A stretch of 64,000 nucleotides of DNA from Dehalococcoidia bacterium (GTDB lineage Bacteria; Chloroflexota; Dehalococcoidia; Lucifugimonadales; UBA3495), in assembly GCA_965203855.1 (NCBI GenBank), contig CBDBDN010000005.1:321804-385803 (forward strand), written 5' to 3'. The notes beneath the pieces were generated by a model. It was not told where the DNA came from, made no database searches, and was given only the letters and a program-made list of their open reading frames with translations. The position numbers were made by a program, and so were the translations under genes. Below are positions 1 through 64,000 of the stretch, in pieces; position 1 is the first letter of the stretch, and each line of letters begins with the position of its first letter.

Positions 1-2
1 TG

Positions 3-338
3 CAAAGCCATCTGGACGCCGCCGACCGCAGCTTCGCCGCCGGCGACACACTGCAAGCTTCGTCGGAATTGTGGCAGGCGTCGCTGTGCGCGCTGCAAAT
101 GGTAGCCGACGCGCACGGCTGGGAATGCCGCACGGAAAAGGACTGGAACGCCATCGTCAACCGACTAGCGGTAAAGCTGGACGACCCCTATCTGCTACAA
201 GCCGGCTTGGGCGCGCCCGAACTTTTCCGCGCCAACGCCGTTTATGATTTCCTGGAGGATGTGGATGCCCGGGTGTTCCGCAAGAGCGTACCCATTTTCA
301 TCCGGAATTTACTCGAGCTGGGCGGCATGACGGACTAG
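3..338 (+). CDS. PaREP1-like small helical protein, 5' end off the window edge
   Basis: The frame is open from the left edge. SSELWQASLCALQ and a later LFRANAVYDF segment fit the PaREP1-type pattern (acidic-K/W-W-x-A ... H/R-x-N-F/V-Y). It is paralogous to the next ORF. Confidence 0.4.
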   Translation, partial: QSHLDAADRSFAAGDTLQASSELWQASLCALQMVADAHGWECRTEKDWNAIVNRLAVKLDDPYLLQAGLGAPELFRANAVYDFLEDVDARVFRKSVPIFIRNLLELGGMTD

Positions 339-342
339 CGCA

Positions 343-720
343 ATGGAATATCGGGAGCATCGGGACGCCGCTAATGATTTTCTGCGGGTTATGGACGAGG
401 GACTTGCCGCCGGGCGTCCCTTGCTGGCTTGCGAAGTGATGTGGGGCGCGGCTACCCATGCGATCCGAGCCTATGCGCGGTGGCGCGGCTGGCGGGTCGG
501 CAAATCGCCGCGTCTGGCCGAATTGGTTGAGCGGATGGTGCGGGAACAAAACGATATATTCCTGCGCGATGGGTTCTCCAAGGCGGCGCTGTTGCACGCC
601 AATTTCTACAACGGCTTTATGGATGCGGACTCCATAACGGAGAATCAGGCCATCGTCCGCATCTTTGCGGAGCGTGTGCTGGCCCTGGTTCCTGCTGATA
701 GCCCAACGGCTGGCAATTAG
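343..720 (+). CDS. PaREP1-like small helical protein
   Basis: 125 aa. CEVMWGAATHAIRAYA and ALLHANFYNGF match the same helical pattern as the upstream ORF, 4 nt after its stop. Confidence 0.4.
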   Translation: MEYREHRDAANDFLRVMDEGLAAGRPLLACEVMWGAATHAIRAYARWRGWRVGKSPRLAELVERMVREQNDIFLRDGFSKAALLHANFYNGFMDADSITENQAIVRIFAERVLALVPADSPTAGN

Positions 721-730
721 CGCGCTCCGG

Positions 731-1780
731 TTAGTCCGTGGCCGCCGGCGCCGGCCCGTCCTCGGTGTACAGATGGCAGGCCGTGAAGTGCTGCGGGCTG
801 TATTCGGTCAGCAGCGGCACGGCGCGGGAGCAGCGTTCCATAACAAAGGGGCAGCGCGGATGGAAAGCGCAGCCCTCCGGCGGGTTCAGCGGCGACGGCA
901 CTTCGCCGGCCAGCACAATTTCCTCCCGCTGCTGCCGGGGATGCGCCGGCAGCGACGCCGAAATCAGCGCGCGCGTGTAAGGATGCTGCGGGTCGGTGAA
1001 CAGCTCAATCGGCGGCGCTTCCTCCACAATTTTGCCCAGATACATCACGCCGACAATGTGGCTCATATAACGGACGGTCGCCAGGTTGTGGGCAATCAGC
1101 AAATAGCTCAAATCGTAGGCGGATTGCAACTCTTTGAGCAGATTCAGAATCTGCGCCCGGATGGAAACATCCAGCGCCGATACCGGTTCGTCCAGCACAA
1201 TCAGCTTGGGGCGGGTGGACAAGGCGCGGGCGATGGCGATGCGCTGCCGCTGCCCGCCGCTGAACTCGTGCGGATACCGCTCGGCGTGGAACGGATGCAG
1301 TCCCACCACGCTGAGCAGTTCCTGCACTTGGGAACGCACTTCCGCCCGGCTAACCCTTTGATGCGTAATCAGCGGTTCCGCGATAATCTGGTCAACGCGC
1401 ATCCGGGGATTAAGCGAGCTCCACGGGTCCTGAAAGACGGCCTGCACCGACGCCTTGAAATTGCGCCGTTCCTCTCCGGTGAAGCGGTGCATCGGGCGGC
1501 TGCCAAAGTAGATGCTGCCGTCCGTGGGGCGGTCGGCCATCAGCACCATTCGGCTGGTAGTAGTCTTGCCGCAGCCCGATTCGCCAACCAGGCTGTAAGT
1601 CTGGCCGGGCGGGATGTTGATAGAGATGCCGTCAACGGCTTTTACGGTGCCGGTGCGCCGGCGCAGCAGGTTGCCTTTGTACACCGGAAAATGGCGGCGG
1701 ATGCCTTCCAGCCGGACCAGCGGCTCCCCGACCGCGGCGTTATCCGCCGTGCCGGGCGCCGGCGTAGCGACGCTAACCAT
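731..1780 (-). CDS. Peptide-type ABC transporter ATP-binding protein (OppF/DppF-like)
   Basis: Walker A GESGCGKTT, signature FSGGQRQRIAIARAL, Walker B LIVLDEPVSALD, and a C-terminal Cys-rich oligopeptide-type tail. Start taken at the ATG at 1780 (MVSVATP), one nt after the upstream stop. Confidence 0.9.
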   Translation of the reverse strand: MVSVATPAPGTADNAAVGEPLVRLEGIRRHFPVYKGNLLRRRTGTVKAVDGISINIPPGQTYSLVGESGCGKTTTSRMVLMADRPTDGSIYFGSRPMHRFTGEERRNFKASVQAVFQDPWSSLNPRMRVDQIIAEPLITHQRVSRAEVRSQVQELLSVVGLHPFHAERYPHEFSGGQRQRIAIARALSTRPKLIVLDEPVSALDVSIRAQILNLLKELQSAYDLSYLLIAHNLATVRYMSHIVGVMYLGKIVEEAPPIELFTDPQHPYTRALISASLPAHPRQQREEIVLAGEVPSPLNPPEGCAFHPRCPFVMERCSRAVPLLTEYSPQHFTACHLYTEDGPAPAATD

Positions 1781-1781
1781 A

Positions 1782-2747
1782 TTATTCAGCCCTCCAGCAG
1801 CGGGACGAGTGGCCGGGTTGAACGATGAACTCCGGCGGGTATTCGGCGCAGCGCTCGTAAGCGTAAGGGCAGCGCGGCGCAAACGAGCAGCCCTCCGGCA
1901 GCGCGTCCAAAGACGGCGGCTGCCCCTCAATCGACGGCAGCAAATCCACATCGGTATCCAGGTCCGGCACCGACTGTAGCAGCGCCTCGGTGTAGGGATG
2001 CGCCGGCCGGTCAAACATATCCAGCACATCCGACTGCTCGACGATGCGGCCGGCGTACATCACGGCTACCCGGTCGCACATACGCGCCACGATGCCGAAA
2101 TCGTGGGTAATAAAGATGATGGCGGCGCCGGTCTGCTCTTGAATGTCCTTGAGCAAGCGCAGGTATTGCAACTGGATCGTGGCGTCCAGAGAGGTGGTCG
2201 GCTCATCGGCAATCAGCAGGTTGGGCGCGCGGGATATTGAGATGGCGCCGACGACGCGCTGGCGCATCCCGCCGCTCATCTGATGGGGGAAGTTGGCGAG
2301 ACGCTCCTCCGGCGCCGGGATGCGGACATTGTCCAGCAGCCGGGCGGCGCGGTCGCGCAGCGAGCGTTTAGGTTCGTTGTACTCCAGCCGTAGGGTTTCC
2401 AGCAGCTGGTCGCCCACAGTGAACACCGGATTGAGCGAAGTAAGCGGATCCTGCATAACCATGCAGATGCCGGAGCCGCGGATTTCCCGCATTTCGGCGC
2501 GGCTCTTTTCCAGCAGGTTTTCGCCCAGATAGTCAATGCGGCCGCCGATGATGCGGCCCGGGTGGGGCACCATACCCAGGATTGACCAGGCAGTCATACT
2601 CTTGCCGGAGCCGGATTCGCCGACGATGCCCAGAGTTTCGCCCCGCCGCAGGTCAAAGCTGATGCCGTCCACTGCCTTGACCACGCCGGTGCGCGTAAAG
2701 AAATGGGTTTGCAGTTCCTGAACGCTCAGGATTACATCGTCAGTCAT
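1782..2747 (-). CDS. Peptide-type ABC transporter ATP-binding protein (OppD/DppD-like)
   Basis: GESGSGKSM Walker [13 protein letters not shown] signature, [12 protein letters not shown] Walker B, and a C-terminal [11 protein letters not shown] motif. Confidence 0.9.
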
Positions 2748-2818
2748 TGAACACCTGTCAATCCGGGTCTGCCAATTCGGGGAAGGTATAGATAGCGTCG
2801 GGCTACAATACCTGTTGT

Positions 2819-3616
2819 TTATGCGCCGCGCAACCGCCGCAGTTCGGCTTGCAGGCGGGCGACTTCCGCTTCCGCAGTTTGCCGCCGATTACGCTCGGCC
2901 TGCGTCGCGGCTTCGGCGGCCTGCGCTATGGCTTCGGCGGCCTGCGCTGCGGCTTCGGCGGCCAATCTCCCCCGCTGCTGCTCCAGCACATTGCCCAGGA
3001 ATTCACCGGTGGACGGGTTGCGGAACCACAAGCGGTCGTCGGTTGCCCATAAATCAAGCCCCAGCGTTGGGCTGTATCCCCAAACCGCGCCCGACGGGTC
3101 ATCATGCAGCTCAACCGGAATGTAAGCGCCATCCGCCAGATATTCGCCGGCCAGCAGTTGGCCGTACAACTCACCGCCGCTAGGGTCGTAGCGCCAGTAT
3201 TCGCCGATGCCGACCCGCGCATACAAATCCCGCTTGTAGCCCAAATCGTTCTGCCAAGTGCTTTTGGAGCCGATTTCCAGGGCGAAGGCCGGCGGCTGGC
3301 CGAAATCCCAGATGCGGTAGGCGTAGGGCCACCACAAGCGGTCGGCGTTCTCGCCAAACACTACATAGCAATCGGGGATGAACACGGCGTCGGGGTTGCC
3401 CTCCTCGTAATAGACGCCGGTGTTGCCGGAAACGAACACATCGGAGCGGTCGCCGAACCAGCTGCGGATGGCTTCCATAATGTCATTGCGGGGGCGTTCC
3501 TGCATTTCGGGATCCGGCAGCGGGGATAGGATTTCCGGGTAGGCGTCCAGCAGGTCATCGTCAATATGCGCTGGCAGGGGCGGGTAGCGGTAGTAGTAGC
3601 GGGATTTGACAACCAT
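2819..3616 (-). CDS. Uma2-family (DUF820) putative endonuclease with a C-terminal coiled-coil tail
   Basis: The Uma2 core reads VFVSGNTGVYYEEGNPDAVFIPDCYVVFG ... ALEIGSKST ... KRDLYARVGIGEYWRYDP. An Ala/Glu-rich tail ends in ARLQAELRRLRGA. Confidence 0.85.
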   Translation of the reverse strand: MVVKSRYYYRYPPLPAHIDDDLLDAYPEILSPLPDPEMQERPRNDIMEAIRSWFGDRSDVFVSGNTGVYYEEGNPDAVFIPDCYVVFGENADRLWWPYAYRIWDFGQPPAFALEIGSKSTWQNDLGYKRDLYARVGIGEYWRYDPSGGELYGQLLAGEYLADGAYIPVELHDDPSGAVWGYSPTLGLDLWATDDRLWFRNPSTGEFLGNVLEQQRGRLAAEAAAQAAEAIAQAAEAATQAERNRRQTAEAEVARLQAELRRLRGA

Positions 3617-3689
3617 AGCAGAGCCTCAATCATACATACGGCCAGCCGAGCTGGGGCCGAGAATTGGCCATTCGGTTGAGCAGTTCCAC

Positions 3690-4445
3690 TTATGCGCCGC
3701 GCAACCGCCGCAGTTCGGCTTGCAGGCGGGCGACTTCGGCTTCGGCAATCTGCCGCCGGCTGCGCTCGGACTGCGCGTCGGCTTCGGCAGTGATGCGGCC
3801 TTGCTGCTGTTCCAGGACATTGCCCAGGAATTCCCCGTTAGCCGGATTGCGGAACCGCAGCCGGTCTCCGGCGGCCCACAAGTCCAGCCCCAGCGTTGGG
3901 CTGTATCCCCAAACTGCGCCCGACGGGTCATCATGCATCTCAAACGCGATGTAAGCGCCATCGGCCAGATGTTCGCCGGCCAGCGGCTGGCCGTACAGCT
4001 CGCCGTCATTGGGGTCGTAACGCCAGTATTCGCCGATGCCGACCCGCGCATACAAATCCCGCTTGTAGCCCAAATCATTCTGCCAAGTGCTTTTGGAGCC
4101 GATTTCCAGGGCAAAGTCCGGCGGCTTGCCGAAATCCCAGATGCGGTAGGCGTAGGGCCACCACAAGCGGTCGGCGTTCTCGCCAAACACTACATAGCAA
4201 TCGGGGATGAACACGGCGTCGGGGTTGCCCTCCTCGTAATAGACGCCGGTGTTGCCGGAAACGAACACATCGGAGCGGTCGCCGAACCAGCTGCGAATGG
4301 CTTCCATAATGTCCTGTCGGGGGCGTTCCTGCATTTCGGGATCCGGCAGCGGGGATAGGATTTCCGGGTAGGCGTCCAGCAGGGTATCGTCCAGCGTAGC
4401 CGGCCATCCGGCAGGGTAGCGGCGGGTTCGCACTTTGGTAGTCAT
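3690..4445 (-). CDS. Uma2-family putative endonuclease, tandem paralogue
   Basis: Near-identical central core to 2819..3616 at both protein and DNA level, with the same C-terminal ARLQAELRRLRGA. Confidence 0.85.
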   Translation of the reverse strand: MTTKVRTRRYPAGWPATLDDTLLDAYPEILSPLPDPEMQERPRQDIMEAIRSWFGDRSDVFVSGNTGVYYEEGNPDAVFIPDCYVVFGENADRLWWPYAYRIWDFGKPPDFALEIGSKSTWQNDLGYKRDLYARVGIGEYWRYDPNDGELYGQPLAGEHLADGAYIAFEMHDDPSGAVWGYSPTLGLDLWAAGDRLRFRNPANGEFLGNVLEQQQGRITAEADAQSERSRRQIAEAEVARLQAELRRLRGA

Positions 4446-4590
4446 AGCAGCGTCTCAAACCGGAGTGTACCCAAGGCATACCTTACGACAGCGGCCGTTT
4501 GCGCCGGCGTCAAAAAGTGGCTGCCGCGCTTCCGGCCTTTGGCGCCTATTATACCCGATACTTGCGCCAGGGTTGACGGCTGGCCGGCCG

Positions 4591-5488
4591 TCAGCGCGCC
4601 CGCCGCAGCCGCGGGTCAAGGTAGTCCCGTAGCCAGTCGCCAAAGAAATTGAACGCCATTACCACGACAGTGATAATCAAGCCGGGGAACAGGGCCAGCC
4701 ACCACGCCTGCGTCAGGAACTCTTTGCCTTCGGCAATCATTATGCCCCAGGCCGGGTCGCCTACTTTGAGGCCCAGCCCCAGGAAGCTCAACGAGGCTTC
4801 CAGCAAGATGACCTGGCCGATGCTGACGCTGGTCAACACCATCAGCGTGTTGATGACATTGGGGAACAGATGCCGCCAGACAATCATTGAGGAGGAGACG
4901 CCGTAGATTTGGGCCAGGATGACGAAATCGCGGTCGCGTACCGACAGCACTTCGCCGCGTATCATCCTGGCGAACCGCGCCCACTGCGTAGCGGCAATGG
5001 CAATCATCACATTCCAGACGCCGGTGGCCCAGGTAGGATACAATCAGCAGGGCCACCAGGATAGAGGGGAATCCCAGCACGGCGTCGGTAATCCGCATCA
5101 GTATGGAGTCCACCCAACGGCCGGAATAGCCGGAAACCAGCCCGACTACCGTGCCGGCCAGGATGGCCACGGCGATTGACGGGACGGTAACCTGCAACAT
5201 CGTCCGCGCCCCGAAAATGAGGCGGCTCAACATATCCTTGCCCAGGCGGTCGCTGCCGAGGATATGCTCGGTGCTGGTGAACGGCGGTTGCTGCTTGTTG
5301 CGGACGTCGTTTTCGCGCGGATCGTAGGGCGCAATCAGGTTGGCGAAAACGGCGCAGAAAACGATAACCAGCAGAATGGCAATCGGAATCCACGGCAGCC
5401 GGGCGTCGCGGATACGCTGCGCCAGGCTCGGGCGGGCGCGCGCTTCAAGCAGCAGGATGGGGTTTTCAGCGGTCAAAACGCGCTCCAA
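4591..5488 (-). pseudogene. ABC transporter permease (OppC/DppC-like), apparent frameshift near 5024-5030
   Basis: The N-terminal half is in ORF 4616..5488 (up to GFPSILVALLIVSYLG). The C-terminal half is in ORF 4591..5043 (TGVWNVMIAIAATQWARFARMIRGEVLSV...DYLDPRLR). The two frames join at a short C/G run (gggccacc). Confidence 0.8.
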
Positions 5489-5519
5489 AGTTCCGGTGCG
5501 ATGCGTGCTTTATCATCAT

Positions 5520-6062
5520 TCAGAAAGATTGGTCTTGAAAACGGGAGCGCAAAGGCTCGGAAGCCGGGTCTTTCAATTCCTCGACGATGAGCTGGCAGAT
5601 ACGGGTTCCCGGAATGAGGCGGCAAACGAATGGGCCAACATTGGAGATTTCCAACCGAATGCTGCCGCGAAAATCAGCGTGGACAGTAGGTGCGGTTTGG
5701 TGTATTGACAAACCAAACCGTGCGATTGAGCTTTTGCCTTCGACTCTTGCCGCCAGATGCAACGGCATAGCCACGCGTTCCAAAGTACTGGTCAGCGCAA
5801 ATGCGCCCGGCGGCAGTTCCAGATATTCACCATCCGGCACCTCTTTGTTTATACCGTAGCGGACTGCTGTGGCTTCCGGTTCGGTCTGTCCGATGGTTAC
5901 GAAAATGCCGGCGCCGGGAATGGGCTGTTCAAATACCGAGAACCGGCTCCCCAGCCGCAAGTCCACCGCCGAAGTCGCAAACATCGCCTTTTCCGGCAAT
6001 GGGTCGATAATCAGCTGCCCGGACTGCAAAGCGTCGGCAATGTTCTGTCCGCTGTAAATCAT
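5520..6062 (-). CDS. dCTP deaminase / dUTPase-superfamily protein
   Basis: 180 aa from the ATG at 6062. LIIDPL, SAVDLRLG, PGAFALTSTLERV, ARVEGKSSIARFGLSIH and FRGSIRLEISN match the Dcd-type layout. The ATG overlaps the upstream TGA (TGATG). Confidence 0.75.
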   Translation of the reverse strand: MIYSGQNIADALQSGQLIIDPLPEKAMFATSAVDLRLGSRFSVFEQPIPGAGIFVTIGQTEPEATAVRYGINKEVPDGEYLELPPGAFALTSTLERVAMPLHLAARVEGKSSIARFGLSIHQTAPTVHADFRGSIRLEISNVGPFVCRLIPGTRICQLIVEELKDPASEPLRSRFQDQSF

Positions 6063-6388
6063 CACCACCAACCATCAACCACGGTAATTCCCTGCTCCGC
6101 TTTCGGCACACGCAAGAATTCCGTGGACTGGACGGTTTCCTCCGGTATCAGGACGTGCCAGTCGCCATTGTCATAATCGCCAACGATGATGGCTTTGAGC
6201 CATTTTTCGGCGACGTTGACAGAGTAGTCCGGCATCCAGCCGTGATAAATCTGGTCGCCGAGTACAAAGGATACGGTGAACTCCTCCGGGAACCAGCTGC
6301 TGTCGGCGACGGAACGCAGCCTGATTTTAGCGGCGGCTTTCTGTTTCCGGTCAGTAGGCCAATCCCAGTTGATTTTGGCGGTGGTCAT
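6062..6388 (-). CDS. Hypothetical 108-aa protein, translationally coupled to the dCTP-deaminase-like gene
   Basis: ATG at 6388 (MTTAKINWDWP...). Trp-rich with no family recognised. Its stop overlaps the start of the downstream gene. Confidence 0.55.
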   Translation of the reverse strand: MTTAKINWDWPTDRKQKAAAKIRLRSVADSSWFPEEFTVSFVLGDQIYHGWMPDYSVNVAEKWLKAIIVGDYDNGDWHVLIPEETVQSTEFLRVPKAEQGITVVDGWW

Positions 6389-6459
6389 TATGGTGTTCCC
6401 CGGTTTGCGAAAGTGAGGCGGGATAGTAGCGTTCCAAACCGAACCCGTCAACCGCAAAC

Positions 6460-7425
6460 CTACCCCAGCCGCACCCGCGGGTCGGCGTAGCCGTACAGGA
6501 TGTCCACCACCAACGCGGTCAGGATATAGGCCGCGCCGGATACCATAATGGCGCCGAGAACCTGCGGGTAGTTGTTGGACAGCACCCCGTCCAGCAGCAT
6601 CAGCCCGACGCCGGGCCAGGCGAACACCACTTCCACCACTACCGAGCCGTTGAGCAGGCCGGCCAGGCTGATGCCGCCAAAGGTGATGACGGGTATCAGC
6701 GCATTGCGGGCGGCGTGTTTCCAGATAACCGCCCGCTCGCCCATGCCTTTGACCTGGGCGAATTTGACATAGTCGGTGTCCAGCACTTCCAGCATTGCGG
6801 AACGGGCCAGCCGCATTATGGCGGCGATGATGGCCAGGGCCAGCACCGAGGCCGGCAGTATCAGATGGAGCAGCATATTGGGGATCTGCGACCATTCGGG
6901 CAGCCAGCCCTGCGTATCGCCGCGTCCAAAGGCCGGCAGCCAGCCCCAATAGCCGGCGAACAGGATAATCAGCATTATGGCAATCCAGAACTGCGGTGCC
7001 GCCATTCCGAATACGGCGAAGGCTTTGCAGGCGCGGTCCAGCAGGGTGTCGCGCTTGACTGCCGAGATGATGCCTAACGGCACGCCGACGCCGATGGCGA
7101 GGATGATGCCGGACAGAGCCAGATGCACCGTCGCCGGGATGCGTTCCAGCAGTATTTCCTGCACCGGACGGCGCGCCGTAAAGGAGTTGCCGAAGTCCAG
7201 CCGCACCGCATTTTTGAGGAAGTTCCAGTACTGGATGATGAACGGCTTGTCCAGCCCCAGGGCGGCTTTCTGCTTTTCGTACACCGCCTCGTCGTGGTCC
7301 TCGGAGATGGGCAGCAGGAAACGGGCCGGGTCGCCGGCCAGGTGGACGCTGCCGAAAACGACGAAGCTGAGGGCGATGAGGGTAATGACGCCCTCAATCA
7401 GGCGGCGGGCGATGTAGCCGGTCAT
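6460..7425 (-). CDS. ABC transporter permease (OppB/DppB-like)
   Basis: MTGYIARRLIEGVITLI start, multi-TM, EAA-like region, and a C-terminal YGYADPRVR typical of OppB/DppB. Confidence 0.9.
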   Translation of the reverse strand: MTGYIARRLIEGVITLIALSFVVFGSVHLAGDPARFLLPISEDHDEAVYEKQKAALGLDKPFIIQYWNFLKNAVRLDFGNSFTARRPVQEILLERIPATVHLALSGIILAIGVGVPLGIISAVKRDTLLDRACKAFAVFGMAAPQFWIAIMLIILFAGYWGWLPAFGRGDTQGWLPEWSQIPNMLLHLILPASVLALAIIAAIMRLARSAMLEVLDTDYVKFAQVKGMGERAVIWKHAARNALIPVITFGGISLAGLLNGSVVVEVVFAWPGVGLMLLDGVLSNNYPQVLGAIMVSGAAYILTALVVDILYGYADPRVRLG

Positions 7426-7562
7426 AGCGTATCAGTCCCGGAATTGGCGGGGGTAAGCGGCATTGAGCTGCGAATTGAATCGGATTTTAGATTACCGGAT
7501 TTTAGATTAGACGGAACTACGCTGCGCTGATTGATGTTGTCAAGGGTTTGATGCAGGCGTCG

Positions 7563-7590
7563 CCGGGGCGGGCTTTTAGACCCGCCCCGG
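7563..7590 (-). other. Intercistronic GC-rich stem-loop between the binding-protein and permease genes
   Basis: CCGGGGCGGG-N8-CCCGCCCCGG about 30 nt after the binding-protein stop. No U-tract follows. Confidence 0.4.
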
Positions 7591-7618
7591 CCGGTTGGCG
7601 TACCGTTGGCCGGCTGCC

Positions 7619-9448
7619 TTACTTGAGCTGCACCGTCCAGATGGCGGTTACATAAGGCACCAGGCTCCAAGGTTCGTAGGAGGCCACGTCGGCGCCCAGT
7701 CCCCAGGGTACATTGGTGTTGAAGCCGTCGCCCCAATACGCCTGGTCGTACAGGTAGGCGTACATTTCGTTGTACGACTGCTGCCGGGTGTCGGGGTTGA
7801 GGTCGGCGAGGCCCTCAATCACTACCGGGGTAGTGGTGCTGGCCCACGGCTCCTTTACGGGGTCGTCGATGGCGCGCCAGGCGATGGCCTTGTTGTTGTA
7901 CGCGCCTTGGGTGATGGAAGTGCCGTCGTAGCGGGCTTCGTTGGTGCGTACCAGGACGTCGCCGGGGTATTCGCGGTTGTTCCATGCCTGACGGGTGGCG
8001 GCGGCGGCGCCGACCACTACTTCAACATCCCAGCCGAGTTCGTCCCAGAAATCCTTGTAGAGCTGGGCCAGGTCGGGCAGTCCGGGCAGGTCGCCGGCTT
8101 CCCAGGTATAGACGGTGAAGGAGATCTGCTCGCCGTTGGCGTCGGTGCCGTCCAGTCCGGTTTCGCCGCCGTAGCCGATGGACTTCAGCAGTTCGGCCGA
8201 CTTGTCCAGGTCATAGGGACGCGGCTCCAGGTTCGGCCCCCAGCCCAGGGAGTTGGGGGTTACATGGGACCAGCTGTTGGCGTTGATGGCCTCGGGGGAG
8301 TAGAGGTCGTTGACGATGGACTGCTTGTCCAGGGCGTGTTCGGCGGCCTGGCGGGCTTCCTTGGGGTAGCACCACAGCGATTCGTTCCAGCAGTCCACAT
8401 AGACGACCCAGTTGTAGGAGGATTCGTTTTGCCAGGCGATGCTGGCGCCGTCAATGTTGTTGATGTCATCCACCATATTGATGTTGGCTTCAATCAACTG
8501 GGCGGTGCCGGAGCGGAGGGCGGCCTGTCGGGAGGCGGGTTCCGGCACCACATCCATCGTCAGGGTGTCAAATCCGACGCGGCGATCTTCGTCATAGCCG
8601 TTGCCGGGATGCCAGAAAAAGTCGTCAAACCGCTCAAAGGCGTACTTCTGCTCCAGGATGGAATCGGCCTTGTTGACGGTCATCGAGCCGATGCCGATGG
8701 GGTTGTCCTCGTAGCAGGCGAACCCGACGTTGTCGGCAACATCGGCGCAGGCGCGCATGGCGGATTCGGGGACAATCATCGGGTCGGCGCCCTGGGCGTT
8801 TTCGGACCAGTTGAAGGCGAAGTCCAAGCGCACGGTATTGAAAGTTACCGAGACCTGGTTGTCGGCCGGGCCTTTGTCCACGCTGTCCACGCGCTCGGCG
8901 AAAGCGACGTCGCGCGGTTCGTAGTAGCCGGCTTCCAGCAGTTCCTGGGCTTCCAGGCCCATGCGGCTGTCCAGATTAAAGAACACGTCGTCGCGGGTGA
9001 TGGTGTCGCCGTTGTGGGCCTGGATGGTGTTCTCTTTGATGTCAAAAGTCCAGACCAGGCCGTCATCGCTTACCGACCATTTTTCGGCGACGGCGGGGGT
9101 AAGTTCGCTGCCGCCCTTGCCGCCGACGAGGGCGACCTGGAACATCCGCTGGAACTTGAGATCTTCGCCCTCAGTGAGGAACGGGTCGTACTTGCCGTTG
9201 CCGATGTTGGTAATCAGGACGGTAACATCGCCGCCGGATGATTCGGACATCATTGCATCGGTAGGGGCCGGCATGGCGGTGGGGGCGGCGCTGGCGGGGG
9301 CCGATGTGGCGGCGGGGGCCGCGGCGGAGCCGGAGCTGGCCGGGGCGGGTTCATCGGACGCGCCGCTACAGGCGACTGCGGCGATGAGCCCGGCAGAAAG
9401 CCCGGCGGCCAGCAGCAGCCTCCAGTTCAGAAATCGTTGCAGTGGCAT
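7619..9448 (-). CDS. ABC transporter substrate-binding lipoprotein (family 5, OppA/DppA-like)
   Basis: Start at the ATG at 9448 (MPLQRFLNWRLLLAAGLSAGLIAAVACSG, lipobox-like). Ala/Pro/Ser linker followed by a long solute-binding domain. Confidence 0.88.
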   Translation of the reverse strand: MPLQRFLNWRLLLAAGLSAGLIAAVACSGASDEPAPASSGSAAAPAATSAPASAAPTAMPAPTDAMMSESSGGDVTVLITNIGNGKYDPFLTEGEDLKFQRMFQVALVGGKGGSELTPAVAEKWSVSDDGLVWTFDIKENTIQAHNGDTITRDDVFFNLDSRMGLEAQELLEAGYYEPRDVAFAERVDSVDKGPADNQVSVTFNTVRLDFAFNWSENAQGADPMIVPESAMRACADVADNVGFACYEDNPIGIGSMTVNKADSILEQKYAFERFDDFFWHPGNGYDEDRRVGFDTLTMDVVPEPASRQAALRSGTAQLIEANINMVDDINNIDGASIAWQNESSYNWVVYVDCWNESLWCYPKEARQAAEHALDKQSIVNDLYSPEAINANSWSHVTPNSLGWGPNLEPRPYDLDKSAELLKSIGYGGETGLDGTDANGEQISFTVYTWEAGDLPGLPDLAQLYKDFWDELGWDVEVVVGAAAATRQAWNNREYPGDVLVRTNEARYDGTSITQGAYNNKAIAWRAIDDPVKEPWASTTTPVVIEGLADLNPDTRQQSYNEMYAYLYDQAYWGDGFNTNVPWGLGADVASYEPWSLVPYVTAIWTVQLK

Positions 9449-9803
9449 TGTTCGGTTAGTCCTCCTACAAGTTCTATTGGCAGCGCGCGCGGCGTCAGTT
9501 TCTGCCAAGTCGGTTGGGAATGGGGCAGAATTAAACGCTGATAGCGCCATATTGTCAATAGCGGGTTGCGAAATCCGCGCGCCGGGTAGATGATATGCGG
9601 CGGCGGCTCAGGTATGATATGCGGACGGCAGCCGCCGCCGGAACGCCGTTTTGGGGATATGGTTTCTCAGGATGCCGTCTTTCGGGATGCCGAGACTCTG
9701 GGAATGCCATCTACTGGAATGTCGTCTTTTGGAATGCCGAAACTGGCGGAGAAATTCGCTCGCTGCGCTGTCGCTGGGCGGGCGTGAAACCGGAAAATAG
9801 CTG

Positions 9804-10145
9804 ATGCCAACCTGGATGCCGACTATAACGCCGACCCGACTGCTGTATATCGTTTGCGCCGCTGCGGGCGGTTTTGGCGCCGCCGGGTATTTAATCTGGG
9901 CGGTTATCGCCCGGTTCAGTTTCATTGCGGCGCTGAACGACCGGGCGCAGCTGGAGACGAATGTGCTGGTGGTGCTGTGCGCGGCCATCGGGCTGCTGGC
10001 TTTTCCGCTGGGGGCGGCGGCGGGCCTGCTGTGCGCCGTAGTGGTGAACCGTCTGGCCGACTATGCGCGCCGGGCGCTCCGGTCGTCGGGCGACAGCCGG
10101 GGGCATAGTTCCTGGGTAACCCGGCGCGGCCCGCGGGACGGATAG
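9804..10145 (+). CDS. Hypothetical small membrane protein
   Basis: Two hydrophobic helices. There is no other support. Confidence 0.3.
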   Translation: MPTWMPTITPTRLLYIVCAAAGGFGAAGYLIWAVIARFSFIAALNDRAQLETNVLVVLCAAIGLLAFPLGAAAGLLCAVVVNRLADYARRALRSSGDSRGHSSWVTRRGPRDG

Positions 10146-10307
10146 GCCGCTGCCGTCGGGGTTTTACTTTTACGCCGATGGACAGGAGGGACGGGATTTC
10201 GGCTTTGGAGGAGTTGTGTATAATGCGGGGCAGTTCCGGCGGATACTGTGGCCGGCGCGTCCGGGCGGCCCAAGCAAGCGGCCCGGAATTGGACAAGGAG
10301 ATTACCG

Positions 10308-10676
10308 ATGCCGCAATTTTTACGCGTCTATACCGGGTCGGACGGGCAGTCGCATCTGGAGCCCTACGAGCCGCCATTTGAGGACTTTGTGGATACCGAG
10401 GGGGCCTACGGGCGGGGGACGCCGTTGCAGCCGACTACGGGGATGACCATACGGGTATCGCCGCCGGATTACTTTCTGGATTTCCACTGCGCGCCGCGGC
10501 GGCAATACACGGTGACGCTGTCCGGGCAGGCCGAAATCGGGTTGGGCGACGGCAGCATTTACCGGGTTGGGCCTGGCGATGTGCTGCTGGCGGAGGATTT
10601 GACCGGGCAGGGGCATACTACGCGGGTGGTGGGCGGCGGAGAGCGCGTTTATCTGGTGATACCGCTTGCCGACTGA
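10308..10676 (+). CDS. Cupin-domain protein
   Basis: AAGGAG sits 9 nt before the ATG at 10308. Beta-rich, with GDVLLAEDLTGQGHTT in a cupin-like motif region. Confidence 0.65.
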   Translation: MPQFLRVYTGSDGQSHLEPYEPPFEDFVDTEGAYGRGTPLQPTTGMTIRVSPPDYFLDFHCAPRRQYTVTLSGQAEIGLGDGSIYRVGPGDVLLAEDLTGQGHTTRVVGGGERVYLVIPLAD

Positions 10677-10740
10677 CGGCGGCGTTCCGGTAACCGTCAT
10701 TCCTATAACCGTCATTTCGGTATCTACGGTAACGGAGCCG

Positions 10741-11056
10741 GCAGTCATAGATTCCGGCTTGCGCCGGAATGACGGTGAATATGACTGCCGGTTACGGTGA
10801 ATATGACTGTCGGAAATGGCGCCGGCAAGGGTAGATTCCGGCTTGCGCCGGAATGACGGGGAATGTGCCTGCCGGTTGCGGGGAATGTGCCTGCCGGTTA
10901 TGGGGCCGGCAAGGATAGATTCCGGCTTGCGCCGGAATGACAGTGCATATGACTGACGGTTACGGTGAATATGACTGCCGGTTATGGGGCCGGCAAGGAT
11001 AGATTCCGGCTTGCGCCGGAATGACGGTGAATGTGCCTGCCGGGATGATGGTGAAT
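10741..11056. repeat. Tandem array of four 84-bp units, each carrying the REP-like palindrome ATTCCGGC-TTGC-GCCGGAAT
   Basis: Palindromes at 10751-10770, 10835-10854, 10919-10938 and 11003-11022, an exact 84-nt period. Each unit also holds two ~21-nt subrepeats (GGTGAATATGACTGCCGGTTA). Confidence 0.9.
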
Positions 11057-12370
11057 ATGACTACACGCCCGGGTTCCGCCCCTGCCGCATCCGGTTGGGG
11101 CGGCGTTTTTTATGGCTGGTGGGTGCTGGCGGCGGCGGCGGCGCTGGGGTTTTTCGCTTTTGGAGTAGTGATACCGGGGTTTCTGGCGTTTTCGGTGCCG
11201 GTGCGGGCGGAGCTGGGGCTGTCGGCGGCGCAGACGGCTTTTATCGTGGGCGCGGCCTGGGGCGTGGGCGACATTACGACGCTGCTGTCGGGCTGGCTGG
11301 CGGATCGTTACGGGGCGCGGCGGCTGGTACTGGCGGGCGGGCTGCTGTGCGGCGCCGGGTTTGCGGCGATGGGATTGGCCGGCTCTTTCTGGGGGATAGC
11401 GCTGGCGTATTCGGCAGCGGCGTCGGCCGGGCGCGGGCTGGGCATATTTCCGACGCTGATGACGGCGGTGAACCAGTGGTTTCAGCGGCGGAAAGCGTTT
11501 GCGATTACGGTAGTCAGCACGGCGGTAACGGCGGGGGCGGCGGCGCTGCTGCCGGCGATGTCATACGCGGCGGCGCAGTGGGATTGGCGCAGCGCGGCAT
11601 TTGTGTGCGGCGGGCTGGTAGCGCTGCTGACGCTGCCGGCGGCGGCGATTATCCGCAGCCGGCCGGAGGATTTGGGGCTGCTGCCGTATGGCGCCGATGC
11701 GGAGGTATATGCCGAGGCGCGCCGCCGTCCGGCAAGCCGGGCCGGCCGCAATCGCCGGGATGACAGGGCTGCGGAGCCGTCGGCTTCGGCAATGCCGGAT
11801 TATACGGTGGGGCAGGCGGCAGTTACGCTGGCTTTCGGGGCATTGGCCGCGGGGGCAATCCTGCGCACGGTTACCTCTGATGTGCTGGTAATTAACCAGA
11901 TACCGATACTGGTCTGGAAAGGGGTTGACGCCGAGCGCGCCGGGCTGTATTTGTCGCTGACTTACTTTGCGACGATACCGGCGCGCTTTGTGATGGGACT
12001 GGCGGCGTCGTGGATTGCGCCGCGTCATTTGCTGGGCGGGAGTATGGCGGCGGTTGCGGTGTGTACGGGGGCGGCGGTACTGCTGCGGGGGGATGCGGCG
12101 GCCTGGCTGCTGATTACGGCCGCTGCGCTGGGGCAAGGGGTAAGCGCGGCGGCGTGGATTGCGCTGGGGTCGTATTTTGGGCGGCGCAGTTTCGGCACTT
12201 TGGTGGGGATGATAACGGTGGCATACGGGGTCAGCGGGCTGATATTTCCGTCGCTAGCGGGAGCGGCGTTTGACCGGACGGGGAGTTTTACGCTGGCGCT
12301 GCTGGTGATTGCCGGGTTGCAGGCGGCGTCGGCGGGGGCGTTTGCGCTGGTGCGGCGGCCGGGGGGCTAG
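11057..12370 (+). CDS. MFS transporter
   Basis: About 12 TM segments and a GWLADRYGARR motif. Start placed at the ATG at 11057 because the earlier in-frame codons lie inside the repeat array. Confidence 0.8.
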   Translation: MTTRPGSAPAASGWGGVFYGWWVLAAAAALGFFAFGVVIPGFLAFSVPVRAELGLSAAQTAFIVGAAWGVGDITTLLSGWLADRYGARRLVLAGGLLCGAGFAAMGLAGSFWGIALAYSAAASAGRGLGIFPTLMTAVNQWFQRRKAFAITVVSTAVTAGAAALLPAMSYAAAQWDWRSAAFVCGGLVALLTLPAAAIIRSRPEDLGLLPYGADAEVYAEARRRPASRAGRNRRDDRAAEPSASAMPDYTVGQAAVTLAFGALAAGAILRTVTSDVLVINQIPILVWKGVDAERAGLYLSLTYFATIPARFVMGLAASWIAPRHLLGGSMAAVAVCTGAAVLLRGDAAAWLLITAAALGQGVSAAAWIALGSYFGRRSFGTLVGMITVAYGVSGLIFPSLAGAAFDRTGSFTLALLVIAGLQAASAGAFALVRRPGG

Positions 12371-12421
12371 GGGGTGTGGGCATATTCATCGCAATTCCGA
12401 TTCAATGCCTCTATAACCGTC

Positions 12422-12483
12422 ATTCCGGTGAAAACCGGAATCCCCCCGATGCGGATGGATTTCGATTTGCACCGGAATGACGG
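12422..12483. repeat. REP-like palindrome copy (ATTCCGG-TGAAAA-CCGGAAT) plus a CCGGAATGACGG half-site
   Basis: Same core as the 10.7-kb array. Intergenic, downstream of the MFS gene. Confidence 0.6.
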
Positions 12484-12631
12484 TTGTAGGGGCGCCGAAA
12501 TGACGAAAAGTATACGTCCGACTGCGGTAATTTGAACATTACTATGTAAGGCCAGCTGATGACGCAAAGAAACTTGCTGCTTTCAACGCAAAGCTACGGC
12601 AAGCCAACAAACCGTCGGCTAAATCTTAACC

Positions 12632-12684
12632 TTGCGATGGTGCCGGGTTGCCGCTTTATTTGCGGCAACCCGGCACCATCGCAA
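12632..12684. other. Perfect 23-bp inverted repeat with a 7-nt AT loop, function unknown
   Basis: TTGCGATGGTGCCGGGTTGCCGC-TTTATTT-GCGGCAACCCGGCACCATCGCAA read directly. It lies at the edge of a lower-GC islet. Confidence 0.6.
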
Positions 12685-12872
12685 CCATCCGTCACTTCGG
12701 CTTATCCGCCGCTTTCGCCTGTGGGTTGGCCTCCGTAGGCAATTTGCCCCCCGGCGGCTTGCTGGAATCCCACGCTTTCGAGGATGTTTTCCTGGGGCCG
12801 GTCCCTATCAACTGGACTGTTTTGCCCTTGAATGTAGGCCGCTTGTCGTCTGGTGGCATAGTTCATCTCCTG

Positions 12873-13622
12873 CTATGTGCTGCTTTTATCGCTTTCCAGC
12901 ACTATATCATGGAACGTGGTTGCAGTCCAGCCTTGCGCGGAACGCGAACCCTCCGAATGTGCATGGTTGTAGAAGTACGAATATACCAGAATCGTCCTTG
13001 TGTCCTTTGAAATTATGAATTCGCCCGGCTCATGATGAGATTCACCCGGCTCCACAATCAGTTTATTGGGATCGCGCTGACGATGAATTTCATCCAGTAA
13101 AGGCCAGTCAATATTTTGGGGATCATCGGGATTGAATGCTTGTTTATAGAGGCGTTCAACATAGTCATCGCTCAAAGGCTGTATTTGATGAATACGAAAG
13201 AAACCCTGACGAATTTCTACTTTGACCTTTGAGCTGTTGTGCAAGGTAGTCATTACGGAGATATGGGCATACTGCGTTCCAACGGCGCGGCTGGCAACCG
13301 ATTGCGTGACCGTCAGATGCGGCTCAAAATCACGGAACAGTTGCAACTTGCGATATGCAAAAACGCCGCCCACCAGGATTAGCAAAGCCTACACAAAACC
13401 CTGTACGATGCTTACAACATCCCGGATTCTGCTAATCTCGGTTGGGCTGGTCTGATTCCGCGCCGCATCTGACAGCCAAAAATTCAGACCCCAAACCGCC
13501 ACACCCAAGATGCCGACAACGACCAACATTTCAATTGCCAGCCGCCAGTAAGGCCGTAACCGCCGCCATAGCTTCCGCATACTGACACCCCCCGGTCTAT
13601 CGCGAACCCGCTTGCCGTCCAT
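12873..13622 (-). pseudogene. Two-TM membrane protein with a C-terminal soluble domain, interrupted by an in-frame TAG
   Basis: ORFs 13389..13622 and 12873..13385 are in the same frame, separated by TAG (13389-13391) plus one codon. The stop falls inside a hydrophobic stretch (VVSIVQGFV*ALLILVGGVFAY). Confidence 0.6.
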
Positions 13623-13834
13623 CTGCCAGCCCTAACCCCGCAACCGCGATTGTATCATACCTTACGCCGCGCCTCGGCAACGCAGCGTAAGCCTCCCCGT
13701 TTCGCCCTTGCCTGGACGAACCACCCCATCTACGCCTGCTCCCCCTGCACCGCCGCCGCCCCATTCCCGCTACAATATAACCAGCAATTCACCCCGATAC
13801 CCCGGCATCCCCCAGCAACCCCAGGAGGCCCCTC

Positions 13835-15739
13835 ATGGTTCAGCAAGGACAGATTGACCATCTTTTGCAGGAGGCCGGCGAAATCCCGCCGCCGTCCCAT
13901 GTTTCCGCCCAGGCTACCCTGGCCGACTATGACGCCGTTTATCAGCGTTCCGTTGCCGACCCGCAAGGGTTCTGGGCCGAGGCCGCCGCCGAACTGCACT
14001 GGTTCCGACCCTGGGATGCAGTGTTCCAGTGGGATTACCCCAACTTCCGCTGGTTCGTCGGCGGGCAGACCAACATCGCCTACAACGCCTTGGACCGCCA
14101 TCTCGCTACGGAACGGCGCAACAAAGCCGCCCTCATCTGGCTGGGCGAGGATGGTGCGGAGCAGGTCTATACCTATGCCCGCTTGGCGCAGCAGGTCAAC
14201 CGCTGCGCCAACGGCCTCAAATCTCTGGGCATCGGCAAGGGCGACCGCGTGGTCATCTATATGCCGCTTACCCCCGAAGGCGCCATCAGTATGCTGGCCT
14301 GCGCCCGCATCGGCGCTATCCACAGCGTGGTCTATGCCGGTTTCAGCGTCGGCTCTCTCCGCGACCGCATCCAGGACGCCCAGGCCAAAGCGCTGATTAC
14401 CGGCGATGTCGGTTATCGTCGGGGCGGCAAAGTTGACCTGAAAAGCATCGCCGACGCGGCCGTCGTCGGCTGCGACAGCCTGGACGCCGTCATCGTCTGG
14501 CGGCGCGAACTGCCCCGCGCCGACCTGCGCCCCGGCGAAACCGACTTTGACGAACTGCTGGCCGGCCAGTCCATTGACTGCCCCGCTGAAGTAATGGACG
14601 CCGAGGATCCGCTCTACATCCTCTACACCAGCGGCACTACCGGCAAGCCCAAGGGCGTCGTCCATGTCCACGGCGGCTATATGGTAGGCACCCATTACCA
14701 TTTCAAGAACTTCTGGGATGTCAAAGACAACGACGTTTTCTGGTGTATGTCCGACATTGGCTGGGTTGTCGGCCACAGCTACATCGTTTATGCGCCGCTG
14801 GTGGCCGGCGCTACTACGGTGTTCCGCGAGGGCGCGCCCGATTTCCCGCACAACGCCGTTTTCTACGAAGTCATTGAAAAATACGGCGTCAATGTGATTT
14901 TCACGGCGCCCACCGCCGTGCGGATGCTGATGCGCTACGGCGACGAGCCGGCTCGCCGCTACAACCTCCGTTCCCTCCGCTTTCTGACCTGCGCCGGCGA
15001 ACCGCTGAACCCCGAAGCCCTGCGCTGGGCCTACGAGCATATCTGCGGCGGCGGCGAATGGGCGCATATGGTGGACAACTGGTGGCAGACCGAAACCGGC
15101 GGCCCCTGCCTCGGCACTACCGCTACTATGGCCGCCCGGCCCGGACGCGTCGGCAAGCCGCTGCCCGGCGCCGTTATGGACATCGTCGACCGGGAGGGCC
15201 AGTCCATTGAGGAACCGGACAAAGGCGGGCTGCTGGTCATCCGGCGTCCGTTCCCCCATTTCTCCCGCACCGTGTGGGGCGACCACGACCGCTACGCCGA
15301 TACCTGGCAGCAGATTCCCGGCGTCTATTTATCCGGCGATGTAGCCCTGCGCGACGCCGACGGCTACTATATGGTCGTCGGCCGCGCCGACGATGTGCTG
15401 AATGTAGCCGGCCATCGCATCGGCTCTGCCGAAGTGGAAAGCGCGCTGGTGTCGCATCCCGAAGTCGCCGAGGCCGCCGTCATCGGCAAGCCTGACGAGC
15501 TGCGCGGCGAAGTCATCAAAGGATTCGTAACGCTGCGTATGGGCAGCGCGGGCTCCGACCGGATGATTCACGAACTGCAACAGCACGTACGCCAGGAGCT
15601 GGGCCCCATCGCCGTGCCGGCCGAAATTGAGTTCACGCCAACGCTCCCCAAAACCCGCTCCGGCAAGATAATGCGCCGCCTGCTCAAAGCCCAGGAACTG
15701 GGCCTGGACCCGGGCGACATCACTACGCTGGAGGACTGA
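13835..15739 (+). CDS. acs: Acetyl-CoA synthetase (acetate--CoA ligase)
   Basis: AGGAGG before the ATG. Matching segments are FWAEAA...NIAYNALDRH, YTSGTTGKPKGV, WWQTETGG and a C-terminal LPKTRSGKIMRRLL. Confidence 0.95.
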   Translation: MVQQGQIDHLLQEAGEIPPPSHVSAQATLADYDAVYQRSVADPQGFWAEAAAELHWFRPWDAVFQWDYPNFRWFVGGQTNIAYNALDRHLATERRNKAALIWLGEDGAEQVYTYARLAQQVNRCANGLKSLGIGKGDRVVIYMPLTPEGAISMLACARIGAIHSVVYAGFSVGSLRDRIQDAQAKALITGDVGYRRGGKVDLKSIADAAVVGCDSLDAVIVWRRELPRADLRPGETDFDELLAGQSIDCPAEVMDAEDPLYILYTSGTTGKPKGVVHVHGGYMVGTHYHFKNFWDVKDNDVFWCMSDIGWVVGHSYIVYAPLVAGATTVFREGAPDFPHNAVFYEVIEKYGVNVIFTAPTAVRMLMRYGDEPARRYNLRSLRFLTCAGEPLNPEALRWAYEHICGGGEWAHMVDNWWQTETGGPCLGTTATMAARPGRVGKPLPGAVMDIVDREGQSIEEPDKGGLLVIRRPFPHFSRTVWGDHDRYADTWQQIPGVYLSGDVALRDADGYYMVVGRADDVLNVAGHRIGSAEVESALVSHPEVAEAAVIGKPDELRGEVIKGFVTLRMGSAGSDRMIHELQQHVRQELGPIAVPAEIEFTPTLPKTRSGKIMRRLLKAQELGLDPGDITTLED

Positions 15740-15791
15740 CGGCAGAACTGCGCCTTTTGACGGACGCGCCGCGGCGCCGGACCATACGGCA

Positions 15792-15999
15792 ATGAACGGG
15801 CCGGAATTCGTGCGACGCGCCCGTCGTTACGCCAGACGCCACGGGCTGGATTACTATTTCGACCCTACGCAGGGCAAAGGGAGCCACGGGACTTTGCATC
15901 TGAGCGATCATCAAACTACGGTTCAGCGCGGAGAGATTCCCCGGAGAACATTTTTTTGCCATGCTGCGGCAGCTGCGGATTGAAGCGAAGGAGTTCTGA
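15792..15999 (+). pseudogene. hicA: HicA-family toxin, frameshifted at a T7 run
   Basis: GKGSHGTLHL...TTVQRGEIPRRTFF is followed by a T7 run (15951-15957). With T6 the frame continues AMLRQLRIEAKEF* and stops 2 nt before hicB. Confidence 0.7.
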
Positions 16000-16001
16000 C
16001 T

Positions 16002-16436
16002 ATGCGATACCTTTACCCCTGCAACATTGTAGGCAGCGCGGCCGACGGAGATGGGTTTGCAGCTACATTTCCCGACGTGCCAGGCGCCGTCACCGGCGGC
16101 TTTACATTCAAGGAAACTCTCATCCTGGCCGAGGACTGCCTGGTAGCAGCTCTAGGCGCATATATTGACCGCCAGCGCGCTCTGCCCATTCCCAGCCCGA
16201 TGCAAGACGGCCAGGAACTGCTGACCGTGCAGCCGGTTATCGCCGCCCAGCTTGACCTCTACACCGCTATGCGCGAGCAGAACATCAGCCGGGCCGACTT
16301 GGCAGAGCGACTGGGTATCAGCGTTGCAGAAGCGAGCAAACTGCTGCGCCTTGACTACGGCACGCCTATCAGCCGGATCAACAAGGCTCTGCATACCCTC
16401 GGTTGCGGACTGTCGACAGCAGACCGGGCCGCTTGA
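16002..16436 (+). CDS. hicB: HicB-family antitoxin with a C-terminal HTH
   Basis: The N-terminal HicB fold segment reads GFAATFPDVPGAVTGGFTFKETLILAEDCL. The C-terminal XRE-like part reads ISRADLAERLGISVAEASKLL. Confidence 0.85.
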   Translation: MRYLYPCNIVGSAADGDGFAATFPDVPGAVTGGFTFKETLILAEDCLVAALGAYIDRQRALPIPSPMQDGQELLTVQPVIAAQLDLYTAMREQNISRADLAERLGISVAEASKLLRLDYGTPISRINKALHTLGCGLSTADRAA

Positions 16437-16467
16437 CCATCACATATATGCAGCAAGGAGCAGCCCT

Positions 16468-16890
16468 ATGGACATCAGCCAAATCTATCGGCAATATCCC
16501 CATCTCCGCATCGACTACGGCGGCGTGCAGGGCATCATCAAGGCCCTGCCGGCTGCCGGCGGAAGCCGCAAATACCTGGTAGCGGAGCAGCTCACCGACC
16601 GGGAAGTGGAGTGCATCGTCCCGCCCGAACTGGCGCAGCAGGCAGACGCCGCCGCCGCCGAACATCGCCGCGTGGAAATGTCCGGCAAATTGTACCGCAA
16701 TGCGGACGGCGCCAAAGAGCGCGTGGAAGTCAGCCATATCTTGGTAATGCCCGAAGCCCACGAACTGCCGTCGCTGGACGAACTGGCGGGCAGCCTGCCC
16801 AACATCACCGGAGGCCGCAGCGTCGAGGAACATCTCCGCATACTCCGTAGCGAAGGCTACGACGACTACCCGGATCCCTACGATGACTAG
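16468..16890 (+). CDS. Hypothetical 140-aa protein, candidate partner or antitoxin of the downstream PIN protein
   Basis: AAGGAG before the ATG. 8-nt overlap (ATGACTAG) with the PIN gene. No recognisable DNA-binding fold. Confidence 0.5.
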   Translation: MDISQIYRQYPHLRIDYGGVQGIIKALPAAGGSRKYLVAEQLTDREVECIVPPELAQQADAAAAEHRRVEMSGKLYRNADGAKERVEVSHILVMPEAHELPSLDELAGSLPNITGGRSVEEHLRILRSEGYDDYPDPYDD

Positions 16891-17338
16891 CCCGCCACGG
16901 TTACGCTATGCTGATTCATCGCTCCTGTTGGCATTGCTCAACAGGGAGAGTATCGCGACGGGTACTGGGACGACCCGGTTCAATGCCGCGCTCCGCGTTT
17001 TCCGAAACGCCGCCGCCGGCGAATATCGGATGCTCACGTCGGTGTTGACTATTGCCGAAGTACGCACTACGCCAGGCGGTACACTAGCCTCCGATCTGCC
17101 ACAGAGCGAAGGCGGCATCTTTGCGCTGCCGTACCTGCGCCTCGTAAGTGTTGATACGGAAATAGCCTTTGCTGCACAGCGTATGGGCGATGAATATGGA
17201 CTGAAACCGCCCGACGCCATCCACCTGGCAACCGCTATCCAATACAACTGCGCCGAATTGCTGGTTTGGGATGACGCCTTTATCCGCCGCGTCAACCGCC
17301 GCCCCATCCCCGGCCTGCGGGTTTGCGAACCCTATTGA
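16883..17338 (+). CDS. PIN-domain ribonuclease (VapC-like)
   Basis: Acidic positions sit in YADSS, LTIAEV, PDAIHLATA and VWDD, the typical PIN spacing. Confidence 0.8.
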   Translation: MTSPPRLRYADSSLLLALLNRESIATGTGTTRFNAALRVFRNAAAGEYRMLTSVLTIAEVRTTPGGTLASDLPQSEGGIFALPYLRLVSVDTEIAFAAQRMGDEYGLKPPDAIHLATAIQYNCAELLVWDDAFIRRVNRRPIPGLRVCEPY

Positions 17339-17393
17339 TTGTTGCGATGGGTTATAATCGGGCCAACCTTTCCATTCTATATGGAGAACCGCA

Positions 17394-18347
17394 ATGCCGC
17401 TTGACGACTTGACCGGCGTAATTGAAACGCTGCAACAGCGCATCCGCCAGCACGGCGCAACCTTGCGGGCCAATGAAACCCGGACTCGGATGGCCCTGAT
17501 TGACCCATTGCTGTGCGCCTTGGGGTGGGATACTGCCGACCCGGCTCTCGTTACGCCGGAATATCGCGTCGACGTGGGATGGGCGGACTATGCCCTGCAT
17601 GGCCCCGGAACCCAACCGATTGCCGTCATTGAAGCCAAACGGCTGGGTTCAATTGTCGACAACCACTTGGAGCAAGCAGTGGGATACTGCATCCAGCAAG
17701 GCATTGCTTACGCTGGAGTCACCGACGGCAGTCATTGGCAGCTGTACCGTACTTTCGAGCCGGTGCCGCTAGTTGATAAACTGGTGCTAGACATTCATAT
17801 CGCCGATGCGCCGGCCCATCAATCTGCTCTCCAACTGCTGCTCCTCTGGCGCCCCAACTTGTCCTCGGGCCAACCGACGCCGGCCAGCGCGCCGATCCTG
17901 GCAGCGCCGCCACCACCATCTCCTGTTGAGCCAATACATCATCAAACGCCATCCGATCAATCTCAATCAGAATGGGTTGCGCTGTCGTCATTTACCTGGA
18001 ACAAAGGCGCGCAGGTCCCGCCGTTAATTAAGTTCTCCGACGGAAGCGAACATCCGGCGCAACGCTGGCGGCATTTGGTAGAAATAGCCGCAACTTGGCT
18101 GTGGTCAAAGGGCCTGTTGACGCCGTCCAACTTGCCAGTATCGGTGCCTGGCGGTTCGCGCTACGTGGTTAGTTCGGAACCGATTCACAGCTCAGGTAAT
18201 CCTTTCATAGCCCCGCAAGCCATACCGGGGACTACGGCAGTCATTGAGGGCAACGTTGGCGGTGCACAAGCAATCAGCTACGCAAAAACCCTACTGCAAC
18301 ACTGCGGCGTCAACCCCGCCGAAGTATTCCTCAAAACCGGCCCCTAA
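17394..18347 (+). CDS. HsdR_N-like (type I restriction R-subunit N-terminal, PD-(D/E)XK-type) domain protein with an unassigned C-terminal domain
   Basis: NETRTRMALIDPLLCALGW ... YRVDVGWADYAL ... AVIEAKRLG is the characteristic HsdR_N pattern. A Pro-rich linker and then ~130 aa of unknown sequence follow. Confidence 0.65.
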   Translation: MPLDDLTGVIETLQQRIRQHGATLRANETRTRMALIDPLLCALGWDTADPALVTPEYRVDVGWADYALHGPGTQPIAVIEAKRLGSIVDNHLEQAVGYCIQQGIAYAGVTDGSHWQLYRTFEPVPLVDKLVLDIHIADAPAHQSALQLLLLWRPNLSSGQPTPASAPILAAPPPPSPVEPIHHQTPSDQSQSEWVALSSFTWNKGAQVPPLIKFSDGSEHPAQRWRHLVEIAATWLWSKGLLTPSNLPVSVPGGSRYVVSSEPIHSSGNPFIAPQAIPGTTAVIEGNVGGAQAISYAKTLLQHCGVNPAEVFLKTGP

Positions 18348-18376
18348 CCTCAACCGCGCAACTCAAAGTGAAAACT

Positions 18377-18829
18377 ATGGACACCATCCTCAAACCCGAG
18401 ACCGCCGCCCGCATTGATGCGCTGGCCGACCGGCTTGGCTATTCCGGGTCTGATGCTGCTGAGAGGGTACTCAAAATCGCGCTGGACGACCTGGACGCCA
18501 AAGCGCCCCGTCCGCATCGCAAGCTGACGCCTGAGGAAATTGCCGCCGAATATCGGCGGTTGACCGCCGCCGGACGCCGCTATCGTCAGGAACACCCCGA
18601 CGAGTACGCCGACCCTACTAATCCTCCCTCCAAAGTATGGCAGGACGACCTGTATGCCAAAACGCTCCATCCTCCTTATCGGCCAAAGCCCGCCGAAATT
18701 ACTGCGGAAATGGAATACTGGGCCGAGCTCGGCCGGCGAAATCGCGCCTTGCACCCGTTTGACGATGCCAACCCGCCTTCCAAGGTATGGCAGGACGAAC
18801 TATATGACGAAAACGGGTTGCCCAAATGA
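18377..18829 (+). CDS. Antitoxin-like protein (VapB/Rv0623-type N-terminus) with a duplicated NPPSKVWQD(D/E)LY motif
   Basis: The N-terminal part AARIDALADRLGYSGSDAAERVLKIAL is antitoxin-like. Its stop overlaps the ATG of the vapC remnant (ATGA). Confidence 0.5.
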   Translation: MDTILKPETAARIDALADRLGYSGSDAAERVLKIALDDLDAKAPRPHRKLTPEEIAAEYRRLTAAGRRYRQEHPDEYADPTNPPSKVWQDDLYAKTLHPPYRPKPAEITAEMEYWAELGRRNRALHPFDDANPPSKVWQDELYDENGLPK

Positions 18830-18913
18830 TGGCTGGCGTCGACTTACCGCATCCCGCTGCTGTTCAAGGGCGCCGATTTTGCGCTGACCGATCTAACCCC
18901 GGCCGCGCTCTAA
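18826..18913 (+). pseudogene. Collapsed VapC (PIN toxin) remnant
   Basis: An ATG is coupled to the upstream stop. A different frame encodes IPLLFKGADFALTDL...*, the typical VapC C-terminus. The whole PIN core is missing. Confidence 0.45.
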
Positions 18914-19001
18914 TCCCCAATCGGTGTTAGAATATGCCCGGCGGCTAACTGCCGGCCCGCTTGCCGGCCTGCGCCGACTATGCAAATCACCGGACTGCCT
19001 T

Positions 19002-19934
19002 ATGTACTCCAAAATCATCGTCCCGTTGGACGGCTCGGAACTTTCCGAACAAGCCCTCCCCTATGCCCAGCTGGTGGCCCGTTCCCTGTCGGCGCCCCTT
19101 GAGCTGGTGCAGGCTTTCGATATTCTGTCGCCCCGCGTACTGGGGGCGTCGGCGCACCACGATGTCGCCGGCCGCCTGGAACGCAGCGCGCTGCGCCGTT
19201 CCCAGGATTATCTAGCATCGGTTGCGGAACGACTGTCCGCCGCCGGCCATTCCGCCAGTTTCACCGCTTTGCGCGGCGCCCCCGCCGAGGCCGTAGTCTC
19301 CGTGGCCAGCTCCGACCCGGACGCGCTGGTTGTAATGTCCACCCACGGACGCGGCGGCATCGCCCGCTGGGTGTTGGGCAGCGTTACCGACAAAGTTCTG
19401 CATATGATGCCCAACCCGATGCTGATTGTCCGCGCTGCGGTAACCGGCCCGGCGTCCCCCGAAAGCTCGGTCAAAACCGTCGTCGTGCCGCTGGACGGCT
19501 CCCCACTGGCCGAACTGTCCCTGCCCCATGCCCTCAGCATCGCCGCCGCCCTCGGCAGCGGCATTACGCTGCTGCGCGTAACGCATACCGAGGACTATTA
19601 CCGCTACCAGCTCACGGTTACGCCGGATATGGCGTCTATCCCGGATTTTGACGGGGTATCCGCCACTGAACTGGTTGCCGCCGATGCCCAGGAAGTCGCC
19701 GACTATCTGGCCGATGTGGAGAACCGGCTGGCTACCGACCACGCCCACGGAGTCGTTTCCGACCACCAATTGCATCAGAATGTGGCCCAGGCCATCATCG
19801 CCAAAACCGCCGAGCAGCCCTCGCTGGTAGTGATGACGACTCATGGACGCAGCGGCGTGGGCCGCGTCGTCCTCGGCAGCATTACCGACCGCGTCCTGCG
19901 GCACAGCAATATCCCCGTCCTGGTAATCCGCTAA
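19002..19934 (+). CDS. Universal stress protein, tandem UspA domains
   Basis: Two copies of the pattern IVPLDGS...A ... VMSTHGRGG..RW.LGSVT..V. Start taken at MYSKIIVPLDGS. Confidence 0.85.
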   Translation: MYSKIIVPLDGSELSEQALPYAQLVARSLSAPLELVQAFDILSPRVLGASAHHDVAGRLERSALRRSQDYLASVAERLSAAGHSASFTALRGAPAEAVVSVASSDPDALVVMSTHGRGGIARWVLGSVTDKVLHMMPNPMLIVRAAVTGPASPESSVKTVVVPLDGSPLAELSLPHALSIAAALGSGITLLRVTHTEDYYRYQLTVTPDMASIPDFDGVSATELVAADAQEVADYLADVENRLATDHAHGVVSDHQLHQNVAQAIIAKTAEQPSLVVMTTHGRSGVGRVVLGSITDRVLRHSNIPVLVIR

Positions 19935-20013
19935 TCGGCCAATCCCATTTCAACCGGCAACCCAATTCCCCGCGCCGGTAGCATAATGGTTAGGGCACAA
20001 TGGTGAGGACACA

Positions 20014-20835
20014 ATGACCGCTGCCGATACCGCCGTTGCGCCGGCCGCCCCTATCTCCGTCGTCATTCACGGCGCTACCGGGCGGATGGGTCTGGAAACC
20101 GTCCGCGCCGTTTCCGCCGCCGCCGACCTGACCCTGGCCGGCGCAACCTGCCATACGCCGCGCGGCGCTACTTTGGATACCCCGGCCGGACCGGCGCCGC
20201 TGTCCACCGACTTGGCGGCGATGCTGGACTCCGCGCAGCCGTCCGTGATGGTAGAGTTCACCCACGCCGCCGCCTGTATGGAAGCCGCGCCATTGGCCGC
20301 CGCCCGCGGCGTCCACATGGTGCTGGGCGCCAGCGGCCTGGACGCCGCACAGCTGCAAACCCTGGACGCGCTGAGTCGGGAGCATAATATCGGCGTCATC
20401 GTCGCCCCCAATTTCGCCCTCGGCGCTGTTGTCCTGAAAAAACTGGCCGAGCAGGCCGCCGCCCTGTTTGACTATGTTGATGTAGTTGAGGCGCATCACG
20501 AAATGAAAATCGACGCCCCCTCCGGGTTCGCATTAGCCCTAGCGCGCGACTTGCGCGCAGCTAGAGGCGACGATTTTCAGCGCAATCAAACCGCCGTCCA
20601 TCATCTGCCGGAAACCCGTGGCGGCGCAGCCGGCGGCGTCGGCATCCATAGCCTGCGCCTGCCCGGACGCAGCGCCCATCACGAAGTCATTTTCGGCGCC
20701 GCCGGCCAGACTTTGAGCATCCGCCACGATACCCTGGACCGCAGCTGCTATATGCCCGGCGTGCTCCGCTGCATCCGCGAAGTCCCGCACCGCCCCGGCC
20801 TCACTGTCGGCCTGGAAACCGTGCTGGGCCTGTAA
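20014..20835 (+). CDS. dapB: 4-hydroxy-tetrahydrodipicolinate reductase
   Basis: HGATGRMG NAD(P) motif, VVEAHHEMKIDAPSG, HSLRLPG and HEVIFG. Confidence 0.9.
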   Translation: MTAADTAVAPAAPISVVIHGATGRMGLETVRAVSAAADLTLAGATCHTPRGATLDTPAGPAPLSTDLAAMLDSAQPSVMVEFTHAAACMEAAPLAAARGVHMVLGASGLDAAQLQTLDALSREHNIGVIVAPNFALGAVVLKKLAEQAAALFDYVDVVEAHHEMKIDAPSGFALALARDLRAARGDDFQRNQTAVHHLPETRGGAAGGVGIHSLRLPGRSAHHEVIFGAAGQTLSIRHDTLDRSCYMPGVLRCIREVPHRPGLTVGLETVLGL

Positions 20836-20883
20836 GCCCCGGATGCCGCAGTAGAACGACTGCGACATCCCGTAGTTTCCGCA

Positions 20884-22962
20884 ATGCGTTACGGATTTTC
20901 AGCGCCGCGATTTTACTTTGCCATATCGGTCCTGCCTTGGTTGGCGCTGCTGGGCTGGCTGGCCGCGTTGTCGTGGTTTATCAATGATGACGCCTTCATC
21001 AGCTTCCGCTATGCGCGCAACCTGCTGGAGGGGCACGGCCTGGTTTTCAATCCCGGCGAGCGGGTTGAGGGCTACTCCAACTTTCTGTGGACGCTGGAGC
21101 TGGCCGCTATCTGGGGCGTCTTTGGCCTAAAGCCGGAACACGCCGCGCCTTGGCTGTCCGTAGCCTGCACCGTCGGCACCCTGGCCGCCCTGCTGTGGTG
21201 GGGGCTACGCGCGCCGGCGCTGCCCTACCCGAAACTAACCACCTGGATGGCGTTGGGCCTGGTGTGCAGCAGCGCCACCTTTGCCGTCTGGACTTCCGGC
21301 GGCGGTCTGGAAACGCGGCAGTTCACCCTTTTTATCGTCCTGGAGGTGGTAAGCCTGTCCCTATACCGCCGCAACCGGTGGGGTTTGCTGGCGGCATCGC
21401 TGAGTCTGGCGGCGGCATCGCTGACCCGCCCGGAGGGGCCGCTTATTGCGGCGCTCTGCTGCGGCTGGTTCGTCATCCAGAGCATGGCCGACGCCGGCCG
21501 GCTGCGCCCCGACTGGCGCGGAATGGCGCACCTAATCGCCCCGTGCGCCATCTTGATTACCGCCCATTTTCTGTTTCGCTACGGCTACTATGGCGAATGG
21601 CTGCCCAACACTTACTACGCCAAATATGTACGCCCCTGGTACGAGCTCGGCTTTCAGTATCTGTCGGCGGCGGCGCTGGAAACCGGGCTGTATCTGCTGC
21701 TGCCATTGGCCTGGGTCGGACTGCGGCAGCGTTGGCGGGAATGCCGTGACGGGAGCTATGCGCTGGTTCTGCTCCTGGTCATCGTTTATAGCGTCTATGT
21801 AATGCGTATCGGCGGCGACATTTTTGAATACCGGCCGCTGGATTTCTACTGGCCGCTGCTGGCGCTGCCGGCGGCGACGGGCATAGTGCATCTGGGCCGC
21901 CGGATTGCCGACATAACACGAACATTTATACGGGGGAGGGTAATTTGGGGTACGCCGGCCTGGGCGCTGCTGATTTTTACGCCCGTGCTATTTTACGCCA
22001 GCGCGCTGCAAATAGCGCTGAGGCTTGAAGACAACATGAGATCCAGTAAAATATATATTGAACTTACTGCGGCAAACTACCCTTGGCTGCTGGCGGCGCC
22101 GGGAATGCCCGCCTTGTCTGCTCTCTCGCACGATTTACGCGTCTCTCTTTATCCACATAAGGCACGTAAGTTCACGCGCTATGATGTAGGCCGACTTGCC
22201 AGTCGGTGGCGGGCTGAATATCAACCTTATGAGAATCTGGAGCGCGGTCTAATTCCCGATGATGCGGTGACGGCTATCAACCGGTCGGGCATAATACCTT
22301 ACTATCTTGCGGATCTGAAAATTATTGACCGGTATGGCTTGACGGATGCAACCATAGCGCGCAACCCGGTCGCTAAACCCAACAGCCAGCGTGCTATCGC
22401 GCACGACCGCGAGCCGCCGCCCGGCTATCTGGCAGAGCGGGGCGTCAACATTTACGTATTCCCGGCCGTGAAAACGCCGGCCGCAGCCCTGGAACGCGCG
22501 CCCTACGCGGCGCAAGTCGGTCCCGACCTGTGGATGCCCTTTGACGCCATTGACCGGCAGTGGGTACTCCAACATTTCGGCAACTATAACCTGTTATTTC
22601 TGAACAGCGGGCCGGCTGTTGACGCGCCGCTTGCCGGCGGGCCGGCGATCCGCTCTACCTACTCCGTATATCACACTGGCAAATACCTACTGTATGTCAA
22701 AAAGGCTTGCCGGCTGACGGATTTGACAACGAATTTCATGGTGCATATAACTCCGGCTGATCCGAAAGACCTGCCCGCCGACCGGCGGCAGTACGGCTAT
22801 GACAACCTGGATTTCAGTATCATAAATTATGCGGCGCCCCGCAGCGGCGAGTGCGTTGTAATCCGCAAACTGCCGTCATATCCGATTGCCGCAATCACAA
22901 CCGGCCAATATAATGCGGAAGGCCGCCTCTGGGAAGGCGAAATCATCCCGGAGCCGCAATGA
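20884..22962 (+). CDS. GT-C-fold-like polytopic membrane glycosyltransferase candidate with a C-terminal unassigned module (paralogue A)
   Basis: About 12 TM segments. The first loop reads INDDAFISFRYARNLLEGHGLVFNPGERVEGYSNFLW. The C-terminal soluble part ends with the shared module (FMVHITPADPKDLPADRRQYGYDNLDF...TGQYNAEGRLWEGEI). Confidence 0.65.
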   Translation: MRYGFSAPRFYFAISVLPWLALLGWLAALSWFINDDAFISFRYARNLLEGHGLVFNPGERVEGYSNFLWTLELAAIWGVFGLKPEHAAPWLSVACTVGTLAALLWWGLRAPALPYPKLTTWMALGLVCSSATFAVWTSGGGLETRQFTLFIVLEVVSLSLYRRNRWGLLAASLSLAAASLTRPEGPLIAALCCGWFVIQSMADAGRLRPDWRGMAHLIAPCAILITAHFLFRYGYYGEWLPNTYYAKYVRPWYELGFQYLSAAALETGLYLLLPLAWVGLRQRWRECRDGSYALVLLLVIVYSVYVMRIGGDIFEYRPLDFYWPLLALPAATGIVHLGRRIADITRTFIRGRVIWGTPAWALLIFTPVLFYASALQIALRLEDNMRSSKIYIELTAANYPWLLAAPGMPALSALSHDLRVSLYPHKARKFTRYDVGRLASRWRAEYQPYENLERGLIPDDAVTAINRSGIIPYYLADLKIIDRYGLTDATIARNPVAKPNSQRAIAHDREPPPGYLAERGVNIYVFPAVKTPAAALERAPYAAQVGPDLWMPFDAIDRQWVLQHFGNYNLLFLNSGPAVDAPLAGGPAIRSTYSVYHTGKYLLYVKKACRLTDLTTNFMVHITPADPKDLPADRRQYGYDNLDFSIINYAAPRSGECVVIRKLPSYPIAAITTGQYNAEGRLWEGEIIPEPQ

Positions 22963-23099
22963 CCCGCCGCCCGCGCAATATGCTATACTAGCCATCGGCG
23001 ACCAGTATGCGCCGATGGCGGCAAATTAATTAACCGGTAACCGGCTCGTGGAGCCGGACGCTTATGCCCCGGGCCGAAACTTTCGTTGGCGCTCTCAAA

Positions 23100-25181
23100 A
23101 TGAATGCCAGGTTTTCAGCGCCGCGACTTTATTTCGTCATCGCAGTGCTGCCCTGGCTGGGGCTGCTGGGATGGCTGGCCGCGTTATCGTGGTTTATCAC
23201 TGATGACGCTTTCGTCAGTTTTCGCTATGCGCGCAATCTGCTGGAGGGGCACGGCCTGGTTTTCAATCCCGGCGAGCGGGTTGAGGGCTACTCCAACTTT
23301 CTGTGGACGCTGGAACTGGCTGCCCTTTGGGGCGTCTTTGGCGTAAAGCCGGAACACACCGCGCCCTGGCTGTCGGTGGCTTGCACTGTCGGAACCTTGG
23401 CCGCCCTGCTGTGGTGGGGGCTACGCACGCCGGCGTTGCCGCACCGGAAATTGACCACCTGGCTGGCCTTGGGCTTGGTGTGCAGCAGCGCCACTTTTGC
23501 GGTCTGGACTTCCGGCGGCGGGCTGGAAACGCGGCAGTTCACCCTTTTTATCGTCCTGGCAGTGGTCAGCCTCGCCTTATACCGCCGCAACCGTTGGGGT
23601 CTGTTGGCGGCATCGCTGAGTCTGACGGCGGCATCGCTGACCCGCCCGGAGGGGCCGTTGATTGCGGCTCTGTGCTGCGGCTGGTTCGTCATCCAGAGTA
23701 TGGCCGACGCCGGCCGGCTGCGCCCCGACTGGCGCGGAATGGCGTACTTAATCGCGCCGTGCGCCATCTTAATCGCCGCCCATTTTCTGTTTCGCTACGC
23801 CTACTATGGCGAATGGCTGCCCAACACTTACTACGCCAAATATGTGCGGCCCTGGTACGAGCTCGGGTTTCGGTATCTGTCGGCGGCGGCAATTGAAACG
23901 GGGTTGTATCTGCTGCTGCCGCTGGCCTGGGTCGGGCTGCGGCAGCGGTGGCGGGAATGCCGCGATGGGAGCTATGCGCTGGTTCTGCTCCTGGTCATCG
24001 TTTATAGCGTCTATGTAATGCGTATCGGCGCCGACCATTTTGAATACCGGCCGCTGGATTTCTACTGGCCGCTGCTGGCGCTGCCGGCGGCGACGGGCAT
24101 AGTGCATCTGGGCTGCCGGATTGCCGGCGCATTACAAACAATTGTATGGGTGCGAGGGGTAATTTTCAATGCGCCGGCCTGGGCGCTGCTGATTTTTATG
24201 CCCGTGCTATTTTACGCCAACATTATGCAAGCAATACTGCTGTTTGAGCACATCAACCAACCAGAGAAAGTGAGAGTTGAACTTACTGCGGCAAACTACC
24301 GCTGGCTGTTGGCGGCGCCGGGAATGCTGGCGCTGAACTCCATAGCCAACGACCTGCGCTACAGTAACTTGAAATATTTCGTCAGATCGCCCACATATCA
24401 TGACTTCTTAGCCGGCTCATGGCTGGCGGAATATACTCCCTACGAGAATATGCCGGTCGGGCTCATTCCTGATGATGCGGTTATGTATTCATGGCCTGCG
24501 GGTATAATACCTTACTATCTTGCCGATGTGAAGATTATTGACCGGTATGGCTTGACGGATGCAACCATAGCGCGCAACCCGGTCGCTAAACCCAACCAGG
24601 GGCGCCGCATCGCGCACGACCGCGAGCCGCCGCCCGGCTATCTGGTAGAGCGGGGCGTCAACATCTACGTATTCCCGGCGGCGAAAACGCCGTCCGCAGC
24701 CTTGGAACGCGCGCCCTACGCGGCGCAAGTCGGGCCCGACCTGTGGATGCCCTTTGACGCCATTGACCGGCATTGGGTACTCCAACATTTCGGCAACCAT
24801 AATCTGTTATTTCTGAACCACGCTCAAACCGTTGACGCGCCGTTTCTCGAAGGAAGGTTGCCGGCGATTCACTCTACCTACGCCGTATATCACACTGGCA
24901 AATACCTCGTATATGCCAAATCACGCTGCCGGCCGACCGATTTAACAACAAACTTCCTGGTGCATATAACTCCGGCTAATCCGAAAGACCTGCCCGCCGA
25001 CCGGCGGCAGTACGGCTATGACAACCTGGATTTCAGTTTCCAAAATTATGCGGCGCCCCGCAGCGGCGAGTGTGTCCTAACCGTCAAACTGCCGCAATAC
25101 CCGATTGCATCAATCAGAACCGGCCAGTACAATGACCAGGGCCGCATCTGGGAAGGCGAAATCATCCTGGATCCGCAATGA
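23100..25181 (+). CDS. GT-C-fold-like membrane glycosyltransferase candidate (paralogue B)
   Basis: Tandem paralogue of 20884..22962. Start placed at MNARFSAPRLYF because codons 23064-23099 look like a relic of the comD-like 5' end. Confidence 0.65.
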   Translation: MNARFSAPRLYFVIAVLPWLGLLGWLAALSWFITDDAFVSFRYARNLLEGHGLVFNPGERVEGYSNFLWTLELAALWGVFGVKPEHTAPWLSVACTVGTLAALLWWGLRTPALPHRKLTTWLALGLVCSSATFAVWTSGGGLETRQFTLFIVLAVVSLALYRRNRWGLLAASLSLTAASLTRPEGPLIAALCCGWFVIQSMADAGRLRPDWRGMAYLIAPCAILIAAHFLFRYAYYGEWLPNTYYAKYVRPWYELGFRYLSAAAIETGLYLLLPLAWVGLRQRWRECRDGSYALVLLLVIVYSVYVMRIGADHFEYRPLDFYWPLLALPAATGIVHLGCRIAGALQTIVWVRGVIFNAPAWALLIFMPVLFYANIMQAILLFEHINQPEKVRVELTAANYRWLLAAPGMLALNSIANDLRYSNLKYFVRSPTYHDFLAGSWLAEYTPYENMPVGLIPDDAVMYSWPAGIIPYYLADVKIIDRYGLTDATIARNPVAKPNQGRRIAHDREPPPGYLVERGVNIYVFPAAKTPSAALERAPYAAQVGPDLWMPFDAIDRHWVLQHFGNHNLLFLNHAQTVDAPFLEGRLPAIHSTYAVYHTGKYLVYAKSRCRPTDLTTNFLVHITPANPKDLPADRRQYGYDNLDFSFQNYAAPRSGECVLTVKLPQYPIASIRTGQYNDQGRIWEGEIILDPQ

Positions 25182-25304
25182 CTTGCCGCCCCCGGCCGGC
25201 CGCTTTATGCGCTATACTATCCATCCGTCCATACCGCACCGCCGCCGGCCGCCGGCGGCGTCCAGCCAATCAGCCAACCTACCCGCACAAGGAGCCAGTC
25301 GCCT

Positions 25305-25811
25305 ATGCCCTGGGCCGAAACCATCGTTGACACCCTCAAAAAGTGGGACACTTCACTCATCGCCTATGTCCCCGACATATCCATCGACCGCGTAACCAGC
25401 ATCATTGACGCCGACCCTTTCTTTCATCTGGTGTCCTGCACCCGAGAGGAGGAAGCCGTCGGCGTGGCCGTAGGCAGCTATGCCGTCGGGCGCAACGCCG
25501 CCGTCTTTATGCAGTCCAGCGGGTTCGGCAACAGCGTCAACGCCATCGCCAGCCTCTGCCTGCCCGCCCGCACCCCCATCCCCATCTTTATGAACCTGCG
25601 CGGCCAGGTCGGCGAATTCAACATCGCCCAGGTCGCTATGGGCCGCAACACTACCCCCATCCTCGACCTGTTCGGCATCGCCCACTACACCATTGAAAGC
25701 GAGGAACGGATGGATACCCTGCTGGACGGCATAATGAAATTGTGCCACGCCCACCGCAATCCGGTCGCCGTCTGTATGACCCCTATGCTGCACGGAGGCA
25801 AAATTGCTTAG
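25305..25811 (+). CDS. comD: Sulfopyruvate decarboxylase alpha-subunit-like (ThDP enzyme, Pyr domain)
   Basis: 168 aa. Matching segments are YVPDISIDRV, CTREEEAVGVAVG and FMQSSGFGNSVNAI. The split two-subunit layout is typical of ComDE. A phosphonopyruvate decarboxylase cannot be excluded. Confidence 0.7.
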   Translation: MPWAETIVDTLKKWDTSLIAYVPDISIDRVTSIIDADPFFHLVSCTREEEAVGVAVGSYAVGRNAAVFMQSSGFGNSVNAIASLCLPARTPIPIFMNLRGQVGEFNIAQVAMGRNTTPILDLFGIAHYTIESEERMDTLLDGIMKLCHAHRNPVAVCMTPMLHGGKIA

Positions 25812-26361
25812 GTTTGACGCCACCCAACTGGTACTCCGCCACGCCGGCGACAGCCCCATCGTCGGCAACCTCGGCCCCACCAGCGACGAGCTGTATCACG
25901 CCGGCCATCGCGACCGCAATTTCTACACCTATGGCAGTATGGGCCTCTGTTCGTCCATCGCCCTCGGCATGGCCTTGTCCACCAACGACAAGGTGATTTC
26001 GCTGGACGGCGACGGTTCCCTGCTGATGAACCTGGGCGCCATCGCCACCATTGGACGGGAAAACCCCGCCAACCTGGTAGTGGTCGTCTGGGACAACGAA
26101 GCCTGGGGGCAGACCGGCGGCCAGACCAGCCACACCGGAACCGGCACCGACCTGGCGGAAGTCGCCCGTTCCTGCGGCATCGGCAAAACGGCTACCGTCA
26201 ACGACCTGGAAACCCTGGAGGATATATTCGGGCGGGCCATGCGCGAGCCGGGTCCCTGGTTCATCGTCGCCAAAATTGAGGAAGCCCCGGAATATATGCC
26301 GGTAGCTCCGGTAGAGCCGGAGTTCACGCTGTACCGGTTCCGCAATACTTATACGGAATGA
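25804..26361 (+). CDS. comE: Sulfopyruvate decarboxylase beta-subunit-like (ThDP-binding PP domain)
   Basis: GSMGLCSSIALGMAL and the GDGSLLMNLGA...N ThDP motif. TTG start with an 8-nt overlap with the alpha subunit. Confidence 0.7.
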   Translation: MLRFDATQLVLRHAGDSPIVGNLGPTSDELYHAGHRDRNFYTYGSMGLCSSIALGMALSTNDKVISLDGDGSLLMNLGAIATIGRENPANLVVVVWDNEAWGQTGGQTSHTGTGTDLAEVARSCGIGKTATVNDLETLEDIFGRAMREPGPWFIVAKIEEAPEYMPVAPVEPEFTLYRFRNTYTE

Positions 26362-27089
26362 TTGGCGGGCGGCTGCCGGCCGGGTTCTCCTGCCGCATCG
26401 CCGCCGTTGCCGCTGCTATTGCCATTGCCATCGCCGCTGCCATTGTGGTTGTCGGCGGCGCGGTTGATCGCCAGCTCCGAAAGTTCCAGCACTTTGGCAG
26501 CGAGGACGGCGTTGCGCTCGCCCTCGGCCTTTAGTTGCGCCAGAAATTCCGACTGCATCGCCTGCATCACTTTCCGATCCTCTGCGCGTTCCTGCTCCTG
26601 CCGGGCGCGTTGCTGTTCTCGCTGGACGCGCTCTTCCTGACGCTCCTGCTCCTGCCGGGCGCGCTCCTGTTCTCGCTGGATGCGCTCTTCCTGACGCTCC
26701 TGCTCCTGCCGGGCGCGCTCCTGTTCTTGCCGGGCGCGTTCCTGTTCTCGCTGGACGCGCTCTTCCTGACGCTCCTGCTCCTGCCGGGCGCGCTCCTCTT
26801 GGCGTTCCTGTTCCCAACGCGCCTTGTCTTCCAGGCGCTCCTGCTGGCGGGCCTGCTCCGCCTCATGGTTCTTCATAAACTGCCAGAGGGACAAAATCAT
26901 CTCAAATCCTCCAACGAACCCTGACGCAGCAACCACAGCCGCCGTGTTGATTACCGCCGCCGTTACCGTGTCGGAGACCATCCGCGCATCCGTATTATAC
27001 GCCCAAAGCGTTACCAGCAGCGCCGCCGCTCCGCCAATTGCCGCAGCAATCGGGTAGATTATAACGATGGCAATGACAATCCGACTCAT
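26349..27089 (-). CDS. Membrane-anchored protein with a long (Q/R)EQER-repeat coiled coil
   Basis: Start at MSRIVIAIVII. Two TM helices, then ~130 aa of an E/R/Q periodic repeat and a Gly/Asn-rich tail. Confidence 0.55.
   Translation of the reverse strand: MSRIVIAIVIIYPIAAAIGGAAALLVTLWAYNTDARMVSDTVTAAVINTAAVVAASGFVGGFEMILSLWQFMKNHEAEQARQQERLEDKARWEQERQEERARQEQERQEERVQREQERARQEQERARQEQERQEERIQREQERARQEQERQEERVQREQQRARQEQERAEDRKVMQAMQSEFLAQLKAEGERNAVLAAKVLELSELAINRAADNHNGSGDGNGNSSGNGGDAAGEPGRQPPANHSV
26591..26800. repeat. In-frame 54-nt (18-aa) tandem repeat inside the coiled-coil gene
   Basis: The unit CCTGCTCCTGCCGGGCGCG..CTGTTCTCGCTGGA.GCGCTCTTCCTGACGCT occurs at 26591 and 26645. The copy at 26699 carries a 21-nt insertion, and a partial fourth copy follows. 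Confidence 0.85.
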
Positions 27090-27337
27090 CAGCTCCTTGC
27101 TCCCGCCCGCCGGCTGATGTAGCAATCCCGGCTGGCGCAGCGATTATAGCGGCAATACCCGCATTCCCGCCATCCGGCATAGAGATGCGAAACCCGCGCC
27201 TCAGCCGCGCCGGCCCATCCCGTTTGCGGCCGGCATCGGGTACTTCCTGCGTCGGCCCGGCGCAAACTGTACTGCCGGCGCTTCAGGCCCGTAGCAGCGC
27301 CGCAGATTTCTCCCCGAAAAATCCGGCAGCCGCTTGG

Positions 27338-29086
27338 TTAAGGCGCGGACGGCAGCGCAAACTCCGCTTCCCACAGTCGCGGCCCATCCGGTATGTACTG
27401 TCCAGTGTGAATCGCGGCAATAGAATACGGCGGCAGCTCCACTGTTGCGTTGCATTGTGCGCCAATCCGCCTGCCGTGTGTTGCAAAGGCAAAATCCAGG
27501 CCCTGATAGCCGTGCTGTTGTCGGTTAACTGATAAGTCTTCCGTTCTAATCGGGTAAATATGCAAAAAGAACAGAGCATCAACATCCGCTGCCGCGCAAT
27601 TCTCTTTGATATAGTACAGATTGCCGTCGCCCGCATAAATATCAAAATACGCGCGCGCCAGCGGTTCGCCTCCGGCAATCGGAGTATAAACGCCGGCTTC
27701 GCCGGAGGGCGCCATCGCAAACTCCGCTTCCCAAAGTCGCGGCCCGCCCCGTGTGTACTGGCCGGTGACTAGCAGCGTTATCGGGTGTCCCGGTAGCGCT
27801 ACGGACGCCGCGCACTTTCCGTCAGACAACAGGCCAACCCTTCTAAAATCAAAGTCCCGGTTCAGGAAGCCGTATTGTTGCCTACTGGCCGGCAAATCGC
27901 TTGGCTGCGCCGGGTAAATATGCAAAAAGAAGCTATCGGAAATATCCTCCGGAGAATAATTATCTTTGAAATAATATAGCCGGCCGTCTCTGCTGAAAAC
28001 ATTAAATACGGAACTGGATACTTGCTCAGCATCAGCAGCCGGCGTCGTGTAACTGGCCTCAAAGTACACCGACTGGTGCGTATCCGTAGTGAAATGCGCC
28101 AAAAGCGCCAGTCCGATGCCAACGGCAATTACCAGAACACATACCGCCGTGCCCAGCCGCTGCGGAGTAATCATTCCGGGCAATTTCAGGCCGCGACCCG
28201 GCCAATCCACTAATATGGCAAACCGCTTTTGCGACAGCAGTATCTCAACCGCATACCAGACGCTAATGATGCCAAGCAAATACTCGGTGAATTCCAGCGA
28301 GCGGTACGGGAAATACGCCGCCGCGTGGGCTTGCTGCATAGCATAAGCCTTGCCGCCAATGATTGCCGTGGCCGAAATTATCGCCGGCAGCAATTTGACG
28401 CGACCGCTGATTAGAGCATAACACGCCAGCAACGGCAGCAGCATAGTTATCTGGTTAAACAAAAAATACAAATATCTAGGCGACCAAACGTCATACTCAT
28501 ATGCGCTTGTTGCAATGATGCCCAGAATCATCAAAAACGAAGGCGCTGGAATACCCAGCAACCGATCCCGGCCGCAGAAAAATGCCGCAATCGCTATAAT
28601 ACACCAAATCAGGGCCGGTTGTGTGTAGAGTATATCGAACTGATCAGTGTATTTAGTACGAATGTTATGCAAATTCAATTCCTCTTGAATATTATTGTCC
28701 AGTAAATAATCCGGCGTCGCGAATCCAATAATTCGTTGCCCCCAGCTGATTTCTTCCCCGGCAACAAATACCAGCCCGATGCCGGCCAGAATGTACATAC
28801 TGCATACAAACTTACTCCCCCCCCCCCCCCGAGTCCGGCGGCGAGAAACAGCGTCGCTCCGGCTACCAAGAACCAAAACGCCGTAAGATATTCTACCCAG
28901 CTGTCCTCCAGCGCGAGCGCACTGTAAGTCGCCGGTTCGATGAGAGCTAGAACGCTAAAGCATAGAATATGTAAGCACACCACTCCGTAGCCGACCGCAG
29001 CAATACGGCCACCAAAACCGGCTGCGTCCCCCAGTAGATAGCTGAGATGCGGAGAACCCGTCGTCCGCCGCTGTCGGTGTAGCCAT
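27338..29086 (-). pseudogene. Polytopic membrane protein with two C-terminal copies of the shared module. The reading frame is broken at a C5/G5 run and a C14/G14 run.
   Basis: A strong RBS (AAGGAGGG) plus the ATG at 29086 are in frame with the long ORF 27338..28876. The ~200 nt between 29028-29032 and 28817-28830 is open only in another frame (ORF 28675..28983). That segment aligns with the N-terminus of the paralogue at 62840. Confidence 0.7.
28817..28830. repeat. 14-nt poly-C (poly-G on the coding strand) homopolymer inside a coding region
   Basis: Counted directly: cttact + 14 C + gagtcc. Confidence 0.95.
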
Positions 29087-29262
29087 CAGATTCCCTCCTT
29101 ATTCCCAAGCTCTTCCCCACCCGGCGCCGACATTATACAGCAACACGGCCCGGCGGCAATCAGCCAGCCCGTTTGCCACTGCCCGCCCGGTAGTCTATCA
29201 TTAGGGCGCGGGCGGCAGCCTCGGGCTGTCCCATTCGCGGCCCTCAGGAGATTACCAATTCT

Positions 29263-30327
29263 ATGACACCCGCCAACGTAGCCGATTCCGATATTGCCAT
29301 TGCCTCCGCTGCCCCCGGCGTTGCGAACACGCCGGCCGCCGGCGCATCCGCGCCCCTGCCCGACGGCCTCGCCGCTGCCGACCTGGTGGAAATCTGCCGC
29401 CAGCTGATCCTGGTGCGCGCCATGGACGAGCGCATCTGGATGATGAACCGGCAGGGCAAAGTGCCCATTGCCGCCTCCGCCCAAGGCCACGAAGCGGCGC
29501 AGCTCGGCTCCCTGCTGGCCGCCCGGCAGGATGGCAACTGCTTCCTGTTCCCCTACTACCGCGACCTGGCCATCAAAATGGCCGCCGGCCTCACGCCCCG
29601 CCAGGTAATGCTCTCCTTCATGGGCAAAGCCGGCGAACCCTACTCCGGCGCGCGCCAGTTCCCCTTGCAGGGCGCCGACCTCCCCCGCCGCATCATCCAA
29701 ATCTCCAATGTAGTAGCCGCCAGCCTGACCCAGAGCGTCGGCTACGCCCTCGGCTGCCAAATGCAGGGCGATGACACGGTAACCCTCTGCTACTTCGGCG
29801 ACGGCGCTACCAGCCAGGGCGAAACCCACGAAGCCATGAACTTCGCCGCCATTCACCGCCTCCCCATCGTCTTTATCTGCGAAAACAACAAATACGCCAT
29901 ATCCACCCCGCAAGACTTGCAGATGGTAGTTAGCGATGTCGCCGCGCGCGCCGAAGCCTACGGCTTCCCCGGCTTCGTAGTTGACGGAATGGATGTAATA
30001 GCCTGCTACGAGGCGGCCCGCCAAGGAATCGTCCACGCCCGCCGCGCCGGCCCGTCCCTGGTGGAAATGAAAGTAGAGCGCTTTATGCCTCACACTACCG
30101 ACGATGACGACCGCCGCTATCGCGACCGCGACGCCGTGGACGCGGCCCGCGCCCGCGACCCGGTAACCGCCTTCCCCGCCGACCTGCTGCGCCGCGGCAT
30201 CCTGTCCCAGCAGCAGATTGACCAGTTCCACGCCGACGCCCAGCAGCAAGTCAACGACGCCACCGACTTCGCCGACGCCGCCGCCCCGCCGGACGCCGCT
30301 ACGATTTACGACCATCTGTATGCGTAG
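29263..30327 (+). CDS. 2-oxo-acid dehydrogenase E1 alpha subunit (PDH/BCKDH type, ThDP-dependent)
   Basis: Matching segments are RAMDERIWMMNRQGK, YFGDGATSQGETHEAMNFAA and PIVFICENNKYAIS. Confidence 0.9.
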   Translation: MTPANVADSDIAIASAAPGVANTPAAGASAPLPDGLAAADLVEICRQLILVRAMDERIWMMNRQGKVPIAASAQGHEAAQLGSLLAARQDGNCFLFPYYRDLAIKMAAGLTPRQVMLSFMGKAGEPYSGARQFPLQGADLPRRIIQISNVVAASLTQSVGYALGCQMQGDDTVTLCYFGDGATSQGETHEAMNFAAIHRLPIVFICENNKYAISTPQDLQMVVSDVAARAEAYGFPGFVVDGMDVIACYEAARQGIVHARRAGPSLVEMKVERFMPHTTDDDDRRYRDRDAVDAARARDPVTAFPADLLRRGILSQQQIDQFHADAQQQVNDATDFADAAAPPDAATIYDHLYA

Positions 30328-30395
30328 CGGCGCCGGTATGTGCAGTAGAATGTTGACGGCGCCGGCGGTTGCCGGCAGCGGGCGGCGGCACTAAA

Positions 30396-30845
30396 ATGAC
30401 TGCCAAAAGCGCTGCGCTCCCGGCCCGTCTGCTGCGTTATCTGGGGAACATCGTCCGCCTGGCGATTCTGGTCGGCATTTATGCGCTGGTGCTGTTTTAT
30501 TTGAATGCCACCGCCGCCGACCTGGATACCCCGCCCATCCCGACCAAAATCACCATCGCCCTTATCGCCCTCGGCATCACCGGCAGCATCTACCGCATTC
30601 TGGCCCAAATCGCCGCCGAAGCCAAAGGAGCTATCATGGTAATCGCCGCTTTCCTCAACACCCATCTGCTGGAACCCCGCAAGCAACGCCTCCGCGCCGA
30701 AGGATTCAACGAAGGCCAAGCGCAAGGCCGCGCCGCAACCTTGGCCGAAGTCCGTTCACTTTTGCAGGAACAGGGCTTCAATCTGAACGAGATCGCGCTG
30801 CCCCATGCCGGCGATACCGAATCCGAAAACGCGGAACGCTGCTAA
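30396..30845 (+). CDS. Hypothetical membrane protein inserted between the E1 alpha and E1 beta genes
   Basis: Two or three TM helices, then the tail FLNTHLLEPRKQRLRAEGFNEG...LQEQGFNLNEIALPHAGDTESENAERC. Confidence 0.5.
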   Translation: MTAKSAALPARLLRYLGNIVRLAILVGIYALVLFYLNATAADLDTPPIPTKITIALIALGITGSIYRILAQIAAEAKGAIMVIAAFLNTHLLEPRKQRLRAEGFNEGQAQGRAATLAEVRSLLQEQGFNLNEIALPHAGDTESENAERC

Positions 30846-30940
30846 ACCAACCTCAACCCGGCCCGACGCACCCGCAGTTCCCGAATGCAACGCCAATGGA
30901 CGAAAACATTAGGGCAAAAATGACGATGTAAAAGGACATC

Positions 30941-31174
30941 ATGGTAATCGCCGATTTCCTCAATACCCATCTGCTGGAACCCCGCAAGCAGCGCCTCCGC
31001 GCCGAAGGATTTAGCGAAGGCTACGCGCTGGGCTATTCCGAAGGATTCAGCGAAGGCCGCGCTGCAACGCTGCCCGAAGCTCGTTCACTTTTGCAGGAAC
31101 AGGGCTTCAATCTGGACGAAATAGCCCTGCCCCACGCCGGCGATACCGAATCCGAAAACGCGGAACGCTGCTAA
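30941..31174 (+). pseudogene. Duplicated C-terminal fragment of the preceding membrane-protein gene
   Basis: 77-aa ORF nearly identical to the tail of 30396..30845. It is part of a ~306-bp tandem duplication. Confidence 0.55.
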
Positions 31175-31239
31175 ACCAACCTCAACCCGGCCCGACGCAT
31201 CCGCCATTGCCGAATGCAACGCCAACGGACGAAAACATT

Positions 31240-32223
31240 ATGCCTGAAATGACGGTTATCGAAGCAGTCCGCTCCGCACTCCACGAGGAAATGGCCCGCG
31301 ACGACCGCGTTTTCGTGATGGGCGAGGACGTCGGACAGCGCGGCGGCGTATTCCTCGCTACCCAAGGCTTCATCGAGGATTTCGGCCCCCAGCGCGTGTT
31401 GGATACCCCCCTGGCCGAAGCCTCTATCATGGGCATTGCCCTCGGCGCCGCTTTCCGCGGGATGCGCCCCGTCCCCGAAGTCCAGTTCTCCGATTTCGTC
31501 TGGCCCAGCGTCAACCAGCTTATCGGCGAAGCCGCCCGCGTCCATTACGGCACCAACGGCGCGCTCAAAGTCCCCATGACCGTCCGCATTCCCTACGGCG
31601 GCGGCATCCGCGGCGGCTTGTATCATTCGCAGAATGTCGAAGCCCTGTTCTTTCACACCCCCGGCCTGCTGGTCGTAACCCCCGCTACGCCTTACGAAGC
31701 CAAAGGCCTGCTCAAGTCGGCCATCCGCGACGACAACCCCGTCATCTTTCTGGAACACAAAAAAACCTATCGGCTGGTGCGCGGCGAAGTCCCGGATGAC
31801 GACTACACCATCCCCATCGGCCCGGCCGACATCAAGCGCGCCGGCAGCGATGTAACCGTAGTATCCTACGGGCTGGCGATGCATTACTGCCTCGCCGCCG
31901 CCAACACGGTAGCCGCCGAGGGCGTCAGCGCCGAAGTCGTTGACCTCCGCACTCTCAAGCCGCTGGATACCGATACCATCCTGCAATCCGTCCGCAAGAC
32001 CGGCCGGCTGCTGGTGGTGCATGAGGACAACATCAGCGGCGGCATCGGCGCCGAAATCGCCGCCCGCGCCGCCAATGACGCTTTTGAGTACCTGGACGCC
32101 CCCGTCGCCCGACTCTGCGGCCCCGATGTTCCGACCATGCCATTCGCCCAGTCCCTGGAGGACGCCTATATGCCCAGCCCGGATACCATCGCCGCCGCAC
32201 TCCGCCGCCTCGCCGCCTACTAA
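31240..32223 (+). CDS. 2-oxo-acid dehydrogenase E1 beta subunit
   Basis: Matching segments are MTVIEAVRSALHEEMARDDRVFVMGEDVG and TPLAEASIMGIALGAA, followed by a transketolase-like C-terminal domain. Confidence 0.9.
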   Translation: MPEMTVIEAVRSALHEEMARDDRVFVMGEDVGQRGGVFLATQGFIEDFGPQRVLDTPLAEASIMGIALGAAFRGMRPVPEVQFSDFVWPSVNQLIGEAARVHYGTNGALKVPMTVRIPYGGGIRGGLYHSQNVEALFFHTPGLLVVTPATPYEAKGLLKSAIRDDNPVIFLEHKKTYRLVRGEVPDDDYTIPIGPADIKRAGSDVTVVSYGLAMHYCLAAANTVAAEGVSAEVVDLRTLKPLDTDTILQSVRKTGRLLVVHEDNISGGIGAEIAARAANDAFEYLDAPVARLCGPDVPTMPFAQSLEDAYMPSPDTIAAALRRLAAY

Positions 32224-32301
32224 CCCTGCGTCGCCCAACCAGATCGCAAACCCGTCCCGGCAGCCGGACAGCCAATAGCGCATTCCCAGTCATTAGCCGT
32301 C

Positions 32302-32321
32302 ATTCCGGCTTGCGCCGGAAT
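32302..32321. repeat. REP-like palindrome copy (inverted orientation)
   Basis: GTCATTCCGGCTTGCGCCGGAATCTA, intergenic between the E1 beta and E2 genes. Confidence 0.7.
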
Positions 32322-32432
32322 CTACGCACGCCGGTGGACTACGGCTTTCGCCGGGGATAAGGATCCATGCCCGAAAAGAAACGTTGCCATCCCAGTATTG
32401 GCTAACTAGATTGACCCAATGAGGATTAACCA

Positions 32433-33902
32433 GTGGCGCAATTTATTGAACTGCCTCACGTCGGTGAAAGCGTCGTCGAAGGCACCATCGGCAAGTGGCT
32501 CAAGCAGCCCGGCGAGCGCGTAGAACGCTACGACCCGCTGGTGGAAGTCGTTACCGACAAAGTAACGATGGAAGTCCCCTCTCCCGTCGCCGGAGAGCTG
32601 CTCCGCATCATCGCCCAGGAGGGCGAAACCGTGCCGATGGGCGCCCCCATCGCCGAGGTTGACACCGGAGACGCAGCCCCCGCGCCAGCCCGGCCTGCGC
32701 CCGCATCCGTGGCATCCGCAGCATCAGCGCCGCCCGCCCCGCCGTCGCCGCCCGCCGCCCCGGTTCCCGTCGCCTACCTGCTGGACGCGCAGCCCGTCGG
32801 ACCTACCGGCGGCTCCGCCGTCGCAGCCCGCGCCGCTGAACAGAATGACCCGGCGCCGGCCCCAGCCACCGTTGCATCGCCCGCCCCGGCCTCGGCGTCC
32901 ATCCCTCCCAACCGGCCAACCCCGCCGGCAGCAGATATTCCGCCGGCAGCCGACGCCACAGCGCCGCCCAACCGCCTCTCCCCGGCGGTACGCCGGCTGG
33001 CGCGTGAACACAATATAGATGTGAGCCGCATCGCCGGCTCCGGCATGGGCGGGCGCGTTACCCGCAACGACGTCCTGCGCTACCTGGAAACCGCCGCCGT
33101 CGCTGATGCCCCTGCCCCTGCCGCGGCCGCCGCCATTGCCGACGCCGTCGCTCCGATGCCGTCCGCCCCGGTTGCGCCAATGCCGCCCATTGCCGCTGCT
33201 GCTGCCGACGATGAACGCATCCCCCTAACCCCCGTGCGCCGTATGATTGCCGATGCAATGGTGCGCTCGGTCACGCAAATCCCCCACGCTTGGAGTATGG
33301 TTGAGGCGGACATTACCAATCTGGTAAGCCTCCGCAGTCGGGAACGCGACGCTTTCCGCCGCCGCGAGGGCGTCAGCCTCACCTATCTGCCCTTTGCCCT
33401 CAAAGCGGTAGCCGCCGCCCTGAAAGACAACCCCACGCTGAACGCATCCTGGGCCGATGACGCCATCATCCTGAAACGCCGCATCAATCTGGGCATCGCC
33501 GTTGCCGCCCCCGGCGGCCTGGTAGTGCCGGTTATCCACGACGCCGACCGTTTGAGCATCGCCGGCCTGTCCCACGCCGTCGCCGATTTGTCCGACCGCG
33601 CCCGCGCCGGCACCCTCCGCCTGGACGATGTGCAAGGCGGCACTTTTACCGTCAACAACACCGGCGCCCTCGGCAGCATCCTCGGCGGCCCAATCATCAA
33701 CTATCCGCAAGCCGCCATCCTCACTACCGAAGCCGCCCAGCAACGCCCCATCGTTATCAACGACGCCATCGCCATCCGCTGGATGATGAACCTCTGCCTC
33801 TCCTTTGACCACCGCATCAACGACGGCGCCGAATCCGGCGCATTCCTGCAATCCGTCAAGCATCGCCTCGAGACGATGGATGACGCTACCCCCATTTACT
33901 GA
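32433..33902 (+). CDS. Dihydrolipoamide acyltransferase E2 component
   Basis: GTG start after GAGGA. Lipoyl domain (VVTDKVTMEVPSP), Ala/Pro linkers, E3-binding domain (SPAVRRLAREHNIDVSRIAGSGMGGRVT) and a catalytic DHRINDG. Confidence 0.9.
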   Translation: MAQFIELPHVGESVVEGTIGKWLKQPGERVERYDPLVEVVTDKVTMEVPSPVAGELLRIIAQEGETVPMGAPIAEVDTGDAAPAPARPAPASVASAASAPPAPPSPPAAPVPVAYLLDAQPVGPTGGSAVAARAAEQNDPAPAPATVASPAPASASIPPNRPTPPAADIPPAADATAPPNRLSPAVRRLAREHNIDVSRIAGSGMGGRVTRNDVLRYLETAAVADAPAPAAAAAIADAVAPMPSAPVAPMPPIAAAAADDERIPLTPVRRMIADAMVRSVTQIPHAWSMVEADITNLVSLRSRERDAFRRREGVSLTYLPFALKAVAAALKDNPTLNASWADDAIILKRRINLGIAVAAPGGLVVPVIHDADRLSIAGLSHAVADLSDRARAGTLRLDDVQGGTFTVNNTGALGSILGGPIINYPQAAILTTEAAQQRPIVINDAIAIRWMMNLCLSFDHRINDGAESGAFLQSVKHRLETMDDATPIY

Positions 33903-34602
33903 CGCTGCGTCCAACGCCAATGCCAACGCCGCCGGCGCTCCCGGCGTCTGCCGCATCATCCGCGCCGGCATCGTACCCTACCGCCAGGCGTGGGACTGGC
34001 AGCTTGAAATTGCCGACCAGGTGCGGAACGGCGCCGCCCCCGAAACCCTCCTGCTGCTGGAACACCCCCCCACTTACACCCGCGGCCGCCTGGCCCCCGA
34101 CAGCCACCTCCTCCTGGACGCCGCCGCCCTGGCCGCGCGCGGCATCACTCTGGTAGAAACCGACCGCGGCGGCCTGATTACCTGGCACGGCCCCGGCCAG
34201 CTCGTAGCCTACCCCGTCATCCGGCTGCGCGGGCGCGGCGGTCCCCACTGGTATGTCCGCACTCTCGAGCAGGTAATCATCGCCGCCTTGTCCGATTTCG
34301 GAATGCCGGCGACTGCCGTTGCCGGATTGACCGGCGTCTGGACCGCCGACGGACGTCGCAAGATTGCCGCCATCGGCGTCAAAATCGCCGGCGGCATCGC
34401 CTATCACGGCTTTGCCGTCAACATTGACCCCGACTTGACGATGTACGACGGCATCATCCCCTGCGGCATCCCCGACCGGGGCGTAACCGCCCTGGCCGCC
34501 GAACTGCCCACGCCGCCGCCCCCAGACGCCGTAGCCAACGCCCTGTCCCATCATTTCTGCGCCGCCATCGGCCTGAAGCCTTTGTACCCGGATTTTTTGT
34601 AA
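33880..34602 (+). CDS. lipB: Octanoyltransferase (lipoyl(octanoyl) transferase)
   Basis: Matching segments are LLLEHPPTYTRG, ETDRGGLITWHGPGQLVAYP, KIAAIGVKI and PCGI. The only in-frame ATG overlaps the E2 end by 23 nt. Confidence 0.85.
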   Translation: MTLPPFTDAASNANANAAGAPGVCRIIRAGIVPYRQAWDWQLEIADQVRNGAAPETLLLLEHPPTYTRGRLAPDSHLLLDAAALAARGITLVETDRGGLITWHGPGQLVAYPVIRLRGRGGPHWYVRTLEQVIIAALSDFGMPATAVAGLTGVWTADGRRKIAAIGVKIAGGIAYHGFAVNIDPDLTMYDGIIPCGIPDRGVTALAAELPTPPPPDAVANALSHHFCAAIGLKPLYPDFL

Positions 34603-34607
34603 TCATC

Positions 34608-34640
34608 ATCCCGGCGCAAGCCGGAATGACGATGAATATG
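34608..34640. repeat. REP-like palindrome copy
   Basis: ATCCCGGCGCAAGCCGGAATGACGATGAATATG sits between lipB and the convergent SGNH gene. Confidence 0.6.
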
Positions 34641-34661
34641 TCCGCACGCCTTGATAGAGCG

Positions 34662-35942
34662 CTAGGGCGATGTCCCCATCTCGCAAACCTCCCGGTTGTG
34701 TTCCAGCCATTCCAGCAAGGCTTCCGCCGCCCACTGGTGGCCGGCGGGAGTCCAGTGAATATCGTTAGTCCAGACGGCTGCGGAGAGGTCTCCGCCCTGG
34801 CGGAGGATGTAATCGTGCAGGTTGATGACTGGAATGTTATGCGCGGCGGCAAGTCGGTTTAAGAGATTAAACCGGGGGTGCTGCCGACCGCCCATTGCGG
34901 TTTCGGAGAGGATAACCAGGGCGGCGCCGTCGCGTGCGGCGCGGGCCTGAAATTCGCCCAGCGCCAAGCCGGTAAGCGTAATGGCTTGCTGGTAGGCGGG
35001 GGCGGGATTGTCGGCGGCAATCTGATCATACAATGCCTGGTGGCCGGACAGCGCGGCGTCTGTTGGCTGCCAGCCGTCCAACAGGCCGGACGCATCATAA
35101 TGCTGGCGGTACAGTTCCAGGTACTGGCGGCGCTCCGGCACGATGTCCACTAGATACCTGCGATGCAGCTGTTTGAACTTGAGGTCCAGCCACCGCGCGA
35201 ACCAGGATACCCGGCCAGCTTGGTGAAGTTCCCGGCTAATCAGCGGCGGCGGCGTTGCCGGCGGCACATAAGCCGGATTATCCGGGTCAGGATTATGCCA
35301 TTGCAAAGTTCCGTCCGGGGCCAATTCCGCAGCCAGATACTCACCCTGCCCCGGCGGTTTCCGAGTATAGACCATGGTTAATAGAGGAGAATTGTCTTGC
35401 AGGTCGTTAGGGTAAAAGACCAAAACTACCAAATCGGGGTTCAGCCGGCGCGCAAACCGGTCGTAAAGCGGCAGCTGACCAAACTGGCCGCTGCCGTTAA
35501 GTCCGTATGCGGATACAGTAAGGGCGAGCTCCGGCAGTCTCTGCTCGGCCAACTGCGCCAGCTTTACCTGAATTTTGTCGGCAATGGGTACTTCTGTCGC
35601 TGCTACGAAAGAATCGCCGATGATGCTGATGTGGCAGCCCGCCGCCGCCCGCTCCGGGCTGACGGGTTCCCGATCCATAAAGCCCAGGCTGTTGGTGCGC
35701 TCGGTTACCCAGAAATCATCGTAGTTGGTCCAGCGCATTTCGGTGTCGGGCGCAAACAAACGGCCAATGCCGGGGACAAACACCGTCAGCAACTGCCGTT
35801 CCATAAAGGGCTTGGACAGTCGGAAATAGGCTTCTCCGGCAAGCCAAATCAAGGCCAAGCCCGCTAGAATGAGCAGCGCATTCCAGCTAATCAGCCTGGC
35901 AACCCGGTAGAGTCGGGGGGGGGGGATAGAATTTAGTCGCAT
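34662..35942 (-). CDS. Membrane-anchored SGNH/GDSL-type hydrolase (paralogue 1)
   Basis: N-terminal TM helix. SGNH blocks are IIGDSF, YGLNGSG, FYPNDL and a C-terminal DIHWTPAGH. A C11 run spans codons 6-9 (IPPPR). Confidence 0.72.
   Translation of the reverse strand: MRLNSIPPPRLYRVARLISWNALLILAGLALIWLAGEAYFRLSKPFMERQLLTVFVPGIGRLFAPDTEMRWTNYDDFWVTERTNSLGFMDREPVSPERAAAGCHISIIGDSFVAATEVPIADKIQVKLAQLAEQRLPELALTVSAYGLNGSGQFGQLPLYDRFARRLNPDLVVLVFYPNDLQDNSPLLTMVYTRKPPGQGEYLAAELAPDGTLQWHNPDPDNPAYVPPATPPPLISRELHQAGRVSWFARWLDLKFKQLHRRYLVDIVPERRQYLELYRQHYDASGLLDGWQPTDAALSGHQALYDQIAADNPAPAYQQAITLTGLALGEFQARAARDGAALVILSETAMGGRQHPRFNLLNRLAAAHNIPVINLHDYILRQGGDLSAAVWTNDIHWTPAGHQWAAEALLEWLEHNREVCEMGTSP
35915..35925. 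repeat. 11-nt poly-G (poly-C on the coding strand) tract in codons 6-9 of the SGNH gene
   Basis: Counted directly: agtc + 11 G + ataga. Confidence 0.95.
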
Positions 35943-36029
35943 AGGTTGGAGCCGTAACGATAGCGGATGCGCTGGGGTTCAGCAGGATGAAATCGGCAAC
36001 TGGCCAGCATCAACTAACTCTCGCATCAG

Positions 36030-37298
36030 TTAGCCATTCCGCTGGCAGACTTCCGGGTCTTGTTCCAGCCATTCCAGCAGGGCCTCCGCCGCCCACTGGT
36101 GGCCTTGGGGAGTCCAGTGGGAGTCGTGATTCCAGACGCCGGCGGCGAGGTCTCCGCCTTGGCGGCGAATGTAGTCGTGCTGGCTGATAACCGGAATGCC
36201 ACGTGCGGTGGCCAATCTACTTAATAGATTAAACTGGGCGTGGCCGCGGCCGCCCATTTGGATTTCGGAGAGTATCACCAGCGCGGCGCCGTCCCGTTCT
36301 GCGCGGGCCTGGAATTCGCCAAGGGCCAGGTCGGTAAGCGTAACGGCTTGCTGGTATGGGGGAGGAGGATTTGCGGCGGCAAGCTGGTCGCGCAGCGCCC
36401 GGAGTTTGGACAGCGCGGCAGTTTCGGGCTGCCAGCCGTCAAGCACGCCCGCATCATCATAGCGCTGGCGGTAGAGTTCCAGGCGCCGGCGCCGCTCCAC
36501 TACAATATCCTGTAGGTACTCTTTGTGCCACAATCGGTACTTGGCGCCCAGCCACTGCGCGAACCAGGATACCCGGCCGGCTCGGTAAAGCGCCCGGGTA
36601 AGCAAGGGATTTGGCCTTGCCGGGCTTGCGTAAGCCAGAAAATCCGGATCAGGCAAATGCCATTGCAAGGTTCCGTCTGGGCCCAGCGCCGCGGCTAGAT
36701 ACTGGTGCCGGCCCGGTACTATCCCATTATAGACCAGGTCCAGTAAAGGGGAATTATTTTCCAGGTCGTTAACGACAAATACCAGAATTACCAACTCGGG
36801 GTTCAGCCGGCGCGCATAGCGGTCGTAAAGTGGCAGCTGTCCGAACTGGCCGCTGCCGTCGAGGCCATAGGCTGATGCGGTAATGTCCAGTTCCGGCAGC
36901 CGCTGCGCCGCCAGCTGCGTCATCCGGGTCTGAAACTTGTCGGCAACAGGCACTTGCCGGGCGCCTACGAAAGAATCGCCGATGATGCTGATATGGCAGC
37001 TTGACGCCGCCCGCTCTGCGCTGACGGGTTCCCGGTCCAGAAAACCTAGGCTGTTGGTGCGCTCCGTTACCCAGAAATCCAGATAGTTGGTCCAGTTCAC
37101 TGCTGTGTTGGGCGCGTACATATAGCCCACGCCGGGGACAAACACATTCGGATACGACCGTTCCATATGGGGCTTGGTCAGGCGGAGCCAGCCTTCGCCG
37201 GCAATTCCAATCAGCGCCAAGCCGACGACAATCAGCAGCGCATTCCAGCCAATCAGTTTGGCGACCCGATAAAGTCGGGGCGGTAAAATCAGGCGCAT
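36030..37298 (-). CDS. Membrane-anchored SGNH/GDSL-type hydrolase (paralogue 2)
   Basis: Same block structure (IIGDSF, YGLDGSG, VNDL, DSHWTPQGH). ATG at 37298 (MRLILPPRLYRV) matches the paralogue's start. Confidence 0.72.
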   Translation of the reverse strand: MRLILPPRLYRVAKLIGWNALLIVVGLALIGIAGEGWLRLTKPHMERSYPNVFVPGVGYMYAPNTAVNWTNYLDFWVTERTNSLGFLDREPVSAERAASSCHISIIGDSFVGARQVPVADKFQTRMTQLAAQRLPELDITASAYGLDGSGQFGQLPLYDRYARRLNPELVILVFVVNDLENNSPLLDLVYNGIVPGRHQYLAAALGPDGTLQWHLPDPDFLAYASPARPNPLLTRALYRAGRVSWFAQWLGAKYRLWHKEYLQDIVVERRRRLELYRQRYDDAGVLDGWQPETAALSKLRALRDQLAAANPPPPYQQAVTLTDLALGEFQARAERDGAALVILSEIQMGGRGHAQFNLLSRLATARGIPVISQHDYIRRQGGDLAAGVWNHDSHWTPQGHQWAAEALLEWLEQDPEVCQRNG

Positions 37299-37380
37299 AG
37301 ATTGGAGCCACAACGATAGCGGATGTGTTGGCGTTCAGCAGATGAAATCAGCGGGACAGGGCCTGCGATGTTGAGGTCCG

Positions 37381-40300
37381 CTACTGTACCATAAACTCCT
37401 TTTCCCACAGCCTATACTGCCCGGTGGCGATTTTATGGATGGGATAATCCGGCAGCAGCGCCGTGGCAATGCACTGCCGGCCCAGCCGCGTCCCGTTGTC
37501 CTCAAACGCAAAATCCCGGTTTTCAAATTCAACGCCGTTCTCACGGGCCTGTCGCGGCAAGTCGTCCCCGTCCACCGGATACACGTGCAACAAGAACCCC
37601 GCCTCGGTTGCGGACGCCGCGCACAAGATCTCAATGTAATACACCCGGCCCGCCTTGTGGTACACATCAAAATCGCCCCGCGCCGCCGGCTGCTCCATTG
37701 CCAAATACTCCAGCATTGCCGCGCCTAGCCATCCTTCCGACTCCCACAGCCGCGTCCGGCCATCCGAATCCACCTGCCCCGTGCGGACGCCAATCACCGT
37801 GTACCCCGGCAATGGCACGGCTGCCAGGCAGTTCCCGTCAAACTCCCCGCCGCCTTCCAGGTCAAACTCAAAGGCCAGGTTTTCATACCCGTGTGCGCGC
37901 CGCCCCTCGTCCAGGTCATTCACATCGGCCGGTATCAGATGCAGAAAGAATGTCGCCGCCGTATCCCCCGCCGCGCAACCCTCTCTGGCATAAATCAATT
38001 CCCCGCCGACTTGATATAGGTCAAAAAAGTCCTCCGCTATGGGTTCCAACCCGGCCAGCGTAGCATACTTGTCGCGCAGCGCCGGCACATCGGCCGCCGA
38101 CGCCGTTGACGCCGTAGCCGCCGGCTGTAGCAGCGTCGGCACATCCGGCGTCGCCGCCGTTCCAACGCCTTGCGCTGCGTCATCCCCCGGCAGCGTCGTC
38201 GCCGTCCAAAGCCGATCCTGGCCGGGGATATATTGCCCGGTGCGGATGCCCGCCAGCGGGTAGTCGGGCAAAGGCGCGCTGAACAGGCATTTCCCGTCAA
38301 TTCGCACGCTGCCCGTCCGCTCAAACCCGAAATCCCGGTTCTCGTATCCATACTCTTGCCGGCCGGCCGGCAAGTCATTCACATCATCAGGAAACAGATG
38401 CAGAAAGAAAGGCGCCGCCGTATCCGCATCAGCGCATTCCGCCCGCGCGTAAATCACCGCATTACCGCTGCGGTAAATGTCAAAAAAGCCTTCCGCTATC
38501 GGTGCCCCCGCCGTCAGCGACGCATACCGGGCCCGCTGGGCGTCAAAATAAGCGTCGGTGTAAATCTCCCCTTCCCACAGCCGGTCGTCGCCAGTAATGT
38601 ATTGCCCGGTTCGTATCACCCCCACCGCATAATCGGGCAGCGGAACGGACGCCAGGCATTTGCCGTCAAACCGCCCGCCCGCTTGGCTGAACACAAAATC
38701 CCGGTTCTGAAACCCCAATTCCCGCCGGCCGTCCGGCAAATCGGCGCTGTCCACCGGTATCAGATGCAGGAAAAAGGGCGCCGCAGTGTCGTCAATGGCG
38801 CAAGATTCCCGAATGTACACCACCGCATCATCCTGGACATACACCTCAAAATCAGTGCGGAGCGCCGGCGTCCCGGCAACTGCATAGTCATACTTGCTCC
38901 GGTACAGCGTCGCGTTCACTTGCCAATGCCTTAGCTCATCAGACTGCCCGGTGCTGATATTGCCGATACTGTAATCCGGCAGGGGCGCAAACGCCAGGCA
39001 CTGCTCGCCAAAAATCGCCCCCCGTTCCTCAAATCGGAAATCCCGGAATTCCAGCCCATCAGCGCGTATCCCGGCCGGCAGCCGGCTCCGGTCGTTAGGC
39101 GTGATATGCAGGTAAAACGGCGTTGCCGTATCCTCCGCAGCGCACGATTCCCGCAGATAAGACACCGTCCGCGCGCCCACATAAACATCAAACGCCCCGT
39201 CTCTGCCGTCAATCTCGGCCCCGGTCGCCACATCGTGGGCCACATACCGGCGATAAAAGTCGGCGTTGCCAACGCCCGCCGCGTCAAACCCGAAACCCAC
39301 GCCGTACCCCAGCAGCGCCGTCGGTTCCAGCCCCGGCGTCGTCAGCAGCCCGGCAGTCCCGTAATCTGTGCCGCCGCCATCCGTCGCTGCCGCGCATCCC
39401 CGGTCGCCCCGGCCCGGCAGCCAGGCAATAGATACGGGGCCGGCGGCGCTTTCTACCGCCAGCGCCGCCCGCAATTCCGACAAATCGCAGGGCAGACGGC
39501 GCAGCTCCCCCGGAGTTTCTTGCGGAGTTTCCTGCGGCCTGTTCTGATGAATATACGCCGCCGCCAGGTTGTTGGTGAACACGGCCCCGCCGTCCGCCGC
39601 CGCCCGCTCCAGGTAATCCGGCAACGGCGAATCGACCCACCCCGCCCCGGCGTATCCCAGCTCGGCATCGCTGCCCTGATTGGCCGCCGCTACCGCGCGC
39701 CCGTTGGACACCGCCAGCAATGCCAGCCAGATGCCCAGCGCCGCCGCCAGTACCGCCAGCGGCAGCGGCATCGCCCCATTGCCGGCCCGCCCCTGTTCCT
39801 GCCGCCGCGCCAGAAACAGATCGGCGGCCAGCAGCCCCAGGAACAGCAGCGGCAAATAGACCGGCGCCAGCTGCCGCGCCTGGAATCCGGCCCCGCCGGC
39901 ATCGCCGAGCGCCAGCGTCGTCAATAGCGCAATGAAATACAACAGCGCAAACCCGCCGAATACATAGCCGGGACGCGGCCCTTCCGCATCGTAATAGCCG
40001 CCCTCCGACCGGCCGCCATAGTCATAAGCGATTGCGAACACGCACAGCAGGATTGCCGCCAGCAGCCCCAGCGCGCCCAGCGCAATCACTGCCGCGCCTA
40101 ATCCCAGCTGCGCCAGGCTGATGCCCGGCAAGTCGGGAATAACCCAGCCGAACAGGGCCGCGGGTATGCCGGCCAGCGCATCGCGGAACGAACCGGATGC
40201 GACCCCGCCGCTGGTGTCCGTTTCGCCGCCGGACAGCAGTCTCCATAGCAGCCACAGCACCAGCGGAACTACCCCAATCAGCGCATAAATGCCGATGCGT

Positions 40301-40950
40301 TTCACTTTATCCAACGCCGCCGTCCCGCCCTGCAACGCCAGCAGTATTATCACCGTCGCCAGTACTGCCAGCCCCATATAGTTCGTCAGGCCGGCCAGCG
40401 CGGTGAACCCCGCCGCCCACAGCAAAGCGGAGATTTTGCCCCCGCTCAGGAACCGTTCCGTATGGATCAATGCCAAAGTCGCCCAGAGGACAAACGCCGT
40501 TTCCGGCAATGCCCACGCCGCCGCTCCCGCCAGCGGTATGGACAGCATTACCGCCAAGCATCCCGCCGCCGCCAGCAAGCCGGACTGCAAACGCGTCCGC
40601 AGGTAGATCCCGGCCGCCGCTATCGTTGCGGCGAATAGCACGGCATTGAGCGGGCCGGCAACGCTGTGCGGGTCCAACACTCCCCACAGACTTGCCGCCG
40701 CCAGCATCAGCGGATACAGCGGCGGGAACGACGCATAAGGCAAGCCGCTGTATCCCGTGAACCCGTTGCCGGCCAGCAGGCTGCGCGCCGCGGCGATATG
40801 CTCCACGGCATCCCATTCCAGCCCTATGCCGTAGCCCAAGCCGCGCGCCAGAACCAGCGCGCCGCCCACCACGGCAGCAACGGCCAGCAGCGCGGCGTAC
40901 CAGTCCAACCGGAATCCGCCGCCGCCCTCATATTCCACCCGATTTACCAT
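37381..40950 (-). CDS. Giant GT-C/ArnT-PMT-like polytopic membrane protein with five C-terminal copies of the shared module
   Basis: The N-terminal ~560 aa is multi-TM, with AAARSLLAGNGFTGYSGLPYASFPPLYPLMLA. The C-terminal ~600 aa is five ~115-aa repeats with the pattern FD.Y...Y..E.C...DT...FFLH..P.D..DLP..R..G..NRDF.F.....G.C.....LPDY.....RTGQY....RLWE.E. Confidence 0.75.
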   Translation of the reverse strand: MVNRVEYEGGGGFRLDWYAALLAVAAVVGGALVLARGLGYGIGLEWDAVEHIAAARSLLAGNGFTGYSGLPYASFPPLYPLMLAAASLWGVLDPHSVAGPLNAVLFAATIAAAGIYLRTRLQSGLLAAAGCLAVMLSIPLAGAAAWALPETAFVLWATLALIHTERFLSGGKISALLWAAGFTALAGLTNYMGLAVLATVIILLALQGGTAALDKVKRIGIYALIGVVPLVLWLLWRLLSGGETDTSGGVASGSFRDALAGIPAALFGWVIPDLPGISLAQLGLGAAVIALGALGLLAAILLCVFAIAYDYGGRSEGGYYDAEGPRPGYVFGGFALLYFIALLTTLALGDAGGAGFQARQLAPVYLPLLFLGLLAADLFLARRQEQGRAGNGAMPLPLAVLAAALGIWLALLAVSNGRAVAAANQGSDAELGYAGAGWVDSPLPDYLERAAADGGAVFTNNLAAAYIHQNRPQETPQETPGELRRLPCDLSELRAALAVESAAGPVSIAWLPGRGDRGCAAATDGGGTDYGTAGLLTTPGLEPTALLGYGVGFGFDAAGVGNADFYRRYVAHDVATGAEIDGRDGAFDVYVGARTVSYLRESCAAEDTATPFYLHITPNDRSRLPAGIRADGLEFRDFRFEERGAIFGEQCLAFAPLPDYSIGNISTGQSDELRHWQVNATLYRSKYDYAVAGTPALRTDFEVYVQDDAVVYIRESCAIDDTAAPFFLHLIPVDSADLPDGRRELGFQNRDFVFSQAGGRFDGKCLASVPLPDYAVGVIRTGQYITGDDRLWEGEIYTDAYFDAQRARYASLTAGAPIAEGFFDIYRSGNAVIYARAECADADTAAPFFLHLFPDDVNDLPAGRQEYGYENRDFGFERTGSVRIDGKCLFSAPLPDYPLAGIRTGQYIPGQDRLWTATTLPGDDAAQGVGTAATPDVPTLLQPAATASTASAADVPALRDKYATLAGLEPIAEDFFDLYQVGGELIYAREGCAAGDTAATFFLHLIPADVNDLDEGRRAHGYENLAFEFDLEGGGEFDGNCLAAVPLPGYTVIGVRTGQVDSDGRTRLWESEGWLGAAMLEYLAMEQPAARGDFDVYHKAGRVYYIEILCAASATEAGFLLHVYPVDGDDLPRQARENGVEFENRDFAFEDNGTRLGRQCIATALLPDYPIHKIATGQYRLWEKEFMVQ

Positions 40951-41059
40951 AACCAGCGAACTATACCAGATGACGGCATCCGATTCCAGTTGCCGCCCAG
41001 GCCGGGTATTCTTAACGTTCCGGGATAATGGATTTTGCCCCCATCCGCCGGCGGACTAG

Positions 41060-41405
41060 CGTTACGGAATAGACCAGCACCTCGATGCTCTTTGCTGTAC
41101 CCTTTCGTCCGTGGCACCAATCGGTTCAACTTGCCGCCCGGAACGAATGCCGCCCTTTCGTTCCGGTTCACCGTACCCTCTTTTCCGACCCGATGACGCC
41201 CCGGCGGCAGCCACGTACAATACACCGCGTAAGCATCGCTGCGGTACAAATCCGCCGCTACTGCCGTCCACACCCGGCGATAACGCCGTTTGACCGGCCG
41301 CCTACACCGTTGCCGAGCAACTTGCAACGCCTGCTCGTATTGACGGGATTTTTTTAACCCGTGAAACCTACCGTGCCGGCTTTGATTGGCAACGACCGCC
41401 CAATG
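41060..41405 (-). mobile_element. Degenerate IS1-family transposase (InsB-like DDE region) remnant
   Basis: YRSDAYAVYCTWLPPGRHRVGKEGTVNRNER...LNRLVPRTKGYSK resembles Y.TD.W.AY...LP...H.VGK..G.TN.IER.N..LR....RLVRKT..FSK. No intact N-terminus or terminal inverted repeats were recognised. Confidence 0.45.
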
Positions 41406-41699
41406 TCGGCGACGCTCAGGCCCTCGGTGTACATCCGCACTGCCTGACTGCCTGGACTTTAGTGGTTGCGGGGTAGTAATGACGATTGCCGTCGGGGAAT
41501 AAAGCGGTAAGGACACTGCTAGCAGCGATAGGTGTGCTTGCCGCGGGAAGCGCCGTGTTTCAGAGTGCGGTTAGAGCCGCAACACGGGTCAGGCTGGTCA
41601 TTTGCGATAGACGGGCCGGGTCGTAGCAGCGGCCTCCGGCAGCGTTGCCATCTGCTACAATTTAGCGCCCCGACGCGTGTTGGATACCGCATATCTGAA

Positions 41700-42329
41700 A
41701 TGCTGATGAACCGGATTATCATTGCAACCGGAACCGCTGTCGTTGCCGTACTGCGCGTAATCGGCGGCGCTCTGTATCAACCGGACGACGGGGAACGGGT
41801 ATCAACCTGGAGCGTCCGCAAGCGGGATGCGCGCACTTTCTATCTGCTGCTGGCAGCGTTATGGATTGGCGCGGCGGGCGGCTTGGCGTGGGCGCAGTAT
41901 GACCCGGCGCCGCCCCGTGTGGTAGAATGGGCTACATTGCCGCCCCATACTGGCGATGGCAGCGTGTTCGTGGTAGGGCAAAGGTTTGGCGTCGTGGTCA
42001 TTCCGCTGCTGGCGGCGGCGCTGCTGCTAACTCCGGTCATGGCCGGCATCGGGAGAGTTCTGATGACAATTGTCAGTTTCATCAACGAAAAAATCTTGGA
42101 CCCGTTTATTGAGTCCCAAGCCATTGCGCCGCGTATGGCAGTGCGCGAGGAACAGATGCAAGCCCGCGAAGCCAGGCTGCAAACCCGCGAGGAACAGATG
42201 CAAAAGGAGTTGCAAACCCGCGAGGAGCAGATGGAAACCCGCGAGCAGGAATTGCAAGCCCGCGAAGCAAGGTTGCAAACCCGCGAGCAAGAATTGCAAG
42301 CCCGCGAAGCTGAGTCTCAGGTCCGTTAG
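41700..42329 (+). CDS. Membrane protein with a C-terminal REEQMQ/REQELQAREARLQT repeat coiled coil
   Basis: ATG at 41700. Three or four TM helices, then the tail SFINEKILDPFIE followed by heptad-like E/Q/R repeats. Confidence 0.5.
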   Translation: MLMNRIIIATGTAVVAVLRVIGGALYQPDDGERVSTWSVRKRDARTFYLLLAALWIGAAGGLAWAQYDPAPPRVVEWATLPPHTGDGSVFVVGQRFGVVVIPLLAAALLLTPVMAGIGRVLMTIVSFINEKILDPFIESQAIAPRMAVREEQMQAREARLQTREEQMQKELQTREEQMETREQELQAREARLQTREQELQAREAESQVR

Positions 42330-42422
42330 TCCGACTGGTCGCCCGGAGGGACGCCGCTATGGCGCAGGGTCTGGAGTTTAACGAACCACGCCCCGACGCA
42401 ACTGGCGGCTAAACGGCAGCCC

Positions 42423-42450
42423 CCATCCATTCTTTCGGAAAAATGGATGG
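42423..42450. terminator. Stem-loop between convergent genes
   Basis: CCATCCATT-N10-AATGGATGG. No clear U-tract. Confidence 0.3.
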
Positions 42451-42491
42451 AGGCCGTCGCTTTAAGCTATCGCCGGGCGCATCAAGCCCGT

Positions 42492-42821
42492 TCAGTCCAC
42501 CGGCGGCCGCTTTTCCCACTGCTCCGGGGCCGGATATACCGGCGTGGCGATTTTGCGGATGTTCTCGGTGGCGAACCAGTCAGCGCACTCCTGCCGCCAT
42601 TTGACGAAATGGGGCGCGTTGCGGTGTGCGTCCAGCGCCGCATCGTCCTCATAAACCTCAAACAGATGCAGCTTGTTCTCGTCCTCGTTGTCTTGCAGGA
42701 CATCAAAGCGCAGGCAGCCCGGCTCGTCGTTGTTGGAGCCGCGGGCGTCTCCCAGCATCGAGGCCATAAACTGGTCCTTGAAACCGGGCTTGATATTGAT
42801 TTCGACAATCAGGGCAATCAT
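42492..42821 (-). CDS. Antibiotic-biosynthesis-monooxygenase (ABM) domain protein
   Basis: 109 aa. MIALIVEINIKPG...CLRFDVLQD...LHLFEVYEDDAALDAHRNAPHF is the typical ABM ferredoxin-like pattern. Confidence 0.75.
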   Translation of the reverse strand: MIALIVEINIKPGFKDQFMASMLGDARGSNNDEPGCLRFDVLQDNEDENKLHLFEVYEDDAALDAHRNAPHFVKWRQECADWFATENIRKIATPVYPAPEQWEKRPPVD

Positions 42822-42995
42822 TGTTCGTCTCCTTGCCGATGCGGGATTCCTGCGGCAGCGGTTCCCAATCAGTTCCCCAATCGGTTCTGTACAGCAAAAC
42901 GCCGCCGCTACCCGCCGGATTATAGCATCAGCAGCCGCAAAGTTGTAGAATGCCGAACCTAACCCGCCATCGGCTGAACGGAACGGGAGGCGATT

Positions 42996-43211
42996 ATGGC
43001 AGACATTCCCATTGTCTATACGCTTACGGTTTGCCCGGCGTGCGATTCGCTGCGCGCCGCTTGGCGCCGGGAGGGCGTGGAGTATGAGGAGCGCCGCGTT
43101 GACCAGAGCCAGGATACGCTGGACGAAGCCCTGGACTATGGCGATGCCGTCCCCATCATCGTCTGGCCCGACGGCAAAGTGGAGACGGGCTTTCGCGGCC
43201 AGCGGGGTTGA
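42996..43211 (+). CDS. Glutaredoxin-like small redox protein
   Basis: 71 aa. CPAC active-site motif near the N-terminus, VP...G later. GGAGG before the ATG. Confidence 0.7.
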   Translation: MADIPIVYTLTVCPACDSLRAAWRREGVEYEERRVDQSQDTLDEALDYGDAVPIIVWPDGKVETGFRGQRG

Positions 43212-43328
43212 GAAATCGGATAACGGGCCGTCGGCTCGTATCCCATACCCCCTATTCCCAATCACCGACAATTGCCGACTGGCAGCGGCAATCACCAGAG
43301 CAATCAGGTAACCCCAGGAGGTGCAATT

Positions 43329-43916
43329 ATGGCGCAGCAGACCGGCAGCGTGGTAACCCCGGAGCGCTTTGCTCAGGGAATGACCTATGACGAATACATG
43401 GACAGCGTCAAGGTGAACAAGGCCCGCATTGAGGAATACTACGCCAATGTGGACCTGGAGTCGGCGCAGGCGGCGGCGCTGCGGGAACTGGCCGACGCCG
43501 ACGGCGGCCCGGCCCGGATGATGGTTATCGGCGAGGACTGGTGCGGCGATGTAGTGCGCGAGCTGCCCGTGCTGGCGCGCGTCGCCGAGGCCGCCGGCTT
43601 GGAACTCCGCATCTTTCCGCGCGACGCCAACCACGACATAATGAACGAGTTCCTCAAAGAGGGCCAGTATATGTCCATTCCGGTGGCCGTCTTTTACGAC
43701 CGGGGCCACGAGTACATTTGCCACTGGATTGAGCGCTCTCAAACGGCGAACCGGGAGCAGGGCGAAATTGAGGCCGGTATCCGCGCCGAGACGCCCGACA
43801 TCAGCGACCAAGATTTTGGGCGTCAACGCCGCGCCCGCACCGCCGCCCGCGCCGGCGACTGGCAGAAAGCCACGGTTGCGGAACTGGTAGCCCTGCTGCA
43901 AGAAAACGCCCACTAA
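43329..43916 (+). CDS. Thioredoxin-fold family protein
   Basis: AGGAGG before the ATG. VIGEDWCGDVVRELPVL (WCxD-type site) and SIPVAVFYD. Confidence 0.6.
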   Translation: MAQQTGSVVTPERFAQGMTYDEYMDSVKVNKARIEEYYANVDLESAQAAALRELADADGGPARMMVIGEDWCGDVVRELPVLARVAEAAGLELRIFPRDANHDIMNEFLKEGQYMSIPVAVFYDRGHEYICHWIERSQTANREQGEIEAGIRAETPDISDQDFGRQRRARTAARAGDWQKATVAELVALLQENAH

Positions 43917-43998
43917 TAGACGCGGTCCACTATCACAGTGATAGCGGGCCGCAAACTTCAATCCTTGCTCCCTAATCCCTGCTCCCTTTGTGCGAGGG

Positions 43999-44250
43999 TC
44001 AGGGCGCCGGTTCCAGCGTGAACCGGAACTCCTCAATCACCGGGTTGCTGAGCAGCTGCGCGCACATCCCGCCTACCTGCGCCTCCGCTTGCGCCCGGTC
44101 AGCGCCGTCCAGCCGCACTTCCAGATACTTGCCGATGCGGACATCGGCGACGGCAGCGTAGCCCAGGCTGTGCAGGCCGCCCATCACCGTTTGCCCCTGC
44201 GGGTCGTTGACGCCGGCCTTAAGGGTTACATAAATGCGCGCAATAAACAT
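43999..44250 (-). CDS. purS: Phosphoribosylformylglycinamidine synthase subunit PurS
   Basis: 83 aa. The N-terminal segment VTLKAGVNDPQGQTV is typical of PurS. Confidence 0.9.
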   Translation of the reverse strand: MFIARIYVTLKAGVNDPQGQTVMGGLHSLGYAAVADVRIGKYLEVRLDGADRAQAEAQVGGMCAQLLSNPVIEEFRFTLEPAP

Positions 44251-44353
44251 CGGATGCTTTCCTTTCAGTCATTAACTCTCTTGGTAGGGCCGGGATGGAG
44301 CCGGCGCTGGCATTAGCACTTACGATGGCCGTACCGTACCGCCCCGTCGCCGT

Positions 44354-45175
44354 TCACCCACCGGACGACTGTATCAGGTCAATCCCGGTAGTGCAGGGCA
44401 GCCCGTTGGCGAATTCCGGCCCGGCGTTGCCCGGATACGCCGCAAAAAAGCGCGCGATGCGTTCCCCGTCCACTCCCAGCATCCGGTCCAGCGCGCCCCA
44501 GACGGACAGGGCTACCATACCCTCCGGGATGGCCGGATAGCGGCGCACGATGGCGAACTCCTCGGCCAGCGGGATGGCGGCCACGGCGTCCCGCAGCGCG
44601 CTGATGTCGGCTGCGCTGTCCAAGTTATAGCTGACGATGATGTTGCCGTGTTCCAGGTTGTGCACCAGCAGTTCATCCGGCAGCGGATGGTTGTAAAACC
44701 CGCACTTGCTCCACGCCCCCCAATGCGGCCCGGAAGTAGGCGGGACGGTGCTGTAGCCGTCAGGAATTACATCCGCAATGCGGTAGGTACTCGGAAAATG
44801 ATCCCGGTTCGGCATTACTGCTGTCGGCACGATTCCGTCGGTCGGCGGCACATCGGTTAGCGACGGGCCGGATGGTGTAGGCGCCGGCTGCGGTGTACTT
44901 GTCGGCATCGGCGGCGCCCTGGTTCGGGTTGTTGCCGCCGTTGGAGTGGGCGGCGCTGTCGCCGTTAGTATCGCCGGCCGGGTTGGCGGCAGAGCGGTTG
45001 CGGCCGGTTCAACGCCGGTTGCAGTCGGCATCGGTGCGACCGCAGCCGTCGCGGCCGCCGTTGGGGAGGGCAGTTGCGCCGCCGGCGCCGGCCCGGTCTG
45101 GCAAGCCGACGCCGCAGCCAAGACAAACCCGCCGGCAAGCGCAAAGGCTAGAACCGCAAGCGTTTTCATCAGCAT
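44354..45175 (-). CDS. DUF3105-domain lipoprotein with a Pro/Thr/Ala-rich linker
   Basis: Signal/lipobox LAAASAC, a PT-rich linker, then PPTSGPHWG...HNLEHGNIIVSYN... Confidence 0.7.
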   Translation of the reverse strand: MLMKTLAVLAFALAGGFVLAAASACQTGPAPAAQLPSPTAAATAAVAPMPTATGVEPAATALPPTRPAILTATAPPTPTAATTRTRAPPMPTSTPQPAPTPSGPSLTDVPPTDGIVPTAVMPNRDHFPSTYRIADVIPDGYSTVPPTSGPHWGAWSKCGFYNHPLPDELLVHNLEHGNIIVSYNLDSAADISALRDAVAAIPLAEEFAIVRRYPAIPEGMVALSVWGALDRMLGVDGERIARFFAAYPGNAGPEFANGLPCTTGIDLIQSSGG

Positions 45176-45325
45176 AGCCGGAAAATCCTTAAGCGGACAT
45201 CGCGGCCCGGCTGCTGTACCATTCCAAGCTCTGGGGCGATTCATACTGCGAAATCGCCGGCCTTTCCCGGCAGTCAAGCCAGCCACAAAGCCAATTTGTT
45301 TCCCAATAAGACGAATGGCAGAGCG

Positions 45326-46015
45326 TCAGGGCGACATTACCCCGCCCTGAGTGCACGGCGCGCCGTTGGGGAACTCCGGCCCCAGCTTGCCGGAGTAGGC
45401 TTCAAAGAAGCGTTCAATACGCCCCTGGTCCACTCCGTTCATAGGCCCATCCCTTACGCCCCAGGTGGTCAGCGCAACCGTCCCTACCGGGATTTGGTCG
45501 TAGGGACGCGCTACGCCCCATGCAGTGGTCTGTCCGATGGCATCGTAGGCATCGCGCAGCTCCGCCACTTGGGCCGCATCCGGCAGGTTGTAGTGGACGA
45601 TGATGTTGCCGTGTTCCATGTTATGGACAATGCGCTCGTCCGGCACCGGGTCGGTGTAGAACCCGCACGACACCCAGCCGTTCCAGTGCCGGCCCGAGGT
45701 GGGCGGCACGGTGTAGCCGTCCGGGTTGACTGCGCTGATGGAGATAGTATCCGGGAAATGCTCCCGGCTATCCTCTACATCCAGCTGTTCGCCAATGCCG
45801 TCAACATACCCGTCGGCGCTGCCCGTGCCGCCGCCCGGCCCGCCCAGCAGCGGCAACACTACCGGAACCAGCAAGGCAACTATGAATATCACCGCGATGA
45901 GGGCAAAGGCCGCCAATAGCCACTTGCTGTTGAACCCGCCGCCGATTGCTGCGGGCTGCGTGCGGCGCTGTTCGCGGCTGGCCGCTTGACGGCGGCGATG
46001 TCGTGATGGAGGCAT
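45326..46015 (-). CDS. DUF3105-domain membrane-anchored protein (paralogue)
   Basis: TM anchor, then PPTSGRHWN...HNMEHGNIIVHYN... and a C-terminal PEFPNGAPCT, as in the neighbour. Confidence 0.7.
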   Translation of the reverse strand: MPPSRHRRRQAASREQRRTQPAAIGGGFNSKWLLAAFALIAVIFIVALLVPVVLPLLGGPGGGTGSADGYVDGIGEQLDVEDSREHFPDTISISAVNPDGYTVPPTSGRHWNGWVSCGFYTDPVPDERIVHNMEHGNIIVHYNLPDAAQVAELRDAYDAIGQTTAWGVARPYDQIPVGTVALTTWGVRDGPMNGVDQGRIERFFEAYSGKLGPEFPNGAPCTQGGVMSP

Positions 46016-46044
46016 AATCCTGCTGCTCGCCGGTTCCGGGCTGC

Positions 46045-46947
46045 TTAAAAGGTTTCGCCAGTGAGACGCTGATACGCCTGCCGATAGCGTTCCGAAGTGC
46101 GCGCTACCACATCAGCGGGCAGTTCCGGCGCCGGCGGCTCCTGGTTCCAGCCCTGCGCCGAAAGCCAGTCGCGGACGAACTGCTTGTCATAGTTAGGCTG
46201 CGACTTGCCGGGCGCATACCCCTCCGCATCCCAGAAACGGCTGGAATCCGGGGTCAGCAGTTCGTCAATCAGAATCAGCTCTCCGTTGCGGATGCCGAAC
46301 TCCATCTTGGTATCGGCCAGCACGATGCCGCGTTCTTTGGCGTAATCGTGCGCGTACAGATACACGGCCTTGCTGGTATCGGCTAGCTGCTGCGCCATTG
46401 CCGCGCCAACCATGGCGACGACTTCATCATCGCTCATATTTTCGTCGTGGCCTTCCTCGGCCTTGGTCGTCGGCGTGAACAGCGGTTCCGGGAAACGGTC
46501 GCCCTCCACCAGGCCGGCCGGCATCGGTTTGCCGGACACGGTGCCTTGCCGCCGGTATTCGCCCCAGGCCGAGCCGGTAATGTAGCCGCGCACGATGCAT
46601 TCAATGTCAATGCGCTCGGCCCGATGGACAATCATCGCCTGCCCCGCCACTTTGTCCTCAGCGTAGGCGGGATGTGCAATGACCGGACTGTCGCCCCACT
46701 TGCCGGCCCCCGGCGTATCGGCGAGGGCAATCAAATGATTGGGTACGATGTCGCCGGTCTGCGCGAACCAGAAAGCGGACATCCGGTTCAGCACGGCGCC
46801 CTTGTCGGGTATCGCCGTCGGCAGCACCACATCAAAGGCCGAAATGCGGTCGGTGGCTACCATCAGCAGCACATCGTCGCTCAGCCGGTAGGTATCGCGC
46901 ACTTTGCCGCGATGGAGTCGGTTGGGAATGCGGGTTTCAATAATCAT
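46045..46947 (-). CDS. purC: Phosphoribosylaminoimidazole-succinocarboxamide (SAICAR) synthase
   Basis: Matching segments are GKVRDTY, ATDRISAFD, RGYITGS and LADTKMEFG. Confidence 0.95.
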   Translation of the reverse strand: MIIETRIPNRLHRGKVRDTYRLSDDVLLMVATDRISAFDVVLPTAIPDKGAVLNRMSAFWFAQTGDIVPNHLIALADTPGAGKWGDSPVIAHPAYAEDKVAGQAMIVHRAERIDIECIVRGYITGSAWGEYRRQGTVSGKPMPAGLVEGDRFPEPLFTPTTKAEEGHDENMSDDEVVAMVGAAMAQQLADTSKAVYLYAHDYAKERGIVLADTKMEFGIRNGELILIDELLTPDSSRFWDAEGYAPGKSQPNYDKQFVRDWLSAQGWNQEPPAPELPADVVARTSERYRQAYQRLTGETF

Positions 46948-47052
46948 AGCGTGGCATCGTCCTGGATTCCGGCCGGCGCCGGAACGAAATTGAGTAGGTT
47001 GAGAGTGTCAAGGATTGAAAATTGCGTCGGTTGAAAAGCGTAAGACGAAGCT

Positions 47053-48375
47053 TTAAGCGGCGCTCCTGGCCGGCGCATCGTTCAACAGCCCGATGCGCCG
47101 AAAGTTGTCGTCAACATAACGGGTATAGTACCCGTAGTCAAAAAGTTCGTCCATCTCGTCAGCGGACAGCAGCGCGGCGGCATCGGCGTCGGCTTTGAGC
47201 AGGCTGCGGAAGTCATCGCCGTCATCCCAGGCGCGCATCGCATTGCGCTGCACAATATCGTAAGCCGCCTCCCGGGCCAGCCCCTTATCCTCAACCAGGG
47301 ACAGCAGAACTCGCTGGCTGAAAATCAGGCCGCGGCTGCTTTCCAGGTTTTGCCACATCCGCGCCGTGTCCACCCGCAGCCCGCTGACCACATAGGTAAA
47401 GATGCTCAAAATGTAGTCCAGCATCAGGCAGGAATCCGGCAGGATGATGCGTTCCGATGACGAATGACTGATGTCGCGCTCGCCCCACAGGGCCACATTT
47501 TCCAGCGCCGGCACGGCGTTGCCGCGAATGGTGCGCGCCAGCCCGCAGATGCGTTCCGTAAGTTCGGGATTGCGCTTGTGCGGCATTGACGACGACCCGG
47601 TTTGCCCGGCGCCGAAAGGTTCCTCAACTTCATGGATTTCGGTGCGCTGCATCCCCCGGATTTCGGTAGCGAACTTCTCCAAAGAGGCGGCAACCAGGGC
47701 CAGCGTAGTGATGAAATGGGCGTAGCGGTCGCGCTGCACTACCTGATTGGAAACCGGGGCGACGGCCAGGCCCAGATGCTGGCAAACCCGTTCCTCAATA
47801 TGCGGCGGAATTGTGGCGTGAGTGCCTACCGCCCCGGAGATTTTGCCTACCCGGACGGTTTCACGGGCCGCTTGTAATCTCTCCCGCTGCCGGCGCAGTT
47901 CGTCCCACCACAGCGCCAGTTTCAGCCCGAAAGTAATCGGCTCGGCGTGGACGCCGTGCGTCCGGCCCATCATTATAGTGTCCTTGTGGCAAACGGCCTG
48001 CTGCTCCACGGCGGCGATGGCGGCGTCCAGCTCCGCCAGCAGCAAGTCGGCGGCGGCGACCAGCTGCAACGCCTGCCCGGTGTCCAGCATATCCGAGGAA
48101 GTCATTCCGAGATGCAGCCAGCGGCCCTCTGCGCCCAGCGTTTCGGTGATGGAACGCAGAAAGGCGGTAACATCGTGGCGCGTGGTGGCGAAAATCTCCA
48201 GCATCCGCTGATGGTTGTAAGCGGCGGAGCGCAGAGCGGCCATATCGGCGGCGGGAATGACGCCGGCCTCCGTCCACGCTTCGCAGACGGCCAGCTCCAC
48301 ATCCAGCCACATCCGATATTTATTTTCGTCCGACCAGACCTGCTGCATCGCCGGCCGGGAATAGCGGTCAATCAC
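47053..48375 (-). CDS. purB: Adenylosuccinate lyase
   Basis: GTG start (V/MIDRYSRPAM). Matching segments are TSSDMLDT, GKISGAVGT and the signature SSSMPHKRNP. Confidence 0.95.
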   Translation of the reverse strand: MIDRYSRPAMQQVWSDENKYRMWLDVELAVCEAWTEAGVIPAADMAALRSAAYNHQRMLEIFATTRHDVTAFLRSITETLGAEGRWLHLGMTSSDMLDTGQALQLVAAADLLLAELDAAIAAVEQQAVCHKDTIMMGRTHGVHAEPITFGLKLALWWDELRRQRERLQAARETVRVGKISGAVGTHATIPPHIEERVCQHLGLAVAPVSNQVVQRDRYAHFITTLALVAASLEKFATEIRGMQRTEIHEVEEPFGAGQTGSSSMPHKRNPELTERICGLARTIRGNAVPALENVALWGERDISHSSSERIILPDSCLMLDYILSIFTYVVSGLRVDTARMWQNLESSRGLIFSQRVLLSLVEDKGLAREAAYDIVQRNAMRAWDDGDDFRSLLKADADAAALLSADEMDELFDYGYYTRYVDDNFRRIGLLNDAPARSAA

Positions 48376-48565
48376 GGCATCGCCTCTGGGAATTGGCAGT
48401 AACGGCTAGGTATTGTACCACAGCCTTGCTATCGGAACCGGTCGATTTGGCCGGGTGATTAGCGTATAGAAAAACTCGGCCCCGCCCGGTGTAGCACGGC
48501 CGGCAATTCGCTATAATGATCCGTCAAATCCGACCCGCTGCAGCAAGAATCTGGAGGGAATCTTG

Positions 48566-49255
48566 ATGAACGGCGCCAACTTGCCCGCTACATATACCGC
48601 CGTTGCCCTGGCGGAAAAATGGGAACGCTGCAATCCCGATACCACCCGCACCAGCAACCTCGGCCTGCGTATGCGCCGCGCCATCAGCTGGCTGCAACGC
48701 GCCGAGCAGGAACCCGACGACCCGGACGCCGCATTCATTTTCTACTGGATCGCATTCAACGCCGTCTATGGCGAGGACCGTCCCGAGGATTATGACCGCA
48801 CCGGGCGAGAACGCGACACGTTCCAGCGGTATTTTGCGAAAGTGGTCGCTTTGGACACGGACAACTCAATCTACGCGGCCGTTTGGGAAAAATTCACGGA
48901 CTCGGTTCGGGGATTCTTGGAAAATCGGTTTGTCTTTGCTCCATTTTGGAAATCACGCAACCGCAACGCCCAAAACCCGGACTGGCAGCGTATGTTTGAC
49001 AACAGCCGGCGAAAAGAAACTTGGGCATTTGTAGATAAGGACGCCGTCGCTATCCTGGACGCCCTGTTCGACCGTCTCTATGTCCTCCGCAACCAGCTGC
49101 TGCACGGCGGCGCAACCTGGCAAGGCAGCGTCAACCGCAGCCAGGTGCAGGATGGCGCCGCCATCATGGCGTTCCTCGTCCCCCATTTCATCAACCTGAT
49201 GATAGACCATCCGCACATTGACTGGGGCAGCCCCCGCTACCCGGTAAGGCGCTGA
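48566..49255 (+). CDS. HEPN-like protein (Rx4H motif), family unassigned
   Basis: All-helical, 229 aa. The C-terminal LRNQLLHGG fits the HEPN R-x4-H catalytic motif. GGAGGG before the ATG. Confidence 0.45.
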   Translation: MNGANLPATYTAVALAEKWERCNPDTTRTSNLGLRMRRAISWLQRAEQEPDDPDAAFIFYWIAFNAVYGEDRPEDYDRTGRERDTFQRYFAKVVALDTDNSIYAAVWEKFTDSVRGFLENRFVFAPFWKSRNRNAQNPDWQRMFDNSRRKETWAFVDKDAVAILDALFDRLYVLRNQLLHGGATWQGSVNRSQVQDGAAIMAFLVPHFINLMIDHPHIDWGSPRYPVRR

Positions 49256-49290
49256 TCAGCCTGCTATCCGGCAAGACGCAGTAATCGCGG

Positions 49291-49800
49291 TTAGCGCCGG
49301 GTACGCCAGTCCGTCCGAAAATCCAGTTCGCGTATCAACCCAAAAATGTTGCTGTGGCGCACATTAAAATCATCGCATACGTCAGGCACTTTGCGGTTGG
49401 AGCCGCGCTTGCTGGGGCGGGAGGTTTCGTTGCTGATTACGCTTCGGCCGGCAGGGTCGGTCAGAGCATAAGCAATCAAAAAAGGATCTCGGCCGATTTT
49501 CTCAATATCAACATCGGTCAGGCCGTTGCCATAGCCTTGCTCAGTTACCAGAGCAACTAAATCCCGGCGAACTTCCTCGTCCAGCAGCAGCGCATCCCGG
49601 TTTGCCCGCAGCCAATCTACTACGGCATCCTGCCGTTCTGGCGGCGGATTTACTATTTCCTCGTAGATGTCCAGCGGAATCTTGACCAAGCCCCGCTCCC
49701 CTATTGCAGCGAGCCAGTCCCAAAACTCCGGCACCCGATCTATCGGGTAGTAATCGCGGTTAGCGTCGATCAGTACATTAGCATCCAGCAGGTAAAGCAT
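49291..49800 (-). CDS. DUF4411 (PIN-like nuclease fold) protein
   Basis: MLYLLDANVLIDA..YYP.D..PEFWDWL ... DPFLIAYAL ... KVPDVCDDF is the characteristic DUF4411 pattern. Confidence 0.8.
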   Translation of the reverse strand: MLYLLDANVLIDANRDYYPIDRVPEFWDWLAAIGERGLVKIPLDIYEEIVNPPPERQDAVVDWLRANRDALLLDEEVRRDLVALVTEQGYGNGLTDVDIEKIGRDPFLIAYALTDPAGRSVISNETSRPSKRGSNRKVPDVCDDFNVRHSNIFGLIRELDFRTDWRTRR

Positions 49801-49802
49801 AA

Positions 49803-50999
49803 CTACCTCTCGGACGGATGGCCAATGTTGAGGATCGGTTGCACCTGGCGGGATTTTACCCCTAGTATCCGGGCTGCTTTGGCGGTGGAAAGGGCATCGT
49901 CCGCCATCATTCGGCGCACCAGTTCGGTGATGCGACTGCCCAAACGATGGCGCCGGACGACATAATAATTCGGCCCGCTTTCCCGCTCTCTGGACTGAAT
50001 GCGCTGGCGTTCCTTTTCTTGTCGCCACTGCTGACGATATGTAGCGCAAAGACGATGATAAAATTCCTGGCTGATGCACCCCAGGCGATGCGCTTTGTAA
50101 GCCACCATTGCGCGGCTAACTTTGCATTCGCCAGCCAAATCGGCGATGCTTGCCGACAGATAATTGAAATCGCTGTCGCTGAAAACTGCCGCATCAAAAT
50201 CACTGGTCGGCAGCAAAAACTCGCCGGCCACGTCGTCGCAAAATCGTTCAATCACGCTGCTTCCTTGCGCGCTGCCTACGCCGGTCTGCCCCAGCAGCAA
50301 ATGCACCGTCTCATGCAGCAATGTGAATGACCATGCCGGGCGGGCGTCCTGGTCATTAATAACTATAAAGGGCGCTACCGTATCGGCGATAGAAAACCCG
50401 CGAAAAACATTCGTGTCCATTGCGGTATGATAGTTGCCCAAATCACCCTTAATCAGTACGAATATACCTGCTTTTTCCGCACTCATCCGCAGCAGATTAA
50501 AGGCAGCGGACGCATTGGGCTGCGCCCGGTATGTCGCCAAGTCAACTTCCAGCAGGTGTTGCAGCGATGCCAGGACAGCCGCTGGCCCATCCCCAATGGT
50601 GTGCGCGCCAATGAAATCCAGAGGCTCGGCTTCGTCTTCTTCATCCAGGACGGAGCGCACCATGCTTTGCCGTGCCCGCACATCCCGCACCAGCGCATCC
50701 AGCAAGGCTTCGTCCGCAGCTGAATGCTCTGCCGGCAAAGTGCGAAAATCTACTCCCCGATCCCCTTTCGCCGGCGGCTGCGACAAGTAGAAAGCGAGCA
50801 GCGGACGGCGGTACTGCTGCGACATTTTGACCAGCCGGCTGCGGCTTGGTTCCGCTGCGCCCGTTTCCAAAGCGGCGAGTTTGCTTACCGCTGAGGATCG
50901 CCCAGAGTCGCTGAGTCCCAATTTACGGGCTGCTTCCTCTGGCGTCAGACCGGCGGTTTCCCGCGCCCAAACTAGTATTTCCGGGTTAACCCTGGGCAT
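49803..50999 (-). CDS. XRE-HTH plus ImmA/IrrE-family zinc metallopeptidase
   Basis: N-terminal HTH (ARETAGLTPEEAARKLGLS) and peptidase HExxH (LLHETVHLL). Its stop lies 2 nt before the DUF4411 start. Confidence 0.85.
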   Translation of the reverse strand: MPRVNPEILVWARETAGLTPEEAARKLGLSDSGRSSAVSKLAALETGAAEPSRSRLVKMSQQYRRPLLAFYLSQPPAKGDRGVDFRTLPAEHSAADEALLDALVRDVRARQSMVRSVLDEEDEAEPLDFIGAHTIGDGPAAVLASLQHLLEVDLATYRAQPNASAAFNLLRMSAEKAGIFVLIKGDLGNYHTAMDTNVFRGFSIADTVAPFIVINDQDARPAWSFTLLHETVHLLLGQTGVGSAQGSSVIERFCDDVAGEFLLPTSDFDAAVFSDSDFNYLSASIADLAGECKVSRAMVAYKAHRLGCISQEFYHRLCATYRQQWRQEKERQRIQSRERESGPNYYVVRRHRLGSRITELVRRMMADDALSTAKAARILGVKSRQVQPILNIGHPSER

Positions 51000-51109
51000 T
51001 TCAGACACGCCATACTTGGTAGCGGATAGCGGCATTATAGGGAACGATGCCAAAATCTGCCAGGATTGCTTATCTACTCCGACCTGGCCGTATCGGCGAC
51101 GCGATACGG

Positions 51110-51823
51110 TCAACCACTAACATACTCCCGCACCGCCTCCAATACCCCCACAAAATCCGTAAATGGCCGCCAGGCGATCCCCGCCGCATCGCACAGCTCG
51201 GCCAATTGCCGGTGGGCCAGGACGGCATCGGCAATCTCCGCCGCCTCAAAATCGGAGCGGCCGTCGCCCATAAAGAATACATAATGCCCGGCATCTTGGA
51301 ACTGCCGCACGATGCGCGCCTTGCTGTTGCCCCGTTCCGGCGCATCCGGGTAGGGGAAATCGTAGCGATAGCCGGCGATGCGCCCGGCATCGTCAAAGTC
51401 GGTCGCTACGGCGTACACCGGAATAGCGGGGCCGCCGATGCCGTCCAGCAGGGCCTGGATGTAAAAGTCCAGGCCCTGGCTGACAATCACCAACGGAATA
51501 TCCCATTGTCGGCAGAAGTGCCAGAGTTCGGCGAAACCGGGGCGGAAATCGGCGTTGGCCCGCACGAAATCCTGCATCTCCCTTTTGGATGCCGTTATAT
51601 CCAGGAAAGTGATTTCCTGGTAATCCTTCAGCGACAGTTCGCCGTCGCGAAACCGCTGCCGCACTTCCTGCCAGTTGGGAGCTCCGAACCGATGCAGCAG
51701 CAGCTCGGCCACATTCTGCACGGCGGCGGTGTCGTCAAAGTCGGTAAGCACCGCCGGCGGCCGGACGGAACAAGCGTCGTTCCCGCCGGCCCGGTTCGGG
51801 TTGGCGTCAGTGTCAGCGTTCAC
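51110..51823 (-). CDS. HAD-superfamily phosphatase (MtnX/phosphoserine-phosphatase-like)
   Basis: DFDDT (DxDxT motif I), VSQG (motif II region) and MGDGRSD (motif IV). The start is uncertain: GTG at 51823 or at 51751. Confidence 0.6.
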   Translation of the reverse strand: MNADTDANPNRAGGNDACSVRPPAVLTDFDDTAAVQNVAELLLHRFGAPNWQEVRQRFRDGELSLKDYQEITFLDITASKREMQDFVRANADFRPGFAELWHFCRQWDIPLVIVSQGLDFYIQALLDGIGGPAIPVYAVATDFDDAGRIAGYRYDFPYPDAPERGNSKARIVRQFQDAGHYVFFMGDGRSDFEAAEIADAVLAHRQLAELCDAAGIAWRPFTDFVGVLEAVREYVSG

Positions 51824-52271
51824 GGAGGGACTGCCGGTACTGGTCCAGGGCGTCGCGGATCGCATCGTACTTCAGCGCCAGAATTGCGGCGGCGAAGTAG
51901 GCGGCGTTGCGCGCGCCCCAGCCGCCGACCGCCATCGCCGCTACCGGAATGCCCGGCGGCATCTGCGCGGTGGACAGCAGCGCATCCCAGCCGTTCAGCT
52001 CGCTGGAAGTCAGCGGAATGCCAATCACCGGCAGGGTGGTTTGGCCGGCCAAGGCGCCGGCCAGCGCCGCCGAGCCGCCGGCGGCGGCAATCAGCACTTC
52101 GATGCCCCGTTCCCGCGCGGCGGCGGCGTATTCGTGGACGCGTTCCGGCGTGCGGTGCGCCGACATTACCCGGACTTCGTAGTCAATGCCCAGGGATTCC
52201 AGAGTGTTGACGGTGGGTTGAACCGCATCCTCATCGGACGCGCTCCCCATAATTACTGCTACCAGGGGCAA
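51813..52271 (-). CDS. purE: N5-carboxyaminoimidazole ribonucleotide mutase
   Basis: Matching segments are VAVIMGSASD, VMSAHRTP, AAGGSAALAG and VIGIP. TTG start. Confidence 0.9.
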   Translation of the reverse strand: MPLVAVIMGSASDEDAVQPTVNTLESLGIDYEVRVMSAHRTPERVHEYAAAARERGIEVLIAAAGGSAALAGALAGQTTLPVIGIPLTSSELNGWDALLSTAQMPPGIPVAAMAVGGWGARNAAYFAAAILALKYDAIRDALDQYRQSLRER

Positions 52272-52363
52272 GATGGTTCCTCCTGTATTGGTTGGTATCG
52301 GTATCGGTTGCGTTTTACCCGATGCTAATAGTGAAAGCGACAGGATGCTGCGCCTGTTTCGGA

Positions 52364-52819
52364 TTAGTCGTCGTCGTCATCGCTGTCGTCATCATCGTCA
52401 TCAATGTCGGCGATGTCGCGGAAGGCGTCCAGCAAGGCGTCCTGTATCTCCGCCGGCTCGTCCTCAATTTCCTCGTCCTGCACGATGATATAGCCGGAAT
52501 CGTCCTCGTCAATGCCGATGCGTACCGCCAGCTCGACGGGGCTGCCGTCATACCAGAACAGGATGTACACGATCTCCTCGTCCGATTCGTCATCGGCCAC
52601 ATCATCATCGTCAAAGTCATACTCCCAGGAACGCTTGACGATGATGCGGCCGGCGTCGTCCAGCAGCGTGGAGTTCATCTGCTCCAGCAGGCTGGCGATG
52701 TCCAGGTTCCCGGCGTAGTTTTCCAGCAGCCTGCGCCGTTCATTAAAGTCGGCCAACAGCGGGCTGTAATCGCGCGCCATGCTGGCGCGCAGCCGGTTCA
52801 GTTCATCCTGCCAAGCCAT
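52364..52819 (-). CDS. Hypothetical, extremely acidic 151-aa protein
   Basis: The C-terminal third is almost entirely D/E (DIADIDDDDDDSDDDDD). No family recognised. Confidence 0.5.
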   Translation of the reverse strand: MAWQDELNRLRASMARDYSPLLADFNERRRLLENYAGNLDIASLLEQMNSTLLDDAGRIIVKRSWEYDFDDDDVADDESDEEIVYILFWYDGSPVELAVRIGIDEDDSGYIIVQDEEIEDEPAEIQDALLDAFRDIADIDDDDDDSDDDDD

Positions 52820-52900
52820 TGGAGTTCCTCCGTAGAGTAGAAATTGAGGAGTGAAATCGTGGAGTTGAAATTTGATGACACCGCCGCAAAACAGATGCGG

Positions 52901-53392
52901 CTATTCGTCGTCGCCGTGGTCCGGAGATTGATGCCATATTATAGCCACATTGAGCTGCCGGGCGGTTTCTGCGATTTCCTCCGGCCAATCGCCGTAGTGC
53001 GTAACCAGAAAAGCCTGCGTCCTGACTCCGGTAACTCGGTTGATGACGGCGGCGCGGCGGGCGGCGGTTTCCAGGTCGCCCCGGTTGAATGTAATGGAAC
53101 ATTCGCCAACCAGCAGCAAGTCGGCATGGTCGTCATCAGCGATGTCGCGGGCGATGATGTCGGCGTACAAGCCATCCAGGAATTCGTCGCGCGTAATCAG
53201 CCCGTCCCCACGCGCCTGCAAAAGCTGCACCTTGATGCGTTCCCGGTCGGCAAGTACCGCCAAAAGCGGACATTGGTCCAGAATTATGCCGATTTCATCA
53301 CGGCAGTAATCTGCGTAGTCAACGGCGTCCCAATATGCTATATCGCGGCTAATGCTCCGCTGTGTGCGGGTGATTTCGGAAATGGCAGTCAT
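52901..53392 (-). CDS. Hypothetical 163-aa protein, possible PD-(D/E)XK-like fold
   Basis: DADLLLVGECSITFNRGDLETAARRAAVINRVTG resembles the D...E-x-(K/S) core plus RA..RA helix of small nuclease-like proteins common in Chloroflexi and cyanobacteria. This is weak. Confidence 0.4.
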   Translation of the reverse strand: MTAISEITRTQRSISRDIAYWDAVDYADYCRDEIGIILDQCPLLAVLADRERIKVQLLQARGDGLITRDEFLDGLYADIIARDIADDDHADLLLVGECSITFNRGDLETAARRAAVINRVTGVRTQAFLVTHYGDWPEEIAETARQLNVAIIWHQSPDHGDDE

Positions 53393-53482
53393 ATCGCTGG
53401 TTCCAATGGGGGCGCCGGCTTATTTTGCGGATGGCGCCGGCGTTGCAATATCCCCGCTTAATACTATCACAAGCCTAGCAGC

Positions 53483-54796
53483 TTATTGGGCCACCGGGGC
53501 CGGCAATTCGGCAATGTCCCGCCGGCAGTAAGCGCCCTGGAAACTGATGCCGTCAATCCGGCTGTACGCCAGCCGCCGGGCATCGGCCACGGTGGCGCCG
53601 CAGCCCACCGCGCACAGCACCCTTCCGCCGGCGGTTACCGGGCGGTTGTCGGCATCAGGATTGACGCCGGCGCAAAACACCAGGCTGCCGCCCGTTCCCG
53701 CATCGCTGTGAATATCAACTCCAGCGGCAGCATCAACATCCAGCCCGGATACCGGGCAGCCCGTCCGGTAAGGGCCGGGGTAGCCGCCGGACGCCAGCAC
53801 TACGCCCACCGTCGTCCGGGGTGACCATTCTACGGGCGGCGCATCGTCCAGCGACCCGTTGGCGCAGGCCAGCATCACCGCCGCCGGGTCGGTAAGCAGC
53901 TGCGGCATAATTACCTGCGTTTCCGGGTCGCCAAAGCGGCAGTTGAATTCCAGGACGCGCGGGCCGGCGTCGGTAAGCATCAGCCCGCAGTACAACGCTC
54001 CGCGATAGGGGCAGCCGCGCCGGCCCATCTCGGCAATCACCGGCAGCATAAAGTCGCGGCGGATCCGTTCCGCCAGCGCGTCATTCCAGAAATGGGGCGG
54101 CCCGTAGCTGCCCATCCCGCCGGTGTTGGGGCCGGTATCTCCGTCGCCGGCGCGCTTGTAATCCGTAGCGGCTGCCACTGCCGAAAGGTTGACGCCGTCG
54201 GTGAACCCGAAAACGCTTACTTCCGCGCCCCGTATCCAATCCTCCACCACGATAGTATTGCCGGCATCGCCGAATATGCGCTCGGCCATACACGCTTGGA
54301 CGGCGGCCCTGGCGTCGGTCGGAGTGGCGCACATTGCCACGCCTTTGCCGGCGGCCAACCCGTCGGCTTTCACCACCAGCGGACGATTGGCGGCGTCAAT
54401 GTAGCGCAGGGCGGCGTCCGGGTCGTCAAAGACCCGGTAATTTGGACCGGTAACGCCGGCGGCGTCCATCACATCCCGCGCAAAACTTTTGCTGGATTCC
54501 AGCCGCGCCGCCGCTTGCGACGGCCCAAATACGGGAATGCCGGCGGCATTGAGCCGATCCGCCAGCCCCATCGCCAGCGGAACCTCCGGCCCTACCGCTA
54601 CCAGGCCAACCGCATAAGACGCAGCCGCGGCTACGATGCCGTCAAGGTCGGTTTCGGCCACCGGCAGATTCGTTCCCAGCTGCGCCGTGCCGTAGTTGCC
54701 GGGGGCGGTCAGCAGCTCCGTAACCACGGGCGACCGGCGCAGCCGCCAGGCCAGGGCGTGTTCCCGTCCGCCGGAGCCGATTACCAGGACGCGCAT
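53483..54796 (-). CDS. purD: Phosphoribosylamine--glycine ligase
   Basis: MRVLVIGSGGREHALAW, ATP-grasp segments, and EFNCRFGDPE. Confidence 0.95.
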   Translation of the reverse strand: MRVLVIGSGGREHALAWRLRRSPVVTELLTAPGNYGTAQLGTNLPVAETDLDGIVAAAASYAVGLVAVGPEVPLAMGLADRLNAAGIPVFGPSQAAARLESSKSFARDVMDAAGVTGPNYRVFDDPDAALRYIDAANRPLVVKADGLAAGKGVAMCATPTDARAAVQACMAERIFGDAGNTIVVEDWIRGAEVSVFGFTDGVNLSAVAAATDYKRAGDGDTGPNTGGMGSYGPPHFWNDALAERIRRDFMLPVIAEMGRRGCPYRGALYCGLMLTDAGPRVLEFNCRFGDPETQVIMPQLLTDPAAVMLACANGSLDDAPPVEWSPRTTVGVVLASGGYPGPYRTGCPVSGLDVDAAAGVDIHSDAGTGGSLVFCAGVNPDADNRPVTAGGRVLCAVGCGATVADARRLAYSRIDGISFQGAYCRRDIAELPAPVAQ

Positions 54797-54802
54797 CGCC
54801 GG

Positions 54803-56359
54803 CTACTCCCATTCAATAGTGCCGGGCGGCTTGCTGGTAATGTCATAAACCACCCGATTCACCCCGTCCACTTCGTTGACGATGCGGCTGCTGATGCGGG
54901 CCAGCACCTCGTAAGGCAGGCGCACCCAGTCCGCAGTCATCGCATCCTCGGAATTGACGGCGCGGATGACGCAGGCGTAGCCGTAAGTGCGGTAGTCGCC
55001 CATCACGCCCACTGTGCGGTTGTCGGTGAGTACGGCGAAACTCTGCCAGATGTCCCGGTACAGGCCGGCGGCGGCAATTTCCTCCAGCACGATATAGTCG
55101 CAGCGGCGCAGCAAGTTCAGTTTCTCGGCGGTTACTTCGCCGATGATGCGGATGGCCAGGCCCGGCCCCGGAAAAGGCTGCCGATATACAATATCTTCCG
55201 GCAGGCCCAGCTCCAGGCCGATGGCGCGCACTTCATCTTTGAACAGATACCGCAGCGGCTCTACCAGCTCAAAGTCCATATGCTCCGGCAGTCCGCCCAC
55301 ATTGTGATGCGACTTGATACGCGCCGAGGCCCGGTTCTCCGGCGTTTCGCTCTCAATCACATCGGGATACAGCGTGCCTTGCGCCAGCCACTTCACAGCG
55401 TCAAGTTCGCCGGCGGCGTCCTCAAATACGCGGATGAATTCCTCGCCGATGGCTTTGCGCTTGCTTTCCGGGTCAGTTATCCCCGCCAGCCGGCGAATGA
55501 AACGGGCTTCGGCGTCAACATAACGGAGGTCAAGCCCGAAGTTCCGTCGGAAAGTTTCCTGTACCTGTTCCGGTTCGCCTTGCCGCAGCAGCCCGTTGTT
55601 GACGAATATGCAGGTCAGCTGCGGCCCGATGGCCCGGTGCAGCAGCAGCGCCGCTACTGACGAATCCACGCCGCCGCTGAGAGCGCAGATTACCCGTTCC
55701 GCGCCCACCTGCTCCCGGATGCGGGCTATGCTGTCGGCAACGAAATTGCCGGGCGTCCAGTTCGGCGCGCAGCCGCAAATATCCCGCACAAAGTTATGCA
55801 GAATCGTCGTGCCGTCCGGCGTATGCTGCACTTCGGGATGAAACTGCAACCCGTGCCACCGCCGCCCGTCGGATATGGCGGCGCAATCGGTGTTGGCGGT
55901 GCGGGCGACGGCGCGCATCCCGTCGGGCAACCGTTCCACTTGGTCACCGTGGCTCATCCATACCGGCATCCGGTCGGGCAGGCCGTCCAAGAGCCCACCG
56001 CCTGGCCGGTCCGTAACTTCCAGTTCGGCGGAGCCGTACTCCCGGCGGTCGCCCGGCGCGACCGTTCCTCCCAGCCGCAATGCTAACGCCTGCATCCCGT
56101 AGCAGATGCCCAGCACGGGCAGCCGGCAGTCCAGTATCCATTCCGGGACTGCCGGCGCGCCGGGGTCGTACACGCTGGCCGGCCCGCCGGACAAGATGAC
56201 GCCTTTCGGATTGAGCCGGCCGACCGCATCCCAAGTCGCCCCGGCGGGAACGATTTCCGAGTACACGCTCAATTCACGCACCCGCCGGGCAATCAGATGC
56301 GTGTACTGCGAGCCGAAATCAACGACTACGATAGCGTCCGGTTGGGTTGCGCCGTTCAT
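54803..56359 (-). CDS. guaA: GMP synthase (glutamine-hydrolysing)
   Basis: Start at [29 protein letters not shown]. Matching segments are [15 protein letters not shown] and a C-terminal KPPGTIEWE. Confidence 0.95.
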
Positions 56360-56506
56360 AAAGCAAGCCTGCAATATCCTGAACTGAAAATCGGCAAAAT
56401 GCGCCGCCCATATTAGCACATCCGGCTCCGGCCCGGTAAGCGAAAAATCCAGCGTCTCACCCGTCGTTCCAGACCCCAACCGTCATTACAACACCCCCAA
56501 CCATAG

Positions 56507-56575
56507 ATTCCGGCTTTCGCCGGAATGACGGTGAATTGGGGAATGACGATAGAGAGGCCGGAATCACGATTGGAG
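56507..56575. repeat. REP-like palindrome copy with trailing GGAATGACG half-sites
   Basis: ATTCCGGCTTTCGCCGGAATGACGGTGAATTGGGGAATGACG...GGCCGGAATCACG. Confidence 0.65.
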
Positions 56576-56590
56576 GGCCGGCTGCGGGAT

Positions 56591-57171
56591 TTACTGGCAC
56601 CACATCATATTGGCCCAGCGGATGTACTGCCCGCCTCTGGCCGGAACGGCCGCTACCACCGCACTCAGGAGCCGGTAGCGGGTTGTGCCAACCTGTACAA
56701 AATCAGAGTTGGGAGTGGTGTCTCCGGGACTCCAGGGCGTATCAGCAAATCTGACAAATTGCCCGGTGTTGGGAGCAAGGTAATAATTGTTGGGGCTGGT
56801 TCTGTGAAAGACCCGGCCCATTGCGAGTACGTATGTGTGGGGCGTCGTAAGAGTGCTCCGTGCGTAACCTTGCTGCCTGGTAAGACTTAAATCAACCTCA
56901 TAGCGGGCGGGTATGGCATCTATGGCCGCGACATAACCGCTGCGTTCCAGCACAATCAGCCAGCCGCTGTCGCTGTTGCCGCAGTTATACGCCGCCTGTC
57001 CGTCGCGGACATTGTAGTAACGGGGCTGCTGCCCGTATTCCTGGCAAACCCGCTGCGTGTAAGTGTAGCCGCCTAGGCTGGTAGCTTTATCGGGGGGGGC
57101 AGAATTCCGATGGCGATGACGGCGGCGAAAATGCCGATGCCGGCCGCGGCTACTGCAATTTTACTCAACAT
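56591..57171 (-). pseudogene. Signal-anchored secreted or surface protein, frame broken at a C8/G8 run
   Basis: AGGAGGA plus the ATG at 57171 gives MLSKIAVAAAGIGIFAAVIAIGILPPP and stops 6 codons after the run (57092-57099). With 9 C the frame runs on into ORF 56591..56953. Confidence 0.6.
57092..57099. repeat. 8-nt poly-G (poly-C on the coding strand) tract
   Basis: Counted directly: tatc + 8 G + cagaatt. Confidence 0.95.
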
Positions 57172-57414
57172 GATGCTGTTTCCTCCTGGCGTCGGGATAA
57201 TTCCCATAGGTGCGCGGAGGCCGATTATATCATAAGACAGTCCGGGTGTCGCAGCGGTCTATACCTCGGCAAAATCCAAAATCCCGTTCATCCCCTTTAT
57301 TCATGCCATCACCCCCCCGCCCTCAAATCACCGGGCCGGCATCCGGTTGCTCTACCGCAATCACGGTGATAGCATAACCCGCGCGGCAGTACGATATATT
57401 TTTAGGAGATAACG

Positions 57415-57520
57415 ATGCCATCCAGCAACCACAATCTGTTTGACCTTACCGGGCGCGTCGCCCTGATTACCGGCGGCAACGGCGGCCTCGGCCTGGCCAT
57501 GGCCCTGGGGGTATCCCGCG
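57415..57520 (+). pseudogene. N-terminal fragment of a short-chain dehydrogenase/reductase
   Basis: AGGAG plus ATG, then [32 protein letters not shown] (TGxxxGxG Rossmann motif). Similarity ends where the inverted guaA-5' copy begins. Confidence 0.6.
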
Positions 57521-57532
57521 CCGTTGCCCATG

Positions 57533-57722
57533 TACACGCTCAACTCCCGCACCCGCCGGGCAATCAGATGCGTGTACTGCGATCCGAAATCAACGACTAC
57601 TATAGCGTCCGGTTGGGCGGCGTCGTACATAAAGCAAGCCTGCAATATCCTAAACTGGAAATCGGCAAAATGCGCCGCCCATATTAGCACATCCGGCTCC
57701 GGCCCGGTAAGCGAAAAATCCG
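57533..57722. repeat. 190-bp second copy of the guaA 5' end plus its upstream region (original at 56261-56450)
   Basis: The two are near-identical by direct comparison. The copy encodes [33 protein letters not shown] on the minus strand. Confidence 0.9.
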
Positions 57723-57907
57723 TCGGCGTTTCCGGCAGGTGGTACAGTCAAATTATGAATCACTACCGGCCGGCGTATGTTTTCGCTATTCCGACGCCCC
57801 TAATCGGAATGACGGTTGGGGGTATTGACACCGATGGACAGGATGGACGGGATTTTGGATTCCGGCTTGCGCCGGCGTTGGGTGTCCTGCTGCGCTGATG
57901 CCGTACA

Positions 57908-59404
57908 ATGGGCGCTATGCCCGCATCTGCCTGCCCGGAAACTGAACCGACGCCTGCTGCCAGCTCTGGCCAAAGCGCCTGGCATACCTTGACGCTGGCC
58001 GGCGCGGCTGCGCTGGGTATGATGCTGGCGTCGCTGGATTTTTCGGTGAATGTGGCGCTGCCGGCTTTTCGCGATGCGTTTGGCGTTGACCTGGCCGCCG
58101 TGCAGTGGGTCATTGTGGTGTTCATCGCGACGCGGGCCGGGCTGGCGCTGGGCGCCGGAGCCTTTGCCGACCGTTTCAGCCTGCGCGCGGTGTATCTGTT
58201 CGGCACGGCGGTCTATCTGGCGTCAATGGCCTGCCTGTCGCTGTCGCCTACTTTGGAAGCGATGGTGGGGTTCCGCGTCGTGCAGGCGGTGGGAACGGGC
58301 TGCTTGTACAGCACGGCGCCGGCCATCGCCGCGCGGGTGTTCCCGGAGCATAGGAGAGGCCTGTCAATGGGGTTCACTTCGGCCAGCCTGGCCTTGGGGA
58401 TGGTGGCGTCCACGCTGGCCGCCGGGGCGCTGGTGCAGAGCTACGGCTGGCCGGCGGTGTACTGGGGCCGGATTCCGCTGGCGGCGTTGGCATTGGCCGC
58501 CGGCCTGTTGAGCGTACCAGGCCGCCGCGTAACTGCGCCCAATACGGATACGGGAGCCGCAGCGTCATCCGCATCAGCGCGCCGTTTTGACTTGGCGGGA
58601 GCGACGCTGACGCTGGCGCTGCTGCTGTGCCTGATGATCGGGCTGAGGCTGGGGCAGGCCATCGGCTGGACGGATCCGGCAGTGATTGCGCTGCTGGCCG
58701 CCGCGCCCGTCGTGCTGGCGGCGCTGATAGCGGCAGAACGGCGGGCGGCTAATCCGGTGCTGCCGGGGACGCTGGCGCGGCTGGGGGGATTTCGCACGGC
58801 GACATTAGCGATGTTTCTGGGGCATTTCGCGCAGTTCGTCATCTGGTTCATATTTCCGTTCTACATCACAGATGCGCTGGGGCGGGGGTCGGTTACGCTG
58901 GGGATAATGCTGGCGACGATTTCCACAGCGAACATACTGTCGTCGCCCATCGGGGGCTGGCTTTGCGACCGCTGGAATGTGCGTCCGGTGGGCGCGCTGG
59001 GGCTGTGCGCGGTGGCAGCCGGGCTGCTGGCGATGTCGTTGCTGGACGGGGCATCGGCAATTTGGCATCCGGCGGCGGCCATCGCCGTAGTGGGGCTGGG
59101 AATTGGCTGGTTCCAATCGGCGGCTTATGCCTTGATGCTGGGAAGCGTGCCGTCGGAACGCTACGGCACGGCATCGGGGGCGATGTCGCTGGCGCAGGCG
59201 TCGGGAACCGTGCTTTGCGTGGCGGTAGTGGGAGCAGTGTTCGCCGCCCTGAATGATCATTACGCCGGCGGAGGCGCGACGGCAGCGGAAGCGTTTCTGC
59301 TGGCCTATCGGGATGCTTTTCGCATCGGGGCGGCGACGGCGGCGACGGCGGCGCTGTGGTTCGGGTTGAGGGCGCGGCGGCCGGCGCTGCGGTTCGCATC
59401 CTAA
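57908..59404 (+). CDS. MFS transporter (14-TM DHA2/EmrB-like)
   Basis: About 14 hydrophobic segments and a drug:H+ antiporter-like layout. Confidence 0.8.
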   Translation: MGAMPASACPETEPTPAASSGQSAWHTLTLAGAAALGMMLASLDFSVNVALPAFRDAFGVDLAAVQWVIVVFIATRAGLALGAGAFADRFSLRAVYLFGTAVYLASMACLSLSPTLEAMVGFRVVQAVGTGCLYSTAPAIAARVFPEHRRGLSMGFTSASLALGMVASTLAAGALVQSYGWPAVYWGRIPLAALALAAGLLSVPGRRVTAPNTDTGAAASSASARRFDLAGATLTLALLLCLMIGLRLGQAIGWTDPAVIALLAAAPVVLAALIAAERRAANPVLPGTLARLGGFRTATLAMFLGHFAQFVIWFIFPFYITDALGRGSVTLGIMLATISTANILSSPIGGWLCDRWNVRPVGALGLCAVAAGLLAMSLLDGASAIWHPAAAIAVVGLGIGWFQSAAYALMLGSVPSERYGTASGAMSLAQASGTVLCVAVVGAVFAALNDHYAGGGATAAEAFLLAYRDAFRIGAATAATAALWFGLRARRPALRFAS

Positions 59405-59544
59405 CCGGGCGGCGCCGGCGCAGTGGCAGCAGGTTGGCGTTTCGTGTATCATTGCTTGGCGGCGAAATCTTTGGCAGCGAAACCCGTTGCATTTGGCGGA
59501 CGGACGGTCTGAAAATCTACATCTATTGAGGGGCGGTATTGACG

Positions 59545-60687
59545 ATGGCGACTACCAAGAGGCGCGTTACCAAGCCGGTATATGTGGGCGGCGTGAAAGT
59601 CGGCGGGAACGCCGATATATCCGTGCAGTCAATGACCAAAACCGACACGCGGGATGTGAAAGCGACGGTGCGGCAGATTCACGAGCTGGAGGAAGCCGGC
59701 TGCGAAATCATCCGCTCTGCCGTCCCCGATATGGAGGCGGCGCAGGCGATGGGGGAAATCAAGAAGCGGATACGCATTCCGCTCATCGCCGACATTCATT
59801 TTCACTACCAGCTGGCGTTGGAGTGCGCGGCCGGCGGAGTGGACTGCCTGCGTCTGAATCCCGGCAATCTCCGCAACCCCGACCAGGTGCGCCAGGTGGT
59901 GCGCGCCGCCCAGGAACGGAACATACCTATCCGCATCGGCGTCAACTTTGGCAGCCTGCCCCCGGTGGGGGGCATCGGGCGGACGCGGGGGTTCTCCCGG
60001 CATATGGATCTGGTGAACCGCCTGCCCAAAGCCGGGGAGGCGCAGTCCGGCGATTACAGCGTGGTTGACCATATGGTGGCTACTGCGCTCTGGGAAATCA
60101 GCCTGCTGGAGGAGCAGGATTTTGAGCAAATCAAGATTTCAATGAAAGCGTTTGATGTGCCGACTACGGTAGAAGCGTACCGGCGGCTGGCCGAGATGGT
60201 GCCATACCCGCTGCATCTGGGCATTACCGAGGCCGGCACGGTGCAGTCGGGTTCCATTCGCACTGCGGTCGGTTTGGGAGTGCTGCTTTACGAGGGCATT
60301 GGCGATACTATTCGCGTGTCCCTCAGCGGCGACAGCGTGGAGGAAGTAACCGCCGGCTATGAGATATTGAAGTCGCTGAACCTGCGGGACAAAGGGACTA
60401 CGCTGGTGGCCTGCCCCAGCTGCGGACGGGCCGATGTTGATGTGGTGAAGCTGGCCAATGATGTGGACGCTTTGCTGAAGCGCAGCGACAAGAATATCAA
60501 GGTGGCCGTGATGGGGTGCGAAGTGAACGGCCCCGGGGAGGCGAAAGACGCCGATGTGGGCATTGCGGCGGGCGCCGGACGGGCTATTATATTCCGCAAA
60601 GGGGAGAAAATCCGAGTTGTGCCGGAAGCCGAAATGCTTACGGCGCTGATGGAGGAGATTGAAAAGACGCCGGTGGGAGTTCAGTAG
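59545..60687 (+). CDS. ispG: 4-hydroxy-3-methylbut-2-en-1-yl diphosphate synthase
   Basis: Matching segments are VQSMTKTDT, PLIADIHF, LRLNPGN, CPSCGR and GCEVNGPGE. Confidence 0.95.
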   Translation: MATTKRRVTKPVYVGGVKVGGNADISVQSMTKTDTRDVKATVRQIHELEEAGCEIIRSAVPDMEAAQAMGEIKKRIRIPLIADIHFHYQLALECAAGGVDCLRLNPGNLRNPDQVRQVVRAAQERNIPIRIGVNFGSLPPVGGIGRTRGFSRHMDLVNRLPKAGEAQSGDYSVVDHMVATALWEISLLEEQDFEQIKISMKAFDVPTTVEAYRRLAEMVPYPLHLGITEAGTVQSGSIRTAVGLGVLLYEGIGDTIRVSLSGDSVEEVTAGYEILKSLNLRDKGTTLVACPSCGRADVDVVKLANDVDALLKRSDKNIKVAVMGCEVNGPGEAKDADVGIAAGAGRAIIFRKGEKIRVVPEAEMLTALMEEIEKTPVGVQ

Positions 60688-60696
60688 CGCGTCGCT

Positions 60697-60999
60697 ATGT
60701 ATGAAATCCTGCGTACACCGGAATTTGACGAATGGCTGAACGCCCTTGCCCCGGCGGCGACGGTTCGGGTTTCCCGGGCGTTGTCGCGTATGGTTGAAGG
60801 TAATTGGGGCGATTACAAACCCCTAGCCGGCACCCAGGGCATTTTTGAACGGCGTCTGATAGGCAGAGGGCCGGGCATACGGCTGTACTTTTGCCGGCAA
60901 GGCAATCGCATCATAATAATACTGGCGGGCGGTGGTAAATCTACGCAGGAGCGCAGGGACATCAACCGAGCCCGCCTGATTCGTGAACGTTATCTATGA
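60697..60999 (+). CDS. RelE/ParE-superfamily addiction-module killer protein (HigB-like)
   Basis: 100 aa. The pattern F..WL..L......+v......L..G..GD.K.l......E.R......G.R.YF......IIILL.GG.K..Q..DI..A fits TPEFDEWL...GIRLYFCRQGNRIIIILAGGGKSTQERRDINRA. Confidence 0.8.
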   Translation: MYEILRTPEFDEWLNALAPAATVRVSRALSRMVEGNWGDYKPLAGTQGIFERRLIGRGPGIRLYFCRQGNRIIIILAGGGKSTQERRDINRARLIRERYL

Positions 61000-61012
61000 T
61001 GGAGACGGAACA

Positions 61013-61216
61013 ATGACGCTTACCAGACATGATGATGCTACCCGCGCGCGAGTGCAAAGGGATCCGGAATTCGCTCGCCTCTGGCGTGAGGCGGCGATTG
61101 AGCTTTTGGACGGCGATGATGTGGACCGGCGCGTTGCGAGGCGTATATTGAGCGATCATTTCGGCATGACGGATGATGAAATCAACGCCTTGCCGGTCAA
61201 AGAGGCCGCCGCGTGA
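61013..61216 (+). CDS. Short antitoxin-like protein lacking an obvious HTH
   Basis: DPEFARLWREAAIELLDGDD resembles the N-terminal part of HigA-type antidote proteins. The protein ends after ~67 aa. Confidence 0.45.
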   Translation: MTLTRHDDATRARVQRDPEFARLWREAAIELLDGDDVDRRVARRILSDHFGMTDDEINALPVKEAAA

Positions 61217-61389
61217 CCGACGCTGAAAGCGACGAACCGGCGCGCACCGTGGCAACGGAATGGTCGCGCGCATCCGTACTATCCTGGAAAGGCGGGAGCG
61301 CTTTGGTTATATTAGCCGGGGGCGACAAGGCATCTCAGCAACGGAGTGATGTTACCAAGGCGCGGCGTATTGGACTACGCTACCAATAA
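61213..61389 (+). pseudogene. Truncated RelE-type killer remnant
   Basis: The 58-codon frame ends VILAGGDKASQQRSDVTKARRIGLRYQ*, matching the C-terminus of 60697..60999. The N-terminal two thirds are missing. Confidence 0.55.
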
Positions 61390-61410
61390 ATGCGGAACGG
61401 GGAGTACCTT

Positions 61411-61614
61411 ATGCAGTTGACCCGACACGATGACTACGCTAGAGACCGGGCGGCACGTGACCCGGAATTCGCACGATTGCGGTATCAAACAGCGATTGAA
61501 CTACTTGACGGCAACGATGAGGACCGCCGCATCGCCTTGAGGATACTCCGCGACCAGCTCGGCTTGCCTAACGATGCAATCCGGGAACTGCAACGCAAAG
61601 AGGCGACGGCATGA
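61411..61614 (+). CDS. Short antitoxin-like protein, paralogue of 61013..61216
   Basis: MQLTRHDDYARDRAARDPEFARLRYQTAIELLDGNDEDRR. Its stop overlaps the ATG of the next gene (ATGA). Confidence 0.45.
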   Translation: MQLTRHDDYARDRAARDPEFARLRYQTAIELLDGNDEDRRIALRILRDQLGLPNDAIRELQRKEATA

Positions 61615-62834
61615 CCGATGCGATTGCGCCGTCTGCCGTAGCTGCGCTGGAGGATGGCGGCATAGCGGAGCTGCCGTCCGAAAGGGCCGCCTTGCGCCGC
61701 CATCTGCTGGACGCCGTGGCGCGTATCCGGCCCGTCCTGGAGGCGGACGCGGAGGCTAACGATGCGGGGGGAACGCTGGCCTGGACTTCGGCAGCGGCTT
61801 TGTACCGGGAGGGGCTGCTGTCGCTCAAAGTGCCGCGGGAGCTGGGCGGCCCGGAGGTTGACCCGCTGCTGTATTTGGAGCTGGTTGACGAACTGTCTTA
61901 TATCAATCCGTCGGCCGGCTGGTGTTCTTTTATCAACAGCACCAGCACGGCGTGGAAAGGGGCTTTCCTGCCCGATGCCGGCGTAGCGCAGATATTCGGC
62001 GGGGGCCGTATGCCCATTGCGTCCGGGTCGATAATTCCGCGCGGGCTGGGGACGCCGACGGCCGGCGGCTGGCGGGTCAGCGGACGCTGGCCGTTTGCCA
62101 GCGGGTCGGCGCATTCGTCCTGGCTGTCGGCCGGCTTTCGCATCGTGCGGGACGGCGCGCCGGGGCCGGAGCATATGATACTGGCCGTTCCTACCGCCGC
62201 CGTGCAGTTTCTGGACAACTGGCAGGTGATGGGGCTGAAAGGCACCGGGAGCCGCGATTTTGTACTGGCCGACTATTTTGTGCCAGAGGAGATGGCGTTT
62301 GACCTGCTGAATACGGATCCGCGGCGGGGCGGGGCGCTGTTCTGGCTGGGGCGTCCGGGGTTCGTGACTAGCGACCATGCTGCCTTTGCGCTGGGCGTAG
62401 GCCGCCGGGCGCTGGACGAAATTGCGCGGCAGGCCGGCTCTTATCAGCGGGGTTATCTGACATCGCCAATCGCACAGCGGGGCGCGCTGCAACACGACTT
62501 GGGACGGTGCGACCAGCAGCTGCGGGCGGCCCGCGCGCTGTGCCAGGAGGCGTTGCAAGAGGCGTGGGAGTTCTGCCGGCGCCGGGAGCGGCCTGACCTG
62601 GAACGGCAGCTGCGACTGCGCGCCGCCTGCGCCTACGCTACCGACATCGCTTGCCAGGTAACGGCGGCGGCGTTCCGCTACGGGGGCGGCGATGCCATCT
62701 ATAATGACCGGGTTTTGCAGCGGTGCTTGCGGGACATCAACGCCGCCGCCCAGCATTTTATGGTCAACAGCAGCGCATACGACAACCTGGGGCAGTTCCG
62801 GCTGGGGCTGACCGGCGTCAACGCGATGGGGTGA
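61611..62834 (+). CDS. Acyl-CoA dehydrogenase-family flavoprotein
   Basis: 407 aa with the three-domain ACAD layout. SGRWPFASG and a C-terminal helical domain are typical of group-D flavin monooxygenase / ACAD type 2 proteins. Confidence 0.75.
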   Translation: MTDAIAPSAVAALEDGGIAELPSERAALRRHLLDAVARIRPVLEADAEANDAGGTLAWTSAAALYREGLLSLKVPRELGGPEVDPLLYLELVDELSYINPSAGWCSFINSTSTAWKGAFLPDAGVAQIFGGGRMPIASGSIIPRGLGTPTAGGWRVSGRWPFASGSAHSSWLSAGFRIVRDGAPGPEHMILAVPTAAVQFLDNWQVMGLKGTGSRDFVLADYFVPEEMAFDLLNTDPRRGGALFWLGRPGFVTSDHAAFALGVGRRALDEIARQAGSYQRGYLTSPIAQRGALQHDLGRCDQQLRAARALCQEALQEAWEFCRRRERPDLERQLRLRAACAYATDIACQVTAAAFRYGGGDAIYNDRVLQRCLRDINAAAQHFMVNSSAYDNLGQFRLGLTGVNAMG

Positions 62835-62839
62835 AACTG

Positions 62840-64000
62840 ATGATGCGGTTCTTGCGGTCGCGGACGACAGGAGGGTCGGAGGCGGCGGAAAAATTGGACG
62901 CAGACCACGGCCTGACTGCGCTTCCTCTGCCGGCTATGAAACCGGATTGGTATGGCAACGCTGTTGCCATTGCCGGATACGGCTTGCTGTGCCTGCAAGT
63001 TATATTTTTCATTGCGCTGGCCCTTACCGAACCGTATGCGTACCGGGCGCTGGCGAGAGAGACCACCGCAGTGGAAATCTTTACGGCGGTATGGTATGGA
63101 TGCGGCGGCTTGCTCTTGATCGTTGTCGCCATTAGGGAAAAAGTGGTATTGACGCGCAGCATATACGCTCTGGGCGCCGTTGTGATGATATTTATTGCCG
63201 GCGAGGAAATCAACTATGGTCAATTTTTTTTGAAATTTCCGACGCCGGATTTTCTGGCTAATACTAATGATCTGGGTCAATTCAATGTTCACAATATCTA
63301 TGGCGACCATCGGAATTTGACTGCTCCTATTTTCCGAAACTGCCGGCTGGTATTGTGCATTGTAGCTATTGTTGCGCTTTTTCTCGGCAAAGAACGGCTG
63401 CTCGGCATTCCTTTGCCTTCAATGCCGTTGATACTGGGCATTATTGTAGCGGAATCATACGTGCATTTTTCCAACTGGATCAATACAGGGGATTTTCTTT
63501 TCGAGTCAACCAATATACTGCTGGTGGTTATAGCAGTTTATGCTATAATCACCAAACAGGTCAAGGCGCTCCCGACTTGCCTTTCTGTTATCGCCATTGT
63601 CATTGCAACAGCTTATGCTATGACTTTCATTCGCATAGGCAGCATTCCAGGGCACAAGCATCTTGAATTCCAGGAATATCTATACGCATTTGTTGCTTTG
63701 TGGTATGCCATTGAGCTGTGGCTGGGGCAGAGGCGGCTGTCCACATTTTCGGCAGTCCCAATAAAGGGCCTGCGGACGGCCGCAGCAATCAGCCGTCGCT
63801 GGGCTGGGCCGGTGGTATGCGTTTTGACGATTGCCGCCAGCGTCGGGTTGGCCCTGTTCGTGTATTTCGGCATTGAGCGTAACGACAGCTATTTTGATAG
63901 GCTCTATTATCAAGCAGTCGACGGTTTGAAGCCGATCGAACGCGCGACTTTTGATATTTACATCGAAAAGGGTAATCTGTATTACATTAAAGAGGGTTGC
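62840..64000 (+). CDS. Polytopic membrane protein, paralogue of 27338..29086, 3' end off the window edge
   Basis: I translated 387 codons without a stop, which is why it is absent from the ORF track. IFIAGEEINYGQFFLKFPTPDFL matches VFVAGEEISWGQRIIGFATPDYL. The last codons (FDIYIEKGNLYYIKEGC) begin the shared module. GC is lower than in the flanks. Confidence 0.65.
   Translation, partial: MMRFLRSRTTGGSEAAEKLDADHGLTALPLPAMKPDWYGNAVAIAGYGLLCLQVIFFIALALTEPYAYRALARETTAVEIFTAVWYGCGGLLLIVVAIREKVVLTRSIYALGAVVMIFIAGEEINYGQFFLKFPTPDFLANTNDLGQFNVHNIYGDHRNLTAPIFRNCRLVLCIVAIVALFLGKERLLGIPLPSMPLILGIIVAESYVHFSNWINTGDFLFESTNILLVVIAVYAIITKQVKALPTCLSVIAIVIATAYAMTFIRIGSIPGHKHLEFQEYLYAFVALWYAIELWLGQRRLSTFSAVPIKGLRTAAAISRRWAGPVVCVLTIAASVGLALFVYFGIERNDSYFDRLYYQAVDGLKPIERATFDIYIEKGNLYYIKEGC

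Follow-up and report, generated by a model that had tools for sequence, protein, structure and literature searches.

The three genes that occupy the gap between purB and purE in the window (the whole stretch of 64,000 nucleotides analysed here, from a Dehalococcoidia bacterium) are best explained, with a probability of roughly 65%, as two independent conflict-type modules stacked in a variable islet, neighbours rather than a three-gene system, their convergent juxtaposition reflecting accessory genes stacked at one permissive site with no shared mechanism. One module consists of an XRE-ImmA gene and a DUF4411 gene, which form a tight, mobile and conserved pair, while the other is a HEPN-like gene that resides at this site with or without the cassette carrying the pair. 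The purB/HAD–purE gap itself is a small strain-variable islet of the lineage. An earlier note on this DNA had proposed that the three genes may form one protease-controlled, dual-nuclease defence unit; this reading of the locus is corrected here, the pair being another RosmerTA-like cassette.

ORF calling confirms the three genes as real, at the coordinates given in that note (Table 1), together with the details it described, namely a HEPN-like product of 229 aa, a convergent gap of 35 nt and a gap of 2 nt between the stop of ImmA (TAG) and the ATG of DUF4411. The block is also placed as described, between purB and purE, with the refinement that a HAD-IB phosphatase intervenes on the purE side. 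The G+C content of the three genes is 0.55–0.59, versus 0.62–0.68 in the flanking pur genes.

Table 1. Features of the purB–purE gap and its flanks (positions within the window).
Feature	Position	Strand	Basis or remark
purB (adenylosuccinate lyase), conserved left flank	47053..48375	-	Lyase_1 and ADSL_C domain matches
HEPN-like gene, 229 aa, stand-alone	48566..49255	+	ORF and RBS; ATG start, GGAGG ~8 nt upstream
Variable mosaic central segment, codons 71-160	48776..49045	+	helical insert between HEPN core helices 2/3
RNQLLH (R175-N-Q-L-L-H180), putative catalytic Rx4H motif	49088..49105	+	residues 175-180; invariant residues
Spacer between convergent stop codons, 35 nt	49256..49290	.	without terminator-like structure
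20-nt direct repeat, left copy	49280..49299	.	cassette left edge; 19/20 identical to 49749-49768
DUF4411 PIN-like gene, 169 aa, predicted toxin nuclease	49291..49800	-	PF14367, E=3e-28
Swappable cassette, 1.82 kb (DUF4411, XRE-ImmA, promoter region)	49296..51118	-	blastn breakpoints
20-nt direct repeat, right copy	49749..49768	.	encodes conserved DANRDYY motif of DUF4411
XRE-HTH + M78 (ImmA/IrrE) metallopeptidase, 398 aa, predicted antitoxin/sensor, RmrA-like	49803..50999	-	PF06114, RmrA
HETVH zinc-binding motif of ImmA peptidase	50301..50315	-	residues 229-233; downstream Glu motif, ERFCDDVAGEFLLP
Sigma-70-like promoter candidate, CTGGCA-18-TATAAT	51034..51063	-	~35 nt upstream of ImmA start
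HAD-IB (MtnX-like) phosphatase, conserved right flank	51110..51865	-	domain matches, synteny
purE, conserved right flank	51813..52271	-	domain matches, synteny; HAD-IB + purE = 51110..52271

The composition of the pair is well defined by profile matches. DUF4411 reaches 99.1 bits against PF14367 (cut-off 23.5) over profile positions 1–158 of 159, matches phrog_11126 (E=5e-25) and retains D6, D12, D105 and E125, which are invariant among 44 homologues. Its partner matches Peptidase_M78 (PF06114, E=6e-11, 42.6 bits, cut-off 22), while HTH_3 falls just below its cut-off on the N-terminus (22.3 versus 23 bits); the full length of the protein is covered by phrog_2439, annotated as a transcriptional regulator (E=1e-44), and the RmrA HMMs of PADLOC match it with a best E of 5e-18. 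The two phrog matches are to families of phage proteins. DUF4411 has no PADLOC match at E<=0.1 and no RmrT model matches it and, thus, the pair is not automatically called Rosmer by PADLOC. In a reverse sample of 80 metagenome loci of DUF4411 (572 kb), an ImmA homologue is found in 77/80, and of the 62 loci where the arrangement could be tested, 55 have an ImmA gene that runs up to the start of DUF4411. DUF4411 downstream of an HTH-DUF955 fusion has been described as a predicted toxin–antitoxin system (PMC5499597), and ImmA-protease antitoxins with diverse toxins, PIN-like ones included, constitute RosmerTA (PMC10440598). The assignment of the pair to a toxin–antitoxin or abortive-infection type of module, made in the earlier note, is therefore upheld by the RmrA match, the 55/62 pairing and these two reports. 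To judge by sequence, it is a cassette of the RosmerTA or COG2856–PIN toxin–antitoxin type, for which neutralisation of toxicity and an anti-phage role are predicted.

The cassette resembles the anti-phage system RosmerTA (RmrT/RmrA; Millman et al. 2022, bioRxiv 10.1101/2022.05.11.491447; Ernits et al. 2023, PMC10440598) in being a two-gene operon whose antitoxin joins an XRE-HTH to an M78/ImmA zinc peptidase, and in having a swappable toxin partner, with PIN-like toxins among those reported. However, it differs in that the DUF4411 of the window lacks a PADLOC RmrT match, in that the antitoxin gene comes first, whereas the toxin gene is first in 58% of RosmerTA systems (PMC10440598), and in that an anti-phage role is here only predicted. 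The architecture is identical to that of the predicted 'three-component' toxin–antitoxin system formed by COG2856/DUF955-HTH and a PIN-like protein (DUF4411.1; Matelska et al. 2017, PMC5499597), from which nothing essential differs, the window copy being a further member from an uncultured lineage. Following the literature on this family, the N-terminal XRE HTH would autoregulate the ImmA–DUF4411 operon and the M78 peptidase protein would hold the PIN-like nuclease inactive. A trigger, e.g., phage infection or stress, could then inactivate or redirect the protease-antitoxin, and the freed DUF4411 nuclease would degrade RNA and stop growth, as in abortive infection or addiction.

Natural presence and absence alleles show that the cassette moves as a 1.8-kb unit. 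The HEPN-like gene is found in the purB–purE gap of 5/5 close relatives, and at the same site in L081, L083, L084 and L085, while the cassette is present in 3/5 of the relatives and other genes take its place in 2/5. The pair is carried by L081 and L085/L086; in L083 and L084 the HEPN-like gene is kept and a gene for a Pro-rich secreted protein replaces the pair, with an additional NYN-like gene in L084. Blastn homology between the window and L083 breaks at 49295 and restarts at 51119, the flanks being 94–96% identical. The resulting indel of 1,823 bp comprises exactly DUF4411, ImmA and their promoter region, and the HEPN-like gene belongs to the 94–96% identical backbone. The alleles of the HEPN-like gene fall into two types, A (window, L081, L084) and B (L083, L085), which do not track the presence of the cassette. 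The notion of three genes acting as one unit is not supported by this comparison, since the HEPN-like gene lies outside the discrete indel formed by the cassette and 2/5 close relatives lack the pair.

Co-occurrence of the HEPN-like family with DUF4411/ImmA pairs across genomes, which had been suggested as a check on the single unit, turns out to be very rare in both directions. The family is found in 0/80 of the metagenome loci of DUF4411, and in the forward test on species genomes DUF4411 is found in 1/80 and ImmA in 3/80 of the HEPN-like loci, so that about 77/80 are without any ImmA. A complete lack of linkage elsewhere, which the earlier note regarded as telling against its proposal, is nonetheless not what is seen. 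Arenicellales is the only other lineage among 80 other genomes with the HEPN-like gene beside ImmA(–DUF4411); in its locus L055, HEPN-like, ImmA and DUF4411 are co-directional and joined by TGATG and ATGA overlaps, which implies co-translation there, and the HETVH motif of the window aligns with the ImmA of this locus.

This locus speaks for a system in which ImmA neutralises or licenses both nucleases, as a protease-controlled toxin–antitoxin–toxin arrangement. Besides L055, the same site in L026 and L176 retains HEPN-like and ImmA after loss of DUF4411, and RosmerTA operons are often toxin first, as mentioned above. Moreover, the association arose twice, ImmA and DUF4411 being only 25% identical between the window lineage and Arenicellales. 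Such a system is nevertheless highly improbable here: L083 and L084 retain the HEPN-like gene although they lack the pair, the allele types of this gene vary independently of the cassette, the two-way census runs against linkage, and the HEPN-like gene and the pair are convergent in the window and, thus, not co-transcribed. L175, L177 and L178, the closest relatives of the L055 ImmA outside Arenicellales, have no HEPN-like gene, and a link with an ImmA subfamily of the L055 type was rejected for this reason. That two unrelated lineages both have an ImmA module right at the 3' side of the HEPN-like gene exceeds what uniform chance predicts, so some functional or integrative affinity may exist between the two. 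These two independent placements also raise the question of whether ImmA cross-regulates a neighbouring HEPN effector.

R175, Q177 and H180 of the 229-aa protein are invariant among 46 homologues (mean column identity 47%). The significance of Rx4H lies in the invariance of R175 and H180 across homologues and not in the occurrence of the motif, since R-x4-H on its own is present in 36% of shuffles of this protein and is not significant. The AF2 model (pLDDT 85.7) is all-alpha, with Rx4H at the C-terminal end of helix 160–180, followed by a loop (181–190) and helix 191–214, and with helices 73–156 inserted after helices 31–47 and 53–68. The published description of HEPN domains puts Rx4H where core helix 3, the penultimate one, comes to its end and allows for an insert separating helices 2 and 3 (PMC3710099), and the modelled topology appears to match this description, the mapping of helices being inferred rather than obtained by superposition. 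The window protein itself gives zero Pfam or NCBIfam matches. Counted over the 46 family members, with every match below the curated threshold, HEPN_RiboL-PSP of Pfam matches 8/46 (best E 0.0038, 17.6 bits versus a cut-off of 28.4), CARF_HEPN of PADLOC 12/46 and Csx1 6/46 (best E 9.6e-4), and the profiles that recur are HEPN models only. A natural relative, P0062, is a tandem fusion of two HEPN-like copies that both contain an Rx4H, which is what a dimeric HEPN site would lead one to expect. On the structural side the HEPN claim of the earlier note drew no support, as Foldseek, run with the AF2 model on PDB and BFVD, produced no match at E<0.6 and returned no HEPN structure, and a sequence-profile search of PDB found nothing. 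Nevertheless, the identification is probably borne out by an invariant Rx4H that ends core helix 3 and by recurrent matches to HEPN models only, and the topology, these weak matches and the tandem-fusion relative together make membership in the HEPN superfamily likely.

The central segment of this gene shows an unusual divergence. Between the window and L085 its dS is 0.79 and its dN 0.29, whereas dS is 0.04 in codons 1–70 and 0.03–0.10 in purB/purE. Positive selection was rejected, because dN/dS in the segment is 0.2–0.45 and dS is very high; as read from these alignments, the divergence is due to recombination and not to dN>dS. In mechanistic terms, a HEPN-like homodimer would bring two Rx4H motifs together into a metal-independent RNase site that the variable helical insert might gate or target, in the manner of the lactococcal HEPN Abi proteins, which are single-gene systems.

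The family is large (at least 3,589 protein clusters) and is not covered by any Pfam model, and it matches at least 579 species genomes in a patchy distribution, mostly in Chloroflexota, Acidobacteriota and Proteobacteria and often in stable chromosomal contexts. It also occurs on 24 plasmids, of which 15 are conjugative. A phage origin was rejected, since the family turns up on no more than 5 of the 2.9 million viral contigs and has no PHROG match. Among 80 other genomes the gene is usually solitary or located behind a WYL regulator; such a regulator immediately precedes it in at least 8 genome loci and in plasmid pOT1-5. Its immediate neighbours in 80 species genomes are diverse and mostly metabolic. 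Some loci adjoin HEC-02-like, RmrA, MkoA or R-M genes; an S49 peptidase is adjacent in 6 loci of Dehalococcoidia groups and SSF/YbjQ in 4–5 loci of Acidobacteriota groups. When the 158 immediate neighbours were clustered all-versus-all and scanned with Pfam and PADLOC, no general partner gene emerged, and this idea was rejected; the partners that did appear are lineage-limited (WYL, HEC-02-like and S49 peptidase).

Since housekeeping synteny is conserved in several Dehalococcoidia and Acidobacteriota groups, a stable cellular role fits this synteny as well as defence does. The HEPN-like protein might be a component of cellular RNA metabolism or a regulatory protein, possibly not a nuclease, next to which an ordinary addiction-type toxin–antitoxin cassette has been inserted. 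Such a role agrees with the S49 and SSF/YbjQ synteny, with the 50–60% identity across phyla and 41 invariant positions, with a solitary gene devoid of an antitoxin-sized partner, with its near-absence from viral contigs and with the Foldseek result. However, the patchy distribution, the mostly conjugative plasmids, the WYL regulators upstream, the defence-type neighbours at some loci, the recombinant central segment, the invariant Rx4H and the tandem-fusion relative point elsewhere, and the dN/dS of the gene, 0.2–0.4, exceeds that of purB among the relatives (0.05–0.09). This alternative is rather unlikely. Under the preferred reading of two independent conflict-type modules, the family, which is large, highly conserved and uncatalogued by PADLOC and Pfam, represents a probable solo HEPN protein that may reasonably be proposed as a single-gene RNase acting in abortive infection or stress.

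The HEPN-like protein resembles lactococcal AbiD, AbiF and AbiV in being solitary and all-alpha, in the conserved Rx4H that closes core helix 3 and in the insert that separates helices 2 and 3, and its family shows weak recurrent matches to HEPN_RiboL-PSP, which has been called distantly related to AbiD/AbiF (Anantharaman et al. 2013, PMC3710099). It differs from both groups in having no L-PSP fusion, no profile match at threshold and no known phage phenotype. HEPN-MNT toxin–antitoxin systems of types II/VII likewise include a putative HEPN RNase with Rx4H; however, HEPN-T toxins are only about half as large as this protein and neither the window nor the 80 sampled loci show an MNT gene beside it, and such a pairing was rejected because no NTP_transf_2 gene adjoins it in the window or among the 158 immediate neighbours. 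In at least 8 loci of Proteobacteria, and on plasmids, an HTH-WYL-WCX gene immediately precedes the HEPN-like one, a likeness to defence regulated by WYL proteins (BrxR/CapW-type HTH-WYL-WCX), whereas the window copy and most copies of Chloroflexota and Acidobacteriota have no WYL gene. A more speculative view, which seems very doubtful, is that the family constitutes a new and widespread effector that can be plugged into ImmA-type protease switches: in Arenicellales, and possibly here, one XRE-ImmA would control both a HEPN RNase and DUF4411, while elsewhere the effector would act solo or be run by WYL, with the mosaic insert as the sensor of the trigger. If true, this would be a toxin–antitoxin–toxin defence unit named in no catalogue so far. 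The weight of the present result is modest and current views of defence islands are not overturned.

Some minor features accompany the edges of the cassette. The promoter candidate is the single match in the region, a count not above that of shuffles. The spacer between the stop codons was rejected as the site of a terminator or of a structured RNA (fold z-score -0.02, no terminator call there); cassette-less relatives have instead a GC hairpin just past the position of the spacer. The 20-nt direct repeat was rejected as a general feature of DUF4411 cassettes, being missing from 77 other loci. Within the lineage, its two copies are 20/20 identical in L085/L086, and a diverged left copy is kept in the cassette-less L083 and L084.

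Three genes separate purB from the HAD-IB phosphatase gene and purE, and both the ORF listing and direct translation bore out the arrangement described in the earlier note, with the stops of the convergent HEPN-like and DUF4411 genes 35 nt apart and 2 nt between the ImmA stop and the DUF4411 ATG. The G+C content of the three genes (0.55-0.59) is lower than that of the pur genes (0.62-0.68). A GGAGG sequence lies ~8 nt 5' of the HEPN-like ATG, and a candidate promoter (CTGGCA-18-TATAAT) is located ~35 nt 5' of the ImmA start. The N-terminus of the XRE-ImmA protein gives an HTH_3 match slightly below the Pfam threshold and its HETVH motif occupies residues 229-233, the RNQLLH motif of the HEPN-like protein corresponding to residues 175-180. 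Neither a terminator nor an unusual structure was found in the 35-nt convergent spacer and, thus, antisense read-through into DUF4411 is possible; relatives devoid of the cassette carry a GC hairpin at this position.

Features of the purB-purE locus and its surroundings in the window
Feature	Position	Strand	Description
purB			left flank
HEPN-like ORF	48566-49255	+	229 aa
Allele-specific HEPN-like segment	48776-49045	+	codons 71-160
20-nt direct repeat, copy 1	49280-49299		covers DUF4411 stop codon and cassette left edge
DUF4411 ORF	49291-49800	-	169 aa; PF14367, E 3e-28 (Pfam)
Swappable segment	49296-51118		DUF4411, ImmA and promoter region
20-nt direct repeat, copy 2	49749-49768		encodes conserved DUF4411 motif DANRDYY
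XRE-ImmA ORF	49803-50999	-	398 aa; Peptidase_M78 PF06114, E 6e-11 (Pfam)
HAD-IB phosphatase			right flank; overlaps purE
Small gene between purE and purD	52364-52819		acidic 151-aa protein, poly-Asp tail at its end
Small gene between purE and purD	52901-53392		163-aa protein; weak PDDEXK_10 match (E 0.005)
Counterpart of the HEPN_Swt1 site	~56480-57900		

The DUF4411 and peptidase genes form a tight, mobile and conserved operon with intact catalytic motifs. Among 80 metagenome loci with DUF4411 homologues (49-62% identical), 77 contain an ImmA homologue; where the sequence extends far enough upstream (62 loci), a co-oriented ImmA gene terminates where DUF4411 begins in 55. In the window, the invariant acidic residues of DUF4411 (D6, D12, D105 and E125) and the peptidase HExxH/E motif are preserved, and both proteins match phage families, namely phrog_11126 (DUF4411, 5e-25) and phrog_2439 (peptidase, across its full length, 1e-44). 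Moreover, the peptidase protein matches 13 PADLOC RmrA models (best 5e-18) and, weakly and far below the model cut-off, the NCBIfam spr1629 antitoxin model. Since DUF4411 has no match among the PADLOC RmrT models, the pair is termed 'RosmerTA-like' rather than given an automatic Rosmer call. DUF4411.1 downstream of a fused HTH-DUF955 (COG2856, ImmA) is a predicted toxin-antitoxin arrangement (Matelska et al. 2017, PMC5499597), and RosmerTA combines an ImmA-protease antitoxin with diverse toxins, PIN-like ones included (Millman et al. 2022; Ernits et al. 2023, PMC10440598). The RmrA matches, the recurrent pairing and this literature support the toxin-antitoxin or abortive-infection reading of the pair in the earlier note and place it within an already-known RosmerTA-like or COG2856-PIN toxin-antitoxin kind. 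Judging from what is known of these families, the XRE HTH would autoregulate the operon and the M78 peptidase protein would restrain the PIN-like nuclease until a trigger frees it, leading to RNA degradation and growth arrest.

Although this part of the earlier reading stood, the proposal that the three genes constitute one protease-controlled, dual-nuclease defence unit is not supported in this lineage. Across other genomes the three families almost never occur together: in the 10-kb flanks of the HEPN-like gene from 80 species genomes, DUF4411 was found in one (family HMM) and ImmA in three (phmmer), and the HEPN-like family was found in none of 80 DUF4411 loci (572 kb). The HEPN-like gene is autonomous. 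Pfam scans of its 158 immediate neighbours in these genomes revealed no general partner, the upstream ones including WYL/WCX regulators (5), SSF transporters (5) and AAA_21/15 (3), and the downstream ones S49 peptidases (6), YbjQ (4) and M78 (2). PADLOC defence matches among the neighbours were lineage-limited: three related Dehalococcoidia showed HEC-02-like ATPase pairs, and other matches were to RmrA, MkoA and a type I MTase. In these Dehalococcoidia (L022, L039, L048), the region ~150-1650 nt upstream harbours, on the opposite strand, an AAA-ATPase gene resembling HEC-02A/HEC-02B (E as low as 1.8e-120) and, after it, an ORF of 161-168 aa; the two genes diverge from the HEPN-like gene. An HTH-WYL-WCX gene immediately precedes the HEPN-like gene in the same orientation in eight or more genome loci, as well as in two contigs of the viral collection and on plasmid pOT1-5. 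This BrxR/CapW-like regulator, located ~30-100 nt upstream in L034, L046, L062, L069, L070, L075, L079 and L080 and also present in L172 (3002-3976), accompanies the HEPN-like gene in Proteobacteria, plasmids included, where expression would probably be controlled by a WYL-type ligand-sensing repressor. Of the 24 plasmids that carry the family, 15 are conjugative, and among 2.9 million viral contigs only 5 have it; a TM0106 RecB-like nuclease is encoded nearby on plasmids pOT1-5 and pRSMS1.

Five close relatives, with HEPN-like proteins 80-92% identical to that of the window and flanking DNA of ~82-96% identity, separate the gene from the cassette directly. Between purB and HAD-purE, L081 and L085/L086 carry the HEPN-like, DUF4411 and ImmA genes, L083 the HEPN-like gene and a 289-aa Pro-rich secreted-type protein, and L084 a NYN-like gene, the HEPN-like gene and 181-aa and 125-aa proteins, part of this content being homologous to the L083 insert. 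Blastn homology between the window and L083 breaks off after 49295 and picks up again at 51119, an interval that holds exactly the pair with its promoter region. The HEPN-like gene thus belongs to the backbone and not to the cassette, as the indel leaves it out and L083 and L084 keep it without the pair. When the window is compared with L081, the pair (dS 0.35-0.47) has diverged to an extent comparable with the flanks (0.18-0.29) and, therefore, both gap alleles appear old and exchanged by recombination. According to codons 71-160, the HEPN-like alleles fall into type A (window, L081, L084) and type B (L083, L085), irrespective of cassette presence. Between the window and L085, these codons show a dS of 0.79 and a dN of 0.29, whereas dS is 0.04 over codons 1-70 and 0.03-0.10 for the neighbouring purB/purE; this suggests that the insert between the HEPN core helices was swapped by recombination. 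As for the cargo of cassette-less gaps, the L083 protein (8831-9700) is Pro/Thr-rich and homologous to the 125-aa ORF of L084, whose own cargo spans 1766-2392 and 3302-4250; its weak NYN-domain gene (PIN-like superfamily) lies between purB and the HEPN-like gene.

Linkage elsewhere, whose absence would by the terms of the earlier note have refuted its proposal, was found in one other lineage, the Arenicellales. In L055 (9986-12287), the HEPN-like, ImmA and DUF4411 genes follow one another in the same orientation, overlapping at TGATG and ATGA, and the same site in L026 (9932-12039) and L176 (3207-5293) contains the HEPN-like and ImmA genes without DUF4411. The L055 ImmA and DUF4411 proteins are only 25% identical to those of the window, so the juxtaposition arose independently in the two lineages. 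No HEPN-like gene was found near the closest non-Arenicellales homologues of the L055 ImmA, which are an orphan in a defence island (L175, 70% identical), an orphan next to IS605 (L177, 55%) and a member of an MNT-ImmA-DUF4411-ResIII array (L178, 49%). Two independent ImmA modules directly 3' of a HEPN-like gene exceed uniform chance; both placements are compatible with accessory genes gathering at permissive sites, and functional coupling keeps a small probability. The three-gene reading survives, with low probability, on the single Arenicellales operon. In L178 (3608-8590), NTP_transf_2 lies directly upstream of ImmA-DUF4411, followed by a 941-aa ResIII helicase; minimal nucleotidyltransferases of this type are the usual partners of HEPN proteins. 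A 1019-aa helicase-like gene follows the pair in L055.

The HEPN-like family is large, uncatalogued and probably HEPN, and merits testing on its own. It comprises at least 3,589 homologous clusters (E<=1e-3), of which a few are named 'HEPN domain-containing protein' by NCBI and not one has a precomputed Pfam domain; genomes of at least 579 species encode it. When 46 members are aligned, 41 positions are invariant, including R175, Q177 and H180 within LYVLRNQLxHGGATW; the mere occurrence of Rx4H carries little weight, as 36% of shuffles of the protein have one. The AlphaFold2 model on this alignment is confident and all-alpha (pLDDT 85.7, pTM 0.86), with N-terminal helices 31-47 and 53-68, a large helical insert (73-156), a helix (160-180) closed by Rx4H and, after a loop, a last long helix (191-214), a layout that fits the HEPN helix arrangement described by Anantharaman et al. 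(PMC3710099). HEPN models are the only profile families recurring among the 46 members, all sub-threshold, namely Pfam HEPN_RiboL-PSP in 8 (residues ~133-192, profile positions 103-173 of 191), PADLOC CARF_HEPN in 12 and Csx1 in 6. AbiD/AbiF are described as distant relatives of the RiboL-PSP-HEPN family (PMC3710099), and the protein would resemble single-gene HEPN Abi proteins. Foldseek searches with the model matched neither solved (PDB) nor viral (BFVD) structures (best E 0.66 and 0.63), and a PDB sequence-profile search was empty. The invariant motif and the HEPN-only profiles favour the HEPN assignment of the earlier note, the structural searches weigh against it, and the probability that the 229-aa protein is a member of the superfamily is roughly 0.7. 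One homologue, P0062 (387 aa), naturally joins two HEPN-like units in tandem, both of which carry an RNQLIH motif; this fits the dimeric composite active site of HEPN RNases and hints that the family functions as a dimer. By analogy, the protein would most likely be a homodimeric, metal-independent RNase, which its variable insert may gate.

Further variation surrounds these genes. The 20-nt repeat is 19/20 identical between its copies in the window and 20/20 in L085/L086, with a diverged copy kept in the cassette-less L083 and L084; it was not found in 77 other DUF4411 loci and may represent microhomology serving cassette exchange. Just after guaA, close relatives carry a 444-aa HEPN_Swt1 (PF18731) gene (L081 from 16088 and L085 from 15884 to the locus end; L083 14931-16265) that tblastn matched nowhere in the window, so this purine-gene region varies at a second site too. 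The two small genes between purE and purD have similar or matching-size counterparts in three of four relatives, namely L081 (the second being 211 aa), L083 and L085.
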